Below the pieces are notes generated by a model. The model worked only from the letters and a program-made list of their open reading frames with translations, was not told the origin of the DNA and did not search any database. A program made the position numbers and the translations under genes. Positions 1 to 64,000 of a DNA stretch of 64,000 nt are shown here, piece by piece; the first letter of the stretch is position 1; every line of letters starts with the position of its first letter. The DNA lies in the NCBI GenBank assembly GCA_963797555.1, contig CAWCPV010000014.1, positions 320,001-384,000 of the forward strand, written 5' to 3'. The DNA comes from an uncultured Gammaproteobacteria bacterium (GTDB taxonomy: Bacteria > Pseudomonadota > Gammaproteobacteria > CAWCPV01).

Positions 1-3000
1 AGGTCACCGTACACCTGGCGGTTGCGGTGGTGCCAACCCTGGCGCACGTCACCTGAACGTTGCTGGGAGGCGCCGGCGGGGCCGGTACGACCACCGGGGC
101 CGAGGTCGCGTAACCCGACTGAGCGCACGCGGCCACGGCCGCCACCCGGTAAACGTAGGTGTTGCCCTTCTGAACCGTCGTGTCGGTGTAGGACACGCCC
201 CCCACATTGTTTCTTGGCGGGAGATTCGCGATCACGTTCCACGTCGCGCCGCTGTCGGCTGAACGCTGCACGACGAAGCCCGTCTCGTTGGTGGCGTGGT
301 CCGAAAAGGCCAGGCGAACCGTCGGGTTCGCCGGCGTCTGCAGCGTCGCCGTCAGGCCCGTCGGAGCCGCTGGCACCCCCGCCGTCTGGCTCACACAGAC
401 CGGGTTCGAGAATCCGGAGACGGCGGTCAACTGAGGATAGGCGGAATTGGGCACCGTGGCGCCCACCGTGTTGGAGGCGAACACCCTGAAATAAGCGGGC
501 TGGGTGCCGACTGGATTCTGGAACGTCGTCACGTTCGGCAGAACCGTGAAGGTCGTAAGCCCCGTCGTGAAGTTGGCGTCCGTAGCCATCTGGACGGTGA
601 AGCTCGTCTCGTTGGCGGAGTTGTCCGTCCAGCTCAGGTTCGCGGCCCCGTTGCTCACAGAGCCGCTGAGGTTGGTCGGCGCCTCCGGGGGAGCGACGAT
701 CGCGAGCGTACGCATCATGTCGTTCTCCTCGTGACCGAGGAGATGGCAGTGCCACACGTGCTCCCAGCCGAAATTGGTCATTTCGTTGGCCACGGTCACC
801 GGATTCCCGTTCGGGTCCACCCCCGTGAACCCTGTCGTCACACCAGGCGGCTGCGTCGGGTCGAGCAGACGCCAGCTATTGGGAACCTTGAACGGCAGGT
901 CGAGCGTCTTGGGCCGGATCGCCACGAAAACGTCCTCCAGCGGGTTCATCCGTACCGTGTCCTTCCAGCCCAGCTCGTTGGCATCCGGCTTCCTGATGGC
1001 CCCGTCCCAGCCGACCCGGTTGATCACCTGCACGTGGAACATGTGGAAGTGGATGGCGTGGGTGTCCACGCCATTGTGCGTGATCTTCCAGATCTGAGTG
1101 CCGTCCGCCGCCTCGCCGATCGCAGGGGTGCCGTGCGCGGCCGTCAGCCTGACCAGCTCGGTGGGCGGATCGATGTAGGCCTGAGGGATCGACGTTCGGT
1201 TCTGGATCGTGGTATGCCGGATCTCAATGCCGAGGATGGCGTCCATCCGCCCATAGTCCACCGTGAAGTCCTCGATGATGGACTTCGGCTCCAGCTCCAG
1301 CGTGAGCGGAGCAGTTTGGCCGATGGGAGTGAACGTCAGCGAGGTGCCCTGGATCGTCGAGAAGTTCACCCCGGGCACGTCGGTGGTCGTCGTGCCGTAG
1401 ACCGGATCGTACGCATTCTGCGGAACGATGATCGGCTCCTGGGAGGAGGCGAAGGCGGCCGGCAACGCCGTCTGGAGATCGGACAGGATGGTCGGGTTGA
1501 CGTAGTCCACGCCACCCGTTCCACCACTTCCCCTAACCCGGATCTGCATGAGGGTCCGTATGTTGGGTCCGTAGCCAGGCAGCGTCGAGGGCGCACCGCC
1601 CGTGTCCGTCTGGTCCGGGTCACCCGTGTAGTAGTCGAGCCGCGGGTCCGCTGCCGGGACGGGGGCGGGCGAGTCGTTGTAGAGGATCAGCGTCTTGCCC
1701 GCGAACGGGGAGAAGTCGACGACGACGTCCGCCCGCTGAGCCGGGCCCAAGAGGAGCGCCTTCTCGTTGACGTTGCCGACCACGATGTCTCTACGGTTGT
1801 AGACGTAGTTCACAGGCTGGTTCTTGATCACCACGGGACCCGGCAGGAAGCCGCCCTCGGTGCCGATCTGGATCATGGCCGGACCACGCGTGTCTGGATC
1901 CGGCACGCCGCCGTCGCGATCATCGAAGGTAAATCCGTTCGGGATGCGCGTATACCACCAGGTTGGGAACGGCTTCGCGTGGTCTTGGGTCGAGTTGAAG
2001 GGCACCATCTTGACTTCGGTGCAGTCCGCCTCGTTTACGGGTGTCGTGCCATCGCAGAGCACGGCGCCGGTGGTGCCTGCCGTGGTCGGATGGGTCTTGT
2101 CGGCGGCCACGAACAGCGACAGGTTGAAGAACCGGTCGTTGGCGACGCTGAGGATCCGCAACCGATACGGCTTGGGATCGACCTCGACGTAGGGGTAGGC
2201 GGTGCCGTTGATCACCGGGGTGTCCATGAAGGACTCCGGGCTGCCGGAGGGCGAGACGAGGCGCGCATCGGGCGTGCCGGGGATGGTCGGAGGCTCACCC
2301 GCCGGACATGTCGGGTTGCACATGGGGTTCGCGATTGGCCCGTACACGAGACCCGTAAACGGAGGCCAGAACCAGGGACCATAGTCCCAGCGGCCCATGG
2401 CGTTTGCCCCGGAGATATCGTACGGATTCTGGTTCGGCATATAGACGTGCGGAAACCAGAGCTGACCGAAGCCCCCCCAGTTGGTCGTATCCCAGGTGGG
2501 ATCCTGGGCTTCAAGCTGTGAGTTGAAAGTCCCCACGGCGTTCGTGAATCCTCCGCTGGTGGGGGGCACGAAGGTCTTTTCCTGGATGACCAGGGGAATC
2601 TGGTCGGCGGGGATCGTCCCGTTCCCAACCAGCGTCTGTTCGGTCGGGTCCTGCAAGACGTAGGCCCCGGCCATGCCGACGTAGACGTTGAGGCGCGTGA
2701 TGCCGAGCGCGTGGTCGTGGTAGAACATCAGCCGGGCGCTCTGCTGATTGGTGTAGTACATCGTCACCGCCCCTGGACCGGGGTCGTTCGTCGCCCCGGG
2801 GACCGAGCATGTCGTCTGCCCCGCGCAGGCCGTGACGGTATTGCCCGCAGCATCGAACCACATATCGGGGACGTTCTGCTCGCTGGCGCCCTTGGGGTAG
2901 GAGGTGGTTTCGCCCGCGGGTGTGTTCCACTGGTGAGGCGTCCCGTCGCTGATCCACGGGGTGGCGCCGCCATGGAGGTGCACGGTGGCGCGGTTCTGGG

Positions 3001-4159
3001 TGTACTCTTCCGTCCCCCCGTTGGGACCGGTCCCCACCCCCATGTAGGTGGTATCCGTCGGGATGAAGAGATCGCCGGCACGGTGACCGTTGACCGGCGG
3101 GCCAAAGGGCAGCTCGTTGATGTACTTCACGCGCACTGGCCTTGCCTTCTGCGCGACGATGACGGGTCCCAGGTACTGAATGTTGCTGCCGCCCGGGTCC
3201 GCCGGGTTGTTGACCTGCACGTAGCCCCGCAGTCGGGTGGGCGGCAGGTCCGAGTGCATCTGTTTCGTGTACTCCCGGAACGCGATCTCGTAGTAATCGG
3301 AGCCCGGATAGGTGGTCGTGTCCGGGACCGCAATCGGCAGAGACTGCCCGAGGTTGTTTGGGGTATTCAATTGCGGCAGGGAGTCCACGAACTTCCGCAT
3401 GCCGCCCGAGATGGTGGTGGTCGTGGTGCCGGTGTCGACGGTGGCCGCAATGGAGTACGTCCGAGTCTGCGAAAAGATTGGGAAGCCTGGGTCTACGCCG
3501 AGGGTAATCGTCCCACTCACCGAAGGCGCCGCGGGGGCCGGGTAGCTGAGGACGTCGGCACCGGATCCTGCATCGTCGACGGGGACACCTTCCCCGTAGA
3601 AGGCGATCACGTCACCCTGCTGCACGGGGACGCCCCCCGGCACTTGGAACACCGCCACTTCCGAGGCACCAGCCACAGTCGGGCTCGGCACTGTGAGCAG
3701 CCCGCTTTGATACACAACCGTGTATTGGTTCGCGGTGCCGGTAGGCCGCAGCACATAGGCATAGAAACTGCCATTCGTGTTAGTGCCGTCTCCGGCCGAT
3801 GGCGTCGGACTCCCCCCCGTCGTCGCCTGATTCCATGTGGAAAAGCTCTGGAGTGTGCCAGCGGGCAGCACCGCCGTGGGAATGACCACCAATACCGGGG
3901 CGAGCGGTGGTTGGCCGCTGAGCGGAGGGTAGTCGGTGGCATATTGGCGGTCGGCGTTCACCGCATTCCCGACCGTATTGAGCACCGGCGTGGAGGCGAC
4001 CACCGGGAGTGGGCTGTCGGCATAGTTGGGGTAAACGCCGAAATAATCCGGCGTCTGACCAGGCCCTGGCACTGCGGAAACCGTTACCGCTGCGGCGAGC
4101 CCAGCGGCACCAGCGAGCAGCGCCACCCGTCCCTGTAACGAGCGTCTGTGCCTGTTCAT
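1..4159 (-). CDS. Large secreted multicopper oxidase (MofA/OmpB-like) with C-terminal FN3-like domains; 3' end runs off the window
   Basis: Missing from the ORF track, consistent with no stop codon in the window. Manual translation from ATG 4159 gives a signal peptide (MNRHRRSLQGRVALLAGAAGLAAA) and all four Cu motifs: VHLHGG (~2975), MFYHDH (~2720), THAIHFHMF (~1050), WHCHLLGHEENDMM (~740). FN3-like APTNL...LSWTDNSANET segments follow. Confidence 0.9.
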   Translation of the reverse strand, partial: MNRHRRSLQGRVALLAGAAGLAAAVTVSAVPGPGQTPDYFGVYPNYADSPLPVVASTPVLNTVGNAVNADRQYATDYPPLSGQPPLAPVLVVIPTAVLPAGTLQSFSTWNQATTGGSPTPSAGDGTNTNGSFYAYVLRPTGTANQYTVVYQSGLLTVPSPTVAGASEVAVFQVPGGVPVQQGDVIAFYGEGVPVDDAGSGADVLSYPAPAAPSVSGTITLGVDPGFPIFSQTRTYSIAATVDTGTTTTTISGGMRKFVDSLPQLNTPNNLGQSLPIAVPDTTTYPGSDYYEIAFREYTKQMHSDLPPTRLRGYVQVNNPADPGGSNIQYLGPVIVAQKARPVRVKYINELPFGPPVNGHRAGDLFIPTDTTYMGVGTGPNGGTEEYTQNRATVHLHGGATPWISDGTPHQWNTPAGETTSYPKGASEQNVPDMWFDAAGNTVTACAGQTTCSVPGATNDPGPGAVTMYYTNQQSARLMFYHDHALGITRLNVYVGMAGAYVLQDPTEQTLVGNGTIPADQIPLVIQEKTFVPPTSGGFTNAVGTFNSQLEAQDPTWDTTNWGGFGQLWFPHVYMPNQNPYDISGANAMGRWDYGPWFWPPFTGLVYGPIANPMCNPTCPAGEPPTIPGTPDARLVSPSGSPESFMDTPVINGTAYPYVEVDPKPYRLRILSVANDRFFNLSLFVAADKTHPTTAGTTGAVLCDGTTPVNEADCTEVKMVPFNSTQDHAKPFPTWWYTRIPNGFTFDDRDGGVPDPDTRGPAMIQIGTEGGFLPGPVVIKNQPVNYVYNRRDIVVGNVNEKALLLGPAQRADVVVDFSPFAGKTLILYNDSPAPVPAADPRLDYYTGDPDQTDTGGAPSTLPGYGPNIRTLMQIRVRGSGGTGGVDYVNPTILSDLQTALPAAFASSQEPIIVPQNAYDPVYGTTTTDVPGVNFSTIQGTSLTFTPIGQTAPLTLELEPKSIIEDFTVDYGRMDAILGIEIRHTTIQNRTSIPQAYIDPPTELVRLTAAHGTPAIGEAADGTQIWKITHNGVDTHAIHFHMFHVQVINRVGWDGAIRKPDANELGWKDTVRMNPLEDVFVAIRPKTLDLPFKVPNSWRLLDPTQPPGVTTGFTGVDPNGNPVTVANEMTNFGWEHVWHCHLLGHEENDMMRTLAIVAPPEAPTNLSGSVSNGAANLSWTDNSANETSFTVQMATDANFTTGLTTFTVLPNVTTFQNPVGTQPAYFRVFASNTVGATVPNSAYPQLTAVSGFSNPVCVSQTAGVPAAPTGLTATLQTPANPTVRLAFSDHATNETGFVVQRSADSGATWNVIANLPPRNNVGGVSYTDTTVQKGNTYVYRVAAVAACAQSGYATSAPVVVPAPPAPPSNVQVTCARVGTTATARCTVT

Positions 4160-4494
4160 TTGCTTTTCCCTCCCGCTTTGGTGCCATGGGGCGCTGCGGC
4201 ACCCTCCGCTGCGGCACCCTCCCCTGCGGCACGAGCCGCGGCGGCACGACGGGCTGCGGCCTTCCTATCAGCCGCTGTAATGCACTTCGCTCCCCGCGCC
4301 ATACCCAGGCAGCGGGTCCAGGTGACGTTGCCGCGTCCTTTGAAGTGTTCATTCCAGTGGCCGTTGTCCTTGGTCGCCGGCTGCGCCACCTGGCCTGTGC
4401 CCCAAGGCTGCGCCGCTTGGCCTGGTGCCCAGACAAAGACAGCGATCAACGCGGTTTGCGTCAGTAGCAATCGGGTGCGTTTGTTCATTTTCAT
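4156..4494 (-). CDS. Small secreted Ala/Arg-rich protein translationally coupled to the multicopper oxidase
   Basis: Signal-peptide-like N-terminus, GAGGGA RBS, and its TGA overlaps the oxidase ATG (ATGA, 4156-4159). Confidence 0.7.
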   Translation of the reverse strand: MKMNKRTRLLLTQTALIAVFVWAPGQAAQPWGTGQVAQPATKDNGHWNEHFKGRGNVTWTRCLGMARGAKCITAADRKAAARRAAAARAAGEGAAAEGAAAPHGTKAGGKSK

Positions 4495-4907
4495 TCCCTC
4501 CGCCACAAAACAGGCAACCCTTGTGTTAACGACTCCCCACCGGGGGCAGCGATTGTCCTTTGAACGCGTGCTGTTGTCAAGATCCTGACGTCAGGCTATG
4601 AATCCGCCCTCGAAGGCAAGGAAACTTCGCCTGTTCCATGTTGAGAGGAAAGCCTCACCGCCACGGGAAGATCCCGCCCTCCGGGCGAATGTGCTGGCCG
4701 TCCGTGATCGGGCAATTGACCGCAAAGGACTATCGGCTTTCCAGGGTTATAATCGGCTGACCGACTTCTGTCATCCCAATCTCCCACAAAGTCTTGGCAG
4801 TTTTCCGGAAAAGTAGGATGCACCAGCGGGCGGCCCCGGGATCTGCAGGGGCGGACGTGGTCCACTTCACCGCCGTTGTCCGGATTGTGACGCAGTCCTG
4901 ACGTGTC

Positions 4908-5552
4908 ATGGCCGCCCGGGACGAATCGTGGATCGAGAACTCTGACGTACTGTCGCTCTTTCCGACCCTGGTCTGGCAGATCCAGCTTAGGGCCGAGCGC
5001 CACGAGCCCATAGACGCGGCGATCCTCGGGGCCCTGCGTGATCTCCGGCGTTCTTCTCCGACACTCGCACCGGGAGAGGCATGGCAGTCGGGTCAAACGC
5101 TGCACGACCGGACGGAACTGGCCGGTCTGATCGCATGCATCGACGACAGCGTCAGGCGCATCCTGCGATTTCTGAAGATCGGTTATCACGCGGTCCAGAT
5201 CACAGGCTGCTGGGCCAACGTAAGCACGAAGGGCGCATCCCACGGCATACATAGCCATCCGAACAACTTCCTGAGCGGTGTCTATTACGTGCAGACGCAG
5301 ACGGGCGCGGACACCATAAACTTTCACGACCCCAGACCACAGACAAGCATCCTCCGGCCCGCCGTGACCGAGCTGACGGCTCATAACACGGACCAGGTCG
5401 TGGTGCGCGTGAGGAACGGCACCCTTCTGCTATTCCCCTCCTACCTGCCGCACTCGGTTTCACCGAACCTAAGCGAGGGGGAGAGAATCAGCGTCAGCTT
5501 CAACGTGATGTTCTCCTCGTTTGCCGAGACCCTCGGCAAGCCCTTGTGGTAA
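4908..5552 (+). CDS. Putative 2OG-Fe(II) oxygenase (TIGR02466-like)
   Basis: LFPT, WAN, HSHPNNFLSGVYY, FHDPR, LFPSYLPHSV and RISVSFN motifs. Confidence 0.85.
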   Translation: MAARDESWIENSDVLSLFPTLVWQIQLRAERHEPIDAAILGALRDLRRSSPTLAPGEAWQSGQTLHDRTELAGLIACIDDSVRRILRFLKIGYHAVQITGCWANVSTKGASHGIHSHPNNFLSGVYYVQTQTGADTINFHDPRPQTSILRPAVTELTAHNTDQVVVRVRNGTLLLFPSYLPHSVSPNLSEGERISVSFNVMFSSFAETLGKPLW

Positions 5553-5758
5553 AGAGAGCAGCCTGACGGCGTGCGGTCAGCGCGTATCGATTAGGCTCAG
5601 CCAGGCTGTCTCAGAGCTTGCGAATGAACCCGCCGCGTCCCCTCAGCGGCGCAACTCTCCCCCTCGCCGCTTGGCGAGGCACCTCCCCCCCTGGGGCTGT
5701 TTACTCCCGCTGCGACAGGAGTCACTATGCGCCTGCACGGCTTCGGGAGCGCAGCATC

Positions 5759-6454
5759 ATGTCCATGTCCGACCACCGGCTCGACCCCGCCGAGCGCATG
5801 ATCCGCGACATCAGGCGCGAGGTGGACCTTACCCGAAAGCTCATCGGGAAGGATGCCCTGGACCCGCGGGTCATGGCCGCCATGCGGGACGTCCCCCGCC
5901 ACGAGTTCGTATCGCCGGCCGACGGATACCTGGCATACACCAACGCACCGGTGCCCATCGGGCATGGACAAACCGTCTCTCAACCCTACATCGTGGCGCT
6001 CATGAGCGACCTGTTGGCGCCGCAGATGGAGGATGTCATCCTCGAAATCGGAACCGGCTCCGGATACCAGGCCGCCATATTGTCGCGGCTGGTCCGACGG
6101 GTTTACAGCATCGAACGCATCGAAGAGCTGGCCGACGCGGCCGCCGAGCGCCTCTCCCGCCTCGGCTACAGCAACGTAGAGGTCAGGACCGGCGACGGCT
6201 ACTTTGGCTGGGCGGAGCACGCCCCCTTCGACGGCATCATCGTGACGGCCGCTGCACCCCACGTACCCCGACCCCTCATCGAGCAGCTCAAGGCCGGGGC
6301 GCGCCTCGTCATCCCGGTGAACACGCTTTTTTTCAGCCAGACTCTGGCTGTGGTGGGGAGGGCGGAGGACGGCAGCGTACAACGCCGGGACGTGCTCGAC
6401 GTGGCTTTCGTGCCGCTAACCGGTCCCGCGCACGACCGGCCGGCCAGCGTATGA
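5759..6454 (+). CDS. pcm: Protein-L-isoaspartate O-methyltransferase
   Basis: VPRHEFV, IGHGQTVSQPYIVALM, LEIGTGSGYQAA and APFDGIIVTAAA. Start chosen at ATG 5759 after GGGAG. Confidence 0.93.
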   Translation: MSMSDHRLDPAERMIRDIRREVDLTRKLIGKDALDPRVMAAMRDVPRHEFVSPADGYLAYTNAPVPIGHGQTVSQPYIVALMSDLLAPQMEDVILEIGTGSGYQAAILSRLVRRVYSIERIEELADAAAERLSRLGYSNVEVRTGDGYFGWAEHAPFDGIIVTAAAPHVPRPLIEQLKAGARLVIPVNTLFFSQTLAVVGRAEDGSVQRRDVLDVAFVPLTGPAHDRPASV

Positions 6455-6678
6455 GGCGCTGATGGCCACGCCGCGCAGCACAGGGTCCGGTACAGCACCG
6501 CACTCGCCGCGGCGGCCCGAAGGCGAGAACCGAAGCCGCTGGGGAGCCGCCCATAGGCGTGAACGAATGCGAAGCCTGGCACACGGGTGGCTGTCTGGCG
6601 GGAAGGAGGGCCGGTCGCGCTGGCGGTGACATGAACCCCTTCCCCGCCCCTACGACCCGGACCTCCTGGTCGCGGACA

Positions 6679-8013
6679 TCAGTGATTCCCACGTGGCCGT
6701 GCACCGGCCCGCACCGCTCCTCGCCGTTGCGGGCGAGGCTCGGGACTACGTGTACCAGAAGCGCACCGGCCCTTCGGAGCCTGAGGCGGCTGGCGGGCCA
6801 TCGACAGCAACGCCAAGGCAGCAAGCGCCGTCACACCGGCAGCGCTCAGGAACGCCGTCCCCATGCCCCAGTGCTGCCAGAGCAGTCCGAAAAGCACACC
6901 GCCGGGAAGCGCCATCACCCCACTCACCAGATGATACAGGCCGTATGCCGTCGCCTTCTGGTCAGGAGGCGCGAAGTCACCGATGAGCGCCCGCTCGGCC
7001 GGCTCGGTCACGGCGAGCGCAGCAGCATAGGCCAGGAACAGGCTCCAGACCAAGAGGATGCCGTCGACAGCCAGCGCCAAACGAACCAGCACGAGGATGC
7101 GCAGCCCCCATCCGATGACCACCACGGGCAGGCGGCCGAATCGGTCAGATGCAGTGCCCGCCGGCAGGGTCACCAGCGCCTTGGCGACGTGGGCCGCGGC
7201 CCAGATGAGCGGAACCCACACTACGGCCAACCCCTGGGCCTGCGCCCACAGGACCAGAAAGACCTCGGGCGTGGTGCCCAGGGCAAGCCCGGCAGCGGCC
7301 ACGATCAGCCCGCGCAGCCGCACGTCCAGACTGCGCCAGCGTAACGCCGCGCGCTCGCCGGAAGCGTCCGGCGGGGCTGATGGCAGCGCGAGGAGCAGAA
7401 GGAAAACGACCAGGGCGCCGGGAATGACGGAGAGGAGAAAGACAGTCGGCATTCCCACACCCTCCTGGAGCAAGCAGAAGGCGAACAGGGGTCCGACGAC
7501 GGCGCCGACGTGGTCCATGGCACGGTGGAAGCCGAAGGCGCGTCCGCGGATCGCCGCAGGTACCGCCGCCGCAATCAGGGCGTCTCGAGGAGACGTACGC
7601 AGGCCCTTGCCGGCGCGATCGATGAAGCGCAGCGCGAGCACCCAGCCCCAGCCGAGCGCCATGCCGATGAGCGGCCGCGCCGCGTTGGAAGCGCCGTATC
7701 CCCCCACGACCAGCCCCTTCGGGCTCCAGCCGCGGTCGGCGAGCCGACCGGACACCAGCTTGAGCACGCTGGCAGTCGCCTCGGCCACCCCTTCCACCAG
7801 CCCCACCACGGCCGGTCCGGCCCCCAGGGTCGCAGTGAGGAACAGCGGCAACAGCGGGACGATCATCTCGCTGGCCGCATCGTTCAGCAGCGACACCGCA
7901 CCCAACAGGACGACCGTGCGCGGAAGGAAGCTGCGGTGGCCAGAATGGCTCAAGGATGAGCCGGCGGGTGGTCGGGGAGAAACCCGATCAGGCCGCGGGA
8001 TAGGTTTGATCAC
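6679..8013 (-). CDS. MFS transporter
   Basis: About 12 hydrophobic segments; SGRLADR, DRAGKGLRTSPRDALIA and GRAFGFHRAMD motifs. Start uncertain. Confidence 0.88.
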   Translation of the reverse strand: MIKPIPRPDRVSPRPPAGSSLSHSGHRSFLPRTVVLLGAVSLLNDAASEMIVPLLPLFLTATLGAGPAVVGLVEGVAEATASVLKLVSGRLADRGWSPKGLVVGGYGASNAARPLIGMALGWGWVLALRFIDRAGKGLRTSPRDALIAAAVPAAIRGRAFGFHRAMDHVGAVVGPLFAFCLLQEGVGMPTVFLLSVIPGALVVFLLLLALPSAPPDASGERAALRWRSLDVRLRGLIVAAAGLALGTTPEVFLVLWAQAQGLAVVWVPLIWAAAHVAKALVTLPAGTASDRFGRLPVVVIGWGLRILVLVRLALAVDGILLVWSLFLAYAAALAVTEPAERALIGDFAPPDQKATAYGLYHLVSGVMALPGGVLFGLLWQHWGMGTAFLSAAGVTALAALALLSMARQPPQAPKGRCASGTRSPEPRPQRRGAVRAGARPRGNH

Positions 8014-8088
8014 AGCCGGACGGACCAGCCGCGCCGAGCCGCCGCCGGCTGCGCGCGACCCGTCACAGGAATGTGGAGAACGGCCGCA

Positions 8089-8787
8089 TCATGCTGGGAA
8101 CAGATAGGTTTCGGACATGCGGTTCAAGGCGGCCCGATAGTAGTCGAACATCAGCGCCAGCCGCAGGAACACCTCATCCAAGCGGAACTCTCGGGCCAGA
8201 GGATGACGGCCGGCCTCTTGGAAGTGGCTGCGCCCGAAGTCGACGAAGTGATGCGCGTCGACCGGCCGCCTGCCGTAACGGTGACGGTGCTCGATCCAGC
8301 GGGGGAACATGCCGGTCAGGAACAGTGCATAGTTCCCCACGTGGGAGTGGATGAGAAACCGCCGCCGAGCGTCCGCGCCGCGTGCCTCGGCAATCAGGTC
8401 GACCAGATAGCCATAAGTGGTGCGGTCGTGGGGATCTACACGGTACAGCCGCTCGGTCCGGGAGAAGAGAGCAAGCAGATTGGCCAGGTAGCTGATGAGC
8501 CTGCGGTCCAGAGAACCCCGCTGCTCCCGCAGGGTCCGGCGCAGGAGCACGTTGAACAGCAGGAACGGTGAGATATCCAACAGCAGGCGGGTCCGGTCGC
8601 ACACCTTGTGGAAAAGGTAATCGCTCGACAGCATCGACTCCAGAGTGGTCGGCAGCCGATCGATGACCTGGGCAATCTCCGCGTAGGACTCACCGGGTCT
8701 GGGGAAGCTCTCCAGGATAAACCGCAGGTCTCGATCTCCGAGCCGGCTGATCTCGGTGACCGCGAAGTCAGGTAGAGCGCTGGTCAT
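8089..8787 (-). CDS. Conserved hypothetical protein
   Basis: 232-aa ORF with protein-like composition (HVGNYALFLTGMFP), co-oriented with its neighbours. Confidence 0.75.
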   Translation of the reverse strand: MTSALPDFAVTEISRLGDRDLRFILESFPRPGESYAEIAQVIDRLPTTLESMLSSDYLFHKVCDRTRLLLDISPFLLFNVLLRRTLREQRGSLDRRLISYLANLLALFSRTERLYRVDPHDRTTYGYLVDLIAEARGADARRRFLIHSHVGNYALFLTGMFPRWIEHRHRYGRRPVDAHHFVDFGRSHFQEAGRHPLAREFRLDEVFLRLALMFDYYRAALNRMSETYLFPA

Positions 8788-8799
8788 GAATGCTCAAGT

Positions 8800-9423
8800 C
8801 TATGCACCGCCCCTCGGACCGCCCGTCCCGGCCGGCGTTGCTCGACGCGCCATCCGCAGGTCTCCGGCGGGCCGCGGTAACGGCACGCCGCTCTTGCCTT
8901 CGGCCAATGCCTTGAGGTTGGCGAGGCCCTTCTCGTAGTCCTCCCCGATCCAGCGCGGCAGCACCAGGCCCAAGAAGCGGGCCGCGAGATCATCACCGAA
9001 CTCGGTGTCGAATGCCCAGGTCACCCTCGTCCCACCACCCAGCGTTTGCAGATCGTAACTGGCGGTCGCGGTGCCGTGCGGCCCGAAGTCCAGCTTCATC
9101 ACGACCCGGCGGCCGACCTCGCTTGCCACGATCTCCAAGCTTCCGGAGCCGACATTGGGATTGTCCCTGGCCCATGTCATCCGGGCGCCGACCCCTGACT
9201 CTGGGCCCGCGAAGGTGTAATGGGTCTGGGGGTCCATGCGGGCCCAGGGTGACCACCGGTTGAAGGCACGCGGATCGTTGATGAGGGCAAACACCCTGTC
9301 CGATGGGGCCTCGATGGCAGCGCTCCGATCGACGTGCACGCGGCCGGGCAAGAGCAGCGCCACCGCGACCAGAACCAGTGCGCCGGCGACGAGCGTTCCG
9401 AGAAGCTTCTTCAGAATCCTCAT
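8800..9423 (-). CDS. SRPBCC (polyketide cyclase-like) family protein with N-terminal membrane anchor
   Basis: HVDRSAAIEAP, FNRWSPW, GPESGVGARMTW and IGEDYEKGLANLK. Confidence 0.85.
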   Translation of the reverse strand: MRILKKLLGTLVAGALVLVAVALLLPGRVHVDRSAAIEAPSDRVFALINDPRAFNRWSPWARMDPQTHYTFAGPESGVGARMTWARDNPNVGSGSLEIVASEVGRRVVMKLDFGPHGTATASYDLQTLGGGTRVTWAFDTEFGDDLAARFLGLVLPRWIGEDYEKGLANLKALAEGKSGVPLPRPAGDLRMARRATPAGTGGPRGGA

Positions 9424-10096
9424 CGATGCACCCCTTCGTCCTCGGAGTCATCCAGCCCATGCAGAGTGTAGGCCGGGTCGGCGGTTTTCTCCATGCGCTT
9501 GGCAGAACTTGACGGCAATGACAGTGTGGCGGTCAGGGACCGGCCGACGGCGGCCGTTGCCGCCAGCCCCACCACCACTTCGAGTACCCGCGCAGCATGC
9601 TGCGGGCGGGGTCATCGCCCATGAGTACGACTGGACACCGAACGGCGCTCGATGATCCCCGGTCTCCTCGTGTGGTCCTCAGCCAATGACTGTGCCCGGC
9701 CAGAGCGACGACAGATTCAGAGGCCTGTCCGGGTTTCACCGGCGTAACGTTCCATATGACGCGTAATCCACTGTCGCATAAAACGTTCCCTGGAGAATCC
9801 ACAGATGCTGTGGATAAGGCTGGGGAAATCGGCTGAGTAAGGCATCGGCAAGGGCACCCCAGAGGCCGTTCGGCTCCCTGACCAGCAGAGCGCCACATCC
9901 CCACTAAAGGTCGTAATAACAGCCCAGTACAGAACACATCTCAGAGAGATTAGGGGCATGCTGGGCGCGCCCGTGTGTCCCGTATCCTCGGCGCTCGACC
10001 CGGGAACAAGTGCTCCGGGGAAGGCTGCACGCCCCCGGCCGTGTCGTGGCGCCGGATCACTCACGCAATAGCCGAACGCCGGGTCCCGCCTGCGCT

Positions 10097-12754
10097 CTAC
10101 GCAACGCTCGCCGTGGGCGCCGATGAAGGCGCCGCGGTCAGCTCGCCGATCAGTGCCGTGGGCCGGCGCGCTAGCCCAGCGGCCAGCGACACGGTCAGGG
10201 AGGCGAGGTAAGGAATGGACTGGATGAGCAGGACCAAAATCCAGAGCAGCAGGTCCGGCGTGTCGGAGCCTTGTTGAATGGCGACGGCGGCGGCGGCGAA
10301 CCACAGCGCCCCCATGATCAGGGTCTCCTCGCGGGCCGAACGGAGTGCCTGGAGCAGCGCGTGCGATTTCGCCAGCTTCGGAGTACGGAAGAACGGCTTG
10401 TCTCGGGTGGCGAAGCCGTTGAGAATCGCCTTCGCGATGGTATGAGACAACGACAAGCCCGCGAAAGCCGCAGCGAGGGTCTGGGCGACGGTGGCGGAAA
10501 CCCGGCTGCGGTAAAGATAGACCAGCTTACCGGTCTTGAATACGAAAAGCGCCAGCGGCAGCGCCGAGAACATCACCAGGGGTGGGTCGACATGCTTGGG
10601 CATCAGCACCATCCCCACCGACCAGCAGAGCGCAGCCAAGTTGAACAGCAGGTTGATGCTGTCCGCTATCCACGGGAGCCAGCCCGCGACGAAGTGATAG
10701 CGCTGCCCCAAGCTGAGCCGCGTGTGTCTCCCAGCCAACAGAGCGCCGGCGTGTCGGCGCAGGATCTGCACCGCGCCGTAGGCCCACCGGAATCGTTGCT
10801 TCTGGAAGTCGACGTAGGTGTCCGGCATCAGCCCTTTGCCGTAGCTCTGCGGGATATAGGTGGCCTCGTAGCCTTGTTCGAAGATGCGCAGGCCCAGCTC
10901 GGCGTCCTCGGTGATGCACCATTCGGCCCATCCGCCGACCTCCACCAGGATGGACTTACGCACCATGGTCATGGTGCCGTGCTGGATGATAGCGTTCCTC
11001 TCGTTGCGGGTGATCATCCCGATATAGAAGAAGCCCCGATATTCCGCGTAGCACATGGCCTTGAACAGGCTCGCCTGCGCGTCCCGATAATCCTGGGGCG
11101 CCTGCACGATAGCGATGCGGGGCTTGGAGAACTGAGGCGCCAAGTCTCGAAGCCAGGCCGGGTCCACGACGTAGTCGCTGTCGATGACGGCGATGACCGC
11201 GGCGTCCGGGTCGGTGCGGGCCAGGGCATAGTTCAGTGCACCGGCCTTGAAGCCCGCCAGTGGAGTCACGTGGAAGAACCGAAAGCGGGCCCCCAACTTC
11301 CGGCAATGCGCCTCCACCGGCTCCCATACCCGAGGGTCCTCGGTGTTGTTGTCCACCACGATGACCTCGTACCGCGGGTAGTCGAGCCGCGCGAGAGCAT
11401 TCAGGGTCTCTATGACCATATCGGGCGGCTCGTTGTAAGCAGGCACGTGGACGGACGCCATGGGCAGATCTTCATCTGGAACACGCAGGGGTACGAACGC
11501 TCGACGCAATCCTGTGAGCCACAGCGCCTCGGCCCATTCGTGCGCCTCGGCCAACAGCACCACTACCACCCCGATCATTCCCAGGATCAGCAGCCCGCCG
11601 ACGATGACGGTGCTCACGGTGAGATACTGCTGCGTGTAGTCGTAAACGATCCACACCGCGGCCGTGGCCGCTGCGTAGGCGACCACCGCAAGAAAGCTAC
11701 GCCCGCGCTTGCGCAACGTCCGGCTATCCACGAGCAGGAGCGCGAAGGTGATCGCGGCGACCACGACCGAGATGATGGCCAGCACGCGCCACTCGGGCAC
11801 CCGGACGATGGGCTCCGAGAAGGTGAACTTGGGTTTCCTGTTCACGTCGTAGACGCCCCAGTAGGCACCCACGGAACCCTCGGTAACCCGTTTCCACGGC
11901 TGATCGAATGCTTCCATGATGTAGTAGACGTAATGCTCCTGAACGGCGCGCGCCAGGAAACGCCGCAGAAAGATGGCCTCGTTGGACTCGGAGGCGACCG
12001 CCGAGCGCCGCGTCCGGCCGTTGCTGGGCCAACCCACCTCGCCGATGACGATAGGCTTCCCCGGGAATACGGTCTTGAGTTGGTTCATCCGCTGCACCAC
12101 GTAATCCACCGCCTCGTCCAGGGCCACCCCTTCCCAGTAAGGCAGCATGTGGACGGTCACGTAGTCGACGTGTTTGGCAAGCTCCGGGTGGTGTATCCAG
12201 ACGTGCCAGGGCTCGGCGGTGCTCACCGGGATAGGGAGCGCATCGCGCACTTCGTCCAGGTATTTGCCCAACTGCTCGACCGTGAGTTCTCCGCGCAGCA
12301 CGGCCTCGTTGCCGACGATGATGCGAACGACGTTACGGGAATTCTCGCGGGCTACGCGGATGAGCTTTTGGATCTCGGCCTCGCTCTTCTTCGCGTCCGC
12401 GTCTACCCAGCCTCCTAGGGCCACGTTGATCCCATACTTGCGCGCGAGCGCCGGGATCTGGGCCAGAGTCCCCTCCACCGTATAGCTGCGCACCGCATGG
12501 GTCTTCCCTGCCAGGAGCGCCAAATCCGCATCGATCTGGTCGATGCTCGGCAGGATATGCTCGACAGGCGTCTGCCCGACCCGCATCGGCGAAAACGAGA
12601 ACCCCTGGATGCGGTCGGGCCACGGCGGCTCATCCTCCGGCTGGTTGAGCATGGCCCAGACGCTGATGGTGACCGCAGCGATCGCCACCCCGATCAGGAC
12701 ATTCACGCCGCTGACTCTAGTTTTCCGGCTGGGGGTTCTGAAAGACATCGACAT
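10097..12754 (-). CDS. ndvB: GH17 + GT2 fusion, NdvB-like periplasmic (cyclic) beta-glucan synthase
   Basis: GH17 motifs IVGNEA, VSTAEPW, HMLPYWEG, IGEVGWPS, EAFDQPWK. GT2 motifs PAYNE, FKAGALN, DSDY, TEDAELG, QRFRW. TM helices present. Start uncertain. Confidence 0.85.
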   Translation of the reverse strand: MSMSFRTPSRKTRVSGVNVLIGVAIAAVTISVWAMLNQPEDEPPWPDRIQGFSFSPMRVGQTPVEHILPSIDQIDADLALLAGKTHAVRSYTVEGTLAQIPALARKYGINVALGGWVDADAKKSEAEIQKLIRVARENSRNVVRIIVGNEAVLRGELTVEQLGKYLDEVRDALPIPVSTAEPWHVWIHHPELAKHVDYVTVHMLPYWEGVALDEAVDYVVQRMNQLKTVFPGKPIVIGEVGWPSNGRTRRSAVASESNEAIFLRRFLARAVQEHYVYYIMEAFDQPWKRVTEGSVGAYWGVYDVNRKPKFTFSEPIVRVPEWRVLAIISVVVAAITFALLLVDSRTLRKRGRSFLAVVAYAAATAAVWIVYDYTQQYLTVSTVIVGGLLILGMIGVVVVLLAEAHEWAEALWLTGLRRAFVPLRVPDEDLPMASVHVPAYNEPPDMVIETLNALARLDYPRYEVIVVDNNTEDPRVWEPVEAHCRKLGARFRFFHVTPLAGFKAGALNYALARTDPDAAVIAVIDSDYVVDPAWLRDLAPQFSKPRIAIVQAPQDYRDAQASLFKAMCYAEYRGFFYIGMITRNERNAIIQHGTMTMVRKSILVEVGGWAEWCITEDAELGLRIFEQGYEATYIPQSYGKGLMPDTYVDFQKQRFRWAYGAVQILRRHAGALLAGRHTRLSLGQRYHFVAGWLPWIADSINLLFNLAALCWSVGMVLMPKHVDPPLVMFSALPLALFVFKTGKLVYLYRSRVSATVAQTLAAAFAGLSLSHTIAKAILNGFATRDKPFFRTPKLAKSHALLQALRSAREETLIMGALWFAAAAVAIQQGSDTPDLLLWILVLLIQSIPYLASLTVSLAAGLARRPTALIGELTAAPSSAPTASVA

Positions 12755-13224
12755 TCCGAGACAGAGAGCTTGTGCATGAAGCTGCTGCGCGTCCCGACGC
12801 GGCATCGCCCCGTGCTGGCGCCTCGCCTACCGAGTGACGCGTATCGTCGCTGCGCCCCGTGTGTGCTCCCGGGTCGCTCACGGCGATGTCTTCACATGTT
12901 CGGAGAGGCGCCGTCGGGGATGGCAGGGATCAGGACAACGGTGTTAACGGTTGCGCGAGGCTCGGGGGTCGCTTGCAGCGAAAAAGTCCACGCCTGGACG
13001 GGACCTCTGGCTGCGTTCCAGCGCTAGAAGCTTAACATCACACTCCGCCGAATCCAAACCGACCGCTGCTCCTGTCGCACGGTTCAGCGGGCCGGCGGAA
13101 GTCGGGCACCTGAGACCGGGTTAATCCACAGCCTGGCTGGGAGCCACCCGATGTACGCGGCGCCGACCTGCCGCGCCACCAGCCGACCCGTCGGCGGGCA
13201 GCGTGCACCATGGCGCGCACCCAC

Positions 13225-13250
13225 AAAGAAAAGGCGGCCCGCAGGCCGCC
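13225..13250 (-). terminator. Rho-independent terminator of cytochrome gene 1
   Basis: GGCGGCC-loop-GGCCGCC hairpin followed by TTTTCTTTG on the minus strand. Confidence 0.8.
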
Positions 13251-13317
13251 TCGAGTAAGCTCTTCCAGGACACCCCCGCAAGCTCCCGCAGAGGTGTCCC
13301 GTCCCTGCTGGCGCGCG

Positions 13318-16197
13318 TCAGTCGCCGCCGCCGCCGGTGAACGGGTTACCGTGGCAAATGCCGCAACTCACCTGCGTGCCCCTGGTGATGGTGTGACCGC
13401 TCACCTGACGGTCCACCTTGGCCACCGAGAGCACCGTACCCTGACCTTGAGCCCCGTGGCAGGCCGCGCACTTTTGCCTGCCGCTACCGTCGGCCATGTC
13501 CTCGTGCCCGCCGTTGACGAAGCGGACATTGCCGACCGGGTGCATGCCGTGGGGTCCGTCCAGAGTAATCTGGTTATCCATGGCGGTGCCGTGGCAGGTG
13601 GAGCACTCGATGATGACGCCAGTGTGGCCCTGGAGCTGTCCGGCGGTCACGTTGTCGTTCGCCGCGAAGGTGCCGGCCGCGAACGGGTACAGGCCGTTGG
13701 CGGGCTGCGGGTCCACCGGCCACTCGGCGTGGGTGCTGCCGTGGCAAGCCTCGCAGAACACTCCGCCATGGCCGCTCTCACCGGCGTTGCTTCCGTTGAC
13801 GGTGAGCGGTACACCGCCGTTACTGACTCGATACAGCTTCGGGTTGTCAGAACCGCTTTGTCCATTGCCCGGCGTGCCGCTCACGGTATTCTCGGCGAAG
13901 CGCGGGTTGGATGGAACGATGGGTGCCGGTTGGATCGTGGCACAGTCCGTCAGGCTGGTGCAGTTGCCGCTCGCCAAGTAGGCCTGGAGCAGCCGGATCG
14001 TGTCGGTGGCATCGACCGACCAGGCCTTGACCAGGTTGCTGCTCGATACCGCGCCACACTTGCTCGGGTTGATGATGCAGTTGTCGAGCGCGTCGCCCGT
14101 ATGGCACGACCCGCAGCCGGGCTCATTCGCCCACGGCACCCGCGGTGTCGAGGGGGCGGGTTTCGCTCCGTTAGTCAGTTGATAGTAGTCGTTGGCCAGG
14201 CTGAACGACCCGCCGGGCTTGTTCTTGGAGAAGTCGTTGCCCACCTGCTGCATCTGCCCGTGGCAGTCCTGGCACACCACTCCGCCGCTCGCCATCGCGC
14301 CGCGCAGACACTTGGTGCGCGCACCCGGGTGACAGTTGTAGCAGGCGTGGTTCAACGTGCACTCGGTGGTGGACTGGCCCACGCAGTCCGGGTAGTCGTT
14401 GCCCAAGTTGCTGTTTGCGGTGACGGTGGCGTTCCGCGAGGAGGACGTGCGCACCGGCATGATGGGAAACACCGGGTCGTCCGCGACGGCGGTGCCGAAC
14501 CCGGCAGGGAAGGTCTGCGAACCGTGGAAGTTGTGCACCACGCGGGACATGGACTGGTTGTTGGTCTGTCCCGCCAAGCCCGGCAGGACAGAGTTGCCCG
14601 GACCGACCTGCAGCAGGTCCAGCGCCGGAGTGTAGTGGCAGGTCTGGCACACCACCGGATTCGTGGCGATGCCGTTGGAGTCGGTGTTATTCCCGTTGAC
14701 GGGTGACAGCGCGGGGCTGTACGCGTTGGGATCGCCGGAGCCCGGACCGTGATCCTCGTCATGCAGGGTCAGGATGTTGATGTCCGTGGCCCACTCCACG
14801 CTCACTGCGAGCGGTACTGACCCGTACTTGGGGTCGTCGATGGACGTTCTGATCATCGTGCCGAGACCGGCGGCCGTCGTCGCCAAGCCGTTCCCACCGT
14901 CTACCGGCGCGGCATGGCAGTTCTTGCAGTTCGCCTCGCCAGAGATCGGCGTCACGGTATCCAGCGAGGACAGCACCGAATGGCTGCTCTTGTCCCGCGC
15001 CTGGACCCGCATCAGCGGATAGGGGTTGATTCGCCCGGAGTCGTCGATCTCGGCGAGCGGAACCCCTTCCGCGGTGAACCAGTTGACGGTCGCGGTGTAG
15101 CCGAAGCTGCTGCCGAAGTTGGCGGAGAAGAACGGCAAGGTGCCGGTGTACAGCGCCATGCGCTGTGGGTTGTTGGCCGTGTACGCGGCGTCGGTGATGC
15201 TCCGGGGCTGGTTGGGCGGGTTGCAGCCCGTGCTGCCGAGGTTCGACGGCGTGCACGCATAGGGGGTGAGCGTCACGCTCGGCATGCCCTGCTGGTCCAG
15301 CAGCACCGTGCCCTGGGGGTATCCGTCCTTGCCGGCGAGGTAAAGCAGCTCGTTGTCCGGCACCGCCAGCCCCACATCGATGATGTTCAACGCCGCCGGA
15401 TAGAACAGCGCCAGCAAACCCGTCGGATAGAACGGGTCGTAGGCCTTGCGCGCCGTGTCCCAGAAATTGGACTTGAAAACGCCCGTGAAGGTGTAACCCG
15501 TGAAGCTCCGCGGCGGGTTGGGCTGCAAGGCCGGGTCCAGGACCGCGGGGTCGTTGGCGCTGGACGCCGCCGAGTACACGACCTCCACGCTGGAGTCGTC
15601 CAGGAGCTGCGGATGCGAGCCGGTCTGCACCACCTGGGCGTTGATCACGTTGAACGGCGGCAGGATGCTCAGCACCCGCGTGTCCAGGTCGCCGCAGTGC
15701 ATCCCCAGGTCGTTGACGGCGACGACCCTGTACTCCGACTGATTCGTCGGCGTCTGCTCCGGCACCGCCGTGGTCGGCACCGTGCTGTTGTTCGCACTGG
15801 TGGAGTTGATCGACTTGCTGGCGCCACCGCCACCGCCGCCGCCACCACCACCGTTGTTGCTGCAGTTGGCCGGGGCGTTGCTGACGCTCCGCGTGGCCGA
15901 GGAGCTGCCGGACTCGGCGCGCACCTTGCATGGCACCGGGCTCGGGTTGCTCTTGGTGAACGTCCAACTGCCCCTCCTGCTCGCGGTGGTGGTCCCGATC
16001 ACCACGAGATCGCCGGTATACTTGACCGTCACCGTGGCGCGGCTCGCTGCCCCGCTGCCGCTCACCGTGAGCGTATGGCTGCTGTTGCTCCAGCTCGCAC
16101 TACTGATAGTGAAGGCCGCCCAGGCGTTCCCCGCGAATGCCAGGGCGAGCAGGGAGCCGGCGAGCACCGGCCATCTCAGGCTGTTCCGTTGTTGCAT
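13318..16197 (-). CDS. Secreted multiheme c-type cytochrome (9 CxxCH), paralog 1
   Basis: Signal peptide ending AWA, poly-Gly linker, NDLGMHC motif. CKNCH, CQTCH, CYNCH, CQDCH, CGSCH, CEACH, CSTCH, CAACH, CGICH. Confidence 0.93.
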   Translation of the reverse strand: MQQRNSLRWPVLAGSLLALAFAGNAWAAFTISSASWSNSSHTLTVSGSGAASRATVTVKYTGDLVVIGTTTASRRGSWTFTKSNPSPVPCKVRAESGSSSATRSVSNAPANCSNNGGGGGGGGGGASKSINSTSANNSTVPTTAVPEQTPTNQSEYRVVAVNDLGMHCGDLDTRVLSILPPFNVINAQVVQTGSHPQLLDDSSVEVVYSAASSANDPAVLDPALQPNPPRSFTGYTFTGVFKSNFWDTARKAYDPFYPTGLLALFYPAALNIIDVGLAVPDNELLYLAGKDGYPQGTVLLDQQGMPSVTLTPYACTPSNLGSTGCNPPNQPRSITDAAYTANNPQRMALYTGTLPFFSANFGSSFGYTATVNWFTAEGVPLAEIDDSGRINPYPLMRVQARDKSSHSVLSSLDTVTPISGEANCKNCHAAPVDGGNGLATTAAGLGTMIRTSIDDPKYGSVPLAVSVEWATDINILTLHDEDHGPGSGDPNAYSPALSPVNGNNTDSNGIATNPVVCQTCHYTPALDLLQVGPGNSVLPGLAGQTNNQSMSRVVHNFHGSQTFPAGFGTAVADDPVFPIMPVRTSSSRNATVTANSNLGNDYPDCVGQSTTECTLNHACYNCHPGARTKCLRGAMASGGVVCQDCHGQMQQVGNDFSKNKPGGSFSLANDYYQLTNGAKPAPSTPRVPWANEPGCGSCHTGDALDNCIINPSKCGAVSSSNLVKAWSVDATDTIRLLQAYLASGNCTSLTDCATIQPAPIVPSNPRFAENTVSGTPGNGQSGSDNPKLYRVSNGGVPLTVNGSNAGESGHGGVFCEACHGSTHAEWPVDPQPANGLYPFAAGTFAANDNVTAGQLQGHTGVIIECSTCHGTAMDNQITLDGPHGMHPVGNVRFVNGGHEDMADGSGRQKCAACHGAQGQGTVLSVAKVDRQVSGHTITRGTQVSCGICHGNPFTGGGGD

Positions 16198-16214
16198 GTG
16201 CTCCTCCTTCCTGT

Positions 16215-16566
16215 CTTGGGTCGAAGCGTGGCAGCGGGTGGGAGTTGAGCCGCCCGCCGTCGCCGATCTGCGTCAGCGGGACTCCCTCTGCGGAGAACCA
16301 GTCGACGTTGTTCGCGACGTAGCCGAAGGACTGACCGAAGTTCGCGGAAAAGCGATGGTGGTCCCGATCACGACAAGATCGCCGGTATAGTTGGCGGTCA
16401 GCGCGGCGCGGCTCGCTGCCACGCTGCCGCTCACCGTGAGCGTATGGCCGCTGTTGCTCCAGCTCGCACTACCGATGCTGATAGTCGCCCAGGCGTTCCC
16501 CGCGAACGCCAGGGCGAGCAGCGAGCCGGCGAGCACCGGCCATCTCAGGCTGTTCCGCTGTTGCAT
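16215..16566 (-). pseudogene. Internally deleted third cytochrome paralog
   Basis: N-terminus nearly identical to paralog 1 (MQQRNSLRWPVLAGSLL), joined out of frame to an internal piece (FGQSFGYVANNVDWFSAEGVPLTQI) homologous to FGSSFGYTATVNWFTAEGVPLAEI. Confidence 0.85.
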
Positions 16567-16697
16567 GTGCTCCTCCTCCATGTCTTCGCGACCCCTCGCA
16601 CCGAAGCCAACGGCAGCGTTTGCGTCAGGATTGGTCCGCGAATCCCCGCCCGATGAGTGACGAGCCCACCGTGGAGCACTCCCGGAACGGGAATGCA

Positions 16698-16732
16698 AGT
16701 GTATAACCCAGACAACTTAAGGCAATATTAAC
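16698..16732 (-). promoter_or_regulatory. Putative promoter with OmpR-family direct-repeat box (copy 1)
   Basis: Minus strand GTTAAT-N5-CTTAAG overlapping TTGCCT(-35)-16bp-TACACT(-10); conserved in the copy at 20760-20794. Confidence 0.55.
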
Positions 16733-17088
16733 AACGCTGTGCCCCGCCGCCCTGGGCCGCCTGCGAGGCGGGCTGACCCACGGGACTCGTGCGGGGCGGG
16801 CGACACTGTTCGTCGCGCGAATGCGCGATCATTCATTCGCAGCGGCGCCCGATCCGGATCATGGTCGTCCAAGCTTCCAGCAGGGGTAATGGAAGAAGGA
16901 TGGCGGCTGGCTTCACATCGGCTTCAACCGACTTGGCCAAAGGAAAACTCGTGGAGACATCAAGTCGCCAGATGGTACGAACGACGTTACGTTAGCTCTC
17001 TCGGGCCACCTGGATGAGCGTTCGGACCTCGGCCTGGGTGTTCTTCGCATCCGCGTGGGCTCGCGAAACGTGGGCCACGGCGCACCAA

Positions 17089-17116
17089 CAAAGAAAAAGG
17101 CGGCCCGCAGGCCGCC
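17089..17116 (-). terminator. Rho-independent terminator of cytochrome gene 2
   Basis: Same hairpin as 13225-13250 plus a U-tract. Confidence 0.8.
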
Positions 17117-17211
17117 TCGAGTAAGCTTCTCGTAGACACCTCCCCACATCCCCGCCGGGTCGTCCGACGGGGCCTGGTCCATTGGGGCGGCGTCCGTGCC
17201 GCCTCAACAGG

Positions 17212-20200
17212 CTACTGGTTCGCGCAGGTGCTGGTCCAGTAGCTCGTGTTATGACACACGGCGCAGCCTATGGGGTGACCCTTGGCCACGGTCTGCCCGC
17301 TGAAGGTGCGGTTTGCCAGCACGCGCGAGAGTGGGGTTCCGCAACTGGTGCTCCGGCTCGTGCCGCCGTGGCAGGCCTGGCAGTACGTGGTGTAGTTGGT
17401 GTTGGTGCTGCTGCCATTCACGCTGCGGTGGACGCTGCTGCTCGACCAGGGCGTGCTGGTCGCCGCGATCGGGTGCAGACCGTGCGGGCCGCCAAGCGTG
17501 CTGCCGAGGCTGGCCGAGCCGTGGCAGGTGGAGCAGTCGGCGATGAAACCGCTGTGGCCCTGCAACTGGTTGGCCGTCACGTTGTCGTTGGCGTTCGGAT
17601 TGGCGTTCGGCCACTCCGCATGCGTGCTGCCGTGGCAGGCTTCGCAGAAGATGCCGCTGTGCCCGCTCTGGCCTCCGCCGGTGGTGGCCTGGCCCCCGAC
17701 GCTCACCCGGTACAGCTTGGGATTGCTGCTGGCGGTGACGTCTTCGGCGAAGCGCTTGTTGGTGGGCACGATCGGCGTGGCCTTGGTGTCACCGGTCCGA
17801 TAGGCCTGGCGCAGACGCAGCGCGTCCTTGTACCCGTTGGTATCGCGGTTGTTGACCACAGTCCCCGTCGTACCGGCGAGGTTGCTGACCGCATCACCCG
17901 TGTGGCACGAGCCGCACGAAGGCTCGTTCGCCCAGGGCACGCGCGGCGTGTTGGCGTTGGTGTAGAAGTCGCCTGCCAGGATAAAGCTGCCGCCTGGCTT
18001 GTTCCGCGAGAAGTCGTTGCCGACCTGGGTCATGCCGCCGTGGCAATCCGAGCACAGCATGTTGCCGTTGAACATGGCACCGCGCAGGCATTTGGTGCGT
18101 TTGCCCGGATGGCACTGGTAGCAACTCTGATCGAGTGCCGCCAGACGCGCCGCCTGGTTGGTGATGGTGCCATCCGCCGCCTGCACCGGCGCCGGGATGG
18201 GCGGGAACAGGCTCGTCAACTGCCCGTGGTGGTTGTGCATGACACGCGACATGGACTGGTTGTTGGACTGCTGGCGGCCGTTGACGTCGTTCGGACCGAC
18301 CTGGGCCAAGTCGAGCGCCGGGGTGTAGTGGCAGGTCTGGCAAACCACCGGCCTGAAGGACGTTGCTCCTGCCGTCGGGAAGTCCTCCGTCGTTCCCGTG
18401 ATCAGGGACGTCCCATTACGCATGTCATGCAGCTTGAGGATGTTGTGGTCCGAGGCCCACTCGACGCTGACCGCGGATGGTACGTCGTTCCCGCTCGGAT
18501 CATTGATCGAGACTTGGGGGCTAGTGATCCCCACGGCCGTCGTCGCGGAGCCATTGCCGCCGTCCGCCGACGCCGCATGACAGCCTTGGCAGTTGGCCTC
18601 GCCGGAGATGGGGGTCACGGTGTCGATCGTGGCCAATACCGTATTGCCCTGCTTCGCCTGGACGCGCATCAGCGGATAGGGGTTCTCGCGCCCGAAGTCG
18701 TCGAAGGTAGAAAGCGGAATGCCCTCAGCCGCGAACCAGTTCACAGTTGCCGTGTACCCGAACGAGAAGTTCGGGAAGAACTGGATGTCGCTGTCGAACC
18801 GGGCAAAGGCCTGCGGGTCGTTGCTGGTGTACGGGCCCTGGATGCCCGGCATGGACTGCTGGGCGACCTGGAGGGTCGGCAGCAGGGCGGAGTCAGGCAC
18901 CGGGAGCCCCGTATCCGCTCCGATGGCCGGAGGCGTGATGTCAGTCGGGTAGAACGGATTGTAAGCCCCGGCGTTGAGGGTGTCCCAGAAGTTGGTCTTG
19001 TAGACGCCCTGGGAAGTGACGGAGCTCAGGACATTGCTCTGCGAGAGCACCGGGTCGTTGGGGTTAGAGACCGCCGAGTAAGCCACGCTCACGCCCGAGG
19101 GGTTGAGCGTCGGGGTGGCGCCCTTCTGCACCACCTGCGCATGCAGGACGTTGTACGGCGGCAGGATGCTCGCAATGCGCGTATCCAGGTCACCGCAGTG
19201 CATGCCGAGGTCATTGATGGCAAGCACGCTATACGTGGTGTTGGGCACCTGCGCCTGCTGCGGGACCGTCGATTGCGGGCAGCCGTCCTGGCTGGTGGAG
19301 TTGATGGACGTGTTCGGCTTGGCCGGGTTGGCGCAGGCCGTCGCCTGGCCCGTGCTGGCGCTCGCAATGTTCGAGTACCCGCTCAGGTTACCGGCCGCAT
19401 CCGTCGCCCGGGTACGATACCGGTAGGTGGTGTTCGCCGTCAGGCCGGTATCGTTGTACGTTGTCCCCGTCGGGGTCGCAATCTGGGCGAAGTTGGTGCA
19501 GCTCCCGCCCTGGCAGCGCTCGACACGGTAGCCGGTGACGCCCACGGCATCCGTGGAAGCCGTCCAGCTCAGGTTGATCTGGCTCGCGCCCGCTGCCGTT
19601 GCCGCGAGGTTGCTCGGCGCCGTAGGCGGCGTCGTGTCCGCGGTCTGCTGGGTGGTGGCGCTCGCAATGTTCGAGTACCCGCTCAGGTTACCGGCCGCAT
19701 CCGTCGCCCGTACCCGATAGCGGTAGGTGGTGTTTGCTGTCAGCGCCGTGTTGTTATAGGAGGTGCCGGTCGGGGTCGCAATCTGGGCGAAGTTGGTGCA
19801 GCTCCCGCCTTGGCAGCGCTCGACACGGTAGCCGGTGACGCCCACGTTATCCGTCGAGGCGGTCCAGCTCAGATTGATCTGGCTCGTGCTCGCTGCCGTT
19901 GCCGACAGGCTGCTCGGAGCGGTCGGCGGCGTGGTGTCCGCCGTCCCGATGTTCACCGTGAGGGCCAACGTGATCGAGATGCCAACGTTGCCCGCGGCGT
20001 CATAGGCTTTGGCCGTCCAGTTGTGGGTGCCGTTGGCGGCGCTCGTGATCCCCCAAGCGTAGCTGTACGGCGAGCTGGTGTCGGTCACCACCAGGCTCGC
20101 ACCGTCGTAGAACTCAACCCGCGTCACGCCCACGTTGTCGGAGGCATTGGCCGAGATGGTCACGGTCTGGGCGGTCGTGTAGCTCGGACCGGCTGGGGAG

Positions 20201-20623
20201 GCACTGATGGAGGCCGTGGGCGGCGTGGTGTCTCCTCCGCCTCCTCCACCTCCTCCTCCCTCCTCCTCTCCTCCGCCGCCATTGTCGCTACAATTGGACG
20301 GGGCGCCGCTGACGGCCCGCGTCGCGGAGGAGCCGCCGGACTCGGCGCGCACGTGGCAGGGCACCGGGCTTACGTTGCCCTGGAGGAACGTCCAGGTCCC
20401 GGACTGCTTCGCCGTCGTGGTGCCGATGACCGGTACGATCCCCGGAATACTTCAGGGTCACCGTGGCACCGCCCGCCGCTCCGCTACCCAACACGTAGAG
20501 CCGCTGCGAGGTCTGCCAGGTCGCACTACTGATGCTGATAGCCGCCCAGGCGTTCCCCGCGAACACCAAGCCGAGCAACGAGCCGGCGAGAGCCGGCCAT
20601 CTCAGGCTGTTCCGCTTTTTCAT
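17212..20623 (-). CDS. Secreted multiheme c-type cytochrome (9 CxxCH) with Ig-like (Big) and two FN3 domains, paralog 2; one frameshift near 20432
   Basis: MKKRNSLRW signal peptide at 20623 is in a different frame from the 1050-aa body; alignment to paralog 1 places the shift at about 20430-20437. CQGCH, CQTCH, CYQCH, CSDCH, CGSCH, CEACH, CSTCH, CQACH, CAVCH. Confidence 0.88.
19355..19945 (-). repeat. Tandem ~300-bp near-identical FN3-coding duplication
   Basis: GCGCTCGCAATGTTCGAGTACCCGCTCAGGTTACCGGCCGCATCCGTCGCCCG occurs at ~19358 and ~19658 (period 300). Confidence 0.9.
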
Positions 20624-20759
20624 GTGCTCCTCCTCCTCCGTGTCTTCGCTACTTCTAGCCCCGAGGCCAACGGCAGCGTTTGCACCGCGATTGGTCGGCG
20701 AATCCCCGCCCGATGATGAGTGACCAGCCACCGCGAACAATCCGGAAACGGGAATGTAA

Positions 20760-20794
20760 AGTGTATAGCCCACAAAAATTAAGGCAACATTAAC
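20760..20794 (-). promoter_or_regulatory. Putative promoter with OmpR-family direct-repeat box (copy 2)
   Basis: Minus strand GTTAAT-N5-CTTAAT, with TTGCCT and TACACT conserved relative to copy 1. Confidence 0.55.
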
Positions 20795-21217
20795 AAAGCT
20801 CAACCCGCCGTACTGGCCGGAGTGGTACGGGTCCGAGAGATCATCCGCGAGGGAGAGTTCGAGGTCGTACCGTTTCCCCGAGTTTTTCCCGGTCCGAAAA
20901 CGGCGAGATCGGCCGCACCGTGTCCGGCGATGACTCCTCGGATCATGTGCCGCGCCGAGACGCGACCGGCGTGTGCACGCGTAGCGCCCGCAGCACCACT
21001 CCCCGCAGTAGGATTCCGTGAGATGCGAGCGCGAGGTGCCGCGACTGAATTGGCAGGGCGGCAAGCGCTAAGCCAGCTCAGGGCGCACCCACAGCGCCGG
21101 CGCTGGCCAACCCATGCGCCTTGCGCCCCGACTTGCGGGTGGACGCGCTGGCGGAAAAACCGGGTGCGACCTACACTCGCTATGCGGACGGCGGTGGGCC
21201 GGGAATGCTCTCACTCG

Positions 21218-21424
21218 TAGCTCGTGGAGAATTGGTCGTGAGCGGCCCGAAGGTTAGGCGGGCGGCGACGTGACATGTTCAGCAGATGGGTGAGGAGCGA
21301 TCGAGTGGCAGGATAGCCATTCGGCACGTCCGCGGGACGCCCCGAAGGGGTAGCGTACAGGGAGGTACGCCATGACCGCCGCGCACGCCCGCTATCGGGA
21401 GGCGGAGCACTCCTTCACAAACCT
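21218..21424. mobile_element. Degenerate MITE copy
   Basis: About 120 bp (GCCATTCGGCACGTCCGC.GGACGCCCCGAAGGGGT...CCTTCACA) closely match 24580-24699. Confidence 0.65.
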
Positions 21425-21466
21425 TCAGCCGTGCATACCAAAGGGACAGACGGGCTAGCGCCGACC

Positions 21467-22531
21467 ATGCTAGACAGTGAAGAGGTTCAGATTGCGGGTG
21501 CCGGGCCGGCTGGGCTGGCGGCGGCCATTACGCTGGCGCGCGCCGGGCGGCGGGTGGTGGTGCACGAAGCGGCCAAAGAGGTCGGCCACCGATTCCGGCG
21601 CGACCTGCAGGGGATCGAGAACTGGAGCACCGAGGCCGACGTGCTGGACGCGCTGGGTGATCTCGGCGTGACGACGGGCTTCCGGTACATGCCCTGCCGG
21701 CGCGGTACGGTATTCGATGCCTGGGGTGAACCTCATGCGGTTGTGAGTGAACGGCCGCTATTCTACTTGGTGGAGAGGGGGCCGAGAGCGGGCAGCTTGG
21801 ACACTGCTCTCCTGGGGCAAGCGCTCGCGACCGGGGTCGATGTCCGGTTCAACAGCCGCATCCGCCCGCTCCCCGGAGCGGCCGTGATGGCGACCGGTCC
21901 GCAATCAGTGGATGCGATTGCGGTCGGGTATCACTTCGAAACCGACATGCCGAGCGGTTTCTGGGCCATCTGCGACAATCGGTTGGCTCCCGGAGGCTAT
22001 GCATACCTCCTGGTAATGGAGGGCTGGGGCACGGTCAAGACCTGTATGTTTTCTGGATTCGGTCGCCATCGAGAGTATGCGCGCCGCACCGTCGAGGCGT
22101 TTCAGCGGCTCGTCGGGGTGACGCTACACAATCCGCGGCGACACGGAGGAATCGGGAGCTTCGGTCTGACGGAGCCGCGCGCAGGGGCGGCGCAACGGGT
22201 AGCTGGAGAGCAGGCGGGAGCGCAGGATGCTATGTGGGGCTTCGGCATACGCTCGGCGATTCTTTCCGGCTTGCTGGCCGCGCGCAGTCTGCTGGAACAT
22301 GTGGAGTACCGCGACCTCTGGCGCCGCGACCTCGAGCCCCTGCTGCGGACATCCGCCTTCAACCGCGCCGCGTACAGCTTGCTGGGCAATCGGGGGTACC
22401 GGTGGTGTCTGCGCCGACAGGCGGGTCGGGACGCGGGGACTTTCCTGCGGCGTCATCGCGGGCCGTCCCGGTTGAAGTGGTGGATGGCTCCGCTGGTGTG
22501 GGGTTTTCGGCGTCTGAAATCTCGTGCGTAA
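21467..22531 (+). CDS. FAD-dependent oxidoreductase (geranylgeranyl reductase-like)
   Basis: IAGAGPAGLAAA Rossmann motif, APGGYAY, and GEQAG.QD..WGFG. Confidence 0.85.
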   Translation: MLDSEEVQIAGAGPAGLAAAITLARAGRRVVVHEAAKEVGHRFRRDLQGIENWSTEADVLDALGDLGVTTGFRYMPCRRGTVFDAWGEPHAVVSERPLFYLVERGPRAGSLDTALLGQALATGVDVRFNSRIRPLPGAAVMATGPQSVDAIAVGYHFETDMPSGFWAICDNRLAPGGYAYLLVMEGWGTVKTCMFSGFGRHREYARRTVEAFQRLVGVTLHNPRRHGGIGSFGLTEPRAGAAQRVAGEQAGAQDAMWGFGIRSAILSGLLAARSLLEHVEYRDLWRRDLEPLLRTSAFNRAAYSLLGNRGYRWCLRRQAGRDAGTFLRRHRGPSRLKWWMAPLVWGFRRLKSRA

Positions 22532-22773
22532 GTCTGCTGCGCGTCCCCGCGAAGGCGCCCGCCAGCAAACGACGCCCGGCGCGCCCAGGGGAGAGGGTGC
22601 GAGTGGTTTACAGCGTCGTTCTGGACCACGGGGCGTTGTGAGTGTCTCTGCCCGAAAATCTGGCGCAGGCCGGATTGCCGAGCCAGAGCCTCACCTACAG
22701 CGGACAGCAACAACGGCGGCAGTTTGAGGCCGTCCCACCACTTTCCCTGCCGCGGTGCTTCAGGAGCCGTTGC

Positions 22774-23301
22774 CTAGTGTTCGGCGGGCGGCTTGCATGG
22801 CGCGAAAAAGCCTGGATCGCGCAGGGCCTCCTGGCACTTTGCGGCGGTAGCCAGGACTGGCGCGCGGTGGCGCACATCGGCGTGCTCCTGGGTATCCAGG
22901 TCCAGGAGCTGGCGCGCCGCCGAGCAGGGCTGCGAAGCTTCGCACTCCCTGCCTTTCCCACACACCTTGCCGACTAGCTCCGAGCACGCAACATCGGGGT
23001 TGATCTCGGTGACCTCAGACGGAGCCACCGGGCGCTGGGATTCCAGCAGCCCCTTATTGGGGACCATCACGCCGGAGCGGATGGTGATGATGGAGCCGTC
23101 TTCGAGGCGGTGGACACCGTCCCAGAGCTGGGTGGCGTTGCCGCGCGAATCCAGCGCCGTCGCCCGGTTGGTCCTCGGGTCCACCTGCAATCGCGTTCCG
23201 TCCTGCAGGTGGGTCTCGTATGCGTAGCCAGCCGGCGCCAACCAGGCGGTCATCGACAACGCCATCGCGGCAAGGCAACGGAAATGGGAGAAGGCGGCCA
23301 T
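22774..23301 (-). CDS. Hypothetical secreted protein with Cys-rich C-terminus
   Basis: Signal peptide from ATG 23301 (ending AGYA), LQDGT/LEDGS repeats, six Cys. The longer ORF-track extension is antisense shadow of the MBL gene. Confidence 0.7.
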   Translation of the reverse strand: MAAFSHFRCLAAMALSMTAWLAPAGYAYETHLQDGTRLQVDPRTNRATALDSRGNATQLWDGVHRLEDGSIITIRSGVMVPNKGLLESQRPVAPSEVTEINPDVACSELVGKVCGKGRECEASQPCSAARQLLDLDTQEHADVRHRAPVLATAAKCQEALRDPGFFAPCKPPAEH

Positions 23302-23544
23302 GGACGAATTTCCCTGCAAATGCTCCGGGTGAGCGGCGCCTTCTAAGATACCGGTGCCGCGAAGCGCTGAAAAGTGCCCGGCGCAGAGTTCGAGCCCCGC
23401 GCAGTCCGATTGCAATTCGCGCGCGCCGTGTCTTCCCGGAGCAGTGGACCCGAGGCCGATGTTGCGAACCGTGCGACTCCCCTTGGGCTTGGCTGGATAT
23501 GTGCTAGACTGCGCAGAGCGCGCGGCGGCAAAGGGGCTTCTGCC

Positions 23545-24450
23545 ATGAGAATAACATTCTACGGTGTGCGTGGTTCGATCCCGGCCCCAGGTGCCCACAC
23601 GGTGAAATATGGGGGCAACACCGCGTGCGTTTTCATTCAGTTCGACGGCGGAAAGCACCTGATCCTGGACGCGGGGACGGGGATCCGCATGCTGGGTCCA
23701 CGGCTGATGACGTCCAGGGACCGCATCAACGTGTACTTGAGCCATGTCCACTGGGACCACATTCAGGGGTTCCCATTTTTTGCTCCCATCTACCAACCCG
23801 GGCGGCAAATCCGCGTGTATCCGAACGCCGTCGACGGATTTACCACGATGGTGGCACTCCTCGGCCAGATGGACGGCGCCAGCTTTCCGGTGCATCGCAA
23901 AGACCTCCCTTCCGACATGCAGTGCGTCGTGGGCCGGGGGTGCGACGTATTGACGGCCGACGGCATCCAGGTCGCCACCCGCTCGCTGAACCATCCCGGC
24001 GGCGGCCGTGCCTTCCGCATCGAGCAGGACGGCGTCTCGTGCGCCTACGTTACCGACAACGAGCTGGAGCCGCCCTATCCTGTAAGCACCCGGCACGAGG
24101 AGTGGGTCGACTTCTGCAAGGGGGCCGATGTCCTCATCCACGATGCCCAATATGTGGAGGCCGATATGCCGCGCAAGCACGGCTGGGGGCATTCGGTGGT
24201 GTCGCAGGTGTGGCGCCTGGCCCTCGATGCGGGTGTGGGCAGCCTCGTCCTGTTTCACCACGACCCTGACCGGTCGGACCGGGAGCTGGACCAGATCCAG
24301 ACACAGAGCGAGACATTCTTCAGTAAGCAGGGGTCCCCTACGCGGGTGATGTGCGCGTGGGAAGGCTTGGTCTTGGACTTGAGGCCGCGCCGGGGACGGG
24401 TACGAGGCGCGTCGGTCGTCGTGACCGACGTGGGCAGCGAGGCCTACTAG
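23545..24450 (+). CDS. MBL-fold metallo-hydrolase (RNase Z/phosphodiesterase-like)
   Basis: FYGVRGSIP, YGGNTAC, DAGTG, SHVHWDHIQG, HDAQY, WGHS and FHHDP. Confidence 0.9.
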   Translation: MRITFYGVRGSIPAPGAHTVKYGGNTACVFIQFDGGKHLILDAGTGIRMLGPRLMTSRDRINVYLSHVHWDHIQGFPFFAPIYQPGRQIRVYPNAVDGFTTMVALLGQMDGASFPVHRKDLPSDMQCVVGRGCDVLTADGIQVATRSLNHPGGGRAFRIEQDGVSCAYVTDNELEPPYPVSTRHEEWVDFCKGADVLIHDAQYVEADMPRKHGWGHSVVSQVWRLALDAGVGSLVLFHHDPDRSDRELDQIQTQSETFFSKQGSPTRVMCAWEGLVLDLRPRRGRVRGASVVVTDVGSEAY

Positions 24451-24471
24451 TCAATCTCCAGCCGGGGCTCA

Positions 24472-24703
24472 GAGCTTGTGAAGAGTGAAGAAATCGTCAC
24501 GAGCGGTCCTGGAACATGGCGCACGGAGCCCAGCGGCAAGACATGTCCCGTATCCCGCAGATTTAAGCGTGGAGCGGCCGAATGGCAGGACAGCCATTCG
24601 GCACGTCCGCAGGACGCCCCGAAGGGGTGGCGAACAGGGAGGCACGCCATGACCGCCGCACCACGCCGCTATCGGGACGCGCAGCAAATTCCTTCACATG
24701 CTC
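24472..24703. mobile_element. 232-bp MITE with 12-bp TIRs and TCA target duplication
   Basis: TCA-GAGCTTGTGAAG...CTTCACATGCTC-TCA. The right TCA is the proS stop codon. Confidence 0.8.
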
Positions 24704-26416
24704 TCAGGCGGGTGCCATCTGGGCCTTCAGAAAGTCCACCACCCCCGTTATCGGTATATCGCGGCTGTCCCCGTCCGTACGCGGCTTGTACTCCAGAGTA
24801 GCGGCATCGAGGCCGCGCTCGCTCAGGACCAAGCGATGCGGTAAGCCGATGAGGTCCAGGTCCGCAAACATGACCCCCGGCCGCTCGCGGCGGTCGTCGA
24901 ACAGCACCTCGATACCGGCGTCCAGGATCTCGCCGTAAAGCTTCTCCGCGGCCTCCGCGAGTCGTATGGACTTGTGCATGTTGATGGGGACCAAGCCGAC
25001 GTGAAACGGCGCGATCGGCTGCGGCCAGATGATGCCGCGGCTGTCGTGGTTCTGCTCGATGGCGGCGGCCACGATGCGCGAAACGCCGATGCCGTAGCAC
25101 CCCATGGTCATGACAATGCTCTGGCCGTTCTCGTCCAGGCAGGTCGCGCCCATGGCGCGGCTATATTTGTGGCCGAGCTGGAAGATGTGCCCCACTTCGA
25201 TACCCCGCCGGAGGACCAGATTGCCCTCGCCGTCCGGACTCGGATCTCCCTCGGCGACCTTGCGCAGGTCGGCGGTCCGTGCCTCCGGCAGGTCCCGGCC
25301 CCAGTTGACGCCGCGCAGATGTCGGCCATTCACGTTGGCCCCGCAAACGAAGTCGGCCAAGTGGGCGGCTCCGCGATCCACAACGACCGGGACGGGGATC
25401 CCCACCGGTCCCAGGGAGCCCGGATCGCAGCCCACCGCCGCCCCGACCGCCTCCGCCGTGGCAAAAGTCAGGGGCTTGGAGACCTCTTCCAACCTCTCGG
25501 CCTTGGCCGGATTCAGCTCGTGATCACCCCGCAGGACGAGAGCAACGACACCGTCGTCGTGGCCGCGAACGAGCAGGGTCTTGACACACCGCGACGGGGG
25601 GACGCCGAGGAAACGACAGACTTCCTCGATGGTATGCTGCCCGGGCGTCTCCACCGGCTGCAGGCTCTCGCCGGGAGGCGGGCGCTTCGCCGGGGGCGGC
25701 AGGGCTTCCGCCAGCTCCACGTTGGCCGCATAGTCGCTGGCGTCGCTGAAAGCGATAGCGTCTTCGCCGGAGTCGGCGAGGACGTGGAACTCGTGTGAGA
25801 GGCTGCCCCCGATGTTGCCGGTGTCTGCCAGCACAGCCCGGAAATGCAGCCCGGTGCGGGTGAAGATGCGGCTGTACGCCTCGTATATTTGCCGATAGGT
25901 CTCGTCCAGCGACCCCTGATCCAGATGAAAGGAGTAAGCGTCTTTCATCAGGAACTCGCGCGCCCGCATGACCCCGAAACGGGGGCGGATCTCGTCGCGG
26001 AACTTGGTCTGGATCTGGTAGAAATTGGCGGGGAGCTGACGGTAGCTCCGAATCTCGTGACGGATGAGGTCGGTGATGACCTCCTCGTGGGTCGGGCCCA
26101 GACAGAAGCTGCGGTCGTGGCGGTCCTTGAGTCGCAGCAGTTCCGGACCGTACTGGTCCCAGCGCCCGGACTCCTGCCACAGCTCCGCCGGCTGAACCAT
26201 GGGCATCAGGAGCTCCTGTGCCCCGGCGCGGTTCATCTCCTCGCGCACAATGGCTTCCACCTTGCGCAACACGCGCAGACCCAGCGGTAACCAGTTGTAC
26301 ACGCCTGCGGCGAGCTTGCGGATCATGCCCGCGCGCAGCATCAACTGGTGACTGACGATGTCGGCGTCGCCCGGCGTCTCCTTCAGCGTCGCCAGCAGTA
26401 TACGAGAGGTGCGCAT
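24704..26416 (-). CDS. proS: Proline--tRNA ligase
   Basis: [47 protein letters not shown] and [10 protein letters not shown]. Confidence 0.98.
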
Positions 26417-26565
26417 CTCTGCTCCAAAAGGTTCGTATTCCCGAGCGCAGGGTATCGTCGTCCCGCCGACGACGCTGGCGGTCGTCCCGCGGTCAAGCGT
26501 TCTGTCCGCGCGGCGACGCGACCGGGCGGAAAGCAGGGGCAGGCCGGGCGGCCCCTGCCTCGACC

Positions 26566-27756
26566 TCAGTCATGGACCGTGACCGCGCGCGAAAAACGCT
26601 CCAGTGCCGCGTCGAGGTTCTCCATGCTGGTCGCAAAGGACAGGCGCAGGTGTCCGGGGGCACCGAACGCCGAGCCGGGTACGGGAGCGACCCCTCGCGC
26701 GATGAGATGTTCAGTCAGCTCGATGTCGTTGGAGACGCCGGGGAGCGCCGCCATCACTTCCCGCACGTGCGGGAACGCGTAGAAAGTGCCTTGCCCAGGC
26801 AGACAATGCACGCCCGGGATGCGATTGAGCCCCGCGACCAGTCGATCGTGACGCCGATGGAATGCCTGACACATCGTGTGCACCATGCTCTGGTCGCCGC
26901 TCAAGGCCGCCTGCGCGGCCACCTGCGCGATAGATGTGGGGTTGGAAGTGCTTTGGGACTGGATGTTCTTCATCGCCGCGATGAGGTCCTTTGGGCCTGC
27001 GGCATAGCCGATGCGCCAACCGGTCATGGCGTAGGCCTTGGAGACCCCGTTCAGCACCACGGTGCGCTCAGCGAGGTCGGGGCACGCGTTCACGATGTTG
27101 CAGAAGGGTTCGGTGCCCCACCAGATGTGCTCGTAAATGTCGTCGCTCACCACGACCACTGCCGGATACCGCCTCAGAACGTCGCCGAGCGCCGCCAGCT
27201 CGTCACGAGTGTAGGCAGCGCCGGTGGGGTTCGACGGGCTGTTGATGACCACGAGGCGGGTGAGCGAGGTGATGGAGGCGTCGAGTTGCTCGGGGGTGAT
27301 CTTGAAGCCCCGCTCCATGGAGCCGGCGATGACGACGGGGATGCCGTCCGCGAGCTGAACCATGTCCGGATATGAGGTCCAGTACGGGGCCGGAATGATG
27401 GCCTCTTCACCCCGGTCGAGCAGCGCTTGGACCAGATTGTAGAATGCGTGCTTGGCCCCCACGGACACCACGATTTGGTCCAGCCCGTAATGCAGGTCGT
27501 TCTCGCGGGCGAACTTCTCGCGAACGGCGGCCTTGAGGGCCGGGATGCCGTCCACGGCGGTGTACTTCGTGAACCCCTCGTGTATCGCCTGGACTGCTGC
27601 CGCCTTCACGTGGTCCGGGGTGTCGAAGTCCGGCTCGCCGGCTCCCAAGTCGAGGACATCCTCTCCCGATGCCCGCAGTGCCTTCACCCGCGCGCTCAGG
27701 CTCAGGGTCGGTGAGGGCTTGATGCGGTGCACGCGCGTGGCGAGTCGAATGTCCAA
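26566..27756 (-). CDS. aspC: Class I PLP-dependent aminotransferase (aspartate aminotransferase-like)
   Basis: [24 protein letters not shown] and [19 protein letters not shown] start at 27756 with GGAGG RBS. Confidence 0.9.
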
Positions 27757-27823
27757 GGGGCCTCCGGAGGGTGCGCTCGAAGTGCGTGCTACTATACTGT
27801 AACCCAGTAGCCCCCGCATCCCC

Positions 27824-29848
27824 ATGGCGTTCAGCCTTCACCTCGAGGCCCATTTTCAGCCCAGCGGGGATCAGCCCCAGGCCATCCGCGAGCTGGTGGA
27901 GGGACTGGACGCCGGCGAGGCATCCCTCACGCTCCTCGGCGTAACGGGGTCGGGCAAGACCTTCACTATCGCCAACGTCATTCAGGCCCTGCAACGGGCC
28001 ACGCTGATCCTGGCTCCCAATAAGACGTTGGCCGCTCAGCTCTACGGCGAGTTCCGGGGGTTCTTTCCGCACAACGCGGTCGAGTATTTCGTCTCCTATT
28101 ACGACTATTACCAACCCGAGGCGTACGTTCCCTCCACCGATACTTACATCGAGAAAGACGCCTCTATCAACGAGCACATCGAACAGATGCGCCTGTCGGC
28201 GACCAAGGCGCTACTCGAACGGCCGGATGCCATCATCGTCGCCACTGTCTCCGCCATCTACGGACTGGGCGATCCGCGCGCCTACCTCAGTATGGTGTTG
28301 CATCTGAAGCGCGGCGATGTCGTCGACCAGCGGCTCATCCTCAGGCGCCTCGCCGAGCTGCAGTACACGCGCAACGACGCAGAGCTGCGCCGCGGCACGT
28401 ATCGGGCACGAGGAGAGGTGATCGACATCTTCCCGGCCGAGTCGGATCGCGAGGCGGTGCGGGTGGAGCTGTTCGACGACGAGATCGAGCAGCTCTCCTA
28501 CTTCGAGCCCCTCACCGGGGAGGTGTTGCGCCGGGTTCCGCGGCTGACCGTCTACCCCAAGAGTCACTACGTCACTCCGCGCCAGACGGTGCTCGATGCG
28601 GTGGAGAAGATCAAGGCGGAGCTGACCGAGCGTCTGACCGAGCTACGCGGCCAAAACAAGCTGGTCGAAGCGCAGCGCTTGGAGCAGCGCACGCGCTTCG
28701 ACGTCGAGATGCTGCTGGAGCTCGGTTACTGCAACGGCATCGAGAACTACTCCCGGCACCTCTCTGGGAGACAAGCCGGGGAGCCCCCGCCCACCCTGTT
28801 CGACTACCTGCCGGAGAAGGCTCTCCTGGTGGTGGACGAGAGCCACGTGACCATCCCCCAGTTGGGCGGTATGTACCGCGGCGACCGCTCCCGCAAGGAG
28901 ACGCTGGTGGAGTACGGGTTCCGATTGCCCTCCGCCTTGGACAATCGCCCGCTGCGTTTCGAAGAGTTCGAGGCACGCTCACCGCAGACGGTATTCGTTT
29001 CCGCGACCCCGGGGCCCTACGAGCTGCAGCGTTCCGGCGGGGTAATCGAACAGCTCGTGCGGCCGACGGGGCTGGTGGACCCCGAGGTCGAGATGCGTGC
29101 CGCCAGCACCCAGGTGGACGACTTGCTGTCCGAAGTGCACCGGCGCGTAGCCGCAAACGAGCGGGTACTGGTCACGACGCTCACCAAGCGCATGGCCGAA
29201 GACCTGACTGAGTATCTCGACGAGCACGGCGTGAAGGTCCGTTACCTGCACTCGGACATCGATACCGTGGAGCGGGTGGAGATCGTCCGGGACCTGCGGC
29301 TTGGCAAGTTCAACGTCTTGGTGGGAATCAACCTGCTGCGCGAGGGTCTCGACCTCCCGGAGGTGTCGCTGGTCGCGGTGCTGGATGCCGACAAGGAGGG
29401 TTTCCTGCGCTCGGAACGCTCTCTGATACAGACCATCGGGCGCGCCGCTCGCAACCTCCACGGCAAGGCGATCCTGTACGCCGACCGCTCCACGGGCTCC
29501 ATCGAGGCCGCGATGCAGGAGACCGAGCGGCGGCGGGGCAAACAGATCGCGCACAACGAGTACCACGGCATCACCCCCATGGGGATCCAGAAGGCAGTCC
29601 AGGACATCATGGAGGGTGCCTACAACGTCGGTCCGGGTGCGCCGCGGCGTGCGGCGCGCGTGGCCGAGCCCCTATCGCCCTATGCCTCACTGCCTCCCGA
29701 AAAGCTCATCCGCACCATCAAGCAGCTCGAGCAGCGAATGTACAAGCACGCCCAGGATCTGGAGTTCGAGGAGGCGGCCCGGTTGCGCGACGAGATCCGC
29801 TGCATCAGGGAGCAGTTCGTGGGGGCTGGGGAGGCGAAGGTCGGTTAG
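27824..29848 (+). CDS. uvrB: Excinuclease ABC subunit B
   Basis: [39 protein letters not shown], and C-terminal UVR domain [11 protein letters not shown]. Confidence 0.98.
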
Positions 29849-29871
29849 AGGCCGCTTCGCCTGCCGACGCG

Positions 29872-29901
29872 TTGCACGCAACACCGCAGCCGTGCTATCT
29901 T
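29872..29901 (+). promoter_or_regulatory. Putative sigma70 promoter of tRNA-Val
   Basis: TTGCAC-18bp-TATCTT with extended TG, about 30 bp upstream of the tRNA. Confidence 0.45.
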
Positions 29902-29932
29902 TTTCGCCATTCTCAGGCGCATAGCTCATTTC

Positions 29933-30007
29933 AGGCGCGTAGCTCAGTGGTAGAGCACTACCTTGACATGGTAGTGGTCGGTGGTTCGATCCCACTCGCG
30001 CCTACCA
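29933..30007 (+). tRNA. tRNA-Val(GAC)
   Basis: Acceptor AGGCGCG/CGCGCCT-A-CCA, D arm GCTC-AGTGGTA-GAGC, anticodon arm CTACC-TTGACAT-GGTAG, T loop TTCGATC. Confidence 0.97.
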
Positions 30008-30136
30008 GCTTTCAGAGGGTGACAAAGGGTTCGGGGTAATGAGCGGGGAATTTCCCCGCCCGAGTTGTCGACCGACCGGGGGCGTTACCTGTAACGCGCT
30101 ACGGTGCTGTTACGATGCCGCTCTGGCAGCAGCAGA

Positions 30137-30198
30137 CAAAAAGAACCCCGCTCAAGGCAGGGTGAAGGAGGAGAGGGGCGTTACCACCACCCCTATGG
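30137..30198 (-). ncRNA. Candidate small RNA with anti-SD CUCCUCC motif and intrinsic terminator
   Basis: Minus strand TAGGGGTGGTGGTAACGCCCCTCTCCTCCTTC-ACCCTGCCTTGAGCGGGGT-TCTTTTT; TGcTAGCAT -10 upstream. Confidence 0.4.
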
Positions 30199-30285
30199 CG
30201 CAAGGGGATGCTAGCACGTCGGATGTTACGAAATGCTTACGGCTGACGTACAGGACTGGCCGGGCAATGGAGAACCGTTGTCATT

Positions 30286-30470
30286 TGTGACGGTTCTCGA
30301 CCACCGCAGGGCGCGAATCGACAGGGTGTCGCCGTGGGGTGGCTCAGTCGGGCGATCCGGCCTCGGGCGGTATCAGGGTGCAGGGTCGGCGCCGTCTCGT
30401 CCCCCAGCGCCGCAGGAAGTGGCTCCCTGAGGCCAAAACCCCTGCTCAGGGCGGGGTCCAGGGGGAGGAG
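30286..30470. repeat. Non-coding direct repeat, copy A (upstream of cargo gene)
   Basis: GTGACG.T.CTCGAC.AC...AATCGACA...GGGGTGGCTCA...GCGA.CCGGCCT.GG..GGTATCAGG...GCTCA.GGCGGGGTCCAGGG is shared with 31160-31390. Confidence 0.75.
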
Positions 30471-30587
30471 TATCACCCTATATAAGTCAGGCGAGATCGC
30501 GGTGCCTGGGATGTCAGTGTGTCGGGTACCGAGTGGCGGGTCAGCGCCTCCGTGCCAGGCACGGCGGACACACCGGGGATCGTGCGA

Positions 30588-31118
30588 ATGAGTTCCACCA
30601 GAAAGCTTGAAGAAGCGCAGTTCTTTCTCGAACTGCTTGATGCGCTTGACCAGCGTCGGCGGCCACTTACCCACGCGGGAGACACGGCAAAGGAATCCTC
30701 GTATCTGTTCGCAGCAGTACTCAACTCCTTCTATTCGGCTATCGCTATCATGCGCGATGAAGAAGGCGTTGACATTGAAGCATTCGTCGACGCGAACCCG
30801 GAGATCTACGCGAGAGCAAAGGACGGAGGTGAACGCGCCAAGACCGTGCACGTCAAGCATACTGATGCCGCATTCTCCGGCTACATCCCGCCGAAGTTCA
30901 ATGAGGCGGGCGCTGACTTCAGAAACACGCCGCTCCTCATCCAAGAGGCACGCATGGCCAGAAAAGGTGGGCCGGGCGCGATCTTTGGGCCAGATCACTA
31001 CATGTTCATTGAGCTGCACGGCGAGTTGAGGCACGTCACTAAGTTCTGTTACGACCACTTCTACCGCCTTCGGGACTTTCATGCCAAAGCTCAAACCAGG
31101 CCGCAAGCCGTGGCTTAA
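30588..31118 (+). CDS. Hypothetical protein (helical, possibly HEPN-like)
   Basis: 176-aa ORF of lower GC than core genes; KLEEAQFFL...YLFAAVLNSFYS and RAKTVH (RxxxxH). Confidence 0.7.
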   Translation: MSSTRKLEEAQFFLELLDALDQRRRPLTHAGDTAKESSYLFAAVLNSFYSAIAIMRDEEGVDIEAFVDANPEIYARAKDGGERAKTVHVKHTDAAFSGYIPPKFNEAGADFRNTPLLIQEARMARKGGPGAIFGPDHYMFIELHGELRHVTKFCYDHFYRLRDFHAKAQTRPQAVA

Positions 31119-31159
31119 CCCGCCGCCCAGGGCGGAAATCAGGCCAGCTTTTCTCAAAA

Positions 31160-31390
31160 CGTGACGATCCTCGACTACGGCATGAGCGACAATCGACACG
31201 GTTGGGTGCCCGAGCGCGCGGGGTGGCTCAACCGAGCGACCCGGCCTGGGGTGGTATCAGGTGAAGGGGCGGGAAGATCTCGGCGCCTGGACGGCCAGAC
31301 GCAGCCTCACAGGTGGCAAAACGACAGGATCAGCAGCACTCCCACCAGCGCCGGATGGCCACAGCCCGCTCAAGGCGGGGTCCAGGGTGG
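31160..31390. repeat. Non-coding direct repeat, copy B (upstream of cargo gene)
   Basis: Diverged copy of 30286-30470. Confidence 0.75.
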
Positions 31391-31417
31391 GCGCTCCGAT
31401 GGTGCGTGGGATGACGT

Positions 31418-31979
31418 ATGAAGCGCGTGGTTAAGTACATTAGAGAGAATCACCAATGGCTATTCTCCGGCATCGGCGCCAGTATATTGCTGGGACTGGG
31501 CGGGTGGCTCGCTTATTATTTCTTCTCCTGGTTGCACACTGAGCCCACTCCGCCAACAGCACCATCTATCCACGGCTCGCCTCCCGTGGCAACTGTGCCA
31601 TCAGGCATACAGGTTACTACTCCCGAACCCTCCCGGAAGGTGACACCACGAACCATTATGGAGCTATTATGGAGCAGATTGATTCGGCGCGACCGATGCA
31701 ACGCGCCGACATAGCAAGGTCTTTTGTGGACGCACCGGTTGTATGGGACTTACTATTTTTCGGCGCCGACGAAATTGACGATCAGCGCGTGCACCTTTCT
31801 TTTTTTCTCGGACCGAACATCCAAACGTAGTTGTTTCGTGTGTGGTGTCGACCGCAGAAGGGAACAAGCTTAGGTTACTCGATAAAAACGCGCCGGTGCG
31901 GGTCAGTGGAACGATAGAGAGCATTGATGAAGCCATCGATGTAATCCGCCTCAAGGATGCCAAAGTAGTGCCACGATGA
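31418..31979 (+). pseudogene. Membrane-anchored protein with probable C-terminal OB-fold, frameshifted
   Basis: N-terminal TM (QWLFSGIG), Pro-rich linker, ATTATGGAGC duplication at 31655-31675, second shift near the T-run at ~31800, C-terminus PVRVSGTIESID...IRLKDAKV. Confidence 0.6.
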
Positions 31980-32101
31980 ATCCGAAAGGCGGTGGGAATG
32001 GACGTGGCGCTGGTCGATGAGGACTTCAACCTGGGGGGACCGCTCCCCCCCGCGTGAAAGCGTAACGGCACCGTTACGTTTTAGATTATTCGGAGAGCGT
32101 C

Positions 32102-32836
32102 ATGACGCCGACCAGCAAAGATATCCCATTGAATGAGCGGATCATCTTCGCTCTCGACGTGGGTACTCGCGAAGAGGCCGAGGTATGGGTCGAGCGCCTC
32201 GGAAGCCACGTGCGCTTCTACAAGGTGGGCCTCCAACTGTTCCTGGGTGCCTGGTTTCCGGTCATCGACATGATCACGGATCATGGTCACAAGGTTATGG
32301 TCGACCTCAAGTTCTTCGACGTGCCCGAGACGGTGAAACAGGCGGTCGAGCAGTTGAAGGACCGGGGTGTGACCTTCGCCACCGTGCACGGCAACGACCC
32401 GATACTGCGCGCCGCGGTCGAGAACAGAGACGGCGTGAAGATTCTAGCCGTGACGGTGCTCACCAGCTTCGACGAGAGCGACATGCGGGAGATGGGATTC
32501 ACGAGGACCGTCGAAGAGCTGGTATTGATCCGCGCCAGGAAGGCCCTACGCCTCGGCTGCGACGGCATCGTTTCTTCCGGTCTGGAAGCGCCCCGGCTGC
32601 GGCGCGAGTTGGGGCACAACCTCCTCATCGTCACCCCGGGTATCCGCCCCGGCTCGAACATCGAGGAACCCCCGGACGACCAGAGACGCATCGTCACCGC
32701 CCAACAAGCTATCCTCAACGGCGCGGACTACGTGGTCGTGGGCCGTCCCATCAAGAACGCGCCGGACCCCATCGCCGTGGTCGAATCCATGCAACGCGAG
32801 ATCGAGCGCGGCCTCGCATCACCCCTCGCCACCTGA
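32102..32836 (+). CDS. pyrF: Orotidine-5'-phosphate decarboxylase
   Basis: IFALDV, YKVG, DLKFFDVPETV, AVTVLTS, VTPGIRP, DDQRR and VVGRPI. Confidence 0.96.
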   Translation: MTPTSKDIPLNERIIFALDVGTREEAEVWVERLGSHVRFYKVGLQLFLGAWFPVIDMITDHGHKVMVDLKFFDVPETVKQAVEQLKDRGVTFATVHGNDPILRAAVENRDGVKILAVTVLTSFDESDMREMGFTRTVEELVLIRARKALRLGCDGIVSSGLEAPRLRRELGHNLLIVTPGIRPGSNIEEPPDDQRRIVTAQQAILNGADYVVVGRPIKNAPDPIAVVESMQREIERGLASPLAT

Positions 32837-33190
32837 TCTCACGCAACACTCTGGCCCCGTCCGCCCTCAGCCAGCCCAGGCTCCCAGCCCATCCGGTCGC
32901 GACGCGCTCGCGCCGCGGATGAAGGCGCTGCTCAATGCACCGGCCTTCGACGGACAGGCCCCCAACGAGGGCAAAACGAAGGCGTTTACCGCGCACCCGG
33001 AACGTTTGATCGGAGCGCGCTCACGAACTGGCACACGCGTAATCGATCGAACCACAAGTGTTTGCACGCGCCGCTCTGACAGGGGTCGACGTTGGTGCTC
33101 GGAGCTTCGACATCGGAGATCGGAGTCCCGAAATCGGGAATCGGAGTTGTGACATCGTAGCTCCTGGCCTTGCGGCTCCTGCCCTCCTGC

Positions 33191-33216
33191 GCGCCCCCAG
33201 CCGGGGGCGCTTTTTT
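33191..33216 (+). terminator. Strong intrinsic terminator
   Basis: GCGCCCCC-AGCC-GGGGGCGC-TTTTTT. Confidence 0.8.
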
Positions 33217-33439
33217 GGGGCGGCCAGCCCCGCGGAGAAGGCCGGGTCTTGCCGGGACAGAAATGTTATCTGCTCGTGAAGGTGCCGTGAGATCGGGCGG
33301 CCACACTAATGACCATCCACGGGTAACGCCGGCTCGAAAGCCTCCAGTTTCCGTGGGTCGGTTCTCAGGGACGAGGCCGCGCGGAGCGCGGTGGGCGCGG
33401 AGTCCGAACCCCTTTCGAGCAAACTGCAGGAGAGAGTCG

Positions 33440-34087
33440 ATGAAAGACACCAACACGCTTCTGACTTCTGCGATGTCTGGCATGGTCGCTGTCGGCCTGA
33501 TGGGCGCCGGGCAGGCCGCCCACGCCAAACAGGTCACGCTGCCACCCGTGCCCCCCTTTAAGCTGGAGGTGCCGGCTGGGAACACCGCGTTCCTCGTAGG
33601 TCACGCCATCGGCACCCAGAACTACGTCTGCCTGCCCTCGGGCGCTGGCTTCGCTTACGTACTCTTCACGCCCGAGGCCACGCTGTTCGACGACCATGGT
33701 AAGCAAATCATCACCCACTACTTCAGTCCCAACCTCGCCCCGTTTGACCCGTCTGACCTTGACAAGATTCGCGCCACGTGGCAGGCCTCGGACACGAGCA
33801 TCGTCTGGGCCGCGGTGTTGAACCCAGCAGAAGACTCCGCCTCCCACGCCACCGACCCCGACTTCGTCGCGGAGGGTGCCGTAGCCTGGCTCAAGCTTAC
33901 GGCGGTTGGAACCCAAGACGGACCGAGGGGCGGCGACACGCTCTCGGACACCACCTTCGTCGAGCGGCTGAACACCTCTGGAGGGCTCGCACCGGCGGAC
34001 TGTACCTCGCTAGCAGACGTCGGCAAGGAGGCGTTCGTGCCTTACACGGCCGACTACTTCTTCTTCTCGGCCGACGACGGCAAGTAG
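33440..34087 (+). CDS. Secreted DUF3455-like protein
   Basis: Signal peptide; AIGTQNYVC, PEATLFD, HYF, AVAWLKL, RLNTSGGLAP and VPYTADYFF. Confidence 0.85.
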   Translation: MKDTNTLLTSAMSGMVAVGLMGAGQAAHAKQVTLPPVPPFKLEVPAGNTAFLVGHAIGTQNYVCLPSGAGFAYVLFTPEATLFDDHGKQIITHYFSPNLAPFDPSDLDKIRATWQASDTSIVWAAVLNPAEDSASHATDPDFVAEGAVAWLKLTAVGTQDGPRGGDTLSDTTFVERLNTSGGLAPADCTSLADVGKEAFVPYTADYFFFSADDGK

Positions 34088-34157
34088 GACGTTTGCACAG
34101 GGCCGTGAGAGAACCGGACGGCACAACCGTCCGGTTCTCCTTATCAGCCGCTCGTCT

Positions 34158-34577
34158 TCAGTGCAGGGTGGGGCTGACGCAGAAGGGGGAACCGAGGCCG
34201 CGAGGCAGGCCATACGCCGGCCGAAACGACTCCGTCGCGCATGACCCGGGCCAGGGAGAATGGATCGTCATCTCGCCGCGCAGCGCGGGATCTCTCGTCT
34301 CGAACTCAACCACTTCGACAACCTGCTCGTTCGTCACGAGCTTCACGAAGCGGCCGCGGAACGTGTCGGTGTGCACGGTCGTCTTGCCGGTCCCGGTCGG
34401 CGCGTCGTAGGTAAGCGAAATGCGGAACGAGCCGCCTCCGCGGGCGTCGAAGGCATGCACGTGGCTGGCCATACCGGTTGGCACCATCCACGTCGCGACC
34501 GCACGCGCATCGAGAAGCGCGCGGTAGACGATCGTGCGGGGCGCGTTTACACGGCGACTGATGCGGGTCGATCTCAT
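34158..34577 (-). pseudogene. SRPBCC/AHSA1-like protein, C-terminally truncated
   Basis: VNAPRTIVYRALLD, WMVP, GGSFRISLTY and VEVVEFETRDP; similarity ends after GEMTI (~34260). Confidence 0.7.
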
Positions 34578-34639
34578 GGCCGAACCTTAGCACGTGCAGC
34601 GACACGAGCAACACACCGATCGGGCGGCCGAATCGTGCC

Positions 34640-34740
34640 CTGCAACATAAAGTTGACTGACGCTGGCGCGGACACAAAAACACGCAACGCGTGCACGAGG
34701 AGCTATGTGCGGCGCGTTCATGTTGAACAACGGCTTAGCG
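34640..34740 (-). other. Degenerate integron attC-like site
   Basis: Minus strand CGCTAAG-CCGTT-GTTCAAC...GTCAAC-TTTAT-GTTGCAG has R''/L''/L'/R' spacing and lies just after a stop codon; the R'' AAC is mutated. Confidence 0.45.
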
Positions 34741-34747
34741 TGCATGC

Positions 34748-34909
34748 TCAATAAATAGGGGCTGCTCGCATTCGAGACCAGAAGACACGGTTTTCGAGTG
34801 CTGGCGCAAATCTACGGACAATTGCTTGTACTACATCGTGGTAGAAAGTTGGCGCGTACGGGTTCACATAAATCGCGTCGACCGTGGTTTCTGGTGTCTT
34901 GGCTCCGAA
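34748..34909 (-). pseudogene. 3' remnant of a lower-GC gene truncated by IS200/IS605
   Basis: VDAIYVNPYAPTFYHDVVQAIVRRF...SRMRAAPIY-stop, directly after the IS right end. Confidence 0.55.
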
Positions 34910-35340
34910 GTCAATGTCACCACCGGCTACAAGCCGGTGGCTTGAGTTGGGCACTGTAAGTGCCGGTTCCGGCTGAAGCCGGCTGCAAGCCACCCGCCCC
35001 AAGGCGGTTCATTGCGACTCCAAGTCGCCCCCCTCAACTACCTGAAACCGATCTTCGGTCTCGGTATGACCCTCGATGTAAGCCTGGATCATGTCGTCCG
35101 TCACGTTGCCCGTGCTACACGCAAAGTAGCCCCGCGCCCACATCCGCTGACCCCAGTATTGCTTGCGCAGCACCGCAAATTCCCGCTGCAGCGAGCTTGC
35201 TTACCGAGACCTGGGGCGGCACCGATACCAGCATGTGCACATGGTCCCGCGCCACCACCCCCGAGAGGATCTCCACCCCCATGCCCGAGCACATCTGCTT
35301 CACCAACTCGCGCAGCCTCTGCCCAACGTCGCCGCGCAAC
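34910..35340 (-). mobile_element. tnpA: IS200/IS605 3' remnant (tnpA fragment plus right-end hairpin)
   Basis: DHVHMLVSVPP (HUH), YWGQRMWARGYF and IQAYIEG; hairpin CCACCGGCT-TGT-AGCCGGTGG followed by TTGAC. Confidence 0.85.
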
Positions 35341-36161
35341 AGGTAACGCGAGTAGTAGTCGATGACGGTGACCGCGTACCACCACCCGTGTCCCGGGATG
35401 TGCAGATAAGTGACATCGGCCTGCCACAGCTCGTTCGGCTTGGAGGGCAGCAGCTCGAACAGACGCGCCGCCTGATACAGTGCCGCTTCGCGTACCCGGC
35501 GCTTTTGCAACAGCCCGGCGGCCTTGAACACCCGGTAGACCACCTTGTTGCTCACTGCCAAACCCTGGCGACGCGCGACTACTGCGATACGCTTGTATCC
35601 CCACCACGGGTAGCGTTCGGCCAGGGCTCTTCAGGCACTGGCTTCGGCTTGCGCCCAGGCTTTTTGGGCTCGGTGGCTCGCCCTGCATACCACACCGAGC
35701 GGGCAATGCCCAAGGCTCTCAGCACCCCAGAGAGCCGAGCCACAGGATTCGCCGCGCAGGCCTCCGTGACCATGGTGCGCACCGCCTCGGTCAGCTCGAG
35801 CCGCCCGAGAGTTGTTTTAAAATCCGGTTGGCGATGGTGAGCTCGCCGATGACCTGCTCGCGCTCAGCCAGTGCCGACTTCAACTGCCTCAACTCCTTGG
35901 CCTGCTCCCGGTCGGCACCCCGCCCGGCCAGCGCCTGCCTGCCGGCGCTGAGAAACTCATCACGCCTGCGGTACAGCGTCTGCTCCGAGACCCCGGCACG
36001 CCGTGCGATCTGCGCTGCCGGCTCTTCCTTGCTCAACAGCCGCATTACAAGCTGCGAACGCTCTCCAGCACTCAACGTGGACTTCTTGGCCATCTCCGCT
36101 CCCTCTGCACGACAGTTCAAGTATCACTTCTCTTCGTGTCCAGAGAAATCGGAGCTATACA
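35341..36161 (-). mobile_element. IS3-family 5' remnant (orfA 35791-36093; frameshifted, truncated orfB)
   Basis: Left end TGTATAGCTCCGATTTCTCTGGACA; HTH orfA (IARRAGVSEQTLYR); orfB WWGYKRI and PNELWQADVTYL...VIDYYSR. Confidence 0.8.
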
Positions 36162-36350
36162 CCAGGCCCTGGAGCAGAGGAGTGCGACCCGATGAGCCTC
36201 AAGACCCGAGTGGCGCGCCTTGAGGCGGCAGCAGCCCAGAGCGTTGAGCAGTGGCTGCGTAACCGTTCAGACCCTCCCACCAGTTGATCGATGCGTTAAG
36301 AGCGCGTCCAGCGCAGCAGAGCCGCTCGGCTTGTCGTACACTCCCGGCTC

Positions 36351-37069
36351 ATGGATCAAGAGCCCTCTATTCCGCAGGCGATCACGGCGAGCGGCCGGAG
36401 CTTTACCGAAGAGGAGATCTCCGCCATCGTCCGAATGGTGTCGATGTGCGTGGGCCTGAGTCGTTTTGAGCTGGCGCAGACCATCTGTGAGCTGCTGGGG
36501 TGGAGACGGGACAACGGAGCCCTGAAGTCCCGCGAGTGTCGGGATCTACTGGAGCGGTTGGAAGCTCGGGGGGATCTGGGGCTTCCCGCCAAGCGCACGG
36601 GCAGGCCCAAGGGGCGGCGCACCTGCACTGCGCAGACCGATCGGGGCGAACGCCGCGGCGAGATTGCCGGTGCGCTGCAGGAGGTGGCCCCGGTGGAGCT
36701 TCAGTTAGTGCGCCAGGCCGAGGGACGGGCATTGTGGCGCGAGCTTCTCGCGCGCTATCACTACTTGGGCTATGCCACACCCTTTGGGGCCCAGTTGGTC
36801 TATCTCATCCGCTCCCAGCGCCGGGAGGGGGAGGTGTTGGGCGGGCTCACCTACACCAGCCCGGCCTGGCGCATGCAGGCCCGCGATGCGTGGATCGGCT
36901 GCGCTTTGCCGGGACCTGCTACCGGGCGGCCAACTGGTGCGAGGTGGGCGAGACCAGCGGACGCGGGCGCATGGACCGTGCGCACCAACGCCATGGCAGA
37001 GCGATAAAGCGGGTCTTCCTCTACGCTCTGCACCCGCAGGCCAGAGAGCGCCTGCGCGGTGAGCGCTGA
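36351..37069 (+). pseudogene. DUF4338 (DruA-like) passenger gene, internally deleted and frameshifted
   Basis: LSRFELAQTICELLGW, RYHYLGY and AWRMQARDAWIG join out of frame to RFAGTCYRAANW...GETSGRGRMD. Confidence 0.8.
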
Positions 37070-37071
37070 AC

Positions 37072-38640
37072 TCAAGCGGGCGCAGGAAGCGGCGGTGCCT
37101 CAAAGCCGCGGCGTCGGTGGGCGAGGACATCTCTGAGATAGCACAGCGGGGAGCTCAATCGCAGCCGAGAAGTCTCGATCACACTGGCGAGCAGCGCCAG
37201 CGCCCGGCTGCCTTGTTCGCTGCGGGTCCCCTGGCTGATGCGACGCAGAATCACCCAGTGACGCAGCGCCCGCTCCGCCACGTTGTTGGTCAGCGGCAGC
37301 TGAGGCTCATCCAACACCCGGAAGATCGCCCCCCAGTCGTTGAGCAGCTCCTTGCCCAGCGCCTGGGCCTTGTCATAAGGGCAGCAGCTCATGCGTTCAC
37401 ACAGGGCCGTGAGCTCGTTGAGCTCGCCCGGGTGGGCTTGCCGCAGGGAGCCGCCCGGTCCCTCGCGGGCGTGATAGACGGCCTGCATCAGCGCATCGAG
37501 CAGGTCATAGACCGCCTGGCCGTAGCCCTGGAGGGTGGGCGAGAGGCAATCCCTCAGGCCCCGGGCCTTGCGAATGAGATGCGCCCAGCAACGCAGGCGC
37601 TTGGCATAGTCCCGATAGACCTGGTACCCATCGCTCATCAGATAGCCGCAGAAGAGATCCTCGATGAGGTTCTGAAACATCTCTTTGGCGCGAGAGCCGA
37701 CCAAGAACAGCGCCGTCGAGGCCGAGATGAACACCCATAACCACAAGGGCTCTCCCCATTGCTTGTGCGGTGTCTCATCGGCATGCATGAGGGCCGCTTC
37801 CAGCAACTGGGTCACCAGCTCATCCTCGACCGGCTCGCAGGCACGGGCGGTCTCCATCACGCATTGGTGGAGGGTGCCGATGCCGAGCGCCAGCCCAAAC
37901 ACCTCGTGCAGGAACTCCCGGACCAGGCGGATGGACAGGCGCATCCGAAACCGCAGCCAGACGATGAAGGCGCACAATCCCGGCCCCACCAGGCGCCACT
38001 CGCCAAGCTCCACCCCTCGCCAGCATCCCAAGTGCTCGGGCGCGCGGTGCGGCGCCTGCCGGGTCTCATGACCACAGTCGCAACGGCTCTGGTAGTATAC
38101 CTGCCGCGTGCAGGTCAGGCGCAGCCCCGGCGCCTGCTCATCGCCAAAGACCAAGTCCAGCCTATCAAAGGCGGTGTAGGGCTTCGCCTGCTCAGGATTG
38201 AGCGCCCCACCACACAGCGCACAACTTCCCGGCCGATGATGGTCCCAATCGGTGACTGTCAGCTTCTGGGCGCGCCCGAATCCCTGGGAGCCAGGCTGCC
38301 GGCCCGCTCGGCGCTGCGTCCCTGAGGTCTTGCCACTCGTGTCCTTTGCGCCCTTCTGGCCGCCAGCCCCGGGGAGGCCATCCTCCTCAGAACGGCTCTT
38401 GGCCTCCTCGTCCTCAGGACCGGCGTCGGCCTCTTCGTCCTCCCGCGCACGCAGCCAGGGGTCTTGACTGCTCGGCGGACGAGAGCTATTGGAGGGACTC
38501 TGATTGAGCCGCTCCCACGCTTCCTTGAGATCCTGCAGCAGGCGGATGCTCAGCGCTGCCAGCGCATCGGGATCCTTCTGCCTCAGCTCCAGAATGCGCT
38601 CCTCGCTGAGCTGACGAAGGTCGTGCTCCTTGAGCACCAT
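37072..38640 (-). CDS. IS66-family DDE transposase (TnpC-like)
   Basis: SNSSRPPSS, GRQPGSQG, Zn ribbon, HADET, SDGYQVY, RCWAHLIRKA and TNNVAERALR. Confidence 0.92.
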   Translation of the reverse strand: MVLKEHDLRQLSEERILELRQKDPDALAALSIRLLQDLKEAWERLNQSPSNSSRPPSSQDPWLRAREDEEADAGPEDEEAKSRSEEDGLPGAGGQKGAKDTSGKTSGTQRRAGRQPGSQGFGRAQKLTVTDWDHHRPGSCALCGGALNPEQAKPYTAFDRLDLVFGDEQAPGLRLTCTRQVYYQSRCDCGHETRQAPHRAPEHLGCWRGVELGEWRLVGPGLCAFIVWLRFRMRLSIRLVREFLHEVFGLALGIGTLHQCVMETARACEPVEDELVTQLLEAALMHADETPHKQWGEPLWLWVFISASTALFLVGSRAKEMFQNLIEDLFCGYLMSDGYQVYRDYAKRLRCWAHLIRKARGLRDCLSPTLQGYGQAVYDLLDALMQAVYHAREGPGGSLRQAHPGELNELTALCERMSCCPYDKAQALGKELLNDWGAIFRVLDEPQLPLTNNVAERALRHWVILRRISQGTRSEQGSRALALLASVIETSRLRLSSPLCYLRDVLAHRRRGFEAPPLPAPA

Positions 38641-39031
38641 GATTGTGTGTGACAGTGAGGTCGAGGAACATCCTGCCAAGGGCACCCAACTGTCTCACGC
38701 TGGAACCGTTTTGTCCAGCCCTCCGGGTCAAAATATTCCAGGGGGGTGAACGGTTACGTGGCTGCGGTCACTTAGCGTGGAGGAGTTGGAGCGCCACGTC
38801 GCCGAACTCCACGCACAGATAAGCGATGAGGAATTCGCTGCGGGCATCGAAGAGCTGCGCAGAGGGACAGGGGCGTCCGGTACGCCGCTGAGCGAGGCGT
38901 CCATCGAGCTGCTGGTCCAGAACCGCGCGAAACGGCGTGGGCAGCGATGAGCGGGGATCGCACCCTCGACGGACGGTGCGGTGCCCGTGCTCCTAGGCCG
39001 TTGCGCGGCTGGACCGAAGCGTTATCCCTAG

Positions 39032-39343
39032 ATGAGTCATGCCGAGCGTCAGGCCCGCTAGCGCGCCAGCACTTCTCGCAAACGAGTGGAGCTATACCTG
39101 TCGCCCGAGGTCCTGGAATGGCTCGATGCCACGGCACGGCGGTGCAAGTGTGGGCGCGCCGAGGTGGTCGAGAGCATCCTCTATGGGAGACGGCTTTCGC
39201 CGCTACTGGTAGACATTCGCCGGCACCTATTGGATGCGTATCGAGTGTTGCTCCAGGGCGCCTCCCGCCAACCGTTGTGGCCTATAGCTGTGCACAGTAT
39301 TTTGGACAAGGCCATGCGGGAGCTTGAGAAGTGCGACACGTGA
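39032..39343 (+). pseudogene. Small putative DNA-binding (RHH-like) gene, disrupted at the 5' end
   Basis: MSHAERQAR-stop, then RVELYLSPEVLEWLDATARRCKCGRAEVVE. Confidence 0.4.
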
Positions 39344-39783
39344 CCGGTAGACGAGTGATTTATCCGCTTCTACTGGGCCGGGTCGCAGGGTGATCTGTGC
39401 GGCATGGATTGCGCTCTTGCTCGGTGTGGGTGTTGATCTCCCGCGAAACGCACTATGACAAAGATGGGGTTAAAGTCAAGGGTAGTGAGCACTGCAGACA
39501 CGGCCGTTCAGGATCGAGGGACCCCAATGCGGTGTCACCGCCCCGATGACTGGGACCAGCCTTGGTGCCGCTGAGCTGCTCCGGCGCCGCGGACATGGAC
39601 AACCCATCGCGCCAGCGCACAGCGTTCCCCCTCCAGCCGTCCACAAACGCCGTGGATAGCTGCGTGGACAGCCTTCGGATAGGCAAGCTAAGCATCTGCG
39701 CCCATGAGCATTTCCGAGCGTGGCGAGTCCGTGAGCAGCCGTTACACTGATCGGCACCACCTCATCCCTTCGGAGACACCTCA

Positions 39784-40068
39784 ATGCCTCACCCCGCCAA
39801 CCTCGACGACTTCATACGGTTCGATGCTCAGCTCGAAGCCGCCTTGGAGGATGCCACCAAGGAAGAAGTCGCGGAGTGCGCAAGACTGTTGGCCCTGAAC
39901 CTCGCCCACTACAAGGGCAAGCACGGGGAGATGCCGTTGGAGAGCACAAGCACATGATGGAGACCGAGACCATCGACGAGCCGATGGCCAAGCTCCTGGC
40001 CCACGGGACGCTGGAGATGCTGGTGGGGCTCGCGGAGGTGACGGGCAGGAAGGACGAGGGTCAGAAGT
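39784..40068 (+). pseudogene. Hypothetical gene, frameshifted and abutted by IS200
   Basis: MPHPANLDDFIRFDAQLEAALEDATKEEVAECARLLALNLAHYK, continuing in another frame as MMETETIDEPMAKLL. Confidence 0.5.
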
Positions 40069-40503
40069 TAACTCCCTGAGGTAAGCCCCGGCTTTGCCGG
40101 GGGACTCGCCGAGGTTTGACCTATACGACGGTCGTCGTGAATCTCCAATCTCCGCCAAGAGAAGGGGATTCACGATGAAAGAGCACCAGAGTCCGAGCCA
40201 CACGAAGTGCGACTGTAAGTATCATGTGGTATTCATCGCGAAGCGCAGGAAGAAGCAGATCTTCGGGGCGCTGCGCCGCCACCTGGACAGATCTTCCAGG
40301 AGTTGGCGGGCCACAAGGTGCCCACAGTCGGCTTAAGATGAGGCGATGGTGAGGGCCTACATCCGGAACCAAGACCAACAGGACGAGCGCTACGATCATC
40401 TGAGGCTGGGGACGTAGGTCCAGCCGCCTTGGGCGGCTCCCGGTGTTATGGCGCCTTTGAGGCGCTCGCCCAATAAGCCCCCGGCTTCGCCGGGGGTGAG
40501 TTA
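40069..40503 (+). mobile_element. tnpA: Internally deleted IS200/IS605 element
   Basis: Terminal CCCCGGCTTTGCCGGGG hairpins and SHTKCDCKYHVVFI; 5' part nearly identical to 58542-58800. Confidence 0.85.
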
Positions 40504-40525
40504 ACTGCCTGGTGACCGCCCGACA

Positions 40526-40754
40526 GTAACAATCCCCCGGCAAAGCCGGGGGCTTTCCGGTTGCTGGCCCCTCAAGGGGGCCTGATCGCAGTCGAAAAAG
40601 CGTCGTGCTTTTCGTCCGGACTCGCTGCAACCCCCAGCTCGGTCCGAACTTAAAGTCAGAAGCGTACCTCACGAATATGTCGCAGCAACACACTCCCGGA
40701 ACTGTCAAACTCTGACAGTCTCCCCGGCAGAGCCGGGGGTTTTCTCTCGATAAA
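40526..40754 (-). mobile_element. Non-autonomous IS200/IS605 derivative (PATE-like)
   Basis: Two hairpins (CCCCCGGCAAAGCCGGGGG and CCCCGGCAGAGCCGGGG) about 200 bp apart with no transposase between them. Confidence 0.65.
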
Positions 40755-41015
40755 TAACAGACCAGCGCGTCGATAGCGCAGGCAGCGCCGCCACCACGGA
40801 CCGCTTAGCCCCTGCTACCATCCTGGTCGGAGGCAACAATGAGGGAGGGCTACCACGTGCGTATTGGACTGCCGCAGAGAAGGTGAGGGGTGAGTATGGG
40901 CGGCAGTCTCGAAGGCGGCGGGTGAGGCCCAGTGAGTGAGACCCGGCGAGTAAGACCCGCCAGGGTGGCGGCTCGGCAAGTGAAATCTAATTTCACCAGC
41001 GAGGTGGTGTGCGCA

Positions 41016-41717
41016 TCAGGTGGGTGGGGCACCGACGATCTCGATCTCGGCGCGGCGGTTCGGCGCCAGGCACTTGATCAGCGCGGCGCGAGGACGAACG
41101 CCTTCGCAGCCCACCACTGGGTTCGCCTCGCCCATGCCGCGGGCGTCGATCTTGCCGGCGGAAATGCCATGGTCCAGGAGGTAGTTCATCACCGCGTAGG
41201 CGCGCCTATCGGACAGCCTCAAGTTGTAGGACTCGCTGCCGAGGCGATCGGTATAGGCGGTGACGTGGATGGCCGCCACGTGCTCGTACCGCCGCATCTT
41301 CTCCACGACCTCGTCCAGCTTCGCCCTGCCCGCGGGCTTGAGCGTGGCGCTGCCGAAGTCGAAGTAGGCGTCGGCTGCGAGCGTGATCTTTTTCAGCCGG
41401 CCCTGTGGGCGCTGGATGTAGGTGGTCGCCCGAGGAGACACGACGACGGTCGCCGGGGGAGCGTAGTAATAGGGATACCACGGGTACCAAAACGGATACC
41501 AGAACGGCCCGAAGCCGAGGTAGATGCTGCCCCCATAGCCCCCCCAGTATCCGCCGTGCCAACCTCCTCCTCCGCCGTGCCAACCTCCTCCGCCATGCCA
41601 ACCACCACCTCCTCCTCCGCCGTGCCAACCTCCTCCACCATGCTGATCAGCTTGCGCCGCAACGAGCGCGCCGACCAACAGGCCCACGGCCGCGATTACC
41701 AGAGTCCATCGTTTCAT
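41016..41717 (-). CDS. OmpA-family peptidoglycan-binding protein with Gly/Trp/His-rich N-terminus
   Basis: Signal peptide, GGGGWH repeats, YFDFGSATLKP, YTDRLGSESYNLRLSDRRA and CLAPNRRAEI. Confidence 0.88.
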   Translation of the reverse strand: MKRWTLVIAAVGLLVGALVAAQADQHGGGGWHGGGGGGGWHGGGGWHGGGGGWHGGYWGGYGGSIYLGFGPFWYPFWYPWYPYYYAPPATVVVSPRATTYIQRPQGRLKKITLAADAYFDFGSATLKPAGRAKLDEVVEKMRRYEHVAAIHVTAYTDRLGSESYNLRLSDRRAYAVMNYLLDHGISAGKIDARGMGEANPVVGCEGVRPRAALIKCLAPNRRAEIEIVGAPPT

Positions 41718-41834
41718 CCCAGTGTCCTCCGGCCTTAGGATCTCCCAGGCCCCTGTCGCTACCTTCAAGAGGTTAGACCTTCCCCTTGTATGTTCATCTT
41801 GTATGTTTATGGATGGGTTGAGATTTAGAGTGAG

Positions 41835-42934
<1,100 letters not shown>

Positions 42935-43418
42935 CAGCAAACACGGTTGCTCTCCCGATCTCTCACCCGCCGCCGCGTACAAGCCCCTAGGAGCCCTGAA
43001 CGCCCCCACGGCCTAGCCCCTTCTATTGCTCACCGTCTCAGATGGGCTTGTAGGCCGTCTCAGGCGTTGATCCCAGACATGATCTGAGGAGTACGCCTGG
43101 TGCGCGACGCGTAAATACGACCCCAAGAAACGAAAGCCTATGGGAATACGGGCTCTGCACAGAGGGTAATGGACGTGGCCCCACTCGCCGACCCATTTGT
43201 AAACCTGTGCACTCGACGATACTGCTTGCTCTCCACGGTGATACCCGCAGTGCCCGGCTGGCTCAACAAAGAGGCTTGGAGCGCCGTCATGTAGGTAGCG
43301 CGACCGCGCCGATCAACCGCGGGAATCGGTGCGCCTGGTACCTGGTATGATTGAACAGCGGGGATACAAGCACCCTGTCCCCGGCAACGGAAGATCCGGC
43401 AAGAGGCGGAGAGCCTTG

Positions 43419-43913
43419 ATGTCCTATCACCTTAGGAGTCCGTCTTCAAAAAGTGGCATGGCCGCCTTCGGGCATTGGCTGACGGTTGCCCTCGTGGTTT
43501 GGGCGGCATCGGCACTAGTACCGGCTAGCGACCAAAGCACGGATGCTCGCGCACGAGCCCTTGCAGGTGCTCTGAAGCTCGCGGCTCCGCGCACCGATAA
43601 GGCAGATCTTTACAGCGCCTGGAAGGTCAAGGCGGCGATTATCCCCGATTGGTCCCGGCGCTGCCTTGGCAAGGAGCTGACGCCACAGGAGTTCGCGGCG
43701 AACGCAACGGAGGCTCGTGCCGTCGTTGAGTGTGTCATGGCAAGGCAACTTGACAAGGAGCTACAGCACACCCGCGACGAGACCCTCGCGGTGAGGCGAT
43801 CCGCCGCGTGGTGGATGACCGGGGACCCCGACCAATATGACCAAGGGTCGACCGCCGAGCAAGGTCCTGTTCTACTATCGGGAACTGCTTCCGCAGTAAC
43901 AGCTCCGTGGTAG
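43419..43913 (+). CDS. Hypothetical exported protein, probably damaged at the 3' end
   Basis: Hydrophobic leader; LYSAWKVK, WSRRCLGKELTP and RRSAAWWMTGD. Confidence 0.55.
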   Translation: MSYHLRSPSSKSGMAAFGHWLTVALVVWAASALVPASDQSTDARARALAGALKLAAPRTDKADLYSAWKVKAAIIPDWSRRCLGKELTPQEFAANATEARAVVECVMARQLDKELQHTRDETLAVRRSAAWWMTGDPDQYDQGSTAEQGPVLLSGTASAVTAPW

Positions 43914-44117
43914 GCACAATCGGTGGGACTCCACTACCGGGAGCAAGCCGGGCGTCAGTGGACCGAACTGGCCAAAGAAGCCGGGGTGACGGAGAGGGAG
44001 CTGGATTATCCTGCTTGGCGGTCGAACGCAGAAGGGCTGAGGCAGTGCGCGCGACGGCGACTCTGTCCCAACAAGATGCCTAGGAATGGAGGCGGTACGC
44101 CAGCGCCGATGTAGTTC

Positions 44118-44420
44118 ATGACCATCCTCGTTGGCACCACCTCCTGGACCGACCCCACCCTGATCCAGTCCGGCAGGTTCTATCCGCCCGAGGTTCGCAC
44201 TGCAGAGGAGCGGCTGCGTTACTATGCGAGCCAGTTCCCCATCGTCGAGGTGGACAGCTCCTGCTACGCCCTTCACTCTGCCCAGAACTCCAAGCTCTGG
44301 GTTGAGCGCACACCCGATGGATTCGTGTTCCACGTGAAGGCGTTTCGGCTCCCCACCGGCCACCCGACCCTACCCGAGGCATTCCCCAAGGATCTCCGGG
44401 ACCTGCTGGGTTCCTGTGGT
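44118..44420 (+). pseudogene. DUF72 family 5' fragment
   Basis: VGTTSWTD, RLRYYASQFPIVEVDSS and RTPDGFVFHVKA; similarity then stops. Confidence 0.8.
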
Positions 44421-44513
44421 CCTCCCCGAACCCTTGACCCCTCCAGGACACCTTTGCCATACTGCCTTCCAAGGGACATCATACCAGACGGAGACCATTA
44501 GCTTCAACATTAC

Positions 44514-45773
44514 CAGGCTATTGAAAAATTCCCCGATGCCTTCGGCTACGGATCTCTGATGGTGCCGAATTCAGCGTTGCAAACCCGTTGTGGGACCCGG
44601 GTATTTTCGTCCCCGTTCGGGGCTGTGGCCGCCTTTCGGCGACCAGCGGGCGGATCTCGCCCTATGCAGTGCTCAGTCGCCAGCCAAAGATCGTCGCCAT
44701 GCGCACCAAGTTGTAAGCGGCGAAGGTGAAGACGGTGTGGGCCGTCACCTTGGCGAGGCCCACCAACCGGGTCTTGCGCAAGCCCCCGACGGTCTTCGCC
44801 CAGCCGAAGATCTCCTCCACCCGCTTGCGCACCTTCAGGCTCACCGCATAGCCCGCATGGCGTGTGGTGCGCGTGTCGATGGCGCTGGCCAGCTTCTTCT
44901 GGGCCACGTGCGCAGTGACTCCCCGCTCACGCAGCGTCTGCACGAATTCGGCGGTGTCGTAGCCCTTGTCGGCCCCAAGGGTGGCGCCTGGCTTGACCGA
45001 GCGCTTCACCATCGCCTCGGCGGCCTCGCGCTCCGCGGTGCCGCTCGCTCGGGGGGTCTCCACATCCACCACCAAGCCGGTGCGGTTCTCCATCAGGGCG
45101 TGTCCCAGGTAGCCAAGACGCGCCTTCTCACCCTCGGCTTTCTTGTAGAGCCGTGCCTCCGGGTCGGTGGTCGAGGCGTGGGTATCATTGCTGCGCTTCT
45201 CGCCCTTGAAATCCACTGTGGGGTTGCGCCCGCCCTCCTCAGGGGGTTTGCCCGACCCGTTTTTGGCCACAAAGCTCTTCAAAGACGCCCAGGCCTCGAT
45301 GAGAGTGCCGTCCACCGTGAAGTGCTCCGAGGAGACCAAGCCTTGCCACTCCGCCAGATCCAGCACTTTGCCAAAGAACGAGCGAGCGACCGCTTCGTTC
45401 AGCAGCCGGTCCCGGTTCTGGGTAAAGCTGGAGTGGTCCCAGACCGCGTCGTCCATATCGAGGCCCACGAACCAGCGGTAGAGCAGGTTGTACTCGATGT
45501 GCTGCACCAGCTGGCGCTCGGAGCGGATGCTGTAGAGTGGCATACAGTGCTTCCAATTCGCCAAGCAGCGCACTCAAGAGGCCATCCACCACTACCCGAA
45601 GCTTGCGCAGCGGATGCCCCCGCGGTATCCGGGCCTCCAGTGTGCGGTAGCTGAACAGTGCTGCTTGCGTGATGTCGGCGCCTCGCATCGGCCCCCCCCT
45701 CGGCGGTGCTCGCGTCAAAGCGCGCATTATCCCATGGGCCTGCTACGGGTGCGTGGAGTTTTTCAACATCCTG
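44514..45773 (-). mobile_element. IS5-family element, transposase (44662-45688) frameshifted
   Basis: TIRs CAGGCTATTGAAAAA and CAGGATGTTGAAAAA, 4-bp TSD TTAC; SIRSERQL, VDGTLIEAWAS, GADKGYD and RKRVEEIFGW. Confidence 0.92.
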
Positions 45774-45806
45774 TTACGTGGAGCTAATAGACAAAGGAAA
45801 CATCGA

Positions 45807-46211
45807 ATGACAACAAGAGCGGGTTTGTGGATCGACCATAGGAAGGCTATTATCGTGGCTGTTACGGAAAAAGGGGAAGAGATAGGACTGATAATATCGA
45901 AAGTTGAAAAACAGCTCCGCCGTTCTGGTGATTCCGCTCTTAAGGGTCCGTACGAAGCGCACCAAGTACCGGCAGATGACAGCCGCCAGAGAACATTTGC
46001 GGGGCATCTTAACATTTACTACGATGCGGTAATTGCGTGTATCCGTGATGCAGAATCTATTCTGATATTTGGTCCGGGCGAGGCAAAGGGCGAACTCAAA
46101 GAACGTCTCGAAAGAAACAACCTCGGTGGACGCATCGTAGGTATTGAAACAGTTGACAAGATGACGGAGGGTCAGATTGCGGCGAAAGTTCGACGGCGCT
46201 TCCCAAAATAG
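45807..46211 (+). CDS. Host-attachment/bacterial eRF1-domain-like protein
   Basis: GLWIDHRKAIIV, ILIFGPGEAKGEL and ETVDKMTEGQIAAKV; lower GC, AAGGA RBS. Confidence 0.8.
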   Translation: MTTRAGLWIDHRKAIIVAVTEKGEEIGLIISKVEKQLRRSGDSALKGPYEAHQVPADDSRQRTFAGHLNIYYDAVIACIRDAESILIFGPGEAKGELKERLERNNLGGRIVGIETVDKMTEGQIAAKVRRRFPK

Positions 46212-46819
46212 GTTCTTACCGGAATCGTGTGGGTAGATATGCTTACGCTGCGGCAGCCTCTGCCTGAGGTCTGACACAAGATCGTGTGTTGAACGGCGAG
46301 GCCGGCAAGTGGGCCAGGTTGCCCGCGATGAGGTAGGCGATGGTGATGAGCGAGCGCGTGGTGCGGTAGCCTCGGGCGCGGGCTTTGGCGGCCTGGATGA
46401 GGGAGTTGATGCCCTCGGCGCGGCCGTTGGTGAGGCCGGAGTCGAACGCGGCGAGCACACCGTCCCAGTGGTCTTTCAGAGTGGCAGCGAGGTGCTTCAT
46501 GGGTTGCAGGCGGCTACGCCGTGCCCAGCTATACCAGCGCGTGAGCGCGGTCTCGGCCTGCTCGAGGGTGCTGGCCGTGGCGTAGATATCGCGCAGCGCC
46601 TCCTTGAGGCGCCAGGCGCGGGCGGTCTTGAGGCGGGCGCGGGAGAGCCAGTGAAAGTCGGTGAGCTGCTCCCAGGTCCAGTCGTGGGCGTCTTTGAGCC
46701 AGGTCCAGCGGGTGCCCCTGAGGGCGGGCTCGGTCTTGACCTCCTCGCGGCGCACTGTATCGACGGCCTGGTTGGCGAGCTGGATGACATGGAAGGCATC
46801 GAAGCTCACCGTGGCTTTA

Positions 46820-48367
46820 ACGTGAAAGAAGCCGGTTTTTGGGCGTGACGGAGCCTGGCCGATGAGGGCCATAGGAGGGAGGGGGTGAAGGGTTCAGGCG
46901 GCGGCTGGCAGGAAGCCGTAGCGGCTGAGGGCCTTGATCCAGCGTGGGGCGTTGCGTTTCACAAATAGGGCTTCATAGTCAGTGGCCGAATCCCGGTAGT
47001 GTTGGCCGCGCGAGAGCATGCAGAAGATGATACGCAACATCTTGTGGGCCAGAGCGATGATGGCTCGTTTGCGGCCGCGGCGCACCACCAGAGTCTGGAG
47101 CTTCGTCTGCAAGGCGCAGCGGGTACGGCTTGCGGCATGGGCGAACTCGCACAGCAGACGACGCACATAGGGGTTGCCCTTGCGGGTGCGCCCCGATTGG
47201 CGCTTGCCGGCCGACTCGTGGTTGCCGGGGCAGATACCCACCCAGGAAGCGAGCCGCTCGGCATGACCGAAGGCGCTCATGTCGCTACCGATTTCCACCA
47301 GCAGCATGGCGGCACCGATGACATTGACCCCTGGTAGGGTCTGCAACAACAGCAGGCTGTTGGCCTCCTCCTTCAGGCCTTCGAGCAAGCGAGCATCGAA
47401 GCGGGCGATGCGGGCTTCGAGCTCCTCGATGTGGCGCATCAATTCATCGAGGACGAAGCGATGAGACTCGGTCAGGTCCCCCTGCAGGGCATCGAGCAGC
47501 TCCTCGCGGCTCGCCTTCAGCCGGCGGCTGGCCAGGGGGAGGACCTCGTGGGCAGCAGCCCCCTGGATGAGGGCTTTCAGCATGGCACGGGCCGACTGGC
47601 CGTGGATATCGCTCACCACCACCCCCAGGCGGATGCCACCATCGGTGAGCACCTTGTGCAGCCGGTTCTTCTCCGAGGCAGCCAAGCCCACGAGCTTCTG
47701 TCGCTGCCGGGCGATCAGGCGCAGCTCGCGCAGTTTGGCCTTCGGCACGAAGGAGGCGCGCAACAGAGCGGCGCGAGCCAACATGGCCAGCCACTGGGCA
47801 TCGCCGATGTCGGTCTTGCGTCCCGGGACCTGCTTGACGTGGCGGGCGTTGACCACCTTGGCTTGGATGCCGTGCGCCTTCTAGGGCTGCGTAAGGACTT
47901 TTCCAGTAAATGCCGGTGCTCTCCATGACCACCTCCTCCGGGCGAAATCCCGCGCACCACTCCGCGAACGCCCGGCGGTCTTTCTTGAAGGCACCGAATT
48001 GGCGTTGCTCGATGTAGACTTGGCCGTCGGCCTCCTCAAGGATGGCACAGGCGGTCACTTGCCCCTGATGCACATCCAGACCGATGACACGCTTGAAGAT
48101 CGCTACCAGTTCCATGTCGTCTCCCGTCGCAATACACTCAAGAGATGGGAGACGGCGGGTGCCGGACCGAGTGAGCCTGAAGGCGGCAAGCCGCCGACGG
48201 CCTGTTTAACGTGCGCTCTGTAGGGAAGCAATCCGGGGTACGAGTCGGTCCGGCGGGTCACGTTAGGTTGCGGGGTCGAGCCGCCAAAAACTTGCGCGAC
48301 CTCTTCCCGCCGTCTCCCACCCCACAGCTTCTTTCATCCTCTGGGGTGGCGCCAGACGCAATGATCG
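46820..48367 (-). mobile_element. IS110-family element inside ISL3; transposase 46894-48115 with a frameshift at ~47880
   Basis: IGLDVH, MESTGIYWK, GRKTDIGDA and CPGNHESAG; TTA core at both junctions; structured 250-bp 5' non-coding end. Confidence 0.9.
48146..48319. ncRNA. Candidate IS110 guide (bridge/seek-type) RNA
   Basis: Perfect 14-bp closing stem TGGGAGACGGCGGG/CCCGCCGTCTCCCA; internal TTTAACGTG and CGTTAGG match the two element junctions. Confidence 0.6.
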
Positions 48368-49170
48368 TTAGGCAGATGCTTGGTCACCCCGGCGAGATAA
48401 GCGGCGGACAGGTCGATGCACACCTGCTCGATGGCCTGCGGGTCGCCCCCGTGCGCCTGGAGGTCGGCGGCAAAGGCCGCCACGGTACTCTGGTCGCGGC
48501 CCTCGCAGGCGAACAGCAGGCGTTTGCCCGTGAGGTCATGGAACAGGCTGATGTAGTGCTGCCCCCGCCGGGCGGCGGTCTCGTCCAGGCCCACGGCGCG
48601 CACCGGGGAGTGGTCCTCCTGGGCGCGGGCCGCCTCCACGTAGTGCTCGAGCACCCCCCACAGGCGCTCATCGCCCACGCCCAGGTGCCGGGCGACGGTC
48701 GCCACCGGCATCGCCTGGCACAGCGTCACCACCAGTGCCTCCATCAGCGCCGTGAAGCCACTCTGTGCGCGCGCCCACGGCGGCTCGACCTGAGTCGTCT
48801 TGCCGCAGCTCTCACAGCGCACTCGCGGCAGATGCGCGTGCAGGTATGCCCGCGACTTAAAGAAGCTCAGGTGCTGCCAGCTGCGCTTGCGGGTATCATG
48901 CACCGGCTGGCCTGGCACTCCGCACGTCGGGCAGGCGAAGCGGCTCCCCTTGGCAAAGGCCACCTCGAGGTCGATGCGCCCAGCCTCGGGGTCAAAGCGT
49001 ACGCCGGTGACTTCCCAAGGCGCCGTGAGGCCCAGACCACCACGATCCACACAATTACCGAAAGAGCCCCAAAATAGCTTTGGGCAATAGGATCGAGATG
49101 AAAGCACCTGGCGTTAGGCGAGTATCAGGCTAGGGTGAAGTAGTACGAAATCAAAGGAGGTGACAAGATC

Positions 49171-49374
49171 ATGAACTCACAAATCGTCGGATTGCGAGTG
49201 GCAAGCATTCTGTTTGGGTTAATAGCCATAGCGCAATTAGCGCGGCTCATCATACGGCCTCAAGTGCTGGTAGCTGGCCACCTGCTGCCATTGTGGCCAA
49301 GTGCCGTGGCCTTCGTGATCTTGGGCGGTCTGAGTTTCTGGCTGTGGAGCCTCGCTCGCACGCAGCCCAAGTAG
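49171..49374 (+). CDS. Small two-TM membrane protein
   Basis: AAGGAGG RBS, 67 aa, two hydrophobic helices. Confidence 0.75.
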   Translation: MNSQIVGLRVASILFGLIAIAQLARLIIRPQVLVAGHLLPLWPSAVAFVILGGLSFWLWSLARTQPK

Positions 49375-49717
49375 GACAATAACCAGCCTGGGCTTACCCA
49401 ATCGGGCAAGGGGGTGTCTAGTCCGGCTCTTAAGCTTTCCCGCCGAGTTGAAGTCGCGGCGCCCGGTGTGACACCCCGTTTTCTATCCCCCGCTTCCTGA
49501 TGCAGAACGCGTCCCGGTGTTGTCAAGGGCGCACTTTCGGTGCACTGGCGCAGCGTCTTCGGCCTCGGAACTGCGAGCGTTACGGCCAATTCGCCCTTGC
49601 CCATCCGATCAGATCGGCATGTTGTCCCCACCCGCGAGGCGGTTGTCGGTGTCCCCGTTGAAGGACGTCCCACCCCCGACTACTCCGACCACGTAGACGT
49701 GTCCGTCGGTGAACCAA

Positions 49718-50763
49718 GAGCTATGCTCGAATCTGGTGTACGGGGCTTGAGTGAGGCGGCGTATCCGGCTGGAATGTGAAGGGACCAGAGACACAAGCCA
49801 GCCGTGGAGGATACGCCGATGGATAAATGATAAAGGAATTATGTAAGAGTGTGAGATGAAGATTTGATAATGAGATTCGAGAAAGTAGTGTGTAGCTGAT
49901 TGCGCAGGCGGTGGAAGCGGAGCTGACCGAATTCCTGGGGCAGTTCCAGGGCGTGAAGTCGTTGGATGGCCGGGCGGCTGTGGTGCGAAACGGCTACCTG
50001 CCAGAGCGTGAGATCCGGACGGGTGTGGGGCCGGTCGCGGTGAAGGTGCCCAGGGTGCGAGACCGCAGTGGGTCAGGCATTCGGTTCCACTCCCGGTGCG
50101 GCGCACCAGGAGCTTGGAGGAGTTGCTGCCTTGGCTGTATTTGAAGGGAGTCTCCACGGGCGATTTTCAGGAGGCGTTGGCTTCATTGCTAGGCGAGCAG
50201 GCCGAGGGGCTGTCGCCTTCGACCCTCAGCCGGCTGAAACGTCAATGGGAAGAGGAGCACCAGCGCTGGGCACGCCGGGACCCCTCAGGCAAGCGCTACG
50301 TGTATTGGTGGGCCGATGGGGTGTACTTCAATGTGCGTGGGGAACAGGCGCGCGAATGCCTGCTCGTCATCGTCGGAGTGACCGAACAGGGCACCAAGGA
50401 GTTCGTGGCCATCGAGGACGGCTTCCGGGAGTCGGAGCAGAGCTGGCTGGAGGTCCTGACGCGGCTCAAGCACCAGGGGCTGAAGGTCGGTCCCGAGCTC
50501 GCCATCGGCGATGGCGCTTTGGGCTTGTGGAAGGCGCTCACCAAAGTCTACGGCCAAACACGCCATCAGCGCTGTTGGGTGCACAAGAGGCTAACGTGCT
50601 GAACAAGCTCCCCAAGAGTCTCCAGCCGAAGGCCAAGAGCGCTCTTCACGAGATCTGGATGGCTGAAAGCCGCCACCAGGCGCAGAAGGCCTTTGAGGCG
50701 TTCCTCGACACCCACCGTGACAAGTATCCCAAGGCGGCACAGTGCCTGGAGAAGGACCGCGAG
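49718..50763 (+). mobile_element. IS256-family remnant, multiply frameshifted and truncated
   Basis: VRNGYLPEREIRTGVG, LYLKGVSTGDF, YWWADGVY, IGDGALG and HQRCWVHK; IR-like GAGCTATGCTCGAATCTGGTGTA at 49718. Confidence 0.8.
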
Positions 50764-50985
50764 CAACAGCAGGCGTTTGCCCGTGAGGTCATGGAACGGC
50801 TCCGGCCAAGGCCACGAGCTGATCGCGTTGCGGGTTCGTTAGGAACTCTCCTCGTTTACATCGGCGGGCTTCGGAGCATGGCCCGAGGCCCGGTTCTCCT
50901 GCCAAGGCGGCTAGGAGGGACGGAGATGGCCGGGGTCGGTCGTGCAACGCTGTGAGCGAGGAGGCAACGTAGGAGGGAGCCATCG

Positions 50986-51214
50986 GTGAAACGGGCATCG
51001 TCTGTCATGATCATCTTGCTGCTTGTGGCGACGGCCGGATATGCACATGACGCCTCAGCAACAGCGTACCCTCAGCGGGGGCGCCATCGGCGCGGGGGCT
51101 GGAGCGGCGCTTGGCGCAGTGGTCGGCGGAAACCCAGCGGCAGGAGCCGCTATCGGGGGTGCGGTGGGCGCTGCCGCTGGGGCGCTGTGGAAAGACTTGC
51201 AGAGAGGGTTTTAG
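50986..51214 (+). pseudogene. Glycine-zipper (YMGG-like) small lipoprotein, frameshifted
   Basis: Signal peptide, then in another frame QQRTLSGGAIGAGAGAALGAVVGG...GAAIGGAVGAAAG. Confidence 0.65.
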
Positions 51215-51365
51215 GTAGCCCCGACCCGGGCCCCGACCCCGTTCGCGTGGCAGTTCGAATCAGGGCGGCGGAAGAGGTATCGGGTGCGCGCTGCACCTGT
51301 GCCGGAGCGGCCGGGTGGCTTCGACCTCGCACCGCAGGTAGGTCGCTTTTTCGATGGTCCCGCAC

Positions 51366-51832
51366 ATGCGCGCCATCATCCTGGTTCTTCTGCTAACCCT
51401 GCCGGTCCTCGCCGGAGCCACGGACTATGTCGGCAAGGTGATCTCCGTCCACGATGGCGACACCATCCGCGTCCTCTACCGCGATGGGGAGCTGAAGGCC
51501 GCCTGGAGTGCATCGACGTGCCGGAGCTGAAGCAGCCTTATGGGAATCGGTCCAAACAGGCCCTCGCAAACATGGTGTTCGGGCGCACCGCACGTGTGGA
51601 TGACCACGGACGGGACCGGTATGGCCGGCTGCTGGGTCGGGTGATCTACCGGGCGATCGATGTGAACGCTGAGATGGTCGGGAGGGCGCGGCGTGGGTAT
51701 TCACCCGATACTGCCATGACCCGGAGCTGTACCGCGCCGAGAGGGAGGCCAGGGACGCCCGACGCGGACTGTGGACGCTGCCGGCGGCTCAGAGAGCCGT
51801 GGGAGTGGAGGCATCGTGCGCGCTCACAGTGA
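51366..51832 (+). pseudogene. Thermonuclease (SNase) family, frameshifted
   Basis: GKVISVHDGDTI, then IDVPELKQPYG and DRYGRLLG in a different frame. Confidence 0.8.
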
Positions 51833-52117
51833 AGGCTGGCCCGGTCCGGACCCCGATGCGGAGTACGGTGGGAACCGGCGGAGAGAAACCCGCGGCAGCC
51901 CGCTTGGCTCTCTCTTTTCGACTGGCCGCTTCCGGCCCAGCGCGTAACACCGGCCGGCGGCTGTAGTACCGTAGTACCCGATGGCTGTCGGAGCTAACGA
52001 GCGGGTACTGAGGGGTGGTCACTGTTGCTTGCCAGTCTCCCCTTCCACCGGTTCACTCGCCTGGAGCGGCTCATTGTCCCGCGACCCTCATACGACCCGA
52101 TACGATTCAGCTTGCCG

Positions 52118-53378
52118 CTACGGCGCGTGCACATTGAAGCCGAGCGAGCGCAGGCTTTTGAGGGTGCGGCCATTGCAAATCGGCACATCTTCGCTATTGA
52201 CCCATCCATAGGTCTCCTGGACGCACATCTCGCCGAAGTGCTGAAGCTGATACTTCGGATCGAAGATACAGTCGGCCATCCGCACCACGTGGTCTGAAGG
52301 CCCGCCGTGGAGCAAGTGGGTCAGTGTGGACTTGATCCTCGGGATGCCGTTGTCGTGGATGAACTGAAACCGCATAGTCGGGTAGCCACCGATAGAACCG
52401 AAAACGATCGTGGAACGCATGGACGCACAGCAATGCCTGGTAGATCTCGTCCTCCGTTGCGGCCTCAATTGCGGATGCGCTGCCTAGCGCAGACGTGATT
52501 CTGGGATAGGACTGCGGCACAATGGTGTCCGTCAGCCATTGCCAGCCATGGGCGATGAACTCCTCAATAAGATCGTGAATCCGTCCTTCTTGCTCCGCCC
52601 CCGTAGGGAGGGGCGCAGACTAGTAGCTGTCTCCCACAGCGTAGTTCTCCCGGATGAAACTGAACCATTGGTCGATCTCGATCCTCAATGGGAAGGTGGG
52701 GGCGGTGATGCGCTTGCCAACCGAAGTGTAGACTCGGTAGACGACGTCGTAGGCAGCTCGAAAGCTCTGGTACCGCCGCCTGTACGCGTCGAGAAACTCC
52801 TGCCGTCGCCCTGGCTTGGGGAGCCCACGCTCGATATTGGTAAAGGCGTGCCGCCCCAATGCATCTATTACGGCAAAGTCGATGCGGCTATCAGGCTGAG
52901 CAGCGTTGCGCCTAACAACCTGTGCAAAACGGGCGAGGACTTCGCCGGCCAACACCTTCGCCTCCTCCCAGTACGCCACGAAGAGCCGCACCAGCTCGTC
53001 AAAGCGAGGGTCATCAGGCCCAACTGCAACTAGGACCTCCGTGTTCGTTTTGATGCCGGAATCGGTCAGGTTCGCGGAGCCAACGAGGGCACACGCCGCG
53101 CCGAAGATATAAAGCTTGGGGTGAAAGCTCTGATCTGTGAAATAGCGGGCCTGCACACCATGCCTGCCGACGAGTTGCTTGAGGTGCTCGGCTGATGTCG
53201 CAGCTCCGAGGCGCACGACCAGTCGCACGCGGCAGCCCCGATCGAGGAGGTCGATGATTGTATCCGCGGCTGAGAAGAACGCTGAGGCGATCAGCACGTC
53301 GCAAGATCGGCCGTACCGGGCGAAGGCGTTATAGGCGAAATCCTTCTTCGCAGATCGGTTCGTGTACAGACCGTCCAT
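52118..53378 (-). pseudogene. PLD-domain (HxK) nuclease, NgoFVII/BfiI-like; in-frame stop at 52620 and frameshift at ~52390
   Basis: IASAFFS, FHPKLYIF and VGSANLT..G...NTE; protein-like reading continues past the TAG to 52118. Confidence 0.75.
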
Positions 53379-53532
53379 CAGCCCAGTCTCAGATTATCCG
53401 ACCCCCCCAGCCTTCCCCGGATCTTAGGACCCCCCGCCTACCGCAACGCTGTTACCGTGTGGTTATGGACCCAGGTCGCCCGCACAAGGGCCTCATGCGA
53501 CATCTCCGGTGCTGATTCTAAGCCGAGACACA

Positions 53533-53621
53533 TGCTGTTTGCGTCGTGGCGTCTACACTGCAATGCGTGGTTAGTCGGGGATATCGATGCCTGGCTCGCC
53601 GCGCGGCGCTCGCCCAAGTAA
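53533..53621 (+). pseudogene. AlpA/excisionase-like C-terminal remnant
   Basis: AWLVGDIDAWLAARR-stop at the head of the primase operon. Confidence 0.4.
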
Positions 53622-54164
53622 CAGGGGTGATATATGCCGATCACCTCGACGCCCGGACGGCGGGACGGGCAAGCTACGACCGCCAAGAGAAGAGCACCTC
53701 TTCTCCGACCACACAGCAGGCGGGAATAGTTCCGCTCGCCGACGACCAGCAGGCGAGCCAGGCCGGCGCCCCAGCCGGGAGTGCAAAGGTCGACGCGGCC
53801 GTCGACTCGACTGACCCCGAAGTCATCGGCCGCTGGTGGATGATCCGGTCCGCACAGGCAAATGTGGCGATGCGCACCAGCGCCGAGTCGGACATCGTCA
53901 CCATCGACCCCGACCTCCACAAATCTGGCGCGCGCGAGGCCCTCTCCGGGCTGCGCTGGCAGCCAACCCGCACGCACCGGACAGCGGCTATCACTACCTG
54001 CATCGACACCCCCGCGGCCGGGGACTGCTGGAGCCTGAGCGCCCCAAACCCTCATCCCACGGCAACAGGGAGGACCGCATACCCAAGGGCAAGCGCAACG
54101 CAACGCTTGCCAGCATGGCAGGCAGCATGCGCAGACGCAGCATGTTGCCGACATGGTTCCTGCC

Positions 54165-54482
54165 ATGAGCCCTATCGGTCATATCCCAGGGTACGACCTG
54201 CACCGCTACGGCCGGCGCCGCATCGACCCGCGCGATCTGCCGCCCGCCGAGCAGTATTACCGCTCCCGTCTAGGGAAACTTGCGCGCGGCAACGGCGGTT
54301 GGTTCTACGCGTGTTGCCCATTCCACGAGGACGCCCACCCATCCCTCGCCGTCAACCTGGTTCACGGGGGGTTCGGGTGTCACGCATGTGGGGTCAAAGG
54401 GGGAAACATCGCCGCCTTCGAGGCCGCCCTGAGCGGGATCAGCTACGGGGAGGCGCTGCGGCGCCTGGTCCAGAGGGTATGA
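54165..54482 (+). CDS. CHC2 zinc-finger (primase Zn-binding) protein
   Basis: CCPFHEDAHPSLAVN...FGCHACGVKGGN. Confidence 0.88.
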   Translation: MSPIGHIPGYDLHRYGRRRIDPRDLPPAEQYYRSRLGKLARGNGGWFYACCPFHEDAHPSLAVNLVHGGFGCHACGVKGGNIAAFEAALSGISYGEALRRLVQRV

Positions 54483-56903
54483 GCATGGATGAACTACGGG
54501 CCGAAAAAGAAGAACCGTTACAACTGTTACAACCGTTACAGGACATAAATTCTAATCCGTCTCAAGGACTTAGAGACGAAGGGTCTGTAACAGGGGGCCA
54601 AGAGCCGGCTGTTACAGATGTTACAGAGACCGCCGAGACATATGTTGCGCCTGTCCCGAGCGATGCACCTCCGCCGCCCAAGCGGCATCGCAAGCTGGGT
54701 GTGCCGTCGCGTACCTGGGCGTATCGGGTGCGGACGGGGAAGTGCTCTGCTACTTGGTCAGGTTCGACCTCCCCGATGGCCGGAAGGAGTTCCGGCCGCT
54801 GACGCTGCACCGAGCGCGTGGCCAACTGCGGTGGCAATGGCAAGCTCCACCGGAGCTCCGTCCGCTCTATGGGCTGGACCGGCTCGCGGGGCAGCCTTCA
54901 GCGACGGTGCTGGTCTGCGAAGGTGAAAAGGCGGCCGATGCGGCTGCAGCACTGCTGCCAGAAATCGCCGTCATCGCCTCCATGAATGGCGCGCGAAGCC
55001 CCGCCAAGAGCGACCGGACACCGCTTGCAGGTCGGGAGGTCCGCATCTGGCCGGATGCCGATGAGGCCGGGACCAAGTACGCGGAGGAGGTGGTCGACCT
55101 GGCAACTGCCGCCGATGCAACGAGTGTCGAGGTGCTGGATGTCGCCGCGCTATGGGGCGAGGTCCGCGATGACGGCTCGGACGCTGCCGACTGGCCCGAG
55201 GGCGCGCCGTTGCCCGACCCGCTGCCCACGGTTGTCACCCCTGCCCCTGCGGCTGATAAGTCAACCGCAAGCACCAGCACCGACATCCAGCCTTATTACT
55301 ACATGCTGCATCGCGACGGGCGAGTGACGGGAGGCAAGGGGCGCCACGAGGAGCGTCATGCCAGCCCTGAGGGCTCGGCGACGCGGATAGCGATGCCGCC
55401 GGGGCTATATCACGTTGACGTGCAGCGGCACCCTGAGCGTCCTCCTCTGTATCTCCCGCCGCTCTGGGTATCACAGGACTTCGAGCTGCTGGCGAGCGTC
55501 GACGACGGTGTGGGGCATGGGTATGGGCTCGCGATGCGGTTCGAGGCGCTGCACGGGCACTTACATACCTGGACACTGCCCCGCGCGCTGCTCGTTGTCG
55601 AAGGACGAGAGCATACCAAAAGCTCTACGACATGGGCTTCAAGATGTCGCTCAAGGCCGGGGTGGCGCACCTGCGCGAATACCTGAATCGCGCTGTCCCC
55701 GAGCGGCGGGCGTTGGGCGTTGCGAGTACCGGCTGGGCGGAGGACCGCTTTGTTCTGCCCGATCAGGTGTTCGGCCGCGATGCCGATCTCGTGTTCTACC
55801 GCACCGACGACCCCGCGCCGTCGCCGTACACGGTTGCGGGGACCCTGGAGGGCTGGCGTGACGAAGTAGCGAAGCCGCTGGAACCGTATGACGTGCCGGT
55901 ATTCGGCATTTCCTGCGGGTTCGCCGGGCCGCTCATGAGGCCGCTCGACATACCTTCGGGAGGCTTTCACCTTCAGGACCCGACCTCGACGGGCAAGACT
56001 TCGGCGTGCTTATGCGGGTTGTCCCCTTGGGGCGACCCCAAGGCCCTCGCCCACACGTGGTTGGGCACCCGCGTGGGGTTCGAGACCACGGCGGCGGCGC
56101 ACAGCGATGGGTTGCTGGTGCTGGACGAAATCGGCCAGGCCGACCCGCGCGAGGTTGGCGACATTATTTACCTCTTGTTCAACGATGCAGGGAAGATGCG
56201 CGGTAACGTTTGCCTGACCTATCGACGGAGCCTCCGCTGGAGGCTGCTGGTGCTCTCCTCCGGGGAAAAGTCGCTCGCCCAAATCATGGAGGCCGGGGGC
56301 CAGAAGCCGATGGCGGGGCAGGAGCTGCGCATCGCCCATGTGCGTGTCGACAGCGGCGACGGTTGCGGCATTTTCACCGGACTCGCCGATCCCAAGGCTC
56401 GGTTGGAGTTGTTGACCCGAGTAGATGCCGCCTCTCGGCAGCACCACGGCACTGCGATTCGCGAATACCTCGCGTGGTTGACGGACCCGGAGCGGCTGCT
56501 ACAGGTGCAGACGGCGCGGCATCATGTCGAGCGCCTGATGCAGGAATGGGTGGGGCAGGATACCGGGGAGGTTCAACGCGCCGCGCCGCGGTTCGCACTC
56601 GTCGGATACGCCGGCGAGCTGGCCACTGAAGCCGGGATCACGGGTTGGGCAGCGGGGAGAGCCCTCGCTGCGGCAGGGGCCGTTTACAAGCGTTGGCGTG
56701 CCGACTGGGGCGACGGGAAGCGTGACGAGACCAACTTCCTCGCGCATGCCGAGGAATGGTTGGCCGCCAACTCCATGGGCCACTTTGCCGAGGTGGACTC
56801 CAACACTCGCTTAATGACCGACGACTCAAGTGCTCGGCGCGCGCTCCTCAAACCGTTCTGCGGGTATACCACCATCGAGGGGGTCAGCGACTCTACTATT
56901 TGA
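54479..56903 (+). pseudogene. Toprim primase + DUF927 helicase replication protein (phage-satellite type), frameshifted at ~54735 and ~55620
   Basis: KEFRPL, RPLYGL, VCEGEKAADA, IWPDADEAG; STGW, STGKT, LVLDEIGQ, LSSGE, HHGTA and RFALV..AGELA. Confidence 0.85.
54513..54626. repeat. Iteron-like GTTACA repeats (putative replication origin)
   Basis: AAC(C/T)GTTAC x3, inverted TGTAAC at ~54586, and GTTACAGA x2 around an AT-richer TCTAA...TTAGA spacer. Confidence 0.65.
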
Positions 56904-56909
56904 ACACTG

Positions 56910-57465
56910 CCGGCATGCGCCGGGAGAAGCTCATCCGGTACGGCTGGATCGCGGATAACACCCGCTGGATGCGCAAGCCGACGACGTGGGACGGACTAGA
57001 GGAGTTCTTCGAGCATTCGGCCCAGTTCTACCGTCAGGCTATGTGGTCGAAGGCGCCTGTGTACGTTGAATTATGGTGCGAGAAGGACGCCATCGCCGGT
57101 GTGCTGAGCCGGGAGACCTCACGTTATGACGTGCCGCTGATGGTGGCGCGCGGGTACTCGTCGGAGACGTTCGCCTATGAGGCTGCGGAGGACATCCGCG
57201 CGACTGGCAAGCCGGCGTACGTCTACTACGTGGGCGACTTCGACCCTTCGGGCTGGCAAGACCTGGAGAGACGGCTCGCAGGGTTCGGCGCCGAGTTCAC
57301 CCTTCGAGCGCCTGACGGTGACCCGCGCGCAAGTGACTGCGTGGGAAGTGACTGCGTGGGACCTGCCGACACGACCCACGAAAGAGACGGACACCCGCCA
57401 CAAGGCGTTCTATGCCGAGTTCGGCGAGGGTCAGGAGTCTGTCGAGGTGGATGCGGTGCCTGACG
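56910..57465 (+). pseudogene. Toprim-fold (TopoVI-A/DUF2399-like) gene fragment
   Basis: VELWCEKDAIAGVL, RGYSS and YYVGDFDPSG; no N-terminus, frameshift at ~57300. Confidence 0.7.
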
Positions 57466-57912
57466 GCTACCGGCCGCCGCTCGAGGCCATCCGGGCGCAT
57501 TGCCCGTGGTGCTGCCTCCAACAGCCGGGCGAAGTGCGGCTGTGTCCTGCAACACGTTGCGCAGCGCCCCCTACCGCCTGGGCAGCAATCCCGAGGTGAG
57601 CGAGGCGAAGAGGCTAGCCGGTGCCAAGAATATGGCCCGCCTGCGTCAAAAACAGGCCGAGGAGCGGGGATTTTCGGCGAAAACGGCGAGAGGTGGACCA
57701 CTTTTTCCAGAGGAGGGGTTGACTGGAGACCAAGCAGCTCCCCGTTGCCCCGGGTCGTCAGTTTTCGCCGCTTCACGACACCGTCGCTGGCCCATTCTGG
57801 AGAAGCCGCGGCATTTTTCCGAGCGGGACGAACTCATCTTCTGGCTTCAAAGAACGCTTGTCGCCCTATGGTATGATATATGCACATATAATAATATACT
57901 TACGCACGGAGC

Positions 57913-58374
57913 ATGAACATGCTTGATAACCTCACCATTAGCGGAATCATCATAGCCGTGCTGCTAAGCGCTACGGTGCTGCGGTTTATCTATAGCGACG
58001 GCAGAAGGGCTAAACGTACGCCCGACGGGGCGCACCCCGTGATAGAGGGAAACGCCATGAAGACAATGACTGGCAGTGACGAGCTCGACCTCGTTGACGG
58101 CGCCGCCGATGAGACAAAGCCGGTGGAGCCTTGGAATGGTCTCCACCTTGGCGTCGTTGCTGAGGTCTACCACCGCTTCCGTCCCGCACCGGGTGCGGTC
58201 GACAAGGATGAGCCCTGGAATAATCCGAAGCTTGGCTCAGTTGCGGAAGTTTACGGCTGGTGCGACCCTGACCCGTTTGCCAGCCACCGCAGGGCAATGC
58301 GCCGCGCCGGGCTTACCTTCGTCAGTTCGGCGCCTAACGCAAGGACAAAGCCCAAGCCTATTCAAGCACTATGA
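57913..58374 (+). CDS. Hypothetical membrane-anchored protein with internal repeat
   Basis: N-terminal TM; EPWNGLHLGVVAEVY and EPWNNPKLGSVAEVY; AT-rich upstream region. Confidence 0.65.
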   Translation: MNMLDNLTISGIIIAVLLSATVLRFIYSDGRRAKRTPDGAHPVIEGNAMKTMTGSDELDLVDGAADETKPVEPWNGLHLGVVAEVYHRFRPAPGAVDKDEPWNNPKLGSVAEVYGWCDPDPFASHRRAMRRAGLTFVSSAPNARTKPKPIQAL

Positions 58375-58541
58375 ACTGAAGGAGGGGACCAGGAGTGTCT
58401 GGGTAGCGAGGGCTGGAAGCCGATGACACTCATCTTACCGAGCAAGTCGCGGCTGCGGTGCGACGTGTCGCAGAGCGCGAGCGCTTCACGCTCGGCGAGG
58501 CCGTGGTGATGCTGGCCACACGCCAGAATGAATTACTACCC

Positions 58542-58896
58542 GTAACTCCCCGAGGTAAGCCCCCGGCTTTGCCGGGGGACTCACCGAGGTTTGACCTATA
58601 CGACGGTCGTCGTGAATCTCCAATCTCCGCCAAGAGAAGGAGACGCACGATGAAAGAGTACCAGAGTCTGATCCACACGAAGTGGGACTGTAAGTACCAT
58701 GTGATATTCATCCCGAAAGCGCAGGAAGAAGCGGATCTTCGGGGCGCTGCGCCGCCACCTGGGACAGATCTTCCACGAGTTGGCGGGCCACAAGGACTCG
58801 AAGGTGGTTGAAGGCCACCTGATGTCCGATCACGTGCACATGTGCCTGAGCATACCGCCGAAGTATGCGGTGTCCAACGTCGTGGGGTATATCAAA
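58542..58896 (+). mobile_element. tnpA: IS200/IS605 5' part, interrupted by IS1380
   Basis: Left-end hairpin, [15 protein letters not shown] and [23 protein letters not shown]; stops at 58896. Confidence 0.88.
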
Positions 58897-58932
58897 CCTG
58901 ATTCCGTGACTTCGCGTCTTAGCGGGTGGCTG

Positions 58933-60948
58933 GCTGGGTGGCCGCGGGCAGTTGCCCGCCCGCGGCTCCCACAAATCCGGACGTGCCCAATTCGGGCATC
59001 CGGCTCCTCGGACTATGGAGTCGCTGCGCGCCGGTAAACACTGTGGACGACACGCGGTGGGGGGAGCGGGTAGCGCTCGGTCAGACGGACAAACCTCACC
59101 CACGTCATCCGGCCCCGCCACGAGCGGCGATGGAGCCACTTGCGCCAGAGGCGCCGGACTTCGTGGACAAAGCGGGCGAGCGCACGCGCATTGCCGGTGA
59201 TGCCGTAGTAGGCGTAGTGGCCCTGGAGCTTGCGACGCAACGCCGCTTGCTGGGCCGCCACCGGCCAGTGGCGGTGCGCTCGGCACCAGTGACCGACTTC
59301 CCGCAATGCACGGGTGAAACGGTCCTTGGCCGTCTTGCGTTGCACTACCCAGCGCCCCTTCCTGGAGCGCCCCCAGAGGTGGGTGAACCCCAGCAGCACA
59401 AAGCTGCGCTCGCGCTGCGGGCCGCCTGGCCCTGTCCTCGATGGACTGCGAAAGTCCACCAGTCGGGTCTTCTCGGGGTGCAGCCTGAGGCCGTATTTGC
59501 CGAATCGCTTTGGCAAGACCTCTAGTACCCGCCTCGCATCCTCTTCCCGCTCGAAGACCAGCGCCGCGTCATCGGCAAAGCGGACCTCAAAGGCCCGCCC
59601 CCGCAGCCGTGGCTTGACCTCGTGCTCAAACCACACATCGAGCACTTCATGCAGGTAGAGGTTACTGAGCAGGGGTGAAATCACCCCGCCCTGAGGCGTC
59701 CCCCGGTCCGGGTGAGTGAGCTGCCCGGATTCCATGACCCCAGCGTTCAACCACTTCCCAATCGCGCGTCGAATCACCCCATCGCGCACCCGTTGGTCCA
59801 GAAAGCCCCGAAGGTGTCCCCAATCAACGTCATCGAAGAAGCTCTGGATGTCGAGGTCGATTATCCATCCACCCCCCATCCCCACCAGCCCCTGCCACAA
59901 CGCTTCCAGCGCCTGGTGGGCACTGCGCCCCGGCCGAAACCCATACGAGCAGTCCAGAAAGTCCTGCTCGTACACCGGCTCCAGCACCATCAGCACCGCC
60001 CGCTGCAGCACCTTATCCTCCAGCGTGGGGATACCGATGGGGCGGGTCTTCTTCCCCGCGCCCGGCTTCGGGATGTGCATCCGGCGCACCGCCGGCGCTC
60101 GGTACCGACCCGACTTGAACCGTTCGAGCAGGCTCGCCAGGTTCGCCTCCAGGTCGGCTTCGTACTGCGCCGCCGTCACCCCGTCCACCCCCGCCGCGCC
60201 GTCCTTGCGCGTACGCCGATACGCTTCGCGCAACCACGCCTCGTCGATGTGGTGCGCCAACGTCGTCAGCTCCAGCTTCGGCTCTATCCGAGCCAGCTCC
60301 GCTAGCTTCTCTTGTCGTGTTGAGATGACCTCTCGGCCCGATGTCCCCGTCATCTGTCCCTCAAGAAGCCCCACAGCCCGGTCCACCGCCTCCCTCCGCC
60401 GGGTCCCCTGGGGCGGGTTCCCCGACTTCAACGGTACTATCAGTGGACTCCGACTCCTCGCCCTCCATCCCGCCGCGCTTCGTTGCCTTCGCTTGGCGGT
60501 ACCACCGCTGGGTCCCACTTCGCTCCCCCGGGCCGAGACCCACACCCGAGGACCTGGACTGCTTCTACCGCGGCGCCCGCACCGCCTGTTCTCGGTGGAG
60601 AAAACGAGGTCTCCCAGGTTCCTGGGCAACCCTTGCCTGCATGCCCCACTCTTCGACCCCGGCGGACCGCTTGCACCCGGCCACTTCGGTGCCGGCGATG
60701 CTGCCTTCCGCTAAGTTAACGACGTCGGCTCCGCATCAATATCACTGTCGAGGCTCTATCACGCGGCCTACAGGCTCCCTGTCTACGCTTCGCAGCCGGG
60801 GTCGCCCCCGGACCACGCAAGACTCGGTTCCGGCTGGTGGCCAGCCTTTGCCGGGTCGGGACTCTCACCCGCCGGGTCGCATAGAAGGTTTCCATCGTGT
60901 CTATCCCTCTACGTGACTTCCCCCTTCACCAGACTTTGCCTGGCGCAA
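58933..60948 (-). mobile_element. Group II intron, apparently complete
   Basis: 5' TTGCG at 60948; domain V GAGCCGGATGCCCGAATTGGGCACGTCCGGATTT (58973-59006); domain VI with bulged A ending ACCCAGC. Confidence 0.92.
59013..60353 (-). CDS. ltrA: Group II intron reverse transcriptase/maturase without endonuclease domain
   Basis: [55 protein letters not shown], and domain X GHYAYY. Confidence 0.95.
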
Positions 60949-61068
60949 CAACCTGCTGATTTATCGTGGCAGTTCGGGTAAAATCGGCCCGCACGCCCAC
61001 TCACCCGGCAGGTGAACGATGAAGCGGTTCATCCTGGAGCAGTCCGACGAAGAGTTCTACACCTCCCA

Positions 61069-61191
61069 GCCGGCATCGAAGGCATGTTCGCCGCGGTAAC
61101 GCCCCAAGAGCGTGTGCTCATCCTATTCAACATGCTCGGGCGGCAGATTGAGGTGCACGTAGACAGGCACCTCATCGAGTCCTGCGTCTGA
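61069..61191 (+). pseudogene. RfaH/NusG-family C-terminal KOW remnant
   Basis: AGIEGMFAAVTPQERVLILFNMLGRQIEVHV-stop. Confidence 0.6.
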
Positions 61192-61436
61192 AGTGCCGGC
61201 GCACAAAGGCGCGCTCTGCTCAGACTGGGCAAGCAAGTTACCAGGCGCCGTGGCTCGCGTGGCCGGGCTCCGCCATTGTGCTTAGCTACAGTAGAATGTA
61301 GCCAGGGTTGGACCGGGAAGGCATTGCCGAGAACCTCCGCTCCGCGCCCGGCACACCGCGACCAAGTCGAGCGGGGGGAAGGCTTGACGTTCTTCCGAAC
61401 GAGCCCTTGACCTTTCGAGCAACCATCGGGGCATTG

Positions 61437-62258
61437 ATGTCAGCGCGTTTGCTGGGTGTCTTGATTCTCTTTCCGGCGCTCGCCGCCACGGCGGACGGCG
61501 GACCACTGCGCAGGCTGGACGCTCACCTGCTGCGGGATCTGGCAGCACGTTACGAGCACGCGGAGGGGGTGCCGCGCGACTATCAGCGGGCCTACCGTCT
61601 TTACTGTCTAGCCGCGACTCAAGGCGATGCCAAGGCGCAGTATAGCCTCGGCTGGATGTATATCAACGGTCGTGGCGTACCGCAGGACGACAGCCTCGCC
61701 GCCGGCTGGCTTCGTCTGGCCGCTCACCAAAGGGACGGGCTTTCGCACAACGTGCTCCGGCTATTGCAGTCGGTTGAGCCGCGCCCGGACCCGAATTGTC
61801 CGTTGTGGAGAGGCAGACGCGGCCCCGGCAGGCTGCGAGTGGAAGCCTGGGTGGCTGCGTTGGCACCGGAATTCGATCTAGACCCAGAGCTGGTTCTGGC
61901 CGTGATCGAGGCGGAATCCGCCTTCCAGCCGCACGCCCACTCCTCGAAAGACGCCCGCGGCCTGATGCAGTTGGTCCCCGAGACCGCCTCACGACTTGGC
62001 GTACAAGATGTTTGGGATGCCCTGGATAACCTGCGCGGTGGGATGCGCTACCTACGTCAACTCCTCGTCATGTTCGGCGGTGACCTACGGCTCACGCTGG
62101 CGGCATACAATGCAGGGGAAAAGGCGGTGGAGCGCTTCAATGGAGTCCCCCCCTATCAGGAGACGCAGAGCTATGTTCGCCGAATCACGGGCCGGTACGG
62201 CAAGGTTTGGCATCGCGTGCCGGGGTTCATCTTGTCATCCGTGTCCGCCGTGCAATGA
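61437..62258 (+). CDS. Sel1-repeat + SLT lytic transglycosylase
   Basis: AQYSLGWMYINGRGV; AVIEAESAF, ARGLMQL, AAYNAG and PPYQETQSYV. Confidence 0.9.
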   Translation: MSARLLGVLILFPALAATADGGPLRRLDAHLLRDLAARYEHAEGVPRDYQRAYRLYCLAATQGDAKAQYSLGWMYINGRGVPQDDSLAAGWLRLAAHQRDGLSHNVLRLLQSVEPRPDPNCPLWRGRRGPGRLRVEAWVAALAPEFDLDPELVLAVIEAESAFQPHAHSSKDARGLMQLVPETASRLGVQDVWDALDNLRGGMRYLRQLLVMFGGDLRLTLAAYNAGEKAVERFNGVPPYQETQSYVRRITGRYGKVWHRVPGFILSSVSAVQ

Positions 62259-62318
62259 AGTTCCGAAACGTAGCCCCACTAGCTCGCCACCTCGCGAAAG
62301 ATCGCAGAGCGGGCCTTA

Positions 62319-63638
62319 GGAATCTAGAAATAATAACTTGAACACTTCACGTTGCTTCACGTTGCCCACGAGGCTTGAATCGATAGTTCCACTCGCCATG
62401 AAACTCATCGCGTTCGATCGCGAGGTCCGCGAGCGCCTGGTCGGACACCTTGACGCCCGCCTGTAGGTATTCTGATCGACTTGCGCCTGGATATGCAGTC
62501 CCTTCTCGGTTGTGGTGCTACCGATCAGATTGACCACAACCTCCCGGCTGACCAAGGGGCGCTCCCGCCAGTTGTTGGTGATATGACAGAACATTCGATG
62601 CTCGATCTTGTTCCACTTGCTGGTGCCGGGCGGGAAGTGACAGACTTGGATGGCGATCTGAAGCTCATCGGCGAGCTTCTGCAATTCGAGACGCCACAGG
62701 CGCACACGATAGCCGTTGCTGCCTCCGCAGTCCGCCGTAATCAGCAAGCGGTGCGCCTCAGGGTAGCGTGGCTGACCCATCTCCCGCCACCAGCGTCGAA
62801 TGCTTTCCACCGCGAATTCGGCGGTATCGTGATCAATCCCGACACTCACCCAGCCTGGATTGGCGGCGACATCATAGACCCCATAGGGGGCCACCTTGCC
62901 CAGTTGTGGATCGATGAAGTCATGCACCCGAACCTGCTCGGGCTCCCCCTTGGGCTGCCATTCCCGTCCGCCATTCTTGAAGTCCCCGACCAACTCCTTC
63001 TTCTTGGTATCGACTGAGATCACCGGATCCCCGGTCCTCTGGTAATGGGCCGCCATGCGGGCAATGTGACTGAATTGGGCGTCCCGATCGGGGTGCTGCC
63101 TGCCCTCCCGTGTCTTGCGAGGCGACTGCAAGCTGTAATCGAGTTGTTTCAGCAGGTCGCAAACACTACGCTGACTCGCCGGGTGACCCAGCGCTGCCAA
63201 TTCCGCGGCCAGCCGGGGCGTGCTTTTGCATGTCCAGCGCAGCGGCGACTGCGGATCGCCACGTGCCGTTGGCTCGACCAGTGCATCGAGGTCCTGCAAG
63301 AGCGTGGTGTCCTTGGCTGTAAGCTTCTTGCGTCCACCGCCGGAGAGCCGCACGCGCCGCGTGCTGCTGCCCGCAGCCCTGGAGGGCGCAGGAGCGGCAG
63401 CGGCCAACTCCGCTATGCCCGCGTAGACGGTGGTGCGCGATATCCCGATGGCTTTCGCGACCGCGCTAACGCCACCGCGCCCCAGGGTGCGCGCTTCCAC
63501 CGCAGCCCAAAGACGCAATGTCGCCTCATCCAGACGACCCGCAAGCGCACGGTATTTGCCCTCAATCATCTCCACGACATCCATCCGCCGAGAGTATAAG
63601 GATCAACCTATATATTCAAGTTATTGTTGCTAAAATCC
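62319..63638 (-). mobile_element. ISAzo13-family element (transposase from 63584, frameshift near ~62460)
   Basis: 24-bp imperfect TIRs GGAATCTAGAAATAATAACTTGAA / GGATTTTAGCAACAATAACTTGAA and TTA TSD; SPLRWTCKS, ISVDTKKKE and PPGTSKWNKIEHR. Confidence 0.92.
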
Positions 63639-63641
63639 TTA

Positions 63642-63859
63642 GAGCTTGCGAAGAAATCGTCGCGAGCGGCCCAAAAGCAAGCCTGTCCTGAGCCCTGCCG
63701 AAGGGGCGCTCGGAGTGGAGCGACGAGACAAGCCCTGCGATACGTCCCCTCCGCACGCCGGGCCACGATAAGGACGCGGCCGACGGCGCGATGCGTCGGC
63801 TGCTGTGCCCTCCGACGTGCGCCCACCGCGGGCTCCTCGGCTTGGCGCTTCGCACCTTC
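63642..63859. mobile_element. MITE-like element related to 24472-24703, containing a REP-like motif
   Basis: Left end GAGCTTGCGAAGAAATCGTCGCGAGCGG matches the 24472 left end; possible right end CTTCGCACCTTC; internal CCTGAGCCCTGCCGAAGGG. Confidence 0.55.
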
Positions 63860-64000
63860 TCCGCCTCGTCGCGGGCGATCGATGGGACGTTGTCCCTGGT
63901 CTGATCCGGACATAACGATCTCAGGAAGGAGAAGACAATGACTCGACTCTGGTTGGCGGTGATGCCATGCCCTACGGCCGGTTCGCCTTCAGCACATACC

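Follow-up and report, generated by a model that had tools for sequence, protein, structure and literature searches.

The window, the 64,000-nucleotide stretch of DNA that we analysed (C14:320001-384000), contains a 2.1-kb islet between a tRNA-Val gene and pyrF. From the tRNA gene onwards it consists of a partial module, module A, a gene, module B and a second gene, followed by pyrF; this order and the coordinates of the initial annotation hold. Each full module is followed by an ORF on the plus strand, at 30591-31118 after module A and, broken, at 31418-31979 after module B. The genes had been described as lower in GC content, and they are (50-56%, against 64-70% in the modules; the flanks have about 65%). 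The window also lacks an integrase, as claimed: none of the 25 PF00589 matches in the genome lies within it. The features, in window positions, are as follows.

29933..30007, plus strand: tRNA-Val(GAC), the probable integration target (ARAGORN; Rfam tRNA, 69 bits)
30008..30082, strand not assigned: island arm directly 3′ of tRNA-Val(GAC)
30083..30118, no strand given: GTAACG/CGTTAC iteron block (CGTTACCTGTAACG ... ACGGTGCTGTTACGATGC)
30137..30215, minus strand: partial unit (nhmmer with the unit profile, E 0.0024)
~30286-30515: module A, whole
30286..30400: module A, 5′ part (GTGACGG..GGGGTGGCTCA..GGTATCAGG), with a counterpart in module B only
30433..30516: module A, family unit (hairpin, TCCAGGGGG, CCCTATATAAG, GAGATCGCGGTGCCTGGGATGTC)
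30591..31118, plus strand: cargo 1, the ORF directly after module A
~31160-31417: module B, whole
31160..31300: module B, 5′ part and motif-1-like stretch (GAAGATCTCGGCGCCTGGACGGCC)
31307..31385, minus strand: decayed, frameshifted copy of a hydrophobic mini-ORF
31365..31417: module B hairpin, TCCAGGGTGGG and motif 1 tail (GGTGCGTGGGATG), ending at the start codon of cargo 2
31418..31979, plus strand: cargo 2, a broken gene, after module B
32061..32074, minus strand: lone palindromic iteron copy (CGTAACGGCACCGTTACG region), 28 nt before the pyrF start
32102..32836, plus strand: pyrF, chromosomal flank outside the element (name from the initial annotation and from reading the translation)

The tRNA-Arg(CCT) island contains a displaced tRNA-Val fragment to which the first ~33 nt of the arm, taken together with the 3′ end of tRNA-Val(GAC), are 87% identical (61 nt, E 2e-13). 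On the minus strand the partial unit carries a terminator-like hairpin (30163 to 30145) with a T-run after it; next comes a CCCCTATGG motif, beyond which the unit is truncated. The partial module of the initial annotation is real: positions 30147-30169 are 74% identical to module A and belong to a longer stretch that matches other loci (78% over 102 nt, E 5e-16). At the other end, the lone iteron copy marks the right edge of the islet; the 14-nt iteron core is the only sequence that this end has in common with the family described below.

We found no family match for the islet ORFs, no core satellite gene, and no second copy of the tRNA-Val 3′ end (att repeat) within 40 kb. A search of positions 28000-34000 against Rfam (E≤1) gave the tRNA alone with a plausible score, plus two further chance-level rows, and no sigma-70-like promoter was found in 29800-32200, where 0.8 were expected. 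In three soil-metagenome runs of one study, contigs of ~2x coverage match 30664-31011 and 31167-31522, identical except for one inserted G at 31270; none of these contigs reaches the frameshift sites of cargo 2 or spans the islet.

The cargo genes

Cargo 1 encodes a protein of 175 aa that belongs to a conserved family of ~170 aa. Its RxxxxH motif, pointed out in the initial annotation as HEPN-like, is R82-x4-H87, conforms to the Rx4-6H pattern and is invariant in 30 of 30 aligned sequences. HEPN identity itself is not proven: we detected no HEPN match in Pfam, PADLOC or NCBIfam and no Foldseek match at E≤0.001, and the VIA Z-scores (8.4 for 7ae2_A, 8.1 for 8xdj_A and 7.0 for 3o10_A) are tied with those of unrelated helical bundles (p130Cas and catenin, Z 8.7). 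The ESM Atlas yielded unnamed clusters only, plus a 12% lead to lambda Ea47. The Rx4H family recurs in toxin-antitoxin and defence-type neighbourhoods, with no conserved neighbour of the homologues among 12 flanking ORFs compared. We conclude that cargo 1 is HEPN-like and that its family is a candidate accessory nuclease; the gene may be an HEPN-type RNase-like accessory or defence gene.

Cargo 2, a TM + OB-fold-like gene in the initial annotation, encodes an N-terminal transmembrane protein and is spread over three frames by two frameshifts, at an 11-nt tandem duplication (31655-31676) and at a T7 run (31800-31806), which might be assembly errors. No homologues were found with the 53-aa middle piece, and the 63-aa C-terminal piece matches long repeat proteins only, two of them built of DUF5666 repeats.

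The modules are mosaic copies with a common hairpin

The two modules had been presented as the same ~200-bp sequence. The repeat is real: 103-113 nt align at 75% identity (E about 1e-11 in a search of the whole 5.3-Mb genome), and 23-33 nt around the hairpin common to both at 85-91%. Their sameness was overstated, since only 107 of 190 positions (56%) are identical across the 3′ two thirds, module B has an extra segment of ~40 nt and ~28 nt of module A are missing from it. The modules are thus mosaic and not identical, and we saw neither sharp conserved boundaries nor a crossover-site signature in them. Both copies have the same orientation, each ending just upstream of a plus-strand gene.

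The 3′ part of each module finds a better or longer match in another island than in its sister: that of module A reaches 76-78% identity across 77-86 nt with the tRNA-Lys(TTT) and tRNA-Lys(CTT) islands, and that of module B matches the tRNA-Pro(GGG) island at 83% over 60 nt (E 2e-10) and, across 175 nt, at 66%. Modules A and B share their 5′ ~110 nt with each other and with nothing in other family members or elsewhere searched. By eye we read these 5′ parts as a diverged unit, which the unit profile does not detect there. The initial annotation had named decayed coding sequence as one of the findings that would undo its reading; this applies to part of module B, the decayed mini-ORF copy, and in the 5′ parts six-frame tblastn against the genome returned noise (best E about 0.002, low-complexity). 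The minus-strand translations of the two 5′ parts resemble one another (PDT..GR.ARLSHP) and are too short to judge.

A non-coding family linked to tRNA genes

The part of the modules that runs from the hairpin to GAGATCGCGG, together with the GTAACG iteron block just 3′ of tRNA-Val, forms a family within the genome. Iteron block and unit occur 3′ of 8 of the 41 tRNA genes: Val-GAC, Pro-GGG, Arg-CCT, Lys-TTT, Glu-CTC, Val-CAC, Lys-CTT and Leu-TAA. A profile built from five units has eight matches at E<0.01 in the whole 5.3 Mb, and every one of them lies 3′ of a tRNA gene, no more than about 1 kb away; module A, one of the five training rows, scores E 4e-19. The iteron block (CGTTACCYGTAACG / ACGGTGCYGTTACG) lies 60-111 nt 3′ of six tRNA genes. 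One weak iteron match, 692 nt from tRNA-Ser(GGA), falls within a coding region that looks dnaX-like by eye and was left out of the count.

The first genes beside the unit differ from locus to locus and are unrelated (no match across loci at E<1e-6). The initial annotation had proposed to test whether the module recurs next to variable genes and a conserved recombinase. Its 3′ part does stand by unrelated genes at seven other loci; the only recombinases in the family are tyrosine integrases of the tRNA sites, 8-13 kb away. The Arg-CCT and Glu-CTC islands contain displaced 3′ fragments of tRNA-Val(GAC), and in the Val-CAC island a 116-aa gene separates the hairpin from the CCCTATGG/GAGATCGCG half of the unit. 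The longest array seen anywhere has two to three units.

The initial annotation had also suggested a search for the module across genomes: no match was found in 40 and then in 399 other genomes of the same class (two candidates scored per genome in the larger search, one genome left unscored). Beside cargo 1 homologues, nine loci in other genomes gave coding similarity only. Patterns for the 5′ part and for motif 1 were both missing from IMG/VR, and metagenome contigs had none of the former. Five metagenome loci (three distinct sequences) did match the motif-1 pattern, and we treated these as chance matches because they have no tRNA gene and no further similarity to the islet. Outside this genome we found the non-coding family only as a 24-nt iteron string, in three IMG/VR contigs.

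Intact family members are satellite-type islands

Two family loci are intact integrative elements of ~9.5-10 kb with perfect direct repeats of a tRNA 3′ end. In the tRNA-Lys(TTT) island (L041) a 46-nt perfect repeat of the tRNA-Lys 3′ end lies 9.5 kb away, and in the tRNA-Val(CAC) island (L042) a 54-nt repeat lies 9.8 kb away. L041 encodes an integrase with PF00589 and Arm-DNA-bind_3 and a further relative, L044, one with PF00589, so that integrase and att features of PICIs are found in these relatives; L042 has its repeat and no recognisable integrase. Genes for regulation, replication and packaging are present as well. The relatives encode an excisionase-type regulator (HTH_17 / phrog_66) and a primase-replicase (PrimPol and AAA_25 in L041, DUF3987 in L044, primase-like phrog_29234 in L042). 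A small terminase is found in L041 and L042 (Phage_Nu1 / phrog_57), with a homologue in L044, and a capsid protein (Phage_capsid_4) in L042 and L044, with a remnant in L043.

Taken together, the family loci encode a P4-type integrase, an AlpA-like regulator, a primase-helicase, a Nu1-like small terminase and a capsid protein. TerS, capsid and a 90-aa protein recur between loci at 38-64% identity. The non-coding end is common to family members, and integrases and replicases differ. Accessory genes of toxin-antitoxin and conflict type in the islands include YoeB, RelE-like, RES/Xre and Trypco2. Among the ORFs chosen for the Pfam and PHROGs searches, of which many were matchless, no portal, head-tail connector, TerL, tail or lysis gene was matched, and tblastn with the capsid found no match in 50,697 phage records.

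The family thus exists and is strictly tRNA-linked, with intact members that have att repeats and satellite genes and with variable genes at a conserved end. The initial annotation had seen in the islet an undescribed, integrase-less array for gene capture. This proposal is not supported: the recurring sequence is the integrase-distal end of tRNA-integrating, PICI-like islands, whose intact members possess att repeats and a P4-type integrase.

Origin of the islet

We consider it likely that the islet is the decayed remnant of a PICI/cfPICI-like satellite island that integrated at tRNA-Val(GAC), with the modules as diverged copies of the family end. We class it as a remnant because its link to the satellite family is through non-coding homology only. 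Signs of decay in the window are the missing tRNA-Val repeat (40 kb) and core genes, the broken cargo 2 and the decayed mini-ORF. What survives would be the integrase-distal end, namely the tRNA-adjacent arm, the iteron block, the minus-strand terminator hairpin and the accessory-gene region. The modules would be extra, diverged copies of the non-coding end. Each would combine the hairpin with the motifs CCTATAGG and GAGATCGCGGCGCC and a small-ORF remnant between these parts, and each would now lie upstream of an accessory gene. Such copies may have arisen by recombination or accretion between family members, with deletion afterwards. The tRNA-proximal hairpin could halt leftward transcription at the island edge, and the iterons may be bound by a conserved island protein, for which the Nu1-like small terminase and the AlpA-like regulator are candidates.

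A search for fragments of tRNA or att core inside or between the module copies gave a best alignment score of 30, against a shuffle maximum of 31, and accretion therefore leaves no direct trace in the window. This is one of the points in favour of another history, in which the modules are tandem duplications made in situ within one island (of a promoter or leader segment, for example), cargo was replaced later and no second island took part. Their 5′ ~110 nt, common to the two modules only, and their shared orientation, each ending just before a plus-strand gene, fit such a history too. We nevertheless think it unlikely, as each of the 3′ parts of A and B resembles other islands more closely than its sister and the search for sigma-70-like promoters came up empty.

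The non-coding unit (iterons, hairpin, CCTATAGG, GAGATCGCGGCGCC) could conceivably be more than a relic. It would then form a functional boundary, a cos/pac-like packaging or recombination signal that doubles as a homology platform on which the satellites of this lineage exchange and stack accessory or defence genes, and the window would be a snapshot of cassette-like turnover rather than of mere decay. We give this quite a small chance.

A smaller chance still attaches to the idea that the modules encode a functional RNA or mini-protein, either a minus-strand transcript that stops at the hairpin terminator and contains a small, hydrophobic, toxin-like ORF, resembling a type I toxin-antitoxin system, or a regulatory plus-strand leader of the cargo. 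The tRNA-Pro(GGG) island has an intact hydrophobic ORF of 26 aa, preceded by a GGGAG box (13 nt before the start codon) and followed by a terminator-like hairpin. Conservation of this DNA extends to module B and the Glu-CTC island; a minus-strand T-run accompanies the tRNA-proximal hairpins. However, this is the sole intact one of four mini-ORF copies, the copy in module B is frameshifted and none in the window is intact. A consensus fold of the two modules on the plus strand reaches -50 kcal/mol with three pairs changed on both sides, but covariation cannot be shown with two sequences, the folding energies of eight module segments do not differ from those of shuffles (z -1.84 to +0.83) and Rfam has no match.

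Least probable of all is that the module serves an undescribed system of gene capture as its recombination site, with foreign, possibly defence, genes stacked as cassettes: low-GC genes between modules of host-like GC, the recurrence of the unit by unrelated genes at the seven other loci and the Val-CAC gene that splits the hairpin from the CCCTATGG/GAGATCGCG half agree with it, but the window has no recombinase, those of the family are distant tRNA-site integrases, the copies are 56-75% alike with indels and no conserved edges, the module is missing beside the nine cargo 1 homologues and no array exceeds two to three units.

Interpreted as the eroded accessory end of a satellite-type island, the islet no longer counts as a candidate for an undescribed mobile element. 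Lineage-specific PICI-like islands, or their wrecks, would occupy at least 8 of the 41 tRNA genes of a single genome, and their shared end sequence is a testable candidate for a packaging or regulator-binding site of these satellites.

Comparison with known systems

The islet resembles integron cassette arrays (attC and IntI) in that unrelated, promoter-less-looking genes are parted by a recurring non-coding element that bears a hairpin. It differs from them in having no IntI, in an element that precedes the genes instead of following them, and in having two to three poorly conserved, tRNA-linked copies. Cargo 1 resembles the HEPN toxins of HEPN-MNT pairs (PDB 7ae2, 8xdj) in its helical bundle with Rx4H at a helix start, whereas it has an extra C-terminal hairpin plus helix and no MNT partner.

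The islet shares with tandem accretion the stacking of repeated ends at one tRNA gene and the loss of integration and core genes, and the Arg-CCT and Glu-CTC islands likewise have displaced tRNA 3′ fragments; the window copies differ in that no att fragment separates them. That elements integrated at tRNA genes accrete and decay has been described (Guedon et al. 2017, PMC5704250, where Pavlovic 2004 is cited), and a CIME, or cis-mobilizable element, keeps both attL and attR. As no second att repeat was found, we call the islet a remnant and not a CIME.

P4-like satellites are said, with Rousset et al. 2022 as the source, to have accessory or defence hotspots. Our family is similar in its P4-type integrase with an arm-binding domain, its primase-helicase, its tRNA target and its variable accessory region, but we saw no homologues of Psu, Sid or Delta, and a capsid protein and a Nu1-like TerS are present instead.

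The closest likeness is to PICIs and cfPICIs. We know of no described PICI that features the shared non-coding end of iterons and unit, no portal, head-tail connectors or TerL were identified among the chosen ORFs of the relatives, and the islet itself is without a core gene or a second att site. De Sousa et al. 2023 (PMC10085698) give PICIs five core components and accessory genes after the terS homolog. The intact relatives are alike in being chromosomal, ~10 kb long and equipped with an integrase, an AlpA-like regulator, a primase-replicase, a small terminase and a capsid protein. In the family, too, the accessory genes are found past terS, at the end away from the integrase, and it is this part that has survived in the window.

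The islet between tRNA-Val and pyrF

A 2.1-kb islet between tRNA-Val(GAC) and pyrF holds two non-coding modules, A and B, and two genes, cargo 1 and cargo 2. The features of the region, in window positions, are:

27824-29848, uvrB-like ORF, left of tRNA-Val (named by eye)
29933-30007, tRNA-Val(GAC) (ARAGORN)
30147-30169, partial third hairpin copy
about 30286-30515, module A, related to module B
30591-31118, plus strand, cargo 1 (175 aa)
about 31160-31417, module B, related to module A
31418-31979, plus strand, cargo 2, with an N-terminal transmembrane segment, read in three frames
32102-32836, pyrF ORF, right of the islet (named by eye and from the initial annotation)

A plus-strand gene begins just past the end of each module, and these coordinates bear out the layout proposed in the initial annotation, including a partial module near tRNA-Val, where we found the third hairpin copy. 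The cargo genes had also been described as lower in GC, and they are (50-56%, against 64-70% for the modules and about 65% for the flanks). The reported lack of an integrase holds as well: we detected no tyrosine recombinase in the 64-kb window, which contains 0 of the 25 PF00589 matches in the genome. The description of one and the same ~200-bp module was accurate only in part. A whole-genome search related modules A and B at 75% identity over 103-113 nt (E about 1e-11), with a second short block around the hairpin at 85-91% over 23-33 nt, but their 3′ two thirds are 56% identical (107/190), and module B carries an extra segment of ~40 nt and lacks ~28 nt of module A. One low-depth metagenome contig differs from 31167-31316 at a single point, an added G after 31270 within non-coding module B. 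Upstream of the islet, a 16-nt near-copy (94%) of the tRNA-Val 5′ end at 29913-29928, 18 nt before the true 5′ end (TCAGGCGCATAGCTCA / TCAGGCGCGTAGCTCA), could be a trace of an old rearrangement there.

A non-coding sequence family 3′ of tRNA genes

Searches of the same genome showed that the block after tRNA-Val (CGTTACCTGTAACG...ACGGTGCTGTTACGATGC, 30083-30118) and the 3′ part of the modules (an A-rich run, a CCCCGC-loop-GCGGGG hairpin, TCCAGGGGG, CCCTATAGG and GAGATCGCGGCGCCTGGGGCGTC) recur directly 3′ of other tRNA genes, namely Pro-GGG, Arg-CCT, Lys-TTT, Glu-CTC, Val-CAC, Lys-CTT and Leu-TAA. With Val-GAC included, family sequence is found at 8 of the 41 tRNA genes that ARAGORN counts in the assembly. 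A profile of the hairpin-and-motif unit, built from five units, gave eight matches at E<0.01, five of them its training rows; all lie within about 1 kb 3′ of a tRNA, with no match away from tRNA genes in 5.3 Mb. A weak match to the iterons (GTAACG/CGTTAC repeats) near tRNA-Ser(GGA) was dropped, being inside a coding region that looks dnaX-like by eye. Read opposite to the tRNA, the tRNA-proximal hairpin leads into a T-run and resembles an intrinsic terminator; a terminator scan calls the window copy at 30163-30145. We regard the non-coding end shared across family members as a modest lead. Beyond the iteron block 3′ of tRNA-Leu-TAA (C3:353830-354030) comes a hairpin repeat of another kind, in three copies (GGTGGCTC/GCCGCGCGCGCGGG...), a further case of a non-coding unit repeated where an island ends.

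The family loci carry satellite-type islands

Downstream of tRNA-Lys(TTT), its final 46 nt recur without a mismatch at a distance of 9.5 kb; for tRNA-Val(CAC), a stretch of 54 nt does so at 9.8 kb. Both are sites of intact integrative elements. Beside its far repeat the Lys-TTT element has a gene for an integrase that carries an Arm-DNA-bind_3 domain; its other products include YoeB, an HTH_17 excisionase/regulator-like protein, a 761-aa PrimPol+AAA_25 protein and a Nu1-like small terminase. In the Val-CAC element there are genes for a primase-like protein, a Nu1-like small terminase, a RelE-like toxin and a capsid protein. No recognisable tyrosine integrase was found in this ~9.8-kb island (L042, C3:323800-334900), where ~1.9 kb beside the far repeat holds only ORFs without a family match, one with a weak zinc-ribbon match. 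Capsid, DUF3987 and integrase genes with IS insertions are present at Arg-CCT, capsid remnants, IS copies and a RES/Xre pair at Pro-GGG, and a Trypco2 protein at Lys-CTT. Between loci, the terminase, the capsid and a 90-aa protein are held in common at 38-64% identity. Integrase arm-type repeats differ by element (GTGTCAC at Lys-TTT, GTAAGTGC at Val-CAC), whereas the iteron block and unit are shared, so the latter belong to the conserved packaging/accessory half and not to the integrase. These results show that this genome has a family of tRNA-integrating islands with a common conserved non-coding end, and that the genes adjoining this end vary between loci. The initial annotation had asked whether the module recurs beside variable genes and a conserved recombinase; its 3′ part does recur, next to variable genes, but without a recombinase in the window. 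Tn5/IS50-like transposase genes interrupt the Arg-CCT (L044, C6:105900-120500) and Pro-GGG (L043, C14:470000-479300) islands, paired in the former with a DruA-domain gene.

The islet as a probable island remnant

The start of the islet corresponds to the integrase-distal end of the family islands: tRNA, arm, iterons, terminator hairpin, then accessory-type genes. No core satellite gene was found in the islet, and the tRNA-Val 3′ end does not recur within 40 kb; a lone palindromic iteron copy marks the right edge (32061-32074, 28 nt before pyrF). The Arg-CCT island contains the tRNA-Val 3′ end and the first 33 nt of its flank at 87% identity (61 nt, E 2e-13), and the Glu-CTC island a shorter tRNA-Val(GAC)-like fragment. 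These displaced ends indicate that tRNA-Val(GAC)-specific islands were once present in the lineage and that island ends are stacked, which fits the accretion and decay described for tRNA-integrated elements in PMC5704250.

Over 175 nt module B is 66% identical to the end of the Pro-GGG island, and within this match a 60-nt stretch at 83% spans a small ORF on the minus strand. Only the Pro-GGG copy of this ORF, with 26 hydrophobic residues, is intact; the one in module B is frameshifted. The 3′ part of module A shares 76-78% identity with the island ends at Lys-TTT and Lys-CTT. Since the 3′ parts match other islands, each module is a mosaic of family end sequence, and by these alignments each 3′ part is nearer to another island than to its sister module. 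Accretion and in-situ duplication are not separable in the window because no att fragment lies between the copies. The intact 26-aa mini-ORF, outside the window at C14:478776-478870 and opposite tRNA-Pro(GGG), is preceded by a GGGAG box and followed by a terminator. Module B and the Glu-CTC island have decayed copies of it, and its product may be a small membrane peptide or a type I toxin belonging to this family of islands.

The 5′ ~110 nt of the modules (GTGACGG..GGGGTGGCTCA..GGTATCAGG) exist only in these two copies. We found no further copy in the rest of the genome, in 40 and in 399 further same-class genomes (the nearest relatives in the collection), in IMG/VR or in metagenome contigs. 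Compared with shuffled sequence, neither a tRNA-like fragment nor more stable folding stood out in this part, and it matches no Rfam family. The initial annotation had named a decayed coding sequence as one thing that would refute its reading; the frameshifted mini-ORF of module B is such a sequence, and six-frame searches with the 5′ part yielded noise alone. By eye, a different hairpin, a G-rich run, TATCAGG and a GAGATC-like stretch resemble a diverged unit; we keep this as an inference because the unit profile does not detect the 5′ part.

Cargo genes

Cargo 1 is a real gene: 54 of 177 candidate homologues match at E<=0.001 with 40-76% identity, the few with source names being Gammaproteobacteria-type records, and none of those matched has a Pfam domain. 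The RxxxxH motif noted initially is invariant among 30 aligned sequences (R82, T85, H87 and H90 are all invariant). In the AlphaFold model (pLDDT 81, pTM 0.76) the protein forms a helical bundle and has a hairpin and a helix at its C terminus. A wide structural search placed HEPN toxins among its top rows (7ae2_A, Z 8.4; 8xdj_A, Z 8.1), with the sacsin HEPN domain 3o10_A at Z 7.0, but unrelated bundles score level with these (Z 8.7), which is not decisive for helical proteins, and Foldseek gave no match at E<=0.001. HEPN-like is therefore a reasonable description of this accessory gene. Homologue neighbourhoods vary (toxin-antitoxin genes, a DNA methylase, CHAT/patatin genes, IS elements, and an AAA_25 gene beside tRNA-Ser), with no conserved partner among 12 flanking ORFs compared and no module beside the homologues. 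Cargo 1 is plausibly a candidate defence gene, and the Rx4H protein family a modest lead.

Cargo 2, initially read as a transmembrane and OB-fold-like gene, does begin with a transmembrane segment, but in the assembly sequence it is broken at two places, by a tandem duplication of 11 nt at 31655-31676 and by a T7 run at 31800-31806. The C-terminal 63 residues are similar to DUF5666-repeat proteins, which also score weakly for OB-fold families and so lend that part slight support. Public reads cover the islet only as ~2x contigs, and the break sites fall outside them.

Possible function of the iterons

The tRNA-proximal hairpin would end leftward transcription at the island border, and the iterons would bind a protein conserved across the island family. 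Were this the Nu1-like terminase, the block would be a cos/pac-type site; an AlpA-like protein is the alternative binder. The inner unit copies in the islet would be decaying duplicates. The 24-nt iteron string of the island end also occurs in three viral contigs, within a GTAACG repeat array inside a 292-aa ORF adjoining RecT, which fits a protein-binding iteron and indicates no particular protein. In these IMG/VR contigs (L047-L049; for example L048:2960-3030), a TCTCT repeat stands ahead of the GTAACG/CGTTAC array and the ORF, without a Pfam match, lies downstream of RecT and HTH genes; the array looks like an origin-like or operator-like one common to unrelated elements.

Comparison with phage-inducible chromosomal islands

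We call the family PICI/cfPICI-like and no more, because portal, connectors and TerL were not identified in its islands. As outlined in PMC10085698, phage-inducible chromosomal islands (PICIs) carry, in order, an integrase, an AlpA-type regulator, a primase-replicase, a capsid function and terS, with accessory genes past the terS homologue. The gene set and order of the tRNA islands in this genome match that scheme, and their capsid gene leans towards the capsid-forming kind (cfPICI). We conclude that the islet, initially put forward as a candidate undescribed element, is most likely not a new kind of element but an eroded PICI-like satellite island at a tRNA gene.
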